In this document: positions 1-51,620 of the stretch, piece after piece
Layout of the letters: every line of letters starts with the position of its first letter
Numbering within the stretch: the first letter of the stretch is position 1
Assembly: GCA_013115145.1 (NCBI GenBank)
Contig: JAAPAO010000218.1
Span: 1-51,620 of the forward strand
Reading direction: 5' to 3'
Length of the DNA: 51,620 nt
Origin: Perkinsus chesapeaki ATCC PRA-425
Taxonomy: Eukaryota; Protista; Perkinsozoa
The notes under the pieces: model-generated
The model's database searches: none
Told to the model about the DNA's origin: nothing
Seen by the model: only the letters and a program-made list of their open reading frames with translations
Made by a program: the position numbers and the translations under genes

Positions 1-245
1 GCCGTGACGCTCCACGCTCCACGCGCCCGCGCGCCGGCGTCATGCGACGTGACATAGCGTGCGACGTGACGTCCCCTAGGTTCTGAACTATCCAATTAGT
101 TGTTTTTGCTGCTCCAGTGGATTCGGGTTCCTTCCTTCTCATCATCTTAGTTTTTTACCCTCGTATACTTGTCTACTTTCGTTGTAAATCTTAACACAGT
201 GAGTTGTTTCATGAACGTCAACATTTCATGCACATTTCTACACAG

Positions 246-3236
246 TGCGGAATAGTACGACTGAGTATCTTGTACGTTATTAAATAATGGTTATCCCCTT
301 CCTTCATCTCAGGGCTATTGCAGATCGGGTATTCAGAGCTATTACGGAGAACGACAGCAAGTTCCGAGTTTATGTGGTAAGCGTGGTGCAGGCCGGGCCC
401 CCTGATTCACTGTGGGGAACTGTTCTCGACATTGTTCTCGGGGAACAATTGAAAAAATGCGCCCCTTTACTAGTTCTTTGAATTTGAAGCTTGTGAAACA
501 TATTTTCACTCAATAGATTTGCTAAGTATTTTCACTTGAGCGCCTCGATGTCATTGACAGAAAGTTGCATGGTTGCCGGCGTCTTGAATCGCGTAGACGT
601 TATGAAATTCAGAACAGAGAAGTCTCAGTCAGCTTTATTATTTAATCGTAGTAGGAGCTTGCAATTGAAACTATCACATAATGGGAAAGTAACTTACAGA
701 GGATATCTGCGTGTTTTGGGAGGTGGTCGCGAGCACTGCTCTTTTTCAGCTCCTACCGATGTTACCGGCATTCGAAGGTGAGAACTTGTGGACGGCGGAC
801 GCGTTCGTTTGCCGAATCACTATACATCTCCAGATGAGGGTAGGTCCAAAATGGAGATGCATCTTCGAAGAGGTGCTTTTAGTCGATCCATAGCTGCAAA
901 ACTTCCATTGTGCAAACGCTAAAGAGGAGGCTTATCGCTCGGCATAAGCAGGAACCTTTGGAGGCGCTAAAGGGGAAAGATGGTGAGCCACTGTGGGAGA
1001 AACCTACCGCATTTGGGTGTGGCGGAATATTAAAGAAATCTTTGGGATCACAAGGGCCTGTACCAATCTGGTACTGGTTGTCAACTCGTGGTACTGATGG
1101 GCTCCTAGGCAGTTGTCTAATTTGCCTAGGCCTGAAGTCACCCCTCAACGGTTGACAAGCGTTGCAATCTATAACACACACCTTCTTTTTCTTTGATTCG
1201 TCTGGGCCTTCGAGGAAGCGTTTTGTCAGTGTCGACTCGGGAGTTACTGGAGCAAGCCATTGAAGAAGTTATCAGGAGCCACATAGGCTTCTTTTGCTTG
1301 CGAACTGTATCTGATGGTTTTAAGGATGGCAGATTGAGGACAGAGCAAATGTAAGTGGCAGAGCACCGTTAGGTCTGGAGGAAAAAATTTCTTTATCGGG
1401 CCGAGTTATGAAATGTTGGAATAAACGTCGTTCTAGAAGTAAATTGAGTGCATTGGTGCCGCTAGTCGAGTTTGGAATCACGCAGAGCGCATATCTATGC
1501 TCTGATGCGGTCGATATGAACAGCACTAAGAGTCGTCGGGGAGCGTCGTGCCGTGAACGCTTGGGATGTTCACTGGTCGAGATCCACCTTCCCTCTCTGT
1601 TACAGTTACATTCACGCCAAGACTATGATAGTGGACGATTGCAAAGCAATTATTGGTTCCGCTAATATCAATGACCGAAGTATGGCAGGTGATCGAGATT
1701 CCGAGACTGCTGTAAGGAGACCAGAGCCTTAGCGGAGCGAAGCAGTTTTTTGGGCGTTTTTAGGTCCTTATTGAAGATGATATGGGAACGTCCTCGCCTT
1801 ATACCTTCGCTGGTAAGTCATTTGGTTGATGGCCCTTTCGGCTGTGTGTTAGATAGTCGTGAACTGTGAATAATAGGAAGTATATAGCCGCGTTGTCGGC
1901 ATGTCGGTCCTCTTTGGAAGGCGTATGAATGATGAATACGCAATTTCGGTATATTTTTGTGAGTTACTATCACAGTGTTTTGGTTATTAGTAGCTGCTAG
2001 CTTCAGGTTAGCATTTTGCTACTAAGGATGCTGATTGCTATATTGTCGTTGGTAAATCATGTTTCAGGTGACATGCGAACTCAACTTTGGAGGGAGCACT
2101 TTGGATTGCTGCAAGGTGTGATTGAAGACAGGCAGGAGAAGACCTTCGTAAGTGCTGCCGTGTGAGGTATTTCTCAACTCTTCGAATGCTCAGTAGGCGT
2201 GGAAATTCTCCACTTTTTCGACTCCTTGAAAAATTGATAGAAAAATGAATAAGAATCCCTTCTCCCATGTAAAAATTTTCCGTCCTATTGAAGAAATTTC
2301 TCACTTTCTGTGTGCGTTAAATTCGATAAGTATGGTGCGTGTTCGCAAATGTCGTGTCCCATCGCGGTTATTCCGTTGGCTTCGTCTCAGATCGATAACG
2401 TACTCCGCGATCCAACTAGTGATTCGTGTTGGAAAATGTGGCTTACCACAGCAGAGAGGAACATAGAGATCCTTCGAGAAGGGTTCCACGGAGTTTGGCC
2501 TGATAGCGAGATACGGTATGTTAAGCTATTATGTATCTTGCACGCATCAACCTCTGATCCGCTCCTAGGAACTGGAAGCAGTTTCATAGTGTCCTAGAGA
2601 ACCGGTCTAATCCTGAAGGAAAAGAAAAGGAGAAGGTCGTCAAAGGACTTAAAGGCTCCCGAGTGTTCCCGTACCCACTTGTAAGCCAAGCCTGATACCT
2701 CGGTTTGTTCGTTCGGTTTCTGGTGGAAAATTAATCTCTTTGAACCTGGCCCACTCGCCCGATGGGTGTTAACAGGGTTGAGCTCATTCGCTCTCAATTA
2801 TTGATCTGATATTATTTCCTGTATTATATGCGGACTAGTTCGATGCGGATATTATACCCTATAATGGTTGCTATCATAATTTATATCCCGGTTCTAATTG
2901 GGCTAAGTCAGTGTTAACATTACAGCATCTTGCCTTCTGGAAATCCTTTTTATATGAGTAGCCTTGGCGAGATTGCTATCGTTGTCCATGTTGAAGTGAT
3001 CGTCACTAACTGATGGTGAATTCCATCATCTGCAGCTTGTACTTTAAAGCCCGCAATCTGCGAGTATCTTACGGTAGAATGCTTACCTTTGTAAGTGCGC
3101 GCCTCAGTGACATTCGCTATAATATTTTTGCAACTGTTGGTTTTTATTTCTGCCTCAGGAGTTCCTGTGTGAAGAGGATATGACGGTTCCGGCTCCCACG
3201 TCCATCTCTCTAATGCCGAAGGAAATCTTCACTTAA
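246..3236 (+). CDS. Phospholipase D (PLD1/2-like), 3' portion; multi-exon, 5' end lies upstream of the window
   Basis: Spliced exons read [21 protein letters not shown] (313-377), [18 protein letters not shown]|[33 protein letters not shown] (HxKxxxxD motif near 1610), [33 protein letters not shown]|EFLCEEDM...MPKEIFT* (stop 3234-3236). These match conserved PLD C-terminal motifs. Confidence 0.93.
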
Positions 3237-3763
3237 GCCTCTTTTTTTATCATTGGTTGCTGCATTTGGTTTGCTGCTATATTATTAAGTTCAACAAAGT
3301 TCATTCATACGAAAGTAGCATTGATTACTTTATTCAGGGATTGCTTGACATTCGAGGGCACGTGACTTGCGTTTGAGGATTGACAATGCTAAGGGAGTGG
3401 CTGGGAGGGCGGGAAAATCCAGAACTGCCTATTTCGTGCTGTGCTGTTGTGTAGAAGGCGCAGTTCATACTGGCTTGCCTGTAGGGCTTATGCTCTCACT
3501 CGAGCCCTAAAGCTTTCTGGCCAAAGTATGCTGTGCTCGCAGTTTAACAAGCTGGACAGAATGTTGCTGATATCTCTCCGGCCTAAAAAAATACGTCTTA
3601 GTCTGAGACCTCCCGGTTTGGTGGGAATACGCCTTTTGAGGGTCAAAGCTGGTCGCGGTGCGATTACGCTAGTTCTCTGAGGAGATATTTTTCTGGTGGA
3701 AAAAACAAATCTGAAAAGAGTTTTGGGGCTGTCCAATATTGATTTTAAGTTGTATATATTAGT

Positions 3764-6378
3764 ATGTCCACACGGCCGCAATTGCCTCTACCAGTGAAGA
3801 AGGAGAAAACCGAGGAGGAGAAAGCAATGGAGGCTGCGGCGGCCAAAGCTGCTGTTACTGTTGATGCGTTGGGAAGGAAGAAATGGGATAAAGCGTAAGA
3901 GAGGTGGGGAATATGAGTTACGAAGCTATTATTATTGCTTCTTTGTTGGTGAGCAGCTGCGTGCCATGAATAAAGGATGTAGATTAGTAGTAGCAATGGA
4001 TATGAGCCGAGCATGAGATTGAGAATGGAGGAAGAGGTTAGGTGGTTCATAGGGCCGAGTAGAGAATTAACGGAGGGTTGCTGCGTAGGATAGCACCACC
4101 GTATTAGAGTTATACGAAATCGATTTGAAACGAAATAGTTAGAAAAGCCACTAGTGCTGATGTGTTCGAAGTGGATTAGACGGTTCTTTGGATGGGGTTT
4201 CCGTGTGTCAGATTCTTCTCGAAGAAGGCCGATGAAGAGCAGCAAATAGAAGCACTTCGATGTGAGTTAAATCGATCAGGCAATCGATTTTGATCGCCAG
4301 TGTCGTTTAGATCTCAAGGGATTAAAGCGGGAGAATGATGCCCCGGTCCAGAGAGCTCCTTTGAGGCAACGGACGGAGGTCGTCGATCTCGAAAAGGATA
4401 TAGGAAAACGGAAGTTGATTACAGGTGAGCAGGCGCGAAGAGAAGCACTTTGCAGCGCTCCCAACTTGCTCTCGAATATCCTATACAGACTAGCAATCAT
4501 TTTGATACTAGATATAATAACACTATATACACGTATATACATGATACGTGTCATACGTATGTAAGCTGATATTATTATTACGCATTGTAGAGTAACGAGC
4601 TGCTAACCGCCGTGGTTACGGAAAGAGTTCATAGGAATGGAAATCTCGCTCCACTAGGAATCCCTACAGTGAATATCGAACGCCGTAAGCAGTCCAAAGC
4701 GATTCCCTTGGCGACGACCATAACGCGGGTCACACCTGCAGCATTTCCCTCCTCGATGTGACAGCTTAAATAAGATTATGAAACTATCAGTTTAGTAGTG
4801 GTGGAGAACTGATGATGTTTGCTTTTGGTCATCAGAAATCCACGAGCTGTCAGAAAACTTTTCCCGTGGGATTTACGTTCCGGATGTTCCGAGTCTTGTG
4901 GCCCTAGCAATGTTTTCTGTAGCAGTGGTTGTCTTGTATTCGCTCTATCATGTGGTGACCCATTTCAGAGCGAACTGTGAAGAAGCACCAAGGAGGGTAC
5001 TGGTGTGAGGTTTGTGAGTGTCTACTTAAGGACAGTCAAGCGTAAGAACGTCGTGAGTAGCTTTCATGGGAACGGTCGTATCAGGTATCTTGATCATCTC
5101 AATGGACGGGATCATAATAGGAACCTTGGGATGAATATGAGGGTTGAGAAAGTAAAATGAACATGTGTTGTTCCATCTGGATTGGCCTCCAGAAGCGTGG
5201 CTTAGTAGACGAGCGAAATAGGAGTAGCGACTAAGTCCCCGAATGCGCATTCTGGCGCAGCGCGAGACGAGGTTAGCTTAGAATTGTAGAAACTGCGAGC
5301 CGAAATTTTGATCTCCTGACTTCTCTCTGCGGAATTGCATTCCTTACCCATCAACTACTCCAGCCGAGTGTAACGTCGGTATTCATGAAATAGATTCCCG
5401 AAAGGATCGTTGGCTCTACCTCTGACGGTCTTCGGGAACTGTTCATCTCCAGGTAAGCGTCGATAGAGTAAAAGAGAGGCTTGAGGAAATGAAGCGACAA
5501 GCAAGAGAGAAGGCAGCGAAGAGTAAGCACATGATTGTAGGGCTTCTTTGGTGTCAACATATTGATACGGGTGGTGCTCTCATACCACATTTCGATCATA
5601 GTTCTCTACGAACTATGCTAGGTTGATGACTTCTTTTCACTTGCTTCGAAATAAAAGGTTGTCAACCTTAAATTGATGACCTTTTTCACTTGCTTCGAGC
5701 TACGACATGACGAGCTTGAAATCCTTAGATTGTCTGAACTCCTCATTAGTGTGCTCTCGTTTCCTCCTGTATGTTCGGCTCTGGGAGTGTTCATTGTCCA
5801 TCAGGCACAAAGGATGATGTGATCGATAGAGAAGCGGTCCAGGAGCGATTGGAGCACATCAAGCGGGAGGAGGAAAAAGACAAGTGGGCTGCTGCTGCTG
5901 CCGGGGTTATCAAGGGCTAACATCAGTTGTGTGGCAGGCAGCGAAAGAAAGAGAAAAAGAAGCTGAAAAAACAAAAGAAGCGAGAGGCTTTGTACGGTCC
6001 TGGATTCATTGAGACGAAACAGGAGGAAGGAGCGGGCACCACAGAGGAGGGAGCAGCTGCTGTAAGTGACTAAGGGTTTCGGGCTTTCTATGCCTGCTGT
6101 ATCGATCCGTATGGCGGCTATACTAAATTTATATTGGGTTTTACTATACCACAATCGGGAGTTCTCATGACGCTATAACTTTCGTACATGTGTCCCTACT
6201 TGGGCACTCGCGTTACCACTTCCGCTCCGAGTTCCGAGAGACTACTGAAGTTGACTATCCCTCTGCCATTTAATTACATTTTTTAATACAGTGACGACCA
6301 TATAACTTTCAGGCCGCGGAGAGCTCCCATGAAGAGCTGATGCGTATTATGGGCATATCAAACTTTGGTGGGAGTTGA
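3764..6378 (+). CDS. ZMAT2: U1/matrin-type zinc finger spliceosomal protein (ZMAT2/Snu23-like), multi-exon
   Basis: ATG 3764. Exons give VDALGRKKWDK, VQRAPLRQRTEVVDLEKDIGKRKLIT, GGYWCEVCECLLKDSQA|YLDHLNGRDHNRNLGMNMRVEK|VSVDRVKERLEEMK and a final exon ELMRIMGISNFGGS* (TGA 6376-6378). Confidence 0.9.
5623..5698. repeat. Imperfect 26-27 bp direct repeat flanking a 15 bp palindrome, inside a ZMAT2 intron
   Basis: ttgatgacttcttttcacttgcttcga (5623-5649) and ttgatgacctttttcacttgcttcga (5673-5698), with aaggttg-t-caacctt (5655-5669) between them. Confidence 0.8.
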
Positions 6379-6506
6379 ACGTACAGTGTAACCATCGGAA
6401 GGCAGACCTTGTGTTGCGTTGGTAATTGATCATTGAATCGTCTCCGGGAAAAGTGATATCAACCAGTGTTGACAGAATAATATGGAAAGTTAGTGTACAA
6501 TTGTAA

Positions 6507-9500
6507 ATGGTATCCTCCTCCGTCTTGGTGTTCTTTGTGGGGTTATTACTGTGGGAGTTTGTACTGCGGCGACCTTTGGATACTTTGCCGGTTGCTAAGA
6601 CAGAACCATCCCCAGAGGGCAAGCTCAACTTGCGTAATATGGGAGATGAGAGCGGTATGAAATGAACTGCGATTTACAAAGGAATCGAAATAGAAGTCTT
6701 GGGGGTCTTGGGACTCTGGAAGGGCCTTGGGAAATTCCGCGCTGAGAGATGCGTGTGGTGTATATTTTTTGTCTGGGCACATACAGTACGCATCATCTAG
6801 GAATGCACCAACGACTCCTTTCGATTTTCTTCAGTAATCTTCTGAATCAGAACTTCTGATTCCTTCTCCGTGGTAGTCCTCGTGCTCGATTACCCAAGAA
6901 TCCTCGTCGCGCACTTGAGAAACGAGGAACATTTTTCGGCCAACTTCGCGGATTCGTGCTCCATCCAAGCAGCGGCGCTGGTCCAGCGCTCGATCGAGAT
7001 TGCGCGCTTAGCGCGCATTTGGAAATAATTGAATACCTGTCATAGGAGAAGGCTGCAATGAAGGGTCGGAAGAAGTCCCTTTGCCTAAGGGCCTTGTGCC
7101 GGGAAGCTCGAACGTAATCGTCTAGACTAACCAGCCATTCCTTTAGTGTGGTATTTTTGTCTGCAAAACTAGTGTGACTCGCACTGTGTGAGAAGCCTTC
7201 TACACTGTATGACCAGTCTCTTTCGTGAGTTCTTTGTAGTCGGCAAATGACTCACGGGTGGAATTCACTGTTCCTACGCCAAATACTGCCACCCACGGGC
7301 TTGCTTAGACTGCTCATTCTATGTGCAACTCAAACCGATAGGGTTTAATGTCTATACTGTGATTCTCGCTCTATGGTTCACCGAAAAAACAATGGAAGTT
7401 CCATTATGGGACTAATATCGAGGATGCTCATGTGGCCTCTCCCGTATGCGTTACCACACTTCTGACAGGTACTCTTTGGGCGTTGTCACGTCCTCATACC
7501 ATCAAAGGCTCTGTTGCTGCCATAACAACTGGATACGTTCTTATGTACCTCTACTCTGGTGGGCGTAAGGCTAACTTTCCAGCGTGAGCTCTCGGCATTA
7601 TCGGTAATTATTGGTATTTTGGTGATAGGTATCTTCGGATACTGGTATCAGGGGTGCTAGCTAATGTTTTTATTGTTGCTATTAATCAGCTCACTGATGT
7701 GGATATCGATAAGGCGAACTCAAAGCCCCTCCCAATAGCATCAGGTGAGCTCCTGCTCATGTCAACCGGGTAACTGCCATCTTTAAGGAGCCATGAAGTT
7801 CAGTCAAGCAAGACTGGCAACGGGGCTGTCCCTCAGCTTAGCTATTGCCGTGTCATTTGCCGAATCTACTGTGTGGTTCTTCACCATCACAGCCATGTGC
7901 TCCATTGGTTATATATATTCTGTTCCACCGTTAAGGCTTAAACGTCATGCTGTACCAGCGGCACTATGCATAGTAGGAATTCCGCCACTAGAAAACTGTG
8001 TAAGTGTAGCGTAGGTATCGGCTCGAGCCATCCTGGGCATCATTGGAGGCACCCATGCTTATTGCACAGCTTTTAACGTCACGCTGGACGGGGCAACGAA
8101 TAGGCAAATGTAGGCGATGGCGCGGAAGGGGTGAGAAGTGTGACGCTTTAGGTTTACCTTCTGTGGGATACTTATTGTGTTTTGTACAACCGTGGCTATC
8201 ATGAAGGACATACCCGATATTAAAGGCGACATCACGGACAATGTGAATTCCTTTGCAGTACGTTGCTGTGGCTTAGCGCTAACGCTGCGGTAGAAACTCT
8301 CATGCTACTCGCCTTTGGACTATCGAACTATCGTCCTTGAACTGCGGTAGTGTTGGATGTCATCTCCCATTGCTGGCTCGATGTCTCGTACCACACTTGT
8401 TCAGGTTAGATGGGGCGCCTATCGGATGTCTCGATTCTGTCTGTGGAACTTGACCATCTGTTATACAGCAGTGATTGGTCTGTTAGCTGATGATAGCTCT
8501 ACTAGCCTCCTTCATGCCATCGCAGGTGTCTACATGTGGGGGTGAGGCCTTAAAAACCCACCGTGCTCGCTGATGTGTGGCTGCTGAACTGTAGGCACTG
8601 GCACTTGAATATCTCTCCTGGTGATAACAGTGATGCAGCACTAGAGTTAGTAAAGGACAATTACTTCAACACACTGTGGCCCTTGTTCTATTTCGAGTTC
8701 ATTGCGTAAGTTTCCTCCGGTCCCATCACAATCATTTATAGCGCTGCAGGTACCCTCTGCCGATCGTACTGAGATTGCTCGGCCTTCCACCTATACCGTC
8801 TTGGCTCCTAGTGGTGCTCTTAGCAGTGGTGCTGGTAAGGCCCCCCTGGGGCTTCCTCTTGCTAAAATGTTCCATTCAGTTCAATTCGGCAGTTGCGATG
8901 ATGGAATCCGCTCGAGAAGAGAGGCACCGTAAAGCCATGAGTGCTCCTGAGCTATCAGAAGTTAAGGCTGATGTAGCCGAGGTATGGCTGTGACGTCTTC
9001 GCTTTACCGCGCTTTACTTTCCTGTAGGTGGAAAATCTGATGAAGGGTTTAGTTGGCGTGGATGTACCGCAGGCCCACGCGGCAGCGCTCGATTTGGGAT
9101 CGTCACATAGAAAGCATCACTTGGACCGAGCCGCGGTGATCTGTGCTGTCGGGCGAGCACTTGCTATTGATGAAATGGATGATGGTGTGGAACAGGTACG
9201 GCCAGCTTTAAGGTTTTTAGTGGCTATTGTTATGTTGCAGATGTATAGAGTGGCCCAGGCTGCAGAGCTCGAGTACAGTGCATTGCTTATGCATTCCGAA
9301 CTAGTACAGAATGGCAAGGTACGTGCTCCTAGCCGACAGTCCTGTGTGAATGATTCCGCATTGGAGGAATTGAAGACTTTTCCTGCATGTGAGGCGCTGG
9401 AGCCCTTCGTCACTCCCCGGTGTTCATTTGGTAGCAGTTCAATCCATTGAACCATCTATAACGGTGTGCGCAAGAATGAACAGCACATGCGTGTGACCAT

Positions 9501-10731
9501 ACCATAGCTTAGTATAATCAACCTCGTACCGTCTACAACGCAAAGCGATCACTCAGATCTCTACAACGCCAGTGCAGATGGAAAAAGTATGCGACACCTG
9601 TTTATTGACCTGGTCAATTTATTGGGCAAGTTCAAAGTTCGACTGAGGTGTAGATTAAATAGTGGCATATGGGGACGATACCTGAGTGTTAACCCTACCC
9701 GACCAACCCAGTTTCTAGGTTGTTAGGGAGGCGCGATATAGGCTTTCAGATATGAGATGTTAGAAGCATACTCAATTGCTATCACTAAGGTAAAGGTAGC
9801 TGAACAAGGAAGCCTCTTATCGCGCAGCTAGATACTCGGGTTGGGGATATTTGTAGTTAGCTTGTTACTAACTGTAAAAAAACAATGAGTCATATATCCC
9901 CGACAGTGTTTTTCAAGATACTCCGAGTATCAAGCCCAAATACCCATACTCCTTATACAACTATTTATCAAAATATATATCGAAGACATAACGACAATAT
10001 GAATACATACAACTTAGTACAAGGTACAACCATTAGTTGGTTGTAGGCTTAGTTGTGGGGGGGGCTACAATGAAGGAGACTTTGAACAGTAGACGATGCT
10101 CTGACACACGGAATGCTTCTGTACCCGACTGGAATGTCCCACTACTATTAGGCAACCGATCATGTGGACCATGGCATCCCTTTTGAATCGCTATGTGTCC
10201 GGCTCGTTGCGAGTTGTTGCTTTTGTTAATACTATCTTTCAGGTTACTAAAGCAGTGAAACTGTCAGTTCTCGGTGGAGATTGGTATCTCGGTTCAGCCT
10301 CCGTAGTATTAGCCGCAACAGGTATTCAATCAGTGGTGAGCATCTTTTCCATCTCGACATAACTCCCATTGCGAAGGTTAGGTCCAGGAGATGTCCGACG
10401 CGATTGCTGAGATAACATCTTATAACACCGAAATGAAGGGCAAGCCAGGCATTGAAGCGAAGCGATCGACGGAGTTTAATCGTCTGATTTTGACGCATGC
10501 TTGTCGGGCGTTAGGTAGGCTCACCGGTTATCCGTCCGTGCTGTGCGATTCTATTTGGTAGGTCATATTCAAGAGCTGGCGGAAAAAGAAATCGCGCTCT
10601 TGGGTGATTTGGGTTCGAATGTGCCGTTCCTGGACATGGACGAGTTCACTGATCTTTGGCCACAGAATGTGCATTCCGAATTGAAAGTCGATGCATTGAC
10701 TCGATTAATGAGCGTCCTAATCGCACACTAA
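6507..10731 (+). CDS. Homogentisate prenyltransferase (HST/HPT, UbiA family) with hydrophobic N-terminal leader, fused to a C-terminal degenerate trans-polyprenyl diphosphate synthase-like domain
   Basis: Leader MVSSSVLVFFVGLLLWEFVLRR. UbiA motifs LSRPHTIKG (~7480), NQLTDVDIDKANSKPLPIASG (7684), IMKDIPDIKGD (8204) and LWPLFYFEFIA|YPLP. In-frame spliced continuation through an extra TM into RAAVICAVGRAL, AQAAELEYSALLMHSELVQ (9253-9309) and SVLGGDWYLGSASVVLA (10264), ending at stop 10731. Exons between 9320 and 10240 are uncertain. Confidence 0.8.
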
Positions 10732-11338
10732 TTTGTTTCTAAGTTTGGTTTCCGTTAATGATAGCGGTGCTTTGAGCTTTCACAGTCAATACCCTGCGAC
10801 ACCAACCTTTTTGAAAACTAAATCAGCCTAGTTAAAGAGTTACCGACGGTGACTTACCGCACCTCTCTTTCTCCCCACCAGAGTGCACGAGCGCTGGACC
10901 TAGTCGTGGAAATGTGAGCCGTACGGTAACAACTCGGTGATCGTACCACCGGGGATAGCTAGAGTTATCCTTGGGAGCCCTTTACAATTTGTGAATCTCA
11001 TGTGGAATGGTCCCTCGAACGCAAATATCCATTTCGTTATCGGAAATCGGCAACTTGATAGACTTTAACGACTCAAGGACACAACTTGATATCTTTGCAA
11101 CAAGAAATATAATAGAAACAAAATGAAAAAGGCTGAATGACTTTTTTGGGAACATAGTTTCGGACTTATAATGAATCAAATAAACGTCAAGAAAATTAAA
11201 CTCTCAAGAATAACGTAAACTAAGTTGCTTACCTTGGAAAGGTGTCTGAAAGGACACGGTCAGCTCATCGACTACAAATATTCAAGAAGAGAGCTCACTT
11301 CGTGCGAACCTCCACCGGACCCTCGCGGCCAAACCAAC

Positions 11339-12139
11339 TCATGGCACCAAAGAGTATGTATCCTTGCCACCGCTACTCAAAGGAACTTCCAGCACTTTCC
11401 CATCGGCGCTTATTGTTATACCAGTCAAGAAAGTGTTGCTGTAGTAACCTTCAGAATCTGTCACAATAACAAGGCAATAATCCGACAGGGTTATAGTTGT
11501 CATCCCTTCCTGATGGGTTGAATATCCACACTTGTAGCTTCCACTGGGAAGTTTGCCACTCACCGACGTGATATGAACCAAGCCTTGATATTCTACCGTG
11601 AAGTCAAACTTCTGGATGCGCGCTTCATTTGGAGGTCCTTCACTTAACACGTAAGAAGCTTGCAAGGGATGTGTCATCTTGAGAGGGGAATTCATCATGG
11701 AGGAGTTGCACGAAGCACACTTGTATTGATCTTCCTGTCCACCCGAGAGAGGCATATAAAGGAATTGATAATCAGATGAGACGGTTATACCAGTCAGTAA
11801 ACTGGTGTCATAGTATCCAGCAGAGTCGGTTACAATCACACGACAATCTTCAGCAAGATCAACTGTAACACGTGGGGCACCAGAGTTTTGATCTGCAGTG
11901 TAGCCACAGTGATAGCAGCCTTTGGGCATTGTGCCAGCGACAGAAACCATAGTGACCTCGCCAGAGTTAGCGAAATCTAATCTTTCTATACGTGGAGCGC
12001 CGGTGGGAGAGTAGCTGGTTGTTAAGGACTTAATAAAGGGGAAGCCAAAACGAGCCGACTCGTCCGTGTAGACAACAACTGCCTCCTGGTACAGGACAAG
12101 ATGAAGCATCGCAAATACCACAGTCGGCGGTAAGAACAT
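11339..12139 (-). CDS. Intronless secreted protein with two tandem copies of a ~110 aa lineage-specific beta-rich domain
   Basis: Uninterrupted ORF from ATG 12139 with signal-like MFLPPTVVFAMLHLVLY. Both halves carry RI..(L/F)DF, G.Y.CGY, C.VIVTDS.GYY...LTGIT and PLSGG motifs shared with the ORFs at 12906 and 14187. Confidence 0.85.
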   Translation of the reverse strand: MFLPPTVVFAMLHLVLYQEAVVVYTDESARFGFPFIKSLTTSYSPTGAPRIERLDFANSGEVTMVSVAGTMPKGCYHCGYTADQNSGAPRVTVDLAEDCRVIVTDSAGYYDTSLLTGITVSSDYQFLYMPLSGGQEDQYKCASCNSSMMNSPLKMTHPLQASYVLSEGPPNEARIQKFDFTVEYQGLVHITSVSGKLPSGSYKCGYSTHQEGMTTITLSDYCLVIVTDSEGYYSNTFLTGITISADGKVLEVPLSSGGKDTYSLVP

Positions 12140-12905
12140 ATTCAAAAGATAAGCTGGCCAGTATTATTCAGCAAGAACGACAAGGAGAAGCCCGCGTAAA
12201 GTGCTCGCTTTGAGAAACGTAATAGAGAGTTATAAGGAAATGGCTACCTGAGCATCGTGTTGAGTCTCTAAACTGGAGTGCCAGAAAGAGCCTCACCCCC
12301 GGCTTGTTGGAGGCACAGAAACCCCTAACGTATGCGTGCAACTGCGAGGATCATATTGCTAATAGCAAACTGCTCAACTATTAAGGCCAGTGCAAATATT
12401 CTCAGCTTCCTACACTGACTAAGCTATATCGGAATCACAACACAGCTGATCTTACAGTAGTGCACATAAGATGATCTAGCTTGTGCTAATAGATACTCTA
12501 ATAAATACATATTATCTATTTCTCTACAATCATTATGGCTCTGCGCCTGCTGTCCCCATCACCGTGTATATCTTCTGGCGACCTCAGGACGCGGCACTGA
12601 CTTGGATTGACTACAAAGACCCTCGAGAGCGGTACCTCGTGCTCTGACTCTTTTTTATCCTCCTTAGAGGCGCGGTCTCCAGAAGCCCTGCATTATTTGA
12701 AGCAAACCGTCTACTACACAGGCGCGCTTCCCACTGCTTAGATTCTACTGTTAATCTCAAGACGAGCAATTCGTGTCGCAAGACTTGCCATAGGGCCTAT
12801 GGCATAGGCTGAGGCTCTAGCAATAACAGATTATCTGGGCTCATAACCTTTGTTCAAGCAATCTTCTCAGTGTCGTTACTTGGACATTACCTCAACCGTT
12901 TCGTT

Positions 12906-13325
12906 ATGCTCTCAAGCCTGATTATTGTGCTGCTCTACATGGGACTATGTTATGGAGAGTTCCTCGCCAAGGATAATGACCCACCCCGTCTTGGCTTCCC
13001 GCTAGCCAAGTCCTATACGCTGTATTACTCTCCAACTGGTGCCCCACGCATACAGAAATTGGACTTCATCAACTCTGGTACTGTAACCGTCACCTCGGTT
13101 GCCGGCAGGCTGCCCAAGGGCTCCTATACCTGTGGGTACACCGCAGATCAACACTCCGGTGCTCCACGTATCACAGTTGTGCTTGCCGAAGATTGCCGTG
13201 TCGTTGTGACCGATTCTGCTGGATACTATGACACCACCTTTCTAACTGGTATAACCATTACATCTGATTATCAAACTCTTTACATGCCTCTCTCGGGAGG
13301 AGGGGAAGACCAATATACTCAATAG
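12906..13325 (+). CDS. Intronless secreted protein, single copy of the same domain
   Basis: ATG 12906, signal-like MLSSLIIVLLYMGLCYG, clear paralog of 14187-14609 and 11339-12139. Confidence 0.85.
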   Translation: MLSSLIIVLLYMGLCYGEFLAKDNDPPRLGFPLAKSYTLYYSPTGAPRIQKLDFINSGTVTVTSVAGRLPKGSYTCGYTADQHSGAPRITVVLAEDCRVVVTDSAGYYDTTFLTGITITSDYQTLYMPLSGGGEDQYTQ

Positions 13326-13639
13326 CCGATCACATCGAGTTGCAGAGTTGAGGTCTAAGACCCTACTACATGGTCCAGTGCAATGACTATTCTATGTTCA
13401 TTCATTTACGGAGCGAAATCTGGTAAACCACTTGCTGCTCAGCTCCAAGCCAGTATTTAAGTTTTGAATGTCTAAATATCAACTTTGATTGTTAACGTGA
13501 TGCTTTGTCCATTATTCATTAGTGACCTGTGGGTGTACAGTTTCTTTCACCTGCTTAAAATGTTCCATGCCTATCGCATGTTCTTGTCGGAAAGTCTTGA
13601 TAGTTCTTTATGTGTATTGGTTCAACCTTTTGATCAACA

Positions 13640-13775
13640 TTATTCACAAGATGTTTAGTCGCTTTGCTGTTGTGTCTTGCGCTATTTGACGTAATCATTT
13701 ATGGTGGCCCTGATTCATTAATGTCTCTAAATGACTCGGGACGAGGTTTGCGTTTTAGGAAGCATTTAGAACACA
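13640..13775 (+). repeat. Diverged duplicated block, copy 1, downstream of the 12906 gene; possible pseudogene remnant
   Basis: tattcacaagatgtttagt...gacgtaatcatttatggtggccctgatt...aatgtctct... aligns by eye with 15004-15140. Confidence 0.6.
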
Positions 13776-14186
13776 CATTTGAGATTGTCTTTTGGCAGGA
13801 GCCAATCCTTTCAATCGAGCCAAGGTACTACACCCTTCTATACGGGAGCATCCGATTATCCCTTCAAGGGATTGCCATCAATGCTAAGCCCCAGAGGTCC
13901 GTCGGTTTCGACCAAATTCAATGCGGGAGAGAAATACTTGAACCAAAACAACTAGGTTTATTATGGCAGGCTCGATGACAGATGTGCTTCATAGACTCTA
14001 AATTTTGTAGGCGCTGTGCCTCAAACCTTTTTGCAATTATTCTGACCACTCTTGCCTGCTAACCAAAGTACCTCCGACGTGTTGGAGCTGTCGGTAGGAT
14101 TGATAGTCCTGGATTACACAGTTTAGAGCCACCGGAGACCACCTTTTTTCAGTGCTCTGCAGAACAACCATCTCGACTGTTCTTTA

Positions 14187-14609
14187 ATGTTCTCGACCCT
14201 AATCCCCGTCATACTGCACGTGGGACTATGTTGTGAAGAGCTCTTTGGCAAGGATGATGACTACCCTCGTCTGGGCTTTCCCTTTGCTAATTCTTATAAG
14301 GTCTATTTCTCTCCAACTGGTTACCCACGTATAGAGTGGCTGGACTTTACCTACCCTGGGAAGGTTACCATGGTCTCAGCTGCCGGAAGAATGCCGAAGG
14401 GTTGCTATACATGCGGTTATACTGCTGATCAACACTCCGGTGCTCCACGTATCACAGTTGTGCTTGCCGATGATTGCCGAGTCGTTGTGACCGATTCTGC
14501 TGGATACTACGACGCCAGCTTTCTGACTGGTATAACTATTACATCTGATTATCGTACGTTCTATATGCCTCTGTGGGGAGGAGGGGAAGATCAATACACT
14601 TCAGACTAA
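14187..14609 (+). CDS. Intronless secreted protein, single copy of the same domain
   Basis: ATG 14187, signal-like MFSTLIPVILHVGLCC, same motifs (GFPF, SPTG.PRI, CGYTADQHSGAPRITV, DSAGYYD, GITIT, GGGEDQY). Confidence 0.85.
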   Translation: MFSTLIPVILHVGLCCEELFGKDDDYPRLGFPFANSYKVYFSPTGYPRIEWLDFTYPGKVTMVSAAGRMPKGCYTCGYTADQHSGAPRITVVLADDCRVVVTDSAGYYDASFLTGITITSDYRTFYMPLWGGGEDQYTSD

Positions 14610-15003
14610 GCAATACTTGTGTCCACTGTTCTGCCATTAAAAATCTGACTAACCTTTTATGCATTATTCGTGATCCTAACGCGTGCGCGTAGTGTCCAAG
14701 ACACTGTGTCTCTCAGGTATAGTGTGAGCCGACTTATCTGATTGTTATAAGAAGGGACATGTCTTTGGCTACTACGTGGAACTTGAAGCCAGTACTCTTC
14801 GGTATTAGTGAAGTCGTGTCATTTCATTGGTGTCGTTTGTTGAAGGGACTCAACAGAAGCTCAACTTGATAGTTTGTAATATACGCACTCTCATCTCGCG
14901 TCCTTGTGCTCGGCGAGCCCATCAAGTCGATTCCGTCTTCTCCCTGCGTTCTTCTCAAAGCTCATAAATTTTGATGTGAATTGGTTTAGTCATTTGTCTA
15001 GCA

Positions 15004-15140
15004 TATTCGCAAGGCGTTTAGTAGGCTCGTCTTGGTGTATCTAAACTTGAGATTCTCAAGTTTGCGACGTAATCATTTGGTGACCCTGATTAAGCAATGT
15101 CTCTCAATAACTGGACGCGAGGCTTGAGTTCAGAAACCAT
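15004..15140 (+). repeat. Diverged duplicated block, copy 2, downstream of the 14187 gene; contains indels and a stop relative to copy 1
   Basis: tattcgcaaggcgtttagt...gacgtaatcatttggtgaccctgatt...aatgtctct... matches 13640-13775. Confidence 0.6.
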
Positions 15141-16714
15141 CGGAATTCCGGATTCTAAAATACGCTTCTCAGAAGCGGCTTCTAAGATGTCCTTACAATA
15201 ACTCCAAACGCGATGTTCGGATCATGTCCGGACTTCGCAGGAGTTCAAAGGAATGCCAATGGAATGAATCGCACAATATAAGTTATATTGATATACTATA
15301 TACCTGATCTCGGAATACACAAACCACTTAACTCAAGACACACGTGGCGCTACAAGGCTTATCCGATATCCTTCATTGCAGCCTAATGATCGTGAGGCAT
15401 TTGGAGTTTTCTACACATTGTGAGCACATCCATCTGCAATGGGGTTAACCGGTTGAAGAAGCCCGACGTTAGTTGGTGAGCCAGGTGGCCGAGTAATGAA
15501 ATTGGGAATTCGCGTTAGTTCTCCTCGAAAAGCTCCTGCATTACGACGGAACGATAATAAAATACTAACTATAATACGGCTCTAGGTCGAAGGCCCTACC
15601 CGACGGTATTCCTATGCTAAACTTCACTAGGACGAGGAATTTATATTAGCGGAATATTCTTAGGTTAGTTATCCATCATACGTCATTCCTATTAATCAGC
15701 ATAAAAGGTCCAAGCTGTAGCCAGACCATGACACAAAGAATTGAACCACCCAAACAATGTAGGTCGATTGTGGCTGAGTGACACATCTACAAACGCCACA
15801 CGTTGTGTGCGTGGGTTTAGTCTAGCTCCGAATATGGCTTAATAAGACTACCCAATGGGTAGTACCCATTCTACGTGCAACTGCCGCGAGGGTTCAATAG
15901 TATAAAGTTGATGGATATGCTGCCCATTATCGCTTTATGGCTCGCCAAATAGATAATATAATTAGCGGCAAGCGATAATGCTGTTCCTAGCAGAATTCAC
16001 ATACACAATCAAGGGCATGTATACACCTACCGAAACGCAATAGATTTCAAGGTGGGACACTGCAAGCTTCATCGGTAGAGCTCGAAGTATTCATCCATAT
16101 CGCGGAACCAAGCCAAAACACTAATCGGCAATTGGGATCTCCAGCAATTAGTGTTCAAGGTTTAATCTCTCGCAAATGTTGGGGACCGCTGCACATCGAC
16201 TCAAACAAATTGTTATCTGCCCGAGAGTTCCATTAGCGACCACAGAAGAAGGCCGATAACGTGACCGATCCAGCTGCTTGTAATCGAGCATTATGATGCT
16301 ACGTACTTGATATTATATATTATATAATATATCATCCTCCACTCCACAGTAGCCACATTTAATATCATGAGCCGCATTGTGCGGTGCCACTGTGGCGCCG
16401 GGGACGGCGCGCCGCAAAAATTATACCGGCCCGAACTTTTCATCATTTGTAAACTTTTTTTGTAATCTACAGAGCATATTTCGTATATCTCACCTATGAT
16501 TGTGCATAATATGGAGAAAACGTTGCGGTTTTTCAAATGCGGCACTTAAGTCGCCACATTTTGTGCGGGGGATGGCGCCGTCCTGGCAGGCTTTTCCGAC
16601 ATGAATCGTGAGGGCGCTCATGAGCAAGCATAGGCCTCGCGACCTCGTCTTAAACTTTTGGCGAAGCCGGAAACAGAACACCAAGAAGCTTCTATTGCTA
16701 TCCCCATTTCGGCA

Positions 16715-18709
16715 ATGTTATCTTCTCTCGTTGTCTTCTTTGTAACTTCTCTGCTTTGGGAGTTTGTTCTACGCCGCCCACTGGATACCTTGCCGGAAGC
16801 TAAGATCGAGCCTTCACCAAATGGCAAGCTCAATTTACGTGAGTGTCCGATAGGCCACGGAAATATCTGTACCCCAAATATGTGTCTGTTGTCGGTCGGA
16901 AGGACTAACGAAAACTCTGAAGTGTAGACTTGGTCACCTATAGGATCTCAAGCGTCAAGCAATTCTTGGATAATCCTCGTGCGTCGCAGTGTGCCGCCCG
17001 CAGAATTGGCCGGAATATACTTTTGGTACCCGTTTTGTTTAAATATGAGATATCTAAACGACCGCCGCTTCTCTGATAGGTACGCTTTGGGTCTTCTCAC
17101 GTCCTTATACCATCAAGGCTACTGTTCTGGTTATAAGCATCCAGTATCCTCTTATGTACGTTTATTCTGGGATGAAGCAGTCCAACTTTTCAGGGTGAGA
17201 AGAGTGGGCGGTGGGCCATTGTTCGGCTCCTGTGACAGGTTTCTGCGAATCCTGTCATCAGCGGTGCTAGCAAATATCTTCATTGTTGCCGTCAATCAGC
17301 TGACTGATGTTGAGTGCGACAAAGCGAACGGCAAGCCGCTCGCTATTGCGTCAGGTAAAGAAATTCGACTTGCTACCCGGAGAATAGTTTCGTGGACAGC
17401 ATCTGTGCTTCAGGAGCCATGAAGTTCAGTCAAGCAAGACTGGCGACGGGACTGTCCCTCTGCTTAGCTATTGCCGTGTCATTCGCTGAATCTAATGTAT
17501 GGTTCTTCACCGTTATCGGTCTATGCTTCTTGGGTTACGTATACTCTGTTCCGCCGCTGAGACTGAAGCGCCATCCTGTGACGGCTACTCTATGCATAGT
17601 AAGTAGTCTTTAACGAGCTAACTACATAAGTATGATGTTTATGAAACGTAGGTATTGGCTCGTGCAATATTGCTCGTCATAGGACTCGCCCATGCTTGTT
17701 GTGCAGCTTTTGACATCACGCTGGACGCGGGAACCAATAGGCAAATGTAGGCCGAGCAAAGTATTCGAACCAACTTAGTCTAATACTGAGCAGACTGACG
17801 ATCTTTTACTGTTGTTGCAAATCAAGCCTCCTGACGCTCTTTGGCCGATACCTTGATAGAACGAAGAGTGCCAAAGTCTCAGGTTCACTTTCAGTGGCAT
17901 ACTGAGTGTCTTTTCGATAACAGTGTCTATCATGAAAGATATACCTGATATAAAAGGAGACGCTGATGACGAAATAAGCTCCTTAGCGGTAGGTCACCAG
18001 TACTACACTGCACTACCTCCTGCTGCACGATCACCATGCCATGGTGTTAATCTGGGAGAATTCTCGTTGATTCAGAATTGTAAAGGAATTAAAGCGGTTG
18101 GTGTTTGCGCTGCTCAGATTCGATGGGGCGCCTACAGGACGTCACGATTCTGTCTATGTATCCTGACCATCTCTTATATAGCAGTGATTTGCTTTATTGC
18201 TGATGATACCTCTACTAGCATTCTACATGCTATTGGCTGTGTTTATATGTGGGGGTGAGGCTCTGGTGGAGATCCACCCTGGTGTGTTATAGCTGCTTGT
18301 AGGCACTGGTATATCTTTAATACTCCTGATGATGACAGTGATGAAGTTGTCGACATGGGGATGGACATCTACCTTAACACATTATGGCCTTTGGTCTATT
18401 ATGAGTTTGTTGCGTAAGCCTGCTATGTCGCGTAGTAACAATCCGAAGATACTCAGATATTATCTCCCGATCGCCCTGGAATCTCTTGGTCTCCCACCGC
18501 TACCGACATGGTTTCTACTGGCCCTCTTATTGGTGGTGTCGGTAAGGTCCCTTTGCGACTCAGTGTGATGAGATACTTCGATTCAGCTAAACTCGGCTGT
18601 TGCTATAATGAAGAACGCTCGGAAGGAGAAGTATCGTAGAGCTTCGAGGGCTCCCGAGACTTCAAACATTAAGGCTGGTGAGGCCAAGGCCCAATGTCAA
18701 CAATCATGA
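16715..18709 (+). CDS. Second homogentisate prenyltransferase paralog, lacking the polyprenyl-synthase-like domain
   Basis: Leader MLSSLVVFFVTSLLWEFVLRRPLDTLP; motifs FSRPYTIKA, NQLTDVECDKANGKPLAIASG, YSVPPLRLKRHP and IMKDIPDIKGD. Exon layout parallels 6507-8990 and the frame stops after ...IKAGEAKAQCQQS* (TGA 18707-18709). Confidence 0.85.
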
Positions 18710-19564
18710 ACAAAACATGTTTCCTGAGGCAACCTTTGAGAGAACGAATATTAAGTGCCCGTGTGTCGTGGCTACTGGACCTTTTCTATATTTCATCAAA
18801 GTAGTATTATACTACTCGTGTATCTCCTAGAAGAAAATGGGTCGCCCTGGAAAATCTGACCGGAGGATAATCGGCTTATGCCATTTTTGACACTGTTGGA
18901 TGCTTTTACATGGTCTCTCTAAAAAGCCGGGTAATCGTAAACAATATAGAAGCTTCCAAAACTGTTTTATTCGATTCGGTCTTGAGTTACGTCACAGTGG
19001 CGCTAGTAGTCGTTACAACAGTTCCGCAGACCACCAGTTACCCACTTTGACCGCAGCCTTCCTTACGAGCCCTTTTGACTTCTACGTATACAGTTCAACA
19101 GAGTGTAGAGCTTAAGTACTATACACTGTCGATGCATCCTAACTACTGCAGCTCGATTACGTCAGGCTAACATTGTCAACGGCTGTTGCCGCCATCCCTC
19201 GTCGATGCGGTGAGAGTGGTAAGGAACAATAGGCAAGCTTAGGAGGACAAACATACGTCATTGTCGTACCAAACTGCCGCTGCGCTTGGTTCTTTCCAAT
19301 TGGCTGCAAGGTGACTCCTCGCATCCAGTGTATACTCAATTATCCCCCACAGAACTGAACGATATCACATTCGACGTCATTAAAATGATCTGCTGCCTAC
19401 CAATAGCTACCAGCCCCTGCAGCAATCAGTTCACATACAGCGCAGTCCACCTCTGTCTGAGCTCAATCGACTCTTGATGCAAATCTCGCCCGCCATGATA
19501 ATCGATATTAGAATAGCGGAGGGTTCGCTCGCAGAAATCCTCTCTGACAGACCCACTTCCTAAA

Positions 19565-20052
19565 ATGGCCAGACGCACTAAGAAGGTTGGTATCTCCGGC
19601 AAGTACGGTACCCGTTACGGCGCTTCCCTGCGTAAGCTCGTGAAGAAGTTCGAGGCTCAGTCCAAGGCCAAGTACACTTGCCCTTTCTGCGGAAAGGATT
19701 CCGTCAAGCGTCAGGTAATCAGCAGGGCGGCCGATCTGCTTTACTTCTAGTGTCCTTCTTGTTATAATTGCATTTATGTTAAATACACTCCTATTCGTAC
19801 CATGGTCTACTGTCATTGGGTTGCTATTATTTCCCCTTTTTCAGGCCGGTGGTATCTGGTCTTGCCGTTCCTGCAAGAAGACCATGGCTGGCGGTTGCTG
19901 GCAGCTCACTACCGCTGCTGCGGCCACTGTCCGGTAATCAGGGTCCCGCGTGACGGCTTCGATTAAGGTCGTTATTTCGTCCTTCATCATTTTCCTTTTC
20001 TTTTAGTGCGTCCATGCAGCGTCTCCGCAAGCTCCAAGTCGCTGAGATATAA
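19565..20052 (+). CDS. RPL37A: 60S ribosomal protein L37a (eL43), 3 exons
   Basis: [50 protein letters not shown]|[30 protein letters not shown]|[14 protein letters not shown]. Confidence 0.97.
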
Positions 20053-20241
20053 ACCGCTGACGGCTTATAACGGAAGGGTCTCTGGCTGAAATCCTGGCTT
20101 TCGGTTGCGTTCAATACTGTTGCGTGGGAGTGGGGGGCTTTCTTCAATGTTCTCGAACAGTTTCAGTAGCTCGCGGAGCTCCCTGTGTATCCAGTTGTCA
20201 CTTTGTAAACTCAACAAGTTACTGAGACACGGCAAATCTTA

Positions 20242-22031
20242 TTATTCATCATCCCATGAATTGATTCCCTGCAAAAGATGAGCCAATTCTGGACATGTGT
20301 GGCTTCTCTCGAACCCACCAGGATTCTTAGATTCTCCTGGTTTGTCGGGTGCAGATAAGTCTGCAGTAGAGTGTGGCTGACTACACCAATACGAAGGTCC
20401 ATCTGAAAGCATATTCTTGCTTAACCCATAGGAGCATTTGAGGCACCTGTCTCATTTCGGCCTTCATCTGTTTGATAGTGTCCTTCAGCTTCACCAAAGG
20501 CTGTGTGTCCGTAACCTTGCTCGACCTCTCTTCCATCTCGTTCTTATTCTGCGGTCACCTTCCGTTCAGCTGGTGGTCATCGGCGGATCTCACCTGCTCA
20601 ATGGCGTCGGTAATTGACTTAAGCTCCTTCTGCAAGGTCATCACAGCATCGTTGAGCTCGTTGTATCTGCCACCACTTCCTGCTCCTATCAACGTTCGAA
20701 TTACTCCCTCGTTTTCTCTTCATGGGCAGCAGCCATTTCACGATAGCTTTCCGCCTTGCTGTCGAACAGTCGACCGATAAGCTCCTCCTTTTCTGAGATT
20801 TCCCTCAAGCTCTTGTCCAGATCAGCAGCCAGCTTCCCCAGCTGCGCCTTCACCGTAGGGAACTGCTTCTTGAACACGTCATGGTACCTGAAAGAGCTTG
20901 CGGTGTTTCATATCGCGGCGATGAGAGCCTCTCACTGCTGCGTCTGCACGAGATGGGAGCGCCACTCTCGATCGGCACCGGCGGCAGCAGTGTTGATTTT
21001 CTGAAGTTTGTAGTTGACCTGAATCAGTGGAAATTTGCCAAGGGTTCGAAAAGAATGCCTTACCCTTTCGCACTCTATGCGCCAATCCTCTGGTTTCACC
21101 TGAAACAACATTTACGGCTCTGATTCTAGACAGCCCTACAGTGCTGCGAACGATCTGCTTGTCATCGGGAAGGCCGGCGGAGGAGTCTCCACGAAAGATA
21201 CCAGGCTTCGAAGCCGATGACAGGACACCGTAGCTGAGAGAGACTATTAAGAGGCAAGAATGGGAAAGATCAAACCCGTCAGGGTAGTCCTCGCCGTTCG
21301 AGATAGCATCATCCACTTCTTCCTCGAGCTCGTCGCCTTATAAAAGACAAAGGCTTACACAGAAACATATCGCGTACCGATGCCGTTGTCGAAGTCAGTG
21401 AGGGGCTCCTGGCCTTGGTCGAGGACATTGAAATCTGGGTCACCGAATCGGAAACCACTTTTCTCCAGCACTTTGTTGCAGAGGCCATGAAGGACCTGAT
21501 CTCAGCTGTTGTTCTATTAGACAGTAGATGGTCGGGCTTACCAGCGCTGCGGTGTCACCGTAGCCGGTTTTAATGCGTTGTGGTGGGAAGTCGGCCGGTA
21601 GCGCAACTTCCTTGAGGGCCACTAGGATGCTGGTGCAGATGGTGTGCGGGTCGTCATACCTAATTCAGCGATGATTAGCATTCAACAATAATACGGAAAG
21701 TTTCATCCTGCTAGAGGTTGAGAAGGAGAGCTCACTCGTCCCAAGTAGGCCGCTTCTTCATGGAAGAGAGTAACCAGGCAACAAGTTTAGTAAAGTAAGC
21801 GAACTGGAGTGCAGCGTTCCCAGTCGGGCCGCAGAAGTATATCCTGACCTTCAATACGTAACTCCACGTTATGAAACGAACATACGGATGGACTGGGGGA
21901 GTGTCCTTGTCGCAGAAGTTCGCCTCATAATCCAAGAGATTGAGCATGTCTACAACGTCCGAGGCCAGTGAGAAGCATTCGCCCTGACTTGGATCACTCG
22001 TCAGCGATTCCACAGTGGGTGCCCACCCCAT
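20242..22031 (-). CDS. IFT57: Intraflagellar transport protein 57; start codon uncertain (about 22031-22065)
   Basis: VVDMLNLLDYEANF, QFAYFTKLVAWLL, DE|YDDPHTICTSILVALKEVALPADFPPQRIKTGYG, a long coiled coil, and C-terminal MDLRIGVVSHTLLQ. Confidence 0.9.
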
Positions 22032-22232
22032 GTGTGCCAGCTGGACGACTACCTGTCTCGGACATAATAAGGTTCGTCTTGGCAGGAACCGCTTTAACAC
22101 TTGACAACGCGACAGAGAGACTACAAAGAAGTGTAAAAGAAAAGGTTCAACAAGGGCCTCGGCTGTTGCCCAGTCGTTAACAAAAACTCTCTGGTGTTCC
22201 ACGAAATATTCAACGATAATTGAGAGCAACTT

Positions 22233-23429
<1,197 letters not shown>

Positions 23430-24322
23430 TTCAGACTGGAAGACCAACGATTTGGCAGCGAAGACATACGGCGATTATACCTGAGTAAAACCGTTTGATC
23501 GGAATAACTCTCACGCTACAAAACGGCGGTGTCAGCAGTCTCTAGCTGATTGACTTAATAGGCTTTCGCTTTGAAGTCATTAGTGCCGCTCAAGTGTCTG
23601 CTTTATCGCTATAATTACTCACTCTTCACTAGCCAGCATTGATCTCTATACCAGTAACATCTTTCGAGCGCTGATCGATTCCACCGGGCGATTGCTCCGC
23701 CGTACTGGTTTGCCTTTTCCGTACAGTATCGTGCGTCTCTATTATTCCAGCCTCTATTATAGGTGTATCGAGGTCTATGTGGCATCTGTATAATAACAAG
23801 GGCCCTCCAGTAAGTAGTAGAATGGGGGAGAGGTATGGCAGTGGGTGTTGTTTGGTTGAAAGGCTATGTTGGGTATCGGCAGGCTTGCCGCTCGGAACGG
23901 TCGCTGATTCGGTGCCACCTTGGCTTCTTAGTAATACCTTAGTAGTCGTAGTGTGGATGGGCTTGCTCTAGTTATGAAGGGCTGGTCTGTATTTTTCTAG
24001 CAATCTTCCAAGCGGCTTTCTACGTTTTATTTTTGAGGTTATGAAGGGCTTTTTACATTCTATTGTTATTTTTTAGAGGGCGTTGTCAGTCTTTCAAAAG
24101 AATAATCTATATCCTGTCATAGATCATCCTATCGTTTTTTAATGAAGATCTTTCTACCATAGTAGATTTGTTGTCTACCATGACCTGTCACCGTATATAC
24201 TCTTCAATCGGGTTCTTTGTTGTTATTACCAATCACTCCAAGATGGTGTATCTGGTGGCCTTCACTCCCCGCGTCGCTAAGCTACAATTAATTACATGTT
24301 TTGTCAGTTGAACTTTTATTCA

Positions 24323-24974
24323 ATGCTTAGCAGTCTCTCCCGTACCGCTGCCTTCCCGACACTGCGGCGGTCCTTCCTTCCCCTAGTCAGACGCATCCGG
24401 CCCTTCTCAAGTAGCGCAGGTGTTTCGGCACCTTTATCCAGCGATGGTATCAGGTTTGGTATTTACCCGAGACCACGAGTGGATCTCCACCAACGACGAT
24501 CACGTTGCCACTATTGGCGTTAGCGACTTCGCTCAAGACGAGATCGGGGAGTTAGTGTAAGTTCCGTGGCTGCATAGGTTGTTCAATTGTGGTTCCTTTA
24601 GTTACGTAGATTTGCCGTCAGTCGGCTCGGTGTTCAACAAAGACGAAGTGCTTTGCACTTTAGAGAGCGTGAAGGCGGTCGAAGAGGTGTAGGCACCTTC
24701 GCTTTGGGACAACTGTATTTGTCCGTTAGGCTTTGTCCGCTTGACTCTGGCACAGTCGTGGAGACTAACATGGAGGTTGAGGAGACACCGGATCTGGTTA
24801 ATGCCGATCCAGAGCACGATGGCTGGCTCTTGAAGATGCAATACCAGTAAGAAACCCCTTCACGCTTGATAATTGCTATGGTGTGTTTTCAGCGGCTCGA
24901 TTGAGCCAGACGGAAAGAACTACTTCACTGGAGACGAGTATCACAAAGCGCACGAAGTTGGTGACGCCCAGTAA
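24323..24974 (+). CDS. GCSH: Glycine cleavage system H protein with N-terminal mitochondrial-type presequence
   Basis: Arg/Ser-rich MLSSLSRTAAFPTLRRSF; DHEWI, TIGVSDFAQDEIGELV|YVDLP, lipoyl site LESVKA, VNADPEHDGWLLKM; stop 24972-24974. Confidence 0.95.
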
Positions 24975-25537
24975 GATCTGATTTGACGATCGAAACAATC
25001 TCGAGGCCAGAACTGTTCAAAACCACAATTAACTAGTTCGTGTTTCTTCCCTTATTGTCGATAGTGCAAAAAAATATCAAATCGCGCCACCCACATTGGT
25101 GGAGTGGCGTACTAATTGTTGAGTTGTCCATAAAAGTGGAAGGCTAGAGGAATAACGGAGACATCAATGAAACGCTAGCCGAGCACGAAGGCGCGAGCCT
25201 GGTATGTAGACTTTGTCGCCACTAGCCTCGGGCACACAAAAGCATATCCAACTGTCCCGATGATTGTGATGCACGCATGCGCACGAGGGTGTCACGAAAA
25301 TGAAGTGAATAACTCGGAGCTTTTTGAGATAGAAGATGATATTAAGTGGTTCAATTGAGGGTTATTCATGCTATAAATGAGTAGAAACGGTTTTATGAAA
25401 CGGCTCGTCTAAAGGTCGATATCCTGCAAGATATGTGGTTATCGATTATTAGGGCGTAGCGAGATTATGTTTAGCGTTTCAAATTCATGGAAGCTGCGTG
25501 CTGCCCCGAGCACGGCCCCCGAAGAATTCAACCGACG

Positions 25538-26565
25538 ATGGCGACATCGAAGGTGTGTGGAATGTCAGACGCCAGTACTGAAACTGGTGCGGATATCAAC
25601 GTAAGGCTTGTCATGCCTCCGTGTGGTTTTCAAGCGTGATTTTGACGGGGCTTTACTCTAGTCGTGATTGTCATGATCACTTGTGTCCTCCTCGTTTTGT
25701 GGTATTGGTGGTGATGCCATTTTTAAGAGTGGTGATGGAAGTTTCGGCTTATTATTATCGGTTATTGCTGAGGGTCGCCTTCCCTGGGCTTCCTAGATGT
25801 TTTTTGTCCTCTTCTGCTCAGCCAAGCTTCGATCGCCACTCACCAGCTGCTGGACACTGTCTACTATCCGACTTTGAAGTGGATTTCCTATCTGGTCTGA
25901 TCTGTGACACCGGCTACTCCCTAGTAGAAGACAGCATGACCACCACCGCCCCAGTTCGTAAGAAGGCCCGTACCCCATCACTGCCGAAGGTAGACCTCAA
26001 CCTCATCATACCCTCTAGTCAAAGAAGGTCTTGTACTGCTACAACTAGTAAGTCTGAGGGTGCGCCAAGCAGCTCTTCAGCAGGGTCACATGATAGCACA
26101 CCTGAGAAGGTGTCTAGACGAGGAAGGAAGAAAACTGCTACTTCGTCCTCTGGTATGCCCGAGTTTGAGCGCAACGAGTATCGACGACTTGTGCAACATA
26201 TGGTACGTATGAACAAGGAGTTGGCAGCGCCCTTTATGAAGCCCGTTCCTAAATGGGTCCCTGGTTACTACGAGATGATCACTGTTCCCGTCGATATATC
26301 GATGATACTGAATCGGCTCGATTCTTGGTTCTACGGGTCACGGGCTGACTTTGAAGCTGACATGCGGCAGATGTTCGTCAACGCTTACACCTTCAATCAA
26401 CCAGGTTCTCTCGAGTACGACTACGCCCTCGAGTTGCATTCTATCTTCAACACTATGATGACAACGGCTCTTGATAAAGTGTTGCAGCATATGGCTGAGG
26501 AGCACGAGAGAGAAGTGCAGTCGGCCGTCAGTAGCGGTCGTAAACGTAAGAGACGATCGACATGA
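25538..26565 (+). CDS. Single-bromodomain protein
   Basis: FMKPVPKWVPGYYEMITVPVDISMI...ADMRQMFVNAYTFNQPGSLEY with the conserved Asn; basic C-terminus GRKRKRRST. Probable first exon 25538-25600; second acceptor position uncertain. Confidence 0.88.
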
Positions 26566-26981
26566 AAGGCTTGAAGCCTCGGTCGATATGTTATATAGTG
26601 CTTGCCGACTATTTTTCCTTTCACCACGATTGATTACTGCTGGCTAGTCGCCCTAGGGCTGGAGTTCGCCCTTAATTGCACATTTGTTTAACTCGCTCTG
26701 TAGTATTGGTATTCTTTTTGCAACTCTTGACTGAGGCTTTAGTTAGTGAATAAGAGATCTCCTCCATACCACCAACATGCAATGGCGCGTCACGCAGCCA
26801 TCTGCACGCAAAAGCAAGTCGTTTCTCGATGTCCGCCTGCTCAAAGAACTACGTGATAGAACACGTTTCAGACCTAACCTTGGTGACAACTGTTTAACAC
26901 AAGATACGTCGCATTCAGGGCCAGTACTAAATGGTCTGTAATATGCATGACATTGGTAAGGTTTAAACCATGTGTTCGATG

Positions 26982-28310
26982 TCACAAAAACTGTGAGACG
27001 CGCCTCACAGGAGCACCTGGTGCACCTGCAAAGGAATTGTGCGTCCCAGATTCAAGTACGGCAAGTCAGCCTTACCACCACTTCCTAGTCCAATGTAGCT
27101 CATTAGGGCGTCGAATGACGACTGCTGTCCATCGTGTTGTTCTTGGTCAGACGGGAGCATAGAGGCTGACCCTACTGAATACCTCACACCAGTGGCTTCC
27201 GATGGTCTGCCCCCGGCTGCCTGAGAATGTGAAACATAAAGTTCAAGGCTATCGGTGGGAGATGAGCTCTACCTCGTCTCCCTCGCGCTGGCCATTAGAA
27301 CGGTATAGTGGAGGCATCTGGGTTCTCATTTGGTCTCGAAGGTCCTGCTCCTGCTCCCGAACCTAGAACCAGAAACAGTATTCACCAATCTGAAAAGCAT
27401 GAAGGTACTGCTCGTCGATGGTCTTGAAACAATGTCGCGTTGTCCATAGCTCCATTGAAGTTCGGGTCTCGCAGGAGGAGTTGGCGCAGTCGCTGAAGCT
27501 CATAATTCCTGTGGAAGTAAGCGTATAAGGAATGAACGTTACTGTTGCGAACCTACAGTGTGTCTCTTTCGAAACGGAGCTGGTCATTTTCAACTTGTTG
27601 GAGAGTTATCTGACGTTGCTGCTCTCGTAGCCGCTTCAATATCTAACACTAGAGATCCACCTGCTGTCACACAACAACTCACCCTTTTGTCACAGAGACC
27701 CGACACATCCGAAATAGCGTGTTGGTACTCCATTGCGGTTTCATCTATTTTTCGGGACAGTCGCCTGAAAGACGCTAAAGCGCTGCCTCGTAGCTCGGTC
27801 TACCTCTCAATCTGCTGGAGGCGCTGGAAACTATCCCAAAACTCTTGAAGACGGAGGTCCAGGCCTTCCTTGAGGATCTTTATGTTAGGGTCGATACTAG
27901 ACGCCCCGTCAGGCAACTACAAAGCACGATTAATGGGGATAATGTGAGAAAGCACATACCCTCATTTTCCCTTCTTCGTCCATATAAGGCTCGAGGAGTA
28001 TTGCCAACCTCTCTTTATCACTCACCAACGTGCTGTTGGCTGCGGCAATCTCGGCGAGTTGCTCCTGGTATCTGCCGTTTACGTGTTGAGGTTGTTTAAA
28101 GTTGACGACTTGAATGTTACGTTCGGACAAGGTTCAGTATTTCCTCGTCTCTAGAGAGCGGTGAGCTCGATTCTGGAAAGTACGGTGCGGAAGGTAACAT
28201 CACAACGATAACAGCAGACGGCTCTTTGTCGACTTCACTCGGGGAAATAACGCAACCACACAGGACAGGGTACCAGCTAGACGACAAAGGCGCGATAAGC
28301 CGCTGAACAT
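26982..28310 (-). CDS. Coiled-coil protein of unknown function, multi-exon
   Basis: ATG 28310 after a taacag acceptor. In-phase exons give EEILNLVRT|YQEQLAEIAAAN, LQEFWDSFQRLQQIER|RLSRKIDET, ILKRLREQQRQITLQQVENDQLRFERDTL and final ...APVRRVSQFL*. Confidence 0.6.
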
Positions 28311-28388
28311 GCAACTGTTAAGAAGTCAATTATCACTAAGGTAGGAGTATGTTACAAAGGTACAAGCAAGCAATTGGTAAAGGGATGG

Positions 28389-31300
28389 TCAATCTCTAGC
28401 AGAAGTGAACCTGTCTTTTAGGGATTGAAGGTACTGGAAGACAACCGTCACAGCCGCTCTAGTTGGATCGTCATCGAATTTGTCCGGGTGCCACAATGCC
28501 TGACGTCATAGAAAAATTACCAACACCGTCAACATTAGCCCCACCTGAAGTTGTCTGAACGCCTTCCGCCTCGTGTCAACATCCACGCTATCGATGTGGC
28601 ATTGAGTCCATTCCAAGATATCTGCCTCAACCTGGGCGGGGGGAGATGATAGAGTTGGGGTAGTCAGGAACTCCTCACCTCATGTATCGGGTCCCTGCCC
28701 GGCGCAATAAGGGATGGCCGTCGCTTGGGGTTGATCCTATCGGGTATAGCCAGATCTCCTGTGCCTGGAAGAGTGGAACTAGAAGCACTGTGCGCAGTGG
28801 AGGGCTCTGTACCGCCGTCGAATGACCACATGTGGCTCTTTCGCTTCTCCGGTCGAGATGATCCCAATACTTCGCTGTGATGGCGTACCTGATGGCACAA
28901 TTACCAATAAATTAGTTGCTAATCCTCGATAGAAAGAGTGTGCTTCCGGACTCTGCGTTGTTACCCAGCGGCTCCCTCCAAGGGACGGTGCCTTAAGCCT
29001 TGACGGCCTCCTGTCATGCACTGTCTTGCGGCCGCCGTTCCTATGGTGCGCAGGCCTGAACGGAACCTGCCATCTCTACCATGAAGACCTTCCGAGAATC
29101 ACCGAGAGAAAGTCTCCCCATGGACGGTGTTCCTGTATTTGCTGCTGCTGAAAGAGCTACCGATCGGATCGTAATCTGTACCTGTCGCATCACACTTCCA
29201 CACGATACCATACACTAGACTCACTTGCTGTGTTGTCAAAGGGGCTGTCCGTTCTCCCTGTGGCCTCAGGCGTGATGGGTGTTGATGGTTTGCCGCTCTC
29301 TGATAGATCCGATGGCGTCAGTTGCGGTTTACTTCGGACCGTTGAACCGCGTGCATAACCGATAGGATCCTGAGACTTCCTAATAGAGATCCAGTCGAAC
29401 AGGGGTTCACCTCCTCTGCCGCGATACTAGCCAGGTGCTTAGCGCGGTGCCTCCTCCACAACCAAAGTCCAACAGCCGCAATCAATACCACAACGCCGGA
29501 TATAGCCGAGGCCAATATTATCAGCATGGAAGAGCCTCCGCTGACTGGCGCAGGACCTGACACATAGAATGCACGACTCACTCGGCGCGCCGAAATGGTA
29601 CTCGTAGTTGTCAGATTTTCTTGTTGCTGCCGGGCTTCCCACCAAGCCGGCGCCACTCCAATATCAACACCGGACACAACAAGCTGCGTAGTAGATGGAA
29701 CGTTGTCTTTGAAATTAATGAACTGAGGTGCGGACCTGCACCTTGGAATCACACCACCGACCGAGCTCATTAGAAATGGCGTACCCGGGCGGCTTTGTCG
29801 AGTAATGCTCTTTGATGACGGTGCGCGTGCTGGGCGTACCCAAGATGGCACTAATCCCTAAGCAGTATGGCGATTTGGCAACTGAGGTATAATAAGGCCT
29901 ACCCCCTCTGGTTCGCACAATAAGAGACATCTCGCCAACGCTCAACCGCTGAGTTGTAACCGCTATGTTAAGCAGGACGTGCTTGGTGAGAGTGCTGGCT
30001 CTAGCTGTCACCACAGGCACGGCAGATACCTGCGAGAAGTGGATGCTCAGGAGACTGTCGACGATCCTTACCATGTCTAGTGTGAATCTCCCGGTCGGCT
30101 GAGTAATGTTCGACAGTAGTGATTCTGTGCCTAAGTTATTGACAGAAAATATAAATAAGCGACTGCGACGCGGAAGCTGTCTACGCAGGAAGCTGGCTGA
30201 GTCTGCTAGGTAATCTCGAAGGCTGTATGCAATCTCCTCTGAGTAGTAAGAGTCGTCCGGTGGAGCCAGCAACTACGGCGATGACTGGATAAAGAGTATG
30301 ATATTAGAAAGCATACCGTGAGTGTGACGAGGATCGGCCCGCCGGTGATGGCGTCAACGTCACGAAGCTCCAGGCGCAGGAAAGGCGCTGTGGATGACAT
30401 CGACAGGGAAATGCTGAGGAAACACAATACTGGGTATTTGGCGAGCAGCGAGCCTACCTCCGGAGCAGTGTGATGGCGGCAGCCATCTGTGTGATGTCGG
30501 ACACAACCGGGATGCCAACCACTAGAGTCACCTGTACAAGATACAGTAGAGGGTGTATGCGAAAAGAGGTAGCACGTACATCCAAAGAGAGATGATGGGA
30601 GCATGCTGTCTGTGAAGTGGAGCCATCCGTCCAGCCTAGATCACAGGTACCTGTCACATGGGATGACTCAGAGGAGCTCTAGTTAGGTGTGCTACATTCG
30701 GTTGCTGCTAGTATCCAGTCTTCTAAGGATAGACCGATAGTCCCAGTTGTCGACGATACAGAGCAGGTGCTGTGCTCCGGACCTGAACCAACCAAGTGAC
30801 AAGCCACGCGGCAGCTGCTGCTGCCCACTTACACTGTCGTGACTGGCAAGGGTCGCTAGGTGGAGGGCTCTCGCACCACGCGCCACTATAGCCATCGGTG
30901 CATTGGCACCCCAGCTTTCCGGTCTGAGCATCCATCACAGAGCATCGGCCATGCAGACCGCAGTCGACGGTATGGCACAGGTCACTGGTCGGCTCGCAGA
31001 GCATCTGGAGGAAGCGGGCTGGACAACGCATCTCAGCTGGTGGCTCACGAAGTCGCTCTCGTCACCGTTGTTCCAACCTGTCACCTCTTTTTTCATCACG
31101 GATAGATTACAGAGACCGGTCCTGCTGTCATACCTGACAAACGCACCGTCCCGATAGCACCGGCATCGTCTGGAGGCAAGCTTACTCAATATTCTCGCAC
31201 GCCCCGAAACTCAGGCAGAAGAGCTTGCACTCTTCCAAGGACGGCAGTGTTCTGCTCTGATGATCGTTACCTGAGCAATCATTGGCCCAGTTGAGGCTCT

Positions 31301-34300
31301 GGCGCGGCCTACCTGAGACGCCGCTGTTCGGCCAGCACTTCCAACCGATCCCACAGAACTGCCAGGTGTCTGCGGGGAAGAAGTCATCGTGCCAGACGGC
31401 AGCTCCTTTGCATTTGCACCACTCCCGATCCTGGAGACAACTGGAGTCCCTCTGGTGGCGACCGAAGGTCCTACCGACGAACCCTCTGTGAACTTGCAGC
31501 AGCCTCGGTTACTTCTTGTCGAACACCGTGCTCCTGAACGGAATGGATACTCCTGAGAACAGTGCAGCTAGCAGTCACCTCTGTAGGTCCAGTCCTCTTC
31601 ACATACGCACGCGCTGACGTTCACAGGGCTGCCGGGCCTGGCGCTGGTCACGTCTATCGGCGAGCCTGCGGCCTCCAGACAGTGTCGATGAGTGTACCTA
31701 TGCAGCGACATTCATGCTGAATCACTCAGTGCTCGCTTACGGGTCCGTGCCGCACTGCCTCTCGCAGTCAGCTCCTATGACGCCTTCGCTGCACAAGCAG
31801 GTCACAGTGTCTCCCGAGCCTAAATACAAGTGACCGAGCAGTGCCGAACCTGCTTACTTTGGCAAGTCCCATAGTCGCCACAGGCAACATCCGAGCCGCT
31901 GCAGCCATCCGAGCCGGTGCCCCCACCGTCCGTGGTGTTTGTGGGGGTAGGCGTCACCGGCGTCTGAGTCAATGAGCCATGTGGTCCCAAGCTAGTGAGC
32001 TCGGCTGCTCACCCTGATGTTGAGCGAGCTGCAGTCAGCGCCTTGGTAGCCCCGATAGCAGACGCACTGGCCGTGATGGCAGGTACCTGGCATTGCAGCA
32101 ATCACATCCCGAGCCTTCGGGGTTTCTCACCACTGGAACATTCGACCGAGCTCCACCCGGATCCTTCCGGGTCGCAAAGATTCCCGTAGTTGGCGACTCT
32201 GTTGGGCAACTGAGAGGGACGAGGGTAGATAGGAGTCGGAGAGGAAGCTTACGGGGTTCGCTCGAAAGCTGTCGACTGGAAGATTGACAAGGACGTCGTG
32301 GACAGTTGTGAACTTCAGACCATCGAAACGGTCAACGCTCACCCAGCCAGAGGAAGGCCCATCTGAGTGAAAGATGTTTCCAAGGAAGCACAGAAGCCTG
32401 AGCCGACCTCCTAGAACTCGGAAGCAACGGACAGTCGCCAGGGAGGAGAACACGGCAATCGAGTAGGAAATACAGGCGGCAGGCGGAGTTCCTGAGCAGG
32501 TTGAATGGGTCCAACGGCAGAGAGCGAGACCCACTATAAGAAGGCTCGAGCTCATCCATGCACCCGTCATCTGAGTACCAGAGAACGCTGCACGCCCCTA
32601 CGGCACGCCAGACTCTGTTGAACCTGGCAAGAAATACGAGAGTCGTCTAAGAAAATCGGTGCCTACGTCTCTTGTGTGGTAAGGAAAAACCCGCCGTCGG
32701 CGGAAGCCGTGTCGATCTCAACTGGGCGCTCAGTGCCAACGCTGCCGGTCCCTAGGGCGGCCCGGCCCTCTCCGGTGTCACCCCAACACACGACTGTCCC
32801 AGATGCATCAGTCTAAAGCGAAAATGCCATAGTAGAAATGAAGTCGAGGCTCACCAAGCATGCGTTGCTTTCACCACAAGTAAGCTCCGCTGGCACTGTC
32901 CCAGTGGTCAGGGTTGATGTGAGAAGGTGGGCGCCTGGAACGGCACAGATCACTGGCAGGTTATGCAAGGGCTTACCAGAGCTCAGAGAGGCGGCTCCGA
33001 GCTGACCATTAGTATTGCCACCCGCACAGGTTAACTGGTCATCGCCGTGGATGAAGCAGACGAAGTCTCGACCGCAACACATGTGGGAGACATCGTTGGC
33101 AGGAAATTGTGTGAGGGTCTGGTAGATAGCTGAGAGGATAAAAGACATGCTGAACACCACCATGCAGAGTCCGAGTGGGCAAACAGCCAGACAAATGGAG
33201 CACGAACTCGCAATGTGCATACGAGCCTTTCCACGAGTACAGGACATAGCATTATAAATACATGTTATATAGTATAACCCATGCAGGAGGATCTATGGTA
33301 TAAAAGCGTATAGGAGATACGGCGGGTAGAAAGGAATATCAGCTGGCCAACAGAGGAGTTTAGAGATGGATACCGACCTACCACTATCAAAGACACCAGG
33401 TACGTAGCCTGCACACTGAAGTGCACCATCGTGCCCCAGGACACATGTGAAGGTGAGCCCAGTACAAATATCTGCTATGTGCTGAGACGGCATCAATGCA
33501 GCTGGAAGGTTGTCTCCTGAGCGAAGGCTCCGTTGTAGGTGGTGGGGGAAGCCCTACCCATATGGGAGATATGTCTCCCTCTCGAGAGAACATCGCCGTA
33601 TCCGAGCTGACCGTAGTTGTTGAACCCCCAGCATTTCAAGATATCTCGTCCAGTGGTGCCATAGCCATCTGACAAATGCGTATTCTCAAAAAAGTGAATG
33701 CTTACAGATTTCCCATCTTGCGCAATACGAAAGCCCCACAGAAATCTTCAGAATCCAAGTGCTGTAATGCCTGCCCGGAACTCTCACCTACAACGGCGCA
33801 AAAGTGGTAGTATGCTCCTGCTATTTGTTTGACTGGAAGGTCGGAGGTGCCCAAGTTAACGAATAGGGCATCCTCGAAGCCTCGGGAGAGGTAAGACATC
33901 CCCAGTCCAAGTGCCTGAGCCGAGGGAGGTCGCAAGTTCGATCCCGAGCGCACGCAACTCGACTGTATGGACCCTACCCCGTCTTTGTTGCTTCCCCAGC
34001 ACTTCACCTTGTGCTCTATCAAGATACAGTCCGTCACGCGCCCAGTGACAACTTGCTCCACATTGGTCTCAATTATCCTGACCAAAGACCATGCCCCACC
34101 GTGTAAAGCTATACGGGAGCCTGTCTACGGGAGCTGCTCTCCAGTGCCGCCTAAGGACTTCGACCACTCCTCCCCTACAGGCCCGCCGGCCTGCAGGTCA
34201 TCGGCGAGGCCCCAACACTTCAGTCCGCCTGAGAATGCACTCTAGTGCTAATGGTCGCTAAACTGGGACGTACCCTTGACGGCGCCGATGCCATCCACAG

Positions 34301-37300
34301 TTACACATAGGTGGTCGACACCTGCACTGACGCTGGTAACGGACAGGGGTTGCGAGGCTTCGAGGACCTTCGAGTCGGAAATAGTATCAAGCGGCAGGGA
34401 GTCATCGTGCTCACTCGTAGCGATAGATTGAAAACATGGATGCCCGTGGGTAGCTTGAATTCTAAATGACGGAACGCTAATTGATTTGCGGCTCCGAGGG
34501 AGCAGGTGAGCACCGCCATAGACCTGCAAAGAGGCATCGGTATGGGTGCCGTTATGCAGTGAATAAGAGCTCTTACGCTCCCTGCCATTGCACAAGACTA
34601 TGGCCAGATACTGGACACGATACGGTTCGTCCAGAGGAGCAACGGGACTCGCTGGGGCAGAGGGTTACGTGGAAAACGCTGGCAGCGACATCAGAGGCGG
34701 AGATTAGTAAGGATACCTGTAAAAAGGTATTGGATAGGAGAGATAAGAGCGGCTTGCTACCTCAGATACGAGAGCCGGTTTGCCGAGGTCCACTGCTGCT
34801 ACACAGTGGCTTCCCACTGTAGCGCCCACGGCCCAGGCTCTGAGGCGGGCAAGAATGTGATAGTTAAGTAGCTCTCAGGTGACGCAGTTAATGCGGAAGG
34901 ATCAGCGCTTAGTGTAGTTGGTTTAGGAACGATGTGGAGAGGCTGCAAGTTGCGGGTGAATTCCGCAACGTGCTGACCTAGCACACAAAGTATAATGGAC
35001 TTACGTTGTGACATCATCATCTGAAGCATCATTGACGGTACCGGTACACTCGGTTGTCGGGGAGAGAATGGATTTCACGACCCTCGAAGACCCGGGTGAC
35101 GTCACTTTGTAGAAGGCTATGTAACCCGAACGAACGGTGGTGCACGTGACGAAATCCGTGCCTGTCGGTGAAAGCACGTCTGATCCAGCAAAGCCAACCG
35201 CCCCTACTGGAAGTGCTGAAGCATGCTCCGTCACTCATGCGGATGCTGACCGCCCCGCACGAGGGCGACTCCAAACAGGCATCGAGACAACCATACCCTG
35301 ACGGCGAGAGGGTGCAGTCAGCCCAATTGGTAAATGGTACCAGTGACGCCTGACATCCTCGCTCTCTGGACACCGCATTGCTCGCAGTTAACACACGGGG
35401 CCAGGCCCATTCTGGAGCTGTAACCCTTCATGTGCACGCACGAAGCAGTGGTGGCTCCCTAACAAGTGGGTGGACAATGGCTCAGATGAACCACAACGGC
35501 GTACTTCTACGACGCTGCCGAGCCGACACTTGTGGAAGGAACCGGCGCCGTCGCAGTCCAAGTCGTACACTCCTCCGCAGTTCAAATCGTCTGTACATTC
35601 ATCCGTCGCTTGCGTCAATGAGCTGTACTCCGTACCGTATCTAATATAAATACCGAATACACAGGGCTTCCTTACATTCTAGACCCTTACCGTGCGCCTG
35701 TTGGGCAGTAAGAGCCGAGTACGCTGGCGAAGCTCGCATTTCCTGTCACGTCATCGACACCTGGTTTTCGACCTGCAACACAGTTAGTTGGCAAGGTGCA
35801 GTATGGCTTCGACCGTGGCTCACCGATGTCCACCGCTTTAATGCTTGAGGCGTGCGCAATAACACTGCTTCCGACAGAGCCGTACCGGAGCTGCCCGTAT
35901 CTGTCACTCATTTGTCTCGTTGGCACTTAGTATTGATAGTTACTCATTCCGTGTGCCCCAACACTTGAGCTCCATCGTTGGCGTTATAGCACAGCCCCAG
36001 TTATCCCTCAGTGACATCTTCGGCAGTATCGACTTACGAAGTGAATTCACAGGAACTGAGACACGGAGGACTGCTGTGGGTAAATATGGACGGGAGTCTC
36101 ACTTGTAGCACGGCCCAAGGCTCGCATACGCCGCTCGTTGCCATTACTGGTATCGGTCGCTTGCCAGTGGACTTGTATGAAGGAGCCCCACGGGGGGTCC
36201 TCTGAACGAGAAAAACAAGCAATGACATTGTGGAAATGCATCGGTATAACCAAGCTCAAATGCCAACTTATAAGCGGTTCTATGGTGTAACGGTTAGCAC
36301 TCCAGACTCTGAATCTGGCGATCTGGGTTCAAATCCCGGTAGAACCTTTTCGAGTCGAATGAAAATTTGTGACAAAAATCTACAGCTTATTGCAAAAGTT
36401 AGTTTTTGCTTATTTCAGCACCCACACTGCTATAACTTTCATTCGGTGTTCCCAAGTGGAGCCAGACCGAGCCTCATGAGCTTATGTCTGCCCCTACCTT
36501 GAAACCTCTTCGGGTTCCCATCGACCAGCTGAACCGCTGCTTTCACTTCCTCGACTGGTATACCGAACGCAACCGCCAACCTCAGTTGTAAATCCGCAAA
36601 ACTGAGGGATGGTAATATGTCTACGGCAGTGAGCCGGCAATTGAGGGTTCTTACGACCGCTTCATCTCCGCTGAGTCTTGGCACCACTCCGCCGAATACT
36701 GCTGTAAAACTTCGACGTTATACACCGATACGGAGGTGTCCACTTTTCTGAGGAGTCGGGAGTCCGCAGATATCACGCGCCTCGCAATGCGTAGCGATCG
36801 GGTATTCCTTCAGTAACGACTGCTCTGCGACGATAGTTTATTGACTCCGGGGAAGCACTGTGATTTTCTTCAGCAACACAATCCTTACTGTGGTCTGACG
36901 CAGAGGTTTCCCTCTCGTGATAGGCCGGCTGCGCATGTGTCGGCACAAGACCCCATGCCGGAGATGGTAGAAGTGACGGAAGTACTATCGTCCGTGAGAT
37001 CTTGGCACAAGTAGTATCTGCAATAGCGTGCACTCTGAGCATCAATGAACCACGAACGAAGCATCCTGTCAGCCGTAACCTAGTCGCGACTTTGCTGGGT
37101 TCGCCAAGTCTGACCCAATACATTGAGCCATTGCATCCGAAGCATTTCAACGTATCTCTTTAGGGACTTGTCGCTTCTCCCAATGGTTTCGACAGATTTT
37201 CAAGCCTTGTTTCACCTGTCAAGCCATGCGTGCCTAGCAATTCCACTTCTAGATTTAGGGCTGCATATTCCCGGCTTGCTCGGGTCTATATCCTCCGCTC

Positions 37301-37470
37301 CCAGCTGATAGAACAGCACCAGTACACCAAAGACAACAAATAACGATATGTTCAGTGGGCTAGGGAAAGGGTTATCTTGGCGTTAAGTAAACTACACAAC
37401 ACCCATCTGGACCATCGACCAAGTATATCCCATATTCAATTGAAAAGTTCGAAGACACCATCCATGGAAA
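28389..37470 (-). CDS. Very large predicted type I membrane protein: RCC1-like repeats, Cys-rich/EGF-like modules, one TM, disordered tail, C-terminal HPD-containing partial J-domain; 5' end may extend to about 38548
   Basis: RCC1-like units (GVDHLCVTVDG, KVKCWGSNKDG, ILKCWGFNNYGQLGYGD, CCGRDFVCFI...GGNTNGQLG, VVCWGDTGEG; 32700-34330 and ~35950). EGF-like CGLHGRC...CQCTDGYSGAWCE (~30880-30980). TM IILASAISGVVVLIAAVGLWLW-RRHR (~29460-29525). Tail RRKAFRQLQ|ALWHPDKFDDD...VVFQYLQSLKDRF; stop at 28389. Many, but not all, junctions were checked for phase. Confidence 0.7.
36276..36347 (+). tRNA. tRNA-Gln (anticodon CTG)
   Basis: 72 nt cloverleaf GGTTCTA...CCAGA-CT-CTG-AA-TCTGG...GGTTCAAATCC...TAGAACC-T, followed by a TTTT terminator. 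Confidence 0.97.
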
Positions 37471-37508
37471 CTGAGATAAGGGATGTGTGTACGAGCTCAT
37501 CCTCGAGC

Positions 37509-37580
37509 GGTTCTATGGTGTAACGGTTAGCACTCCAGACTCTGAATCTGGCGATCTGGGTTCAAATCCCGGTAGAACCT
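37509..37580 (+). tRNA. tRNA-Gln (anticodon CTG), identical second copy
   Basis: Same 72 nt sequence as 36276-36347; no adjacent T4 run. Confidence 0.96.
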
Positions 37581-37737
37581 TGTACAGCATCAACCTGTCT
37601 GGGAAAAGCAGACACTTGTATCGAGCTAAAACATACACTCATTTTGCTTTTTAGTTCCATAACATTCATGCTACAGCATATACAGATTTTCGGTACCGTA
37701 TCCCTCGAGCGCCCCTACCACGACATACGCGAGCATC

Positions 37738-37791
37738 ATCCTAACGTGAGAAGTATCACGAAAAGTTACTATGATACCTCTCACGTAGGAT
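37738..37791. other. Long near-perfect inverted repeat/hairpin (about 20 bp stem, 13 nt loop)
   Basis: atcctaacgtgagaagtatca (37738-37758) pairs with tgatacctctcacgtaggat (37772-37791): 19 Watson-Crick pairs, one bulge, one A-C opposition. Confidence 0.75.
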
Positions 37792-37889
37792 CTTGGCAGT
37801 GATATATGAACTACGTGATATATTCCCATCACTGGGTTAGAGTGATGCACATTTAAAGCGTTTCAAACGGTCTCAGAAATAGCGTCACA

Positions 37890-38548
37890 AAGAGCCACGA
37901 GTTACAATGGCCCTATATGTCTCAACTCCCAGCAAAGTGCGCCTTCAGATTCTGCACATCTATAGACGATCCAGGAAGCATCATTAGGAGAACTACTCCG
38001 ATCTCAGCGAAGCATCCACCTCCACTCGTTCCATTACAGGACTATCGGCCCAGTAGATGAAATTCAACACTAAACTGTAGTCACTTCATGCAACTAATCG
38101 TACCGATGACACCCAATATACTTTGTGAAGGGCGTTTTCGGTCGGCAGCTAGAGCCACAACTGAGTAGTTATATACACTGTCATTAATGTCGTCCGTGAA
38201 TCCCAAATGACGGTTACATGGCAGCACGCCGCTGATACGGAAGAATCGGCGGCTTGGTGTCGACTGCTAGCTCGCAGATAACTAGTGTACAACTCCACGC
38301 CCGTGGAGCATTAACCTGCAACATTTCTGAATGGTCCGATGGTGCCATGCCCTCGGCTAGGATCCCTTTGCGGGCACTCCATGGTTTGGTAACACTTTCC
38401 CCCCTATTTGAATCAACAACAAGTTTCCTTTTTTCGTCCATGTCTTCTGGGCGACACATACACGATTATGCTTCCGTTAAGCGATCCCTTGCCGCTTCTA
38501 CTCAAACTCCAAGGATCGCCTCAGCAGCGACAGATACACCAAAGTCAT
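37890..38548 (-). CDS. Probable additional coding exons (either the 5' end of the giant membrane-protein gene or a separate small gene)
   Basis: Exon-like blocks between AG/GT sites (GGKCYQTMECPQRD..., GVLPCNRHLGFTDDIND, SCNGTSGGGCFAEIGVVLLMML) and an ATG at 38548 after a pyrimidine-rich AG. Phases could not be fully resolved. Confidence 0.35.
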
Positions 38549-38905
38549 GCCAGTAAAGTGGAAGGCCAGCTCGAAATATTGCACGAAAATTGCAAGAAAT
38601 TCCAAAATGGGCCCTGCGCAGATCCGCGCTGAGCAAAATCGATCAGGTGATCGATAGGTCCTCGCCAAAAGCAGGAACAGAGACCAACGTCAGGGTGGAC
38701 TTGGTAATAAGGGGGTTATGGCTTAATCTGAGGGACGTTGCTCTCTTGCTCGTCGTCTAACTGTAGTGGCCTTCCTTGACTTCGTTATCCGTCGTTCTTG
38801 TACGTTAAATTCAAAGGATCACATCGCTCGATCATGTGTAAAATTTGCGTTTTATTGGGTGGTTGTAAATTGATTATTATAATCGTTTTATTGTGTTTAG
38901 GAACC

Positions 38906-39425
<520 letters not shown>

Positions 39426-39858
39426 GACCTACATTATCGTTGCCGACGTAGTCTAGGTGTAATCGTAGTCGCTAGTCGATTGTGATGACCACCCGGATAG
39501 CGCTGGTTCCTTGTGCCCGCTGGTTCTGAGGAAGTACTTTGCTGTTGTGTTATATTCTTTAAAATTCATAAATGGGAGACTGGGAATAGGCTATGCAACT
39601 AGTGTGGGAGAGAATGGTTGGTTCTATTTTTCGTTTTTAGAACATCACGGCTTAGTAACATTGTATGTATTTTACCTTTGGGATTTGCCATGAACGTTTG
39701 ACGCTTTTATTAATATACAAGCAATAGGTTTGGCATGCACAACACTTCCTCGTGATAATCACGACACTTGTCTGAACTTACCAGCCAACACGACATAATA
39801 CTTCAGGAGTAACAAAAAGCAGCAGTGAGGTGTTTTTAAGGTGTCTTAAGGAGATAAC

Positions 39859-42035
39859 TCAATCACACATATAAAAGCGTAGAGCACTGATGTGCTCCTG
39901 GCAAGTGGCATCAAGCTTCTTAACAGCCTCATCATCGATATCCAAGAAGTCGATCGACAAATCACGGAGGAACTCCCTCAGATGGGGCAGCCGCTGCAGG
40001 CCGATTCTTGCCGCTTCTAGCCGAGCAGTTGTAACCTTCGCATCGGAATCGCCAAGTAGCTCGCCGTAGAGGCTGAGGGCCTAAGAGAGAGTCACCGGGA
40101 AAATGCCAAATTGCTTACCAAGTCGGACATGGCGTCGGAGCCCTCCATCAGCGTCTCTGGCTTGATTGAACCCAGCGTGTTGAACGCCAACTCGAAGGCA
40201 AGCTTCCTTGGTGATACGGGCACGCCGTCGCCGTTAACCGCCCAGGAAACTGAAAGATCCGAGAATCTTTATAGTGAGTAAAAACAAGAAGCTTGCACCT
40301 GCGTGTTGAACAACTGCTATCATCTCATTATCTAAAGCGTTGGTTGAGTTGCTGATGTTCATCACAGCCGTGAGGAGCATAGCGCCTGAGAAATGAAGCT
40401 GCTGGGCGGCGGTAACACTTGCACCCTTACGAACAGCGTTGTCCATATCCTCGAACGCTGCGGCACTTTTCCCAAGCCAGCTGCTCAAGTCGGTGCAGTC
40501 CTCGGCTCCGGGTATCTATCGTTAACTGTAAAGCTTAAGATTGCCTTTATAATGTACCGTAAGCCAGTTCCTAAGGAGGGCACCCACTGCTAGGACATAG
40601 CCGGCGAACGTTCGAGGCTCATACTGTGCCTGAGAGCAACGCTGCAGATGGGGAAGGAGAAGGCCTACTACTGTTGTGTCGAGAATGACGTTAATGGTGG
40701 CCTTCGACTCATCAGTGACAGCAGAGCGAGCAACTGCCTGGTTGATTGAGTCCACGTTGGCGATGCCAAGTTTCGTTAGTTTTGCCACGGCGAGGTTCAG
40801 CATGCGAGTGTCCTTCGGCAATCGATGCGGCGAGAGTTCTAGGGGCGTAGGAGCTGGACGAAAGCATAACCAACACGCGTCGAACAGCGGCGCGTCTACC
40901 CTTGGGCTTCGGCTTCTGAGCCGCAGAATCGACCGGTTTGGCAGCGCTGCTGCTACTGGCGCCTGCGATGGCCGCGGAGGGGGCGACAGTGGGAGCGGCC
41001 TGGGAACCTGAGAGCGAGAGGGCTACGAGAAAGGGTAACAGGATCGAGATCTCACTTGGCAAATTCGAAACATGATCTTGAAATGGGTTGAGGCCACCGC
41101 TGGCAGAGGAGTTCATCTTGACAAAAATACTTGAACAAAAAAAGAAAGGCGTAGTACTGATTGTCTCATCTGTGCCTCCATATTTTCTATCATCGGTCGA
41201 AGCATTACACCCATTGAAGAGGATAGAGCTTCATTGGGAAGATCGACAATATCTATAAAATGACAATGGCATTGCGGAGGGCACTCACAGCAGTACAAGA
41301 AGGAAGCCCCTGGCCGTCGAGCAGGAACCTGAGTCAACAGCTTGGCACGGGACCACCGGAGGAGACCGCTTTACTTGACAACAACGTCGGCGAAATTATT
41401 GCAGTTGTTGGTGAGCAGGCTGTAGGTGTCCGTAGTGTATCTGAATGGTTGATGGGAGGGGTGCGGATGGCGGACGCCTACTGGTTCCATATCGACCGCA
41501 AATAGGTATTGAGCTCATCTCGGGTCTTATGGGTGTAACCTGAGATTGAGGTGGAAGTCGGAAAAGTAAGGGGGAACATAGGTATGCTAGTTCAGTGGTG
41601 ATACAGCAGTTTTACAAGGTCGAAATACTGTATCAAGTTCTAGAGGGAATGGTAAGTAAGGAGTCACGTGGATTGATCGAGCACTTCAAAAATATATAGA
41701 TCTATTAGATTAATAAAGATACTTACCGAGGTCGATTGTCTGATAAGGCATCGGTACAGCTGGTGGTGGGGAGACACAGATACCTATAAAATGATTCAGT
41801 AGTGCTACACGGCAACACCGGCAGCCCGACCTCCTCCATAGTAGTACTCCAGACCGAAAACAACAATACCGGTGTGCCAAATACCCTACATACAAGTCGC
41901 TAAGAAAGCAAAAGGTTGATGGCTGCTTACATCGATTTGTTTGCCTAGTATCATCGGGCTCATTTGACGAGCCATGCCTTGGGATAGATCATAGAGGTGT
42001 GCCTGTACTTTGGTACCGTTAGTTGACGATGTCAT
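39859..42035 (-). CDS. PPPDE (DeSI-type) cysteine peptidase with probable C-terminal PUL/armadillo-like domain
   Basis: MTSSTNGTKVQAHLYDLSQGMARQMSPMILGKQID|GIWHTGIVVFGLEYYYGGG and NCNNFADVV (His and Cys catalytic motifs), LPNEALSSSMGVMLRPMIENME, then a helical C-terminal region. The PUL call is from recalled architecture only. Confidence 0.85.
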
Positions 42036-43143
42036 CTTTAAAACTTAAAAGTGAACTGCACAGGTCTACTATTGGTCATGAAATATCCTCCTTTGTCTCA
42101 TCGACGATCAGGTAGCTTCTCTGTTCATTTCTAACTCAACGTGAGCTGTCGGTCAACGACGCTGCATCCGAGGATAGTTCGAAAGCACAGGCTTGTCTCC
42201 AAAATGGGGCACGAGCCCGCCACTTCGACTAGCCAGCTTCAATTCAGGGGTTTAGCAGCAAACTTTGTGGAACACAACAGCATAAGTACCCCGGAGGCTC
42301 CAGCACATTAATAAAATGGTACATATTAACAGATTAGTATAGTGTCATCGATGTTAACAGTATGATGAACGTCATACCAACTTTTGTATAAATCTTGCAG
42401 AGCATCCCTCTCCATCAACAAATGGCATTAGCCGGCCACACTGTGCAAAAAGGTAAATTACGGAAACGAACGTCGGAGAGGCAACTTCTTTACAGCGATA
42501 CAAATCTAGCTGCGTCACGCGCCACTAAATGGCTACCACCTGTACTTAGCCACCAACCGTATGGCTACGTAATGCGCTGTCATTATATTTCCCCGATATA
42601 CCGAGGCCCAGTCTTCCCGTTTATTCTCCATAGCATATCTTAAAGTACTACGCTTTATCTGCATACCGTGATTATATATAGCTGTGGTTAAACATACTCC
42701 TGCTGTTAGTACGCTACCTGAAATACAATTATTGTTGATAAAGGAAGGAGGAAGTACAGTGTAATATATACTGTAACATGCTCTAATACCATAACTTCCA
42801 CCGAATTCATACTACAAGTGTTTATGAGGTTGATGGTTAAGCATTTCTCAACTAGATCTGAATATCTGTGACTCGTATTTTTACCATCAGCCACCGAAAA
42901 GGTTGATAGAAACTCACATCAAGGCCTTTATTGGAATAAATGCCGATAGTCCTCAAATACATCGGCGAGGAAGAGGATCAACTTCGGGGGAAAACTTGGA
43001 ACATTTTTGGTAGATTTTAGCCCTACGCTATTGAGTTTCATCCGTTCGGGCATGAAGCGTGATGCCTACCTGAGTAAGGCCGAGCGAGACTTCACCAATG
43101 ATTACAAGATAGATGATAGACCAGTTTATTAACAGACGCAGAC

Positions 43144-44907
43144 TCAAAGCATCTTAAGGACCATCCTTAGAATTTCAAGCTCGGCCAGGTGAACGAATCC
43201 TAATTGGTTTGATACGATGGTTATGAAGAAGCACGATAGCATTGGTAGCATTGTAAGGTTAAAGCCGACACGCCGCCCCCCGACCCGTAATAGTACCAGC
43301 TGTACGATAACGTCCTTTCTTGCATGCAAATATAGACAAACCCAATGTACTTATACCTGAGTAAAAGCAGCAATATAGCATAGATCACTAATGGCATAAT
43401 ACCGACCTGCCACAATAGAAGTAGATGGTGCAGCAACCATCCACATGGCGTGGCTGATGGGTGGGGGCATGTCCGGTCTTATTACTGGATGAGCTTTCTT
43501 ATACCTATAAAACAACAATCAAGATACAAAAGGGTACTCTACTCAATAACAGATACTACTGTATAATAGCAGCTGCAGTTCGCCGGTCAATTCTAACACT
43601 GGGAAGGCCAGTAAAGGCTGTAGGGAGCTCCCGACTCGATCCAGCCTTCGGGACCATCTGCTGTTGCCCGCCTCTGGCCGCCCCAGTACTACCCTCGCCA
43701 TTACGCTGATGACTAGTAGATGATGACAGCCAATGAGGGACGGGTATCTGGTTTTAGAGTACTTCACAACGCGCGAATGAGAATGCCAACGACAACAACG
43801 AGTTTCTTTTCATTACCCGATCTCTGAGGTTCTCCACTGGATTGGGCAGAAGGTGACGTTGAACGACCAATGGCAAGTGGTGAGCCAGGCCGGGCTGGAG
43901 CATTTGTTCCACAAACCCCTATATGGAAGATATGGAAGGTTATAACGCTCGCCGAGATTGATCTTACGTCATCCATCTGCTCTAGAATTTGCCGGGTTGT
44001 CTTCTCAGAAAGACCTTTGAAGCCCGCCAACAGGAACAAGCGCGACCACAACCTAAAATGAGTTATAAATGAAGCCATGACGGCCGGCAGGGGGTCACCT
44101 GGATAGCCTGGCGATGGTATTCTGATCAAAGAATATATCAAACACGCTTGTATGCAGTAGTAAGCCTTGGATACGCGGTGGCAAATACTCTAGTAGACCA
44201 TGTTGTCGAACCTATGTAGAAGGTTCGGCAAGGGACGATAGGGATACTGTGGTAGTAGTACCTTACAGTAGAAGCCAAGGACCACCAAGATGGTTCCGAC
44301 TAGGATGGCTATCAGATGAGGGCATTGGTTCAGCACCTGTGAGAGGAGGACTAGGCACTCAGGGAGAAAATAAGATATTTCCGAGGTCGATAAGCGTACC
44401 GTAATATACCAGCCGGCAAGAGGAAAATTTTAATAAGGAGCGATCTGAGAACCGTGTTGATGAGGCCACTGGTAAGCAGTTAACGCAATAGAATCCTTAT
44501 CCTCCTGATAGCCATATTGGGTGTTGGGCCACACACACGACCTTTACCTGTATAGTGAGGCCGGCCAAGCCAACGGTGAGAATGCAGAATCCTATCCAAA
44601 CGACTAAGGTCCAATCGTCAACGTTAATAACTGGTAGAGGCTGTTGCTGCCGAGTGGACAATGCCATGTTGGTTGCGCTAGAGGGGCCCCTACTGCTGTT
44701 GGGGGCAATGAAACGCTGGTTTGTTATGCGTAAACCTAACGAGAGCATCTTGGTGAAGTTGTGGTGTGGTGAAGTACTTGGCGTATCTGACTCGCTTCGA
44801 GTTAAGATATCCTTTATACGAAGAGGTATCCGAGCCAGAGGTCTGATTATATACCTCCGTAATGATATGCCCTGGTCCACTTCATCGGGGTCAAGGGTTA
44901 CTGCCAT
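43144..44907 (-). CDS. Multi-pass membrane protein of unknown function
   Basis: ATG 44907. Hydrophobic segments WTLVVWIGFCILTVGLAGLTI, LIAILVGTILVVLGFYC, IMPLVIYAILLLLL and MLPMLSCFFITIVS; central GLLEYLPPRIQGLLHTSVFDIFFD; in-phase splicing to stop 43144 (one junction near 44440-44520 unresolved). Confidence 0.65.
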
Positions 44908-45223
44908 CTCTCGTAACAATAACAACTACATTAACTCCTAAGATTCTTCAGAGGTTGATAGACTGACACCCAATCTTTTTTCGTTTCGATTCCCCGCGTG
45001 ATGGTCACTTCTTAATCAGTTACGTTTGCTATATATATCTCTACGCTGCCAATCTATTCGTAAGGTATTAAATAACCATTCTAGCATACATACTACAAAT
45101 AATGATGACGTCTCCTCTGGACGGTCTCGAGTTCTATCCCTGCATATCGCATTTTTCCGTCATTTTTTGTATTACGGTATGGGCATGCGTGCGAATCTTT
45201 ATATTTTAACTTTCGAATTTATC

Positions 45224-47250
45224 ATGGAGCTCGACTACTTTGTTGTTAAAGTTGGGTGCGAGGGTAATCTGTGGCGTGTTAAGATCCATGCTAGAGATCT
45301 AACGTATGCAAAGATCAAAGATTCTGTTGAAAGAACGGTACCTCCGAGGAAGGGCCAAACTATCAGGTACATGGGAGAGCTAGAGGTGTCAGAATAATTA
45401 GATATAAACAGGTATAAAGACGATGAAGGGGACATGTGTGTGCTGACCCCTGAGACCTTTGATGATGCCTTGGATATCTCACGTAGAAACAAGGGATTAA
45501 TGCGGCTCGATGTGGTAAGTAGTTCCGGTCTATGACGTCACACGCCCACTGAGTCGTCACTTGGAATCCTCGTCTCCAGGCTCCAGGCTCCCCGGGAAGT
45601 CGACTAGCTTGTGAGTAGTGCATCTCAGGTGCATTTGGCACATGAGACGCCCTTCAATTCGCCTTTTGAAGCTCCTGCTAACCTACATGATGGCCCATGT
45701 GGTTTATCTGCACTCCAAGCAACGTCTAATTGTCCCTCCCCCACGAGCTCATACTATTTACCTTTTGCCAACATCCACTCGCCTTCATTTGACCACAAGC
45801 ACGACCGCGAGGACCAAAAGCTGAGCGAGACTGCCCCTACTACCGTTCCGGATGACTTTCACAAACCTAAAAGTGCCGAGAGTTATCCAGCGCATTTTCA
45901 TTCGACTGGAAGTTCCCAAGGTTTCACTGCCGAATGTGTCAAGAATGCTACCGGTGATAACAGCGCCACTACCAACAAGAACTCTAACGCCAAGGCCTCG
46001 GGGACCCCCCCGGAACTGGTTGTAGCCAGCGACAAGATATACGCCCCTAAGCCGGTCTTACGGATGTTCCTATGTCTTAACGAGATGAATATGTTAACTC
46101 CAAGGATGGTTACATCAGTAAGTGGATGTCGGGTGCCGGGATCGAACCCGGGTACTATTTTGGTAGGTCATAGTGTCGTTCATACCGTTGATGATACAAC
46201 GATGCAGTCGGCACACGGACCGATTATCTTACAATGTTTATAACAATTATAAATGTTTCAGGCCTACCTTACAGGTAGTATTGAAAAGGCTTGGGTGTTA
46301 CGATTGATGGCATTTCAGAGCATGCTGCTGGCTATAACTCATATCCCAGTCCTGCATGAATTCATACCACTCCTTCAAGCGATCGTCAACTCGGGACCCT
46401 ATACGCCGGAAATAGCGGAATTTGGTCAATGGTTCGTGGGCCTTCTTAAGTCATTTTCAACCCTGTGCTTTGACACCCAAGTGCAGGTAGACTAGGCTTT
46501 AGTAGGCTCAGGAATCTCAAGTTGCTGCTGCTCGTATAGGTGCTCCTAATGGTGGTTCCGTCGTGGATTCCTTGTATACAGGCAGCAGTTAACTGCGGCC
46601 ATTTCGATGTCCCTCCAACACCCAAGCAGCAAGTTACGCATAAAGGTGTGTTTTCATACCGCTCTTTCCGCAAATTAACGAACATTTCAGGGGTAGCCTG
46701 TGACGGTTGTGGGGTGAGCCCGATTGTCGGCCCTCGGTTCAAGTGTCAAGTCTGTGACTGTGATCTTTGTGGGGAATGCTACCCGAACAAGAGCAACCTT
46801 CATGCCGAGCTCCACGACTTTGTTTGTGTCTTGCGGCCTGGTCGGGAAGTCTCTGGGGCAACAAAGGTAACAGCGAGGCTCGCCGAAGCCACACTGGGCT
46901 TGGCCTAGACATGAGATCAACACTATATCGGTGGTTTTTACCCCTCTAGAGTAGGTAGATTCATATGCGCTGAATTTGATGGCCAAATCGAATGTCTGCT
47001 TCATTTGTGTCTAATCATTATCACGCCCCTTCAGAGAGACTGCGAAGATATATCCGCGCCCATCCTTTCTGCATATATATCATCTTTGGGATCACGAAGC
47101 CAATGGTACCAGGGCAGACAGCAGCAGCAGCCAGGAGGGCCGGCGCCAACATCTGGCAAAGGGAATATGAATTCTTCCCTAGCGGTCGTTAGCGACATAC
47201 AGCCTGTAGCAATGAGCTCTATTTCTTTCGCTGAATTTGCCCATTTTTAG
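45224..47250 (+). CDS. PB1 - helical module - ZZ zinc finger protein (p62/NBR1-like architecture), copy 1
   Basis: PB1 with acidic OPCA motif YKDDEGDMC (~45413). ZZ VACDGCGVSPIVGPRFKCQVCDCDLCGEC...H (46690-46830). Last exon assignment (47034-47250) is tentative. Confidence 0.8.
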
Positions 47251-47782
47251 AGACCAACGAATTCCTGTGCACCCTCAACGTTCATTCTACCGACACCTCC
47301 GTCAAGCGATTTTTGCGGCGGCGGCGGTGGTGGTGCAGTCTGAGGTTGTTTGGTTATATAATATATACAGGTCCTCATTGCCGCATATTATTTATAATAT
47401 AACTTATATAATAAATGATACGCGACAATGATGACCTGTAATTCTCGTCGGCTTTCGCCGCTCCTGTTTGTTGATAATAACATCTTACGAGCACATAGTA
47501 GTAGAAGAAGAACTAGTTGCCGCTGCTGGTTTCGTAGAGATCGGCATGACACAGTTAATCGTCATCATTTTTTATTTTGAGTCTGTCTAGTAGACGTTGA
47601 GATGCAGTACGATATCTCACTGGTTGGTTCAGCAACAGTCTTCTACTCTTTTGCGTCTCCATGCAGTGTAGTATTGAGTTGAATAGTTCGGGTTTAATTG
47701 CTGTAGAGGTTAAGGCTCTCTTCTTTGAAGCGATCCACCCAGGTTCTATCCCTGCTGCTACAGTTGTATTATTAGACTAACA

Positions 47783-50700
47783 ATGAGTAAACCAGATGGG
47801 CAGCAGGAGCCTACTCCCACTCCTCCCAACTTAGTGATCAAAGTAGTGTCAACCCAGGGTGTCTGGCGGACTCGTGTTCCTGCCACTGCGGCGTCATTCG
47901 GAAGGGTTGAGCAGTTCGCCAAAGACTGCGCGGCCTCTGCTAGTCCAGTCGGCCAACCAGCACCTGAGCCCCGTATACGATACCTGGATGATGAAGGCGA
48001 TTGGTGTGAGTTAACCGAGGATACGTGGCTGGATGCTGTACAGTTGGCGCAGGACACTAAGGGCGTGTTGAGGGTGGAGGTAGTGACAAGGAAGGGGGGA
48101 AGAAATACATACTCCATTACGCATCTCATCTGTTTAATTTTGTTGGGTACATTCTCCAGGCGCACTAATCGGTTGTATGGTACCCGTTGGTGTCTCATTG
48201 ACAATAGCAAGGGTGCAGCAGTGTATAGAAATAGAACAAGGGTATGATATAAATGACTTGAACAACCGGTGACTCCATGGCGAGGCCCACAAGAGGCTCG
48301 GCTTTCCGAAAGCGTGTTAATTATTGTGCTTGGATAGGCTCATTTTTTACGGAATTTAGCCGTTATGTTTGTGACTGTTCCTCATGAAGAGCTGCTGCCA
48401 TCTTGTGAAAAGTATGTTCCTAGATCGACCGGGAATGACGAATGCATCACTGAGAATATCGATTGTTCCTCTTCTACGACTCCCCATCCGTAAAGCGTCT
48501 CTCCCTTCAGTTGTCCGCCAAGCCCGGCACCTTCCTCGCCAGAACCTCATCAGCTGCCACTACCGCAGTGCATTCCGTATCGACACCGCCGGTCACCACC
48601 TCACCAACATGGGCTTCACCTGGAGCCCTACCAGTAGTCTTACCACTCAAGGACACCGCCCCCCAAGGCAGCATCAGCAGCCACTCCGCGACCGCCACGG
48701 TTGAGCCGACAGCCACGGGTACGGAAACGCGAAGGAGTCTGGCTACCAGTATAGCAACGGTGAGTGTTGTGTGGTGGTCCATGGGATAAAGAAATCTTAG
48801 GTTGATTCGCAGCCTGTTCATGTGGGACCGGAAGCCCCTTCTAGAGTCGGATCGGCGGACCCTTTCCCAGTATGGGCTCCGCCAGGGCTCCAGCCGCAAC
48901 CGAGGCAACAATACAATACGCCGGAGGAGCGAGAGAGCAACAAGAACACTACTCCTACACTTGGTCGAGGAAACGAAGCTGCCCAGTCGGGCATGACCTA
49001 CCCTACCGCTCCTTCCTCAACTCGAGCTGATCTAGGCCCTCCACCGGGGTTTCAGCAACAAAGGAAATCTTATGCGCCCAAGCCAATACTCAAGATGTAT
49101 CTGGCTCTTACGGAATGTGGCAGGCTTACGCCTAGGATAATGGCATCGGTAAGTAGTCCATTACTGAGTTGTTATTAAGTTGGTATGAAATCGCCCCACA
49201 TAGATCCTCAGTGACCAGCTTGCTCGTCGACCGTATTGCTCAGGTGATGGCTAACTTCATCCCTCTGGTCGTTCAACGTATCAGTCGACACACCGATTGT
49301 CTGACCTTTGGTATGTATCATAAGTATTATCGTATCCTTCCCACTATGAGGGTAACCCCACCGCCGCCGCCATCACCGCCGTTCGATCGGTACGCTCCTC
49401 CTCCTTCTCAGGCCGTTCTCGCAGCCATACAGACCATCCCATCCCTACAGCGGTTTACGCCACAACTGATGGCCATTGTGCAGCTCGGTCCTGATGTCCC
49501 AGAGATGTGTGGCATGGGACAGTGGGCGGTTAATTTCTTGAAGGCCCTATCACAGGAGCCCTTTGATGTCGAGGTGAAGGTAAGATACTTTATCATTCTG
49601 GAGGGCCCCGTCGTCTCGCTCAAAGACGAAACCAATGTCAATGTCACGCCTCTACGGCATGTGGAACACCCCCCTGTTTATTTCGAAGGACGTTCAACCG
49701 TCTGAAACCAATCTCTTATGGATCGGATATCCTGATATTCCACCGACTTCCTATTCGGGGTGCTACAGTGGACGTCCTAATCTATTAGGTTCTTCTGGCG
49801 ATGGCTGAGCCTTGGAGTGTTGTGGTCCGAGAAGATATACTAAAATATAGGAGTATGTTGGAGGTTGGTGAAGTTCATATTACGCATACAGGTTAGTCCA
49901 TGGCTGCAGCTGCTGTCGCTGGAATAGATGACCTCCTCTTCAGGGGTGAAGTGCAATATGTGTGGAGAGATGCCTATCATTGGGCCGAAGTTCAAGTGCC
50001 GTTCGTGCAACTTCAATCTCTGCGGAGAGTGCTTCCCCGACAAGAACTCTATCCATCCGGAGCACGACTTCGTCTGTGTGCTTTGGCCGACTCGTGACCA
50101 GCAGGACCAGCAGGAAGCGGCCCCGCAGCAGCAGCAGCAGTCTGCTGTAATGCGCCTCTTAGGCACTCGGAGACTATCTGCGGTTTCTGTTAGGGACAGA
50201 CTCCGGTCGCCGAGGCAACACCCAACGCCCCCTATTCGGAGTTCTGCCCCTCAAGGGGTCCTTCGAGCGACTCTTCTTCGGTGCCTTCATTCGGTGGCTG
50301 GCTCGAAATGCTCCGTAACAGCTTGACATGGCCGGACGAGTTCAGAGCTCATCACCAAGGGCGCCCATGGTCACATAGTAGCTGGCTCTTTGCTAAAGGC
50401 AAAGGGAAGGGTAAAGGCAAGGGCCTCTTTGCCAGCACTTACAACCCTTATGGATCATGGGGCGATTCTATGGGCGCCGGCGAAGGCGGCGGCGGCCAAT
50501 ACGACTATAATGGACCCACTGAGGAACATTGTCCCTATTTGCGGCATCTTGACGAGGCTCCAGGTGGGCCCGCGGCTCCGGTTCAGGCTCGAGAGGAGCC
50601 TAGGCCTCGAGCCCATAAGACATACACCCCAAAGCCACTAGTTAAGATGTTCCTCAATCTCAACGTGCTCGGTATGCTAACTCCTAGAACGTTGGCGTCG

Positions 50701-51507
50701 GTAAGTTGCTTGGTGATAGCTCTTGCTGGGAACAGCGTCCCATCTTAGGTGGCAGTTTCCTTTTTGCCGTTGACCATCCAGAGGCTTAGTCGACATACCG
50801 ATCGTATCTCCAAGGCCGCCAGGGCCAAGTACGAGTGGATCAAACCAACACTGGAAGTAAGGCGATGTCAACAACAAGCTTCAAGGCCAAACGCTGGATT
50901 TAGACCCTCCTGTCGTCGATCGAGAAGCTGCCCGAAATGGAGGAGTTTGTTCCGGCGTTGAGGTCTTACGTCCGAGAGGGCCCCGATTCGCCGAAGATGA
51001 AGTCGTTTGGCACCTGGTTTGTGAACTCTATGAAGGCTTTCGTCGCAGTGCCTTTTGAGAAGCAAATGCCGGTATGATTCTTCTTCACTGCATAGATCGT
51101 CAGTATCGCTGCCTGTCAGGCTCTGCTCAAGGTGGCGCCAAAGTGGATACGCGTTATTACTTCCCTTATGGGCTCGCAGTTCGACAAGCACGACATTCCC
51201 GTTATGTCGAGGGCGGAGCTTTCACATAGTAGCTCGACGTATCTTTGCGCACTGTGAAGATTTTTGTGTGTGTTCAGATGTTGGCTGCGATGGTTGTGGT
51301 GTGTACCCGATCGTTGGGCCTCGGTTCAAGTGCCAAGACTGCGGTTATGATTTTGATCTTTGCGGCGAGTGTTACCCCGACAAAGAGAGTATTCATTTTA
51401 AGAACCACTCCTTCATATGCGTGCTCTGGCCCGATACAGACCTACAAACAACGAAGGTCAGACTAGTGCAGCAGACGATTGTGAAAGCGAAAGATGAGGC
51501 AATTTAG
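47783..51507 (+). CDS. PB1 - [helical module - ZZ] x2 protein, tandem paralog; may continue past the window end
   Basis: PB1 with YLDDEGDWC (~47980). ZZ VKCNMCGEMPIIGPKFKCRSCNFNLCGECF (~49945) and VGCDGCGVYPIVGPRFKCQDCGYDFDLCGECY (~51280), each preceded by the YxPKP...LTPR module. Confidence 0.8.
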
Positions 51508-51620
51508 CAATACGTTTGACTTAATTTGCTCCACAAATATTCGATACCTTGTTAAGATGTTCCGTTCATTCTCTTGACGCAACTCGTTGATGGATGCAGG
51601 CATAATGAATGAGTGAGTAG

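Follow-up and report, generated by a model that had tools for sequence, protein, structure and literature searches.

A homogentisate-type UbiA prenyltransferase of Perkinsus chesapeaki predicted to be fused to a degenerate polyprenyl-diphosphate-synthase-like half-domain

Introduction

Known homogentisate prenyltransferases of the HPT/VTE2, HST and HGGT types stop a few residues past their last helix, as can also be judged from the 310-position NF009525 model. Where, then, does the protein end when the reading frame of such an enzyme runs on for hundreds of nucleotides? This question is raised by a gene in contig JAAPAO010000218.1 of Perkinsus chesapeaki ATCC PRA-425 (assembly GCA_013115145.1), whose 51,620 nucleotides are called the window hereafter. 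A preliminary description of the locus had proposed a fusion with a catalytically degenerate polyprenyl diphosphate synthase domain. We analysed the gene model, the relationships of its parts and its conservation, the basis of comparison being L003, a contig from a related species.

Results

Gene model and predicted protein

The gene (6507-10731, + strand) comprises 15 exons coding for a predicted membrane protein of 606 residues (Table 1). The exon chain remains open in frame from the UbiA core through the stop codon at 10729-10731, with GT..AG introns throughout, most of them 42-53 nt long. Read from the sequence, the predicted protein begins with a hydrophobic leader, followed by a UbiA core of nine helices, an additional transmembrane helix (TM10), a basic linker of ~30 residues and a soluble tail of 213 residues. 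The leader exon has a counterpart in a paralog located downstream (16715-16838), with the same leader and phase.

Table 1. Features of the fusion gene and of its paralog in the window.
Feature	Position	Strand	Description
Exon 0	6507-6633	+	Start codon and hydrophobic N-terminal leader; phase 1 into exon 1
Intron after exon 0	6634-7468	+	835 nt
Exons 1-7	7469-8705	+	UbiA-superfamily core, homogentisate prenyltransferase type
First Asp-rich motif	7684-7710	+	NQLTDVDID, read from sequence; fits N(Q/D)xxDxxxD after TM2
Second Asp-rich motif	8204-8230	+	KDIPDIKGD, read from sequence; fits KD(I/V)PDxxGD type after TM6; its exon matches NF009525 189-219
Intron 7	8706-8749	+	44 nt, phase 2, GTAAGT..CAG; position and phase common to L003 (46 nt) and the paralog
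Exon 8	8750-8834	+	End of TM9 (YPLP), short uncharged loop, TM10; no in-frame ATG
Exon 9	8880-8981	+	Charged basic linker past TM10; homologous exon in the paralog
Intron 9	8982-9027	+	46 nt (46 nt in L003), phase 0, GTATGG..CTGTAG; boundary at which the synthase-like tail meets the portion common to the paralog
Exon 10	9028-9195	+	Helices aligned to IspB ~16-65; the GGKRxRP region among them is degenerate (RKHHLDR)
Exon 11	9241-9318	+	Helix that in active synthases bears the first Asp-rich motif and here reads HSELVQ (9292-9309); hhalign and hmmsearch
Intron 11	9319-10242	+	924 nt (479 nt in L003), GTACGT..TTTCAG; sits where the RRG catalytic loop is absent
Exon 12 and start of exon 13	10243-10414	+	VLGGDW helix and next helix; synthase-like alignment stops at residue 517
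Intron 12	10336-10381	+	
Remainder of exon 13 and exon 14	10415-10731	+	Last 89 residues and stop codon; no detectable relative
Intron 13	10515-10561	+	
Paralog 2	16715-18709	+	Intact, 398 residues, ten-exon in-frame model; leader, UbiA core, TM10 and basic linker, no synthase-like tail

The frame leaves the UbiA core by the route initially proposed: intron 7 splits an Ala codon (GC|G), and its removal joins FYFEFIA to YPLP. Retention of this intron yields a TAA stop codon, which lies at 8707-8709 rather than at 8710-8712 as first given. Exon 8 is 85 nt long in the window gene, L003 and the paralog alike. The preliminary description had also noted that the downstream exon lacks an in-frame ATG; this holds for exon 8, but exon 9 contains three in-frame Met codons and exon 10 an ATG at 9040, a codon that is CTG (Leu) in the L003 ortholog. 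Retention of intron 9 brings a stop after three codons in the window gene and five in L003.

An extra transmembrane segment followed by roughly 300 residues had been expected past the core. The segment stands, as its hydropathy reaches 2.46 in a 19-residue window, more than anywhere else in the protein, and the extension beyond FYFEFIA proved somewhat shorter, at 275 residues (28 including TM10, 34 of linker and 213 of tail). The linker is basic, with six Lys and Arg among the 40 residues that follow TM10.

A homogentisate prenyltransferase-type core

Four exons matched the NCBIfam homogentisate phytyltransferase model NF009525 colinearly, at model positions 17-40, 59-93, 100-155 and 189-219, with 13.8, 37, 41.8 and 23.1 bits, respectively. 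The match at positions 59-93, in the exon that contains the first Asp-rich motif, has an E value of 2.4e-9. The four-exon sum of ~116 bits, to be compared with a curated cut-off of 226 for whole proteins, comes from single exons, three others being without a match. Single core exons also matched the Pfam model PF01040. On the basis of these matches and motifs, we class the predicted core with the homogentisate prenyltransferases; its two Asp-rich motifs are both intact. It resembles HPT/VTE2, HST and HGGT in its NQxxDxxxD and KD(I/V)PDxxGD motifs and its FYxExxxxP-type end, and the best match of its exons is the HPT model; the window protein differs from these enzymes in adding TM10, the basic linker and the synthase-like tail.

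Conservation of the fusion in a second species

L003 was found through a naively called ORF (P0002). It shares 14 exons of identical lengths with the window gene, separated by GT-AG introns, and 563 residues align without indels. Synonymous sites are saturated between the two species (pS 0.72-0.89), and pN is 0.09 in the UbiA core, 0.19 in TM10 and the linker and 0.20 in the tail. The core (exons 1-7) is 85% identical. For the tail, identity is 67%, with pN of 0.20 against pS of 0.81; it ranges by exon from 84% (exon 12) and 71% (exon 10) to 44% in the last exon. The lengths and splice sites of all five tail exons are kept, while several intron lengths differ widely and blastn detected no similarity between the introns of the two genes, including between the two copies of intron 11. 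We rejected the presence of a further copy of intron 11, as a repeat or transposon, in another part of the window, since none occurs there.

In both species, the acceptor TAG is a stop in the frame of exon 10, which opens exactly there. In L003, this exon comprises 53 conserved codons without an in-frame ATG, the first one occurring three codons before the exon end, so that the frame of the tail must be entered from an exon upstream. Together, these comparisons confirm, at the level of sequence, a single predicted ORF in which a homogentisate-type UbiA prenyltransferase, an extra transmembrane helix and a polyprenyl-diphosphate-synthase-like domain are fused. Judged from codon conservation, the predicted tail is under purifying selection. 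We discarded an assembly artefact because the same order is found in an independent contig of another species. In the searches reported here, the architecture was found in two genomes only, those of the window species and of the L003 species.

The tail resembles the N-terminal half of trans-polyprenyl diphosphate synthases

A comparison with profiles of trans-prenyl synthases, which had been suggested as a check, did bring out similarity. Using hhalign, the two-species tail aligned with a profile of 47 diverse synthases over 132 columns, with a probability of 91.6%, a P value of 8.2e-7 and a score of 50.0. This alignment sets S 20-158 on IspB 1-142, with IspB residue 1 at residue 379, and it begins in the last ~15 residues of exon 9 (MSAPE, 8937). 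In comparison, 120 column shuffles scored 14.2 +/- 2.4 (maximum 24.6) and the reversed sequence 18.4, and Listeria HepS, a known non-catalytic subunit, reached 29 against the same profile. Each species on its own gave P values of 2e-5 and 6e-6. An earlier IspB-only profile had yielded weaker values (hmmsearch E ~0.002, hhalign P 1.4e-4), and the hhalign signal thus rose from 1.4e-4 to 8.2e-7 with profile diversity. With an IspB-plus-IspA profile, shuffling the order of 12-residue blocks gave 17.0 +/- 2.9, far below the observed 36.8, which indicates that the colinear order matters. The succession originally described, namely an N-helix, an RPxLVLL-like stretch, the first-motif helix and the GD helices, is thus borne out, and the first ~140 residues of linker plus tail are predicted, by profile comparison, to be a divergent version of the trans-polyprenyl diphosphate synthase N-terminal half.

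The catalytic signatures are not retained. The first DDxx(xx)D motif is absent, with HSELVQ aligned in its place and all six residues identical in L003; SHRKHHLDR replaces GGKRxRP, and the RRG loop is lost in a five-residue deletion. The preliminary description had already read SELVQ in place of DDxxD and found the RRG motif not to be evident. With these three elements lost, the tail is predicted to be unable to elongate chains by the canonical mechanism.

Its idea of a degenerate synthase domain needs to be narrowed. The loss of catalytic residues and the purifying selection agree with it, but only the ~140 N-terminal residues, corresponding to IspB 1-142, are recognizable. The last 89 residues score 12.7, against 12.7 +/- 2.2 for their shuffles, and FLDMDEFTD, taken at first for a weak second Asp-rich motif, lies in this region and reads LVDMQNLSG in L003. 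We thus dismissed the second Asp-rich motif as well as the idea that the synthase domain is full-length. As far as alignments can tell, the predicted tail is a truncated half-domain with lost catalytic residues, not a full synthase domain.

Searches for other relatives

An exhaustive search of 1.84 billion representative proteins identified no annotated counterpart, in line with the earlier statement that no described fusion of this kind was known. It returned one true match, the ORF P0002, and two repeat-protein artefacts; the ORFs of L003 are singletons in cluster look-ups, and exact look-ups of ORFs from the window found none recorded. Single exons of the tail matched no Pfam or NCBIfam model, and they had no meaningful neighbour in an ESM Atlas feature search. 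In a search of PDB sequences with the 97-residue stop-free piece at 9028-9318, the sole match was a His-tag/coiled-coil artefact. When pieces of exons were used in word-indexed protein searches, whose length window excludes full-length kin, no relatives came up, nor did two metagenome scans using exon alignments find any for the tail. The half-domain pseudo-enzyme thus escaped Pfam-type scans, and it took an ortholog for profile comparison to bring it out. No gene for a partner synthase was found within the window.

A paralog without the tail, and alternative explanations

The DNA homology between the window gene (paralog 1) and paralog 2, which is 66% identical to paralog 1, stops at 8982. 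The paralog transcript is spliced, as shown by a 267-nt contig, from a run labelled as RNA, that crosses the junction of its exons 2 and 3. This paralog contig was the single one placed on the window, and none of the listed RNA runs contained the fusion gene's stretch. Since paralog 2 has only TM10 and the linker past its core, the UbiA part can occur in a tail-less form. That it functions, or is at least expressed, in this form speaks against the docking role discussed below; its proximity also offers a built-in comparison.

The paralog makes one wonder whether the locus yields two products, a UbiA protein ending near 8990 like the paralog and a synthase-like protein translated from its own mRNA. 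That mRNA would originate within the gene, either at a promoter there or through the joining of a spliced leader to the acceptor preceding exon 9, and its translation would start at an exon 9 Met. The paralog homology ceasing exactly at 8982, the stop that retention of intron 9 would place almost at the paralog's end, and the conserved Met codons of exon 9, with hhalign setting IspB Met1 on the Met of MSAPE, are all compatible with such a separation. Nevertheless, exon 9 continues the TM10 frame in the fusion gene, L003 and the paralog, through a conserved phase-0 intron of 44-45 nt. Intron 9 is normal in donor, length and phase in both species, and exon 10 is unable to start translation alone in L003. 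Furthermore, the window contains no spliced-leader-like sequence of the dinoflagellate/perkinsid type. We hold two separate products to be improbable, and fused and separate isoforms could coexist.

Another conceivable explanation is that the downstream exons are a decaying synthase relic, untranslated or functionless, and open by chance. One might see the lost catalytic motifs, the truncated fold, the 924-nt interruption and the lack of database relatives in this light. However, 213 codons have remained free of indels and stops between species whose synonymous sites are saturated, and the exons have kept their structure between introns in which blastn detected no similarity. This codon conservation strongly disfavours a pseudogene relic, which we regard as highly improbable.

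The fusion may also be as described and the tail not recruit a synthase. It might instead dimerize the transferase through its synthase-like helix bundle, bind a prenyl diphosphate or another lipid non-catalytically, or regulate the enzyme or anchor it in a membrane subdomain. The truncation of the domain and the novelty of its last 89 residues point that way, as does the remodelled HSELVQxGK, which is identical in both species and suggests a new conserved function over mere loss. Nevertheless, the non-catalytic relatives described in PMC7839719 and PMC9399743 all work by pairing with a catalytic subunit, and the disappearance of the residues that bind diphosphate and Mg weakens the idea of a substrate holder. 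A tail that does not recruit a synthase is possible, if rather unlikely.

Discussion

Topology bears on what the tail may do. AfUbiA has nine transmembrane helices, termini at opposing membrane faces and the two Asp motifs on the side of the N terminus (PMC4106721). In solved UbiA enzymes, the C terminus exits opposite the active-site side. TM10 would therefore return the tail to the active-site face, where we infer that it is held by a short tether; the basic character of the stretch past TM10 favours this placement.

We consider the chances about even that the tail, fused to the transferase, serves as a docking site for an active synthase subunit, or else retains what that subunit makes, much as non-catalytic partners do in heteromeric prenyl diphosphate synthases. 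In that case, the prenyl diphosphate would be made beside the transferase that consumes it. The preliminary description had likewise suggested that an active synthase of the SPS/COQ1 type may be recruited and a solanesyl-type diphosphate channelled into quinone synthesis. Against such a role, the recognizable N-terminal half of the fold may not suffice for a synthase-type dimer, and the architecture is limited to the two genomes in which it was found. The partner may be a long-chain synthase because the best single-sequence matches of the tail are IspB-type enzymes. A more specific proposal, which we put forward tentatively and with some doubt, is that of a hard-wired metabolon: the tethered pseudo-synthase would capture the cell's active long-chain synthase at the mouth of the transferase, setting the supply and perhaps the side-chain length in quinone or tocochromanol synthesis, as a covalent counterpart of GRP or SSU evolved independently in a protist. 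If the tail docks a synthase, the arrangement would represent a compact natural design for channelling from a soluble chain-elongating enzyme to a membrane prenyltransferase. If true, it would inform on the organization of prenylquinone and tocochromanol flux and provide a template for pathway engineering.

Comparison with known systems

To our knowledge, inactive relatives of prenyl diphosphate synthases that steer active synthases to consumers always do so as separate proteins. PDSS2/Dlp1, to which the preliminary description had likened the tail, is a diverged, non-catalytic or accessory homolog required with the catalytic subunit for quinone side chains. We know of no fusion of this full-length protein to COQ2 or another UbiA enzyme.

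A precedent for the proposed role is the inactive GRP, which brings GGPPS to a thylakoid complex containing the UbiA-family chlorophyll synthase (PMC9399743). OsGRP and plant type II small subunits are, like the tail, catalytically inactive homologs of trans-prenyl diphosphate synthases (PMC9399743, PMC7839719). They differ in being separate, soluble or peripheral proteins with a full-length fold, whereas the tail corresponds to the N-terminal half only and is predicted to be covalently attached to the consumer by way of one more transmembrane helix, its pairing with a synthase being a prediction. SSU, HexA and HepS are likewise non-catalytic partner subunits, and HexA and HepS, from bacterial hexaprenyl and heptaprenyl heterodimers, are short helical proteins that have no Asp-rich motifs and work together with a catalytic subunit (PMC7839719). 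Over the GD helix, the tail weakly matches Listeria HepS (P 0.009), but HexA and HepS are stand-alone bacterial proteins, and the tail is closer to the catalytic-subunit profile than HepS is (50 against 29). As for natural fusions, the fungal chimeric prenyltransferase-terpene synthases (PTTS) join a trans-prenyl diphosphate synthase domain to the consumer of its product (PMC8307374). The synthase domain of PTTS is active, a soluble class I terpene synthase acts as the consumer, and there is no membrane anchor.

The predicted tail thus shares with SSU, GRP, PDSS2/Dlp1 and HexA/HepS a synthase-derived fold devoid of Asp-rich motifs. Those are separate polypeptides, and the tail probably is not, the frame, phases and exon lengths being kept across the joints in two species. 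Here, the inactive module appears to be part of the consumer itself, one added helix away, and to have been selected in two diverged species.

Gene model and topology

Single exons from the N-terminal two thirds of the fused gene (gene 1) match Pfam UbiA, and their best match is always the NCBIfam equivalog NF009525 (homogentisate phytyltransferase). Four exons match it colinearly, at profile positions 17-40, 59-93, 100-155 and 189-219. Exons joined by their splice sites across 7000-11500 form a chain whose frame stays open through the UbiA core and on to a stop at 10729-10731. With an upstream exon (6507-6633), backed by conservation in a second prenyltransferase gene of the window, the paralog, the model has 15 exons coding for 606 aa.

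Very short GT-AG introns typify this eukaryotic DNA. Thirteen of the 14 introns of gene 1 span 42-147 nt (11 of them 42-47 nt, the others 53 and 147 nt); the long ones are intron 0 (6634-7468, 835 nt) and intron 11 (9319-10242, 924 nt). Intron 7 (8706-8749, 44 nt, phase 2) splits an Ala codon such that FYFEFIA runs on to YPLP, and would yield a TAA at 8707-8709 if unspliced. The preliminary description had recognized this joint, with coordinates some 3 bases off. Intron 9 (8982-9027, 46 nt, phase 0) leads into the tail, i.e. the last 213 residues.

Features of the window, with their positions and strands
Feature	Position	Strand	Basis
First Asp-rich motif of gene 1, NQLTDVDID, intact	7684-7710	+	read from sequence
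Second Asp-rich motif of gene 1, KDIPDIKGD, intact	8204-8230	+	read from sequence
Tail-less prenyltransferase paralog, intact, 398 aa, ten exons	16715-18709	+	exon model
Ribosomal protein L37a-type gene, two introns of roughly 70-130 nt	19567-20050	+	
tRNA-Gln(CTG)	36276-36347	+	Rfam
tRNA-Gln(CTG)	37509-37580	+	Rfam

The solved structure of AfUbiA has nine transmembrane helices; its two termini lie on opposite sides, and both Asp motifs on that of the N terminus (PMC4106721). In gene 1, exon 8 contributes a tenth, TM10, which directly follows a short uncharged loop and surpasses all other helices of the protein in hydrophobicity. The 40 residues that follow contain six Lys and Arg, and based on the positive-inside rule and the known UbiA fold, TM10 would bring the chain back to the side of the active site. 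Only ~12 residues separate TM10 from the beginning of the synthase-like alignment described below, so the tether is predicted to be short.

An ortholog in a related species

We searched 1.84 billion representatives exhaustively with the stop-free piece 9028-9318 (97 aa, tail exons 10 and 11). The one true match was P0002, an 87-aa naive ORF on a 4108-bp contig (L003) of a Logan assembly from another sample. This contig bears the same gene: all 14 exons from exon 1 on have identical lengths, the introns are GT..AG throughout in both copies, and the proteins align over 563 residues with zero indels. The introns show no similarity by blastn and synonymous sites are saturated (pS 0.72-0.89), yet the UbiA cores share 85% of their amino acids (pN 0.09), TM10 and linker 71% (pN 0.19) and the tails 67% (pN 0.20). 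Conservation is lowest in the last exon (44% identity). The tail is therefore translated and under selection, so that it cannot be a relic, and since the second contig is independent, an assembly artefact is excluded as well.

Intron 9 is a normal intron of 46 nt and phase 0 in both species, and its retention leads to a stop within three to five codons in each. The 45-nt intron 10 (9196-9240) is in frame and devoid of stops, such that its retention would add 15 residues. Its counterpart on L003 has 145 nt, and the stop-free state is thus probably due to chance. Intron 11 has 479 nt on L003; it gave no blastn match to that copy, is not repeated anywhere else in the window and matches no Rfam family.

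In both species it is the acceptor's own TAG that closes the reading frame of exon 10. The in-frame ATG at 9040 is CTG on L003, where the first in-frame ATG of exon 10 occurs three codons before the exon end, past 53 conserved codons. Exon 10 is therefore no protein start, and translation has to enter it from an exon further upstream. The alternative left is an mRNA beginning at exon 9, where Met codons are conserved, which would produce the synthase-like part separately from the UbiA protein. A dinoflagellate-type spliced-leader pattern was not found in the window. We deem such separate production very unlikely. The conserved exon lengths, frame and splice sites make it highly probable that gene 1 encodes one protein from UbiA core through tail, in agreement with the fusion initially proposed.

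Relationship of the tail to prenyl diphosphate synthases

Exon-by-exon scans of the tail against Pfam, NCBIfam, PDB sequences and the ESM Atlas yielded no match. For each of the two species, we then assembled the tail from its spliced exons and aligned it by hhalign with profiles made from actual synthase sequences, the first of IspB only (80 sequences). With a reduced set of 32 IspB sequences at <80% identity plus Escherichia coli IspA, P was 1.4e-4 and the score 36.8, versus 15.7 +/- 3.4 for 150 column shuffles and 17.0 +/- 2.9 when the order of 12-residue blocks was shuffled. We added 14 diverse synthases, FPPS and GGPPS types among them, from plasmid records of archaea, Firmicutes, Actinobacteria and a cyanobacterium. 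The score rose to 50.0 (132 columns, probability 91.6%, P 8.2e-7), residues 379-517 of gene 1 aligning with IspB residues 1-142. For 120 shuffles the score was 14.2 +/- 2.4, with a maximum of 24.6; reversing the tail gave 18.4, and the single-species tails gave P values of 1.9e-5 and 6.3e-6. True homologues are expected to behave in this way, gaining signal as diversity is added to the profile. For comparison, Listeria HepS, whose status as a non-catalytic subunit is accepted, reaches a score of 29 on the diverse profile. The tail is thus very likely homologous to trans-polyprenyl diphosphate synthases. In single-sequence comparisons IspB-type long-chain enzymes come top and short-chain enzymes bottom, a weak hint of an origin near the former.

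One profile member, a ~1500-aa 'polyprenyl synthetase family protein' of a Tolypothrix plasmid (NZ_CP063788.1, 104474-109003), is a multidomain protein of which the synthase domain forms only a small part.

The alignment retains structural residues in the first-motif helix (A, A, E, L, H) and the GD helix (G, T, L, G, D), and all catalytic positions are lost. HSELVQ occupies the DDxxD position in both species, the RRG-bearing loop is absent through a 5-residue deletion, and SHRKHHLDR replaces GGKRxRP. These losses bear out the degeneracy noted in the preliminary description; its homology claim holds for the N-terminal ~140 residues and not for a full domain. The last 89 residues score like shuffles, and FLDMDEFTD in that region, previously taken for a second Asp-rich motif, is LVDMQNLSG on L003. 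The module is therefore a truncated half-domain with a lineage-specific end, not a full pseudo-synthase.

The tail-less paralog and the history of the locus

The paralog shares leader, UbiA core, TM10, basic linker and exon structure with gene 1, and its Asp-rich motifs are NQLTDVECD and KDIPDIKGD. It ends six codons past the point matching the start of intron 9, and at the DNA level the two genes are homologous only as far as 8982. Two small RNA runs of the same species label yielded one 267-nt contig, whose overhang matches paralog exon 2 joined directly to exon 3. The paralog is therefore transcribed and spliced; the contig tells nothing of gene 1. Identity of gene 1 is 66% to the paralog versus 83% to L003, hence either an old duplication or a fast-evolving paralog.

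The 3' flank of L003 takes in the beginning of a ribosomal protein L37a gene together with its promoter, matching 19481-19591 at 87% identity, 3' of the paralog in the window. The fused gene lies ~690 nt upstream of the L37a gene on L003 (3395-4081), and ~8.8 kb (10732-19566), comprising an orphan-gene island and the paralog, separate them in the window. Helix A of the alignment is still represented in the paralog by its first residues, a mild argument for the paralog being a copy truncated at intron 9; possibly, gene 1 captured the tail after the duplication. The introns of the L37a-type gene exceed the ~45-nt class of neighbouring genes. The two tRNA-Gln genes have the same Rfam score, are separated by 1.2 kb and probably represent a tandem duplication.

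Possible role of the tail

With architecture, selection, synthase homology and loss of catalytic residues documented for gene 1, the tail might dock an active synthase, or its product, beside the transferase. We propose this recruiting role tentatively and consider it somewhat doubtful; its main rival, a different role for the same architecture, in dimerisation, lipid holding or regulation, appears somewhat less likely still. The complete statement, joining fused architecture, homology and recruitment, is about evenly balanced.

No annotated protein among the 1.84 billion representatives matched the 97-aa piece, the scans found no tail relatives in metagenomes, and searches of the full-text literature yielded no description of a natural fusion between UbiA and a prenyl diphosphate synthase-like protein. 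Such absence is not proof. Non-catalytic synthase relatives offering analogies are the mint GPPS small subunit, and HexA and HepS (PMC7839719). Rice GRP brings GGPPS to a thylakoid complex with the UbiA-family chlorophyll synthase (PMC9399743). Non-catalytic synthase-like partners are known; what appears new in gene 1 is such a putative partner, truncated and covalently built into the membrane consumer.

Follow-up and report, generated by a model that had tools for sequence, protein, structure and literature searches.

Does a surface receptor-like protein of a shellfish parasite carry a J-type co-chaperone module at the end of its tail? The question is raised by a locus of Perkinsus chesapeaki ATCC PRA-425, for which a sequence-only reading had proposed a membrane protein with an RCC1/EGF ectodomain and a cytosolic tail that ends in a J-domain-like module. 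The window analysed here is the whole stretch of 51,620 nucleotides (contig JAAPAO010000218.1), which is one complete P. chesapeaki contig. The gene, NCBI FOL47_003724, lies on the minus strand and runs from approximately 37.4 kb down to 28389; elsewhere in it, an intron of approximately 300 nt contains a tRNA gene. Public records name the protein hypothetical or "EGF-like domain-containing", and a J domain is absent from their listings. The reading that we favour, with a probability of roughly 0.55, is that of a type I receptor-like protein with an RCC1-like/PAN/EGF outer part, a disordered tail and a divergent C-terminal J-type domain. As part of this reading, the product would be a type I membrane protein of approximately 1,800 residues, of which the region studied here encodes the 3' end.

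Exon Structure of the Tail

The tail was reconstructed on the minus strand, where the membrane helix, its RRHR flank, six GT-AG introns of 41-76 nt each and the frame into the HPD exon were all found as previously read. The spliced frame runs to VEADILEW...RRKAFRQLQ and, across the junction, into ALWHPDKFDDDP. The features are as follows, in the order in which they are transcribed.

29557-29601, minus strand: intron 5' of the membrane-helix exon, 45 nt; the NCBI P. chesapeaki protein joins ...NLTTTS to PAPVSGG...
29411-29556, minus strand: membrane-helix exon; helix at 29527-29456 (MLIIL...GLWLW), RRHRAKH at 29455-29435, end ...AAEE, then GT
29370-29410, minus strand: tail intron 1, 41 nt, GTGAAC..TCTCAG, phase 0; 46% interspecies identity; 42 nt at the same position in the P. 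olseni locus
29225-29369, minus strand: tail exon DPIGYARGSTVRSKPQ...SPFDNTA, in the NCBI P. chesapeaki and P. olseni proteins; 69% DNA identity to P. olseni
29182-29224, minus strand: tail intron 2, 43 nt, GTGAGT..CGACAG, phase 1; 47% interspecies identity
29103-29181, minus strand: tail exon (S)TDYDPIGSSF...HGETFS(R); 72% identity to P. olseni
29056-29102, minus strand: tail intron 3, 47 nt, GTGATT..GTTCAG, phase 2; 45% identity; TGA after ...GETFSR if retained
28965-29055, minus strand: tail exon PAHHRNGG...SRLKAPSLGGSRW, from the sequence and the NCBI P. chesapeaki protein
28889-28964, minus strand: tail intron 4, 76 nt, GTAACA..CATCAG, phase 0
28813-28888, minus strand: tail exon VRHHSEVLGSSRPEKRKSHMWSFDG; 68% identity to P. 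olseni
28765-28812, minus strand: extra intron, 48 nt, GTACAG..TTCCAG, in frame and stop-free; the NCBI protein is joined there as SFDGGTGDL
28679-28764, minus strand: tail exon GTGDLAIPD.INPKRRPSLIAPG.DP, the most conserved linker block; 28 codons, 9 identical, 15 synonymous-only, 4 residue-changing
28632-28678, minus strand: tail intron before J-like exon A, 47 nt, GTGAGG..GCCCAG, phase 0; 36% interspecies identity
28545-28631, minus strand: J-like exon A, helix I (EADILEWTQCH) and helix II (RRKAFRQLQ); 29 codons, 12 identical, 11 synonymous-only, 6 residue-changing
28500-28544, minus strand: intron within the J-like domain, 45 nt, GTGGGG..CGTCAG, in-frame TGA, directly before ALW-HPD; 33% identity
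28389-28499, minus strand: J-like exon B, ALW-HPD-K loop, helix III (AAVTVVFQYLQSLK), short last helix, TGA at 28391-28389; 36 codons, 13 identical, 16 synonymous-only, 7 residue-changing relative to P. olseni

The TGA at 28391-28389 agrees with the end coordinate of 28389 given by the sequence-only reading; the protein end that it gave, KDRF followed by the stop, has to be replaced by ...SLKDRFTSARD, the terminus of the open reading frame. It had also read through 28812-28765 as 16 extra residues, which are spliced out in the annotations of both species. We assign this segment as an intron because its interspecies identity is 35%, against 68-70% in the exons on either side, and because both annotations remove it. 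The exon at 28679-28764 also carries a basophilic RRPS site.

A Candidate J-Type Domain at the C Terminus

The HPD tripeptide, which is invariant in J domains, is present in the contig as WHPDK, and this pentapeptide is identical in three P. olseni orthologues and in the NCBI P. chesapeaki protein. Helix II, RRKAFRQLQ, contains three basic residues; its aligned counterparts are KKAYRKLAL in DNAJB8 and KKRFRQLSIL in DNAJC8. The tail has in common with the J domains of PF00226 the K-A-[FY]-R-x-L...W-HPD-K pattern of helix II and loop, as well as a hydrophobic helix III. Pfam DnaJ (PF00226) was the sole family match for the last 88 residues, with a score of 18.2 bits (E 0.0026) that falls below the gathering cut-off of 27.8 bits; the alignment spans positions 18-52 of the 63 in the profile, with helix I outside, and the match is present in four of the five rows of the tail alignment. 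The J-like exons A and B, each too short, gave no match in Pfam or PDB sequences when scanned singly; the spliced tail was therefore taken from the database proteins, P0017 for P. chesapeaki and P0005, P0007 and P0016 for P. olseni. The only match in NCBIfam was the J region of HscB (E 0.017), while 17 of 18 weak matches in a PDB sequence search were J proteins, in alignments that cover helix II, HPD and helix III. A profile of the five tail sequences searched against the PDB returned DNAJC8 as the top match (E 0.015), with no gain over a single sequence. These J-domain matches are each sub-threshold and are mutually dependent, as helix II and the HPD loop underlie all of them. We rejected an HPD by chance alone in view of the helix II pattern next to it and of the family-specific matches.

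An AlphaFold model of residues 1700-1787 of a P. olseni orthologue (P0005) gave a pLDDT of 72, a value reached by one of five models, with the others at approximately 50. Helices were predicted at residues 20-36, 41-54 and 63-78 of the modelled segment; helix I is unusually long, and helix IV is vestigial at approximately five residues. In this model, of the kind that the sequence-only reading had suggested for comparison with DnaJ, the HPD (residues 56-58) lies in the loop between antiparallel helices with a local pLDDT of 75-84. The PDB Z-scores did not discriminate: VIA Z was 6.7 for the J domain of sacsin, 5.0 for P58IPK and 4.5 for auxilin, and unrelated or designed helical bundles scored no lower. 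J domains occupied ranks 1-7 of a Foldseek search of the PDB, but with E values of at least 0.7. For the 30 nearest shapes in the ESM Atlas, nine of the ten family sets shown included PF00226 (TM 0.51-0.60, rmsd 2.4-2.9 Å, approximately 60 residues). DNAJB8, DNAJC8, the sacsin J domain and PFA0660w are among the best sequence or shape matches. The proposal of a C-terminal J domain is partly supported: J-type families alone appear in the family-specific sequence and shape matches, but all of these lie below the usual thresholds.

On this evidence, the last ~65 residues, split by an intron, may form a divergent J-type domain in which helix I is long and helix II basic, the HPD loop is intact as well as conserved, and helix III is followed by no more than a vestigial helix IV. 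A less probable reading, which nevertheless deserves serious weight, takes the exon model as right and the module as merely J-like, i.e., a helical protein-binding domain without Hsp70 activation, in which HPD is kept for other reasons or as a relic of an ancestral J domain whose function later shifted. The Pfam score under its cut-off, the structural Z-scores equal to those of unrelated bundles, the missing helix IV and atypically long helix I, and a family definition unaided by relatives beyond two Perkinsus species all fit such a module. It sits less well with an HPD and a K-A-F-R-x-L...W-HPD-K pattern that are identical in both species amid many synonymous changes, and with family-level matches in four libraries that are all J-type co-chaperones.

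Conservation of the Spliced Tail in Perkinsus olseni

Orthologues in three P. olseni assemblies (P0005, P0007, P0016) have the same membrane helix, basic stop-transfer sequence and spliced tail, which ends ...ALWHPDKFDDDP...LQSLK... and the stop. The P. olseni locus (L002) is syntenic with the P. chesapeaki gene. The six splice junctions proposed earlier are all kept there in position and phase, and comparison with this locus gave identical position and phase, with GT-AG borders, for all seven tail introns in both species. DNA identity between the species is 60-76% in exons and 33-55% in introns. Of the 93 codons in the last three exons, 42 show synonymous differences only, which indicates purifying selection on the frame as far as the common stop, located at the same codon in P. 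olseni; the differences number 15, 10 and 49 at codon positions 1, 2 and 3. Judged by this comparison of sequences, the shared introns, the contrast in identity between exons and introns and the third-position bias make the gene model more than a chance product.

The same data bear on whether the tail is joined to the receptor in vivo. Translation might instead stop soon after the membrane helix through intron retention, or the distal exons might be read from an mRNA of their own, trans-spliced and beginning at the Met in ...KSHMWS...; read-through of intron 1 or intron 3 does meet early stops, and Perkinsus uses spliced-leader trans-splicing. In a search for RNA evidence, two small runs labelled with the same species gave no match to this stretch. 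Against this stand a frame, phase and intron positions kept through seven introns in two species, divergence biased to third positions, the lack of a start codon of their own in the J-like exons, and gaps between exons of just 41-76 nt, and we consider an unjoined tail improbable. The J-like exons as a separate gene were rejected: Met is absent from them in P. chesapeaki, so that they cannot be translated alone, and the exon gaps are 45-47 nt.

The Annotated Fusion to the Downstream Gene

The NCBI P. chesapeaki protein (P0017, 2041 aa) exits the last exon early and is joined to the next gene, whose first exon sits within the 363-nt intron (28434-28072) of this fusion model.

28120-28200, minus strand: first exon of a separate downstream coiled-coil gene, ATG at 28200, MLPSAP...NLVRT

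The ATG and the peptide are kept at P. olseni L002:11674, the annotated start of a 281-aa gene. It is very improbable that the NCBI model is correct, with a donor at 28434 after ...VVFQ, an acceptor at 28072, an internal J-like module and a truncated helix III: the annotation of P0017 follows this junction, GT and AG exist at its sites and long introns are possible in this gene, as the one with the tRNA gene is known there, but the 13 codons past the donor are conserved at the protein level (all six YLQSLK codons are synonymous-only relative to P. olseni, and the stop codon is the same), the intron would delete the first exon of the downstream gene, which is conserved and begins with an ATG, and two separate genes are annotated in three P. 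olseni assemblies. The fusion is probably an artefact; the P. chesapeaki record appears to merge two genes and would need correction.

Outer Part and Membrane Topology

29557-37382, minus strand: remainder of the gene, with RCC1-like propeller, PAN and EGF modules (tblastn of the P. olseni protein, Pfam, and tblastx against the P. olseni locus)

Pfam assigned an RCC1-like propeller and EGF modules to the part encoded here, as the sequence-only reading had it, and PAN in addition. Using tblastx against the P. olseni locus, conserved coding blocks were found 5' of the annotated start, at 37382-37218 and 37079-36888. The first of these contains a signal-peptide-like hydrophobic stretch, after which it reads AEDIDPSKPG; an in-frame ATG for this block was looked for and not found, and a signal peptide is absent from the annotated N termini.

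The hydropathy profile of the NCBI P. chesapeaki protein has one peak only, at residues 1531-1561. RRHRAKH follows directly after this helix, and the N-terminal flank is without basic residues, so that the membrane segment with a basic stop-transfer sequence claimed earlier is recovered as one strongly hydrophobic helix, flanked by basic residues on its C-terminal side. The disulfide-rich EGF and PAN domains stand N-terminal to the helix, and the N-terminal part is most likely extracellular or lumenal. After the helix comes a linker of approximately 175 residues with a high content of Ser, Arg, Pro and Gly, which in the favoured reading is predicted to be disordered and cytosolic.

Relatives and Comparison with Known Systems

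Relatives outside Perkinsus were not found in protein and metagenome searches. A HMMER search of the whole library with the 185-aa ORF adjoining the membrane helix returned the P. olseni orthologue cluster only, and a search with residues 560-990 of P0001 returned only itself. Word-index searches with the J-like tail gave the P. olseni and P. chesapeaki proteins alone among proteins of 983-3127 aa and none among those of 268-854 aa, and a JGI metagenome scan for the motifs WHPDKFD and AAVTVVFQ yielded no relative that could be confirmed. Literature searches produced neither a Perkinsus membrane J-protein nor a type I receptor that carries a J domain at its C terminus. The combination of an adhesin-like outer part, a membrane helix and a J-like tail was not met elsewhere in these searches or in the literature.

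Individual features of the protein nevertheless have counterparts. Pam18/Tim14 (DNAJC19) consists of one membrane helix followed by a minimal C-terminal J domain that activates Hsp70 at the membrane. The Perkinsus protein resembles it in having a single membrane helix and a C-terminal J-like domain; Pam18/Tim14 is, however, small, located in the mitochondrial inner membrane and matrix-facing, whereas in Perkinsus a very large, adhesin-like N-terminal part precedes the helix and a linker of 175 residues follows it. Auxilin and GAK likewise have a J domain at the extreme C terminus after a long flexible region, and in auxilin an additional N-terminal helix precedes the J core, comparable to the long helix I of the Perkinsus model. 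The auxilin J domain matched this model with a Z of 4.5, a non-discriminating score, at 18% identity. Unlike the Perkinsus protein, auxilin is soluble and recruited via clathrin-, AP2- and lipid-binding regions; motifs of these three kinds were not recognised in the Perkinsus linker.

The J domain of Wurst faces the cytosol, in a polytopic protein that has a canonical J domain and is without a large ectodomain. DNAJC22 and Drosophila Wurst are, like the Perkinsus protein, integral membrane proteins with a C-terminal J domain (in Perkinsus, a candidate one) and offer the nearest functional analogy. This plasma-membrane J-protein acts in clathrin-mediated endocytosis (PMC5597180). The Perkinsus protein differs from Wurst in crossing the membrane once, in its outer part of ~1,500 residues and in having a J-like domain that scores below threshold, and no sequence relationship between the two was detected beyond the J motif.

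As a predicted type I protein of a myzozoan, with outer modules of the PAN-like and EGF-like kinds, the Perkinsus protein recalls the apicomplexan micronemal adhesins, a comparison of module architecture and not a claim of homology. For host attachment, related parasites use type I proteins that bear PAN and EGF domains. The tails of micronemal adhesins are short, acidic and linked to the motility apparatus, and we know of none with a J domain or an RCC1-like propeller.

A Possible Mechanism and Its Meaning for Perkinsus

If the C-terminal module is a J-type domain, the tail may act as a membrane-tethered class C J-protein. Cytosolic Hsp70 in its ATP-bound state would be engaged by the HPD loop and helix II and thereby stimulated to hydrolyse its ATP, and it could then clamp clients beside the receptor tail, either coat or adaptor assemblies in endocytic recycling or the disordered tail of the receptor itself. 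From the sequence we infer a putative recruitment of Hsp70 by the tail for uncoating, recycling or signalling. It is tentative, and on balance doubtful, that this is a surface adhesin or receptor with its own Hsp70 activator, in which ligand binding or clustering outside is coupled to local Hsp70 action inside.

J-proteins set where and on what Hsp70 works, and the membrane-anchored J-proteins known so far are found at translocons, at ER or mitochondrial membranes, or at endocytic sites, as is Wurst. Perkinsus is a parasite of oysters and clams, and its species count as major pathogens there. If the proposed coupling holds, the protein would give this parasite a self-contained device for uncoating or recycling, or a chaperone-based signalling switch, and it would represent a new way of placing Hsp70 straight under a surface receptor.

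Identification of the receptor gene and its orthologues

A whole-library HMMER search with the 185-residue open reading frame adjoining the membrane helix returned one match, a partial Perkinsus olseni record whose 90% cluster includes the full-length P. olseni protein P0005 (KAF4694843.1, 1787 aa), P0007 and others. A search restricted to the tail returned P0016, also from P. olseni, and P0017 ("hypothetical protein FOL47_003724 [Perkinsus chesapeaki]", 2041 aa), which has the window's own tail sequence and is therefore the public model of its receptor gene. The gene is public, yet its records go no further than hypothetical or "EGF-like domain-containing", and a J domain is absent from them. 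P0005 maps onto the P. olseni locus L002, which is syntenic with the window, with ubiquitin-L40 upstream and, downstream, a small gene followed by GcvH and a bromodomain gene. The order ubiquitin-L40, receptor, coiled-coil gene, then GcvH and the bromodomain gene is common to P. chesapeaki and P. olseni (window 24300-26600 and 38800-39420; L002).

Exon-intron structure and conservation of the tail

The membrane helix (MLIIL...GLWLW, 29527-29456, minus strand) is followed by RRHRAKH and ...AAEE, where the exon ends at 29411. The sequence-only reading had proposed six introns beyond this point, and all six are GT-AG introns at exactly the proposed places.

Introns of the receptor tail
29410-29370, minus strand: tail intron 1, 41 nt, GT-AG
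29224-29182, minus strand: tail intron 2, 43 nt, GT-AG
29102-29056, minus strand: tail intron 3, 47 nt, GT-AG
28964-28889, minus strand: tail intron 4, 76 nt, GT-AG
28812-28765, minus strand: additional tail intron, 48 nt, GTACAG...TTCCAG, in frame and stop-free, with a counterpart in P0005
28678-28632, minus strand: tail intron 5, 47 nt, GT-AG
28544-28500, minus strand: tail intron 6, 45 nt, GT-AG

When P0005 was placed on L002, an intron of equal phase, in every case GT-AG, was found at each of the six positions, together with one further intron. The six-intron model therefore stood except at 28812-28765, which had been read through because it is in frame and without stops, and which is removed in both P0017 (SFDGGTGDL) and P0005. 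With junctions marked by slashes, the tail of P0005 reads ...AEE/DPIVFARG...NTAS/TSDD.../...SRWV/RHHGG...VDDG/TGDLAIP...AE/VKEDILEW...QLQ/ALWHPDKFDDDPSK...LQSLKQMFTSDKE and stop. The spliced frame of the window runs VEADILEW...RRKAFRQLQ/ALWHPDKFDDDP...FQYLQSLKDRFTSARD to a TGA at 28391-28389 (minus strand); the end had been placed correctly at 28389, but the C terminus quoted with it, KDRF, lacked the last five residues. No public RNA run contained the stretch, two small runs under the same species label gave no reads on 28000-31500, and the splice junctions rest on between-species comparison and annotation. Five of the seven tail introns start with GTG, and the validated ubiquitin-L40 and GcvH introns have GTA-type donors.

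DNA identity between the window and L002
Eight exons: 60-76%
J-like exons (28545-28631 and 28389-28499, minus strand): 75% and 76%, the top values, gap-free
Seven introns: 33-55%
Newly recognised intron (28812-28765): 35%

Across the 93 codons of the last three exons, 34 are identical to P. olseni, 42 differ synonymously only and 17 change the residue, and codon positions 1, 2 and 3 carry 15, 10 and 49 differences, respectively. This split and the synonymous excess point clearly to purifying selection on the reading frame. A separate gene for the J-like exons is implausible, since in P. chesapeaki they lack any Met codon and only 41-76 nt separate one exon from the next.

The public model differs from this structure at the 3' end. 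P0017 splices out of the last exon at a GTACCT donor (28434), behind ...VVFQ, and re-enters at 28072 in the next gene, a coiled-coil protein from which it gains about 255 residues; the P. olseni models differ from it here. We consider this end a fusion artefact of two genes on four grounds. The 13 codons beyond the 28434 donor are conserved with P. olseni at the protein level, including YLQSLK, in which six of six codons differ synonymously only, and the stop lies at the identical codon. The 363-nt "intron" (28434-28072) would take out these codons, the shared stop and the ATG exon of the downstream gene (28200-28120; MLPSAP...NLVRT, ATG at 28200), which corresponds to L002:11674, where the annotation starts a separate gene of 281 aa in P. 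olseni. Finally, two genes, not one, are annotated in three P. olseni assemblies. The downstream neighbour (window 27000-28200, minus strand; L002 11674-12917) is conserved and encodes a coiled-coil protein of about 281 aa that matched no Pfam family; it begins 188 nt past the receptor stop codon.

The C-terminal module resembles J domains

Searched singly against Pfam and PDB sequences, the two J-like exons gave no match, each being too short. We therefore analysed the module through database proteins, with P0005 as the full-length counterpart and P0017:1712-1785 plus the last exon as the window's version; J-domain tests were run on P0005:1700-1787 and on A2, a five-row alignment of the tail. 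DnaJ was the sole Pfam match (18.2 bits, E 0.0026, profile positions 18-52 of 63) and was found in four of the five A2 rows, including the P0017 piece derived from the window. Only the HscB J region matched in NCBIfam (E 0.017). J proteins made up 17 of the 18 PDB sequence matches, the best being DNAJB8 (E 0.046), with alignments running from helix II through HPD into the first part of helix III (e.g., KKAYRKLALRWHPDK versus RRKAFRQLQALWHPDK). A profile of the tail against the PDB retrieved DNAJC8 at E 0.015, along with noise matches.

AlphaFold modelling of P0005:1700-1787 gave a mean pLDDT of 72 and a pTM of 0.59, the other four models reaching only about 50. In the model kept, an unusually long helix I (20-36) precedes helix II (41-54), HPD (56-58), helix III (63-78) and a last helix of five residues, HPD being predicted in the loop between helices II and III. 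J domains occupied ranks 1-7 in a Foldseek search of the PDB, yet with E values of at least 0.7; the best match, PFA0660w, had a TM score of 0.60 by target and 2.9 Å over 59 columns. VIA re-alignment gave Z values of 6.7 for the sacsin J domain, 5.0 for P58IPK (29% identity) and 4.5 for auxilin, which designed or unrelated helical bundles equalled, so that these values do not set J domains apart. In the ESM Atlas, a shape search found PF00226 in nine of the ten family sets shown for the 30 nearest models (TM 0.51-0.60, rmsd 2.4-2.9 Å, about 60 residues), and a feature search returned DnaJ clusters at a weak 0.90.

All family-specific signals are those of J-type co-chaperones and none is of another family, but each is below threshold (the Pfam score against a cut-off of 27.8 bits) and all fall on the shared core of helix II and HPD. 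We put the probability that the module is homologous to J domains at roughly three in four, and we lean slightly towards its having retained an Hsp70-activating function.

Linker, predicted topology and outer part of the receptor

The helix and the J-like module are separated by a linker of 174 residues in which Ser, Arg, Pro and Gly are abundant and several short blocks are conserved. The strongest of these blocks, GTGDLAIPD.INPKRRPSLIAPG.DP (window 28679-28764, minus strand), directly precedes the module, with 24 of 28 residues identical and 15 synonymous-only codons versus P. olseni. It contains an RRPS motif, which we infer to be a basophilic-kinase-type site, and may serve in regulation or docking, or extend the J-like domain N-terminally. 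A hydropathy scan of P0017 showed a single strong hydrophobic helix, flanked by basic residues C-terminally and not N-terminally, so the tail should be cytosolic.

P0005 residues 12-1787 map to window 36749-28392 (tblastn). Pfam assigned to P0005 an RCC1-like propeller (WD40_RLD 9.4e-30, RCC1_2 1.7e-15, RCC1 3.2e-12), EGF modules (EGF_Teneurin 2e-8) and a weak PAN match (0.0023), and its results on the window's own open reading frames were consistent with this set. No signal peptide was found at the annotated N terminus of either species, and the two annotated starts differ in place. Conserved coding extends upstream of both (window 37079-36888 and 37382-37218, minus strand; L002 2589-2753 and 2905-3042), and no in-frame ATG was found for these blocks. 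Block 37382-37218, in which a hydrophobic stretch leads into AEDIDPSKPG.CSP, resembles a signal peptide with its cleavage region. The receptor gene also harbours a tRNA-Gln(CTG) gene (36276-36347, plus strand), antisense within an unusually long intron of about 300 nt; a second, in the 5' region of the receptor gene (37509-37580, plus strand), shows 85-92% conservation in P. olseni, at L002 about 2324-2412.

Discussion

In searches of a word index, of JGI metagenomes and of two protein length windows (268-854 and 983-3127 aa), only P. olseni and P. chesapeaki yielded proteins with this tail. The receptor would act as a class C J-protein tethered to the membrane, with its J-like tip beneath the membrane at the end of a flexible leash some 175 residues long. 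Helix II and HPD would dock on ATP-bound cytosolic Hsp70 and trigger ATP hydrolysis, upon which Hsp70 would seize clients in the vicinity of the receptor, with coat or adaptor assemblies in endocytosis and recycling, or the disordered tail of the receptor itself, as candidates.

Functionally, the closest analogues are Wurst/DNAJC22, auxilin, whose J domain is C-terminal, and the Pam18/Tim14 type, which is single-pass; to our knowledge none of them has a large ectodomain, in contrast to the one predicted for the Perkinsus receptor. Wurst/DNAJC22 is listed as a plasma-membrane J-protein in clathrin-mediated endocytosis (PMC5597180). Literature searches for a Perkinsus membrane J-protein or a type I receptor with a C-terminal J domain returned no account of such an architecture. 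We class the receptor as a new architecture within membrane-anchored J-proteins, a finding that would be of greater interest if Hsp70 activation and surface localisation prove true.
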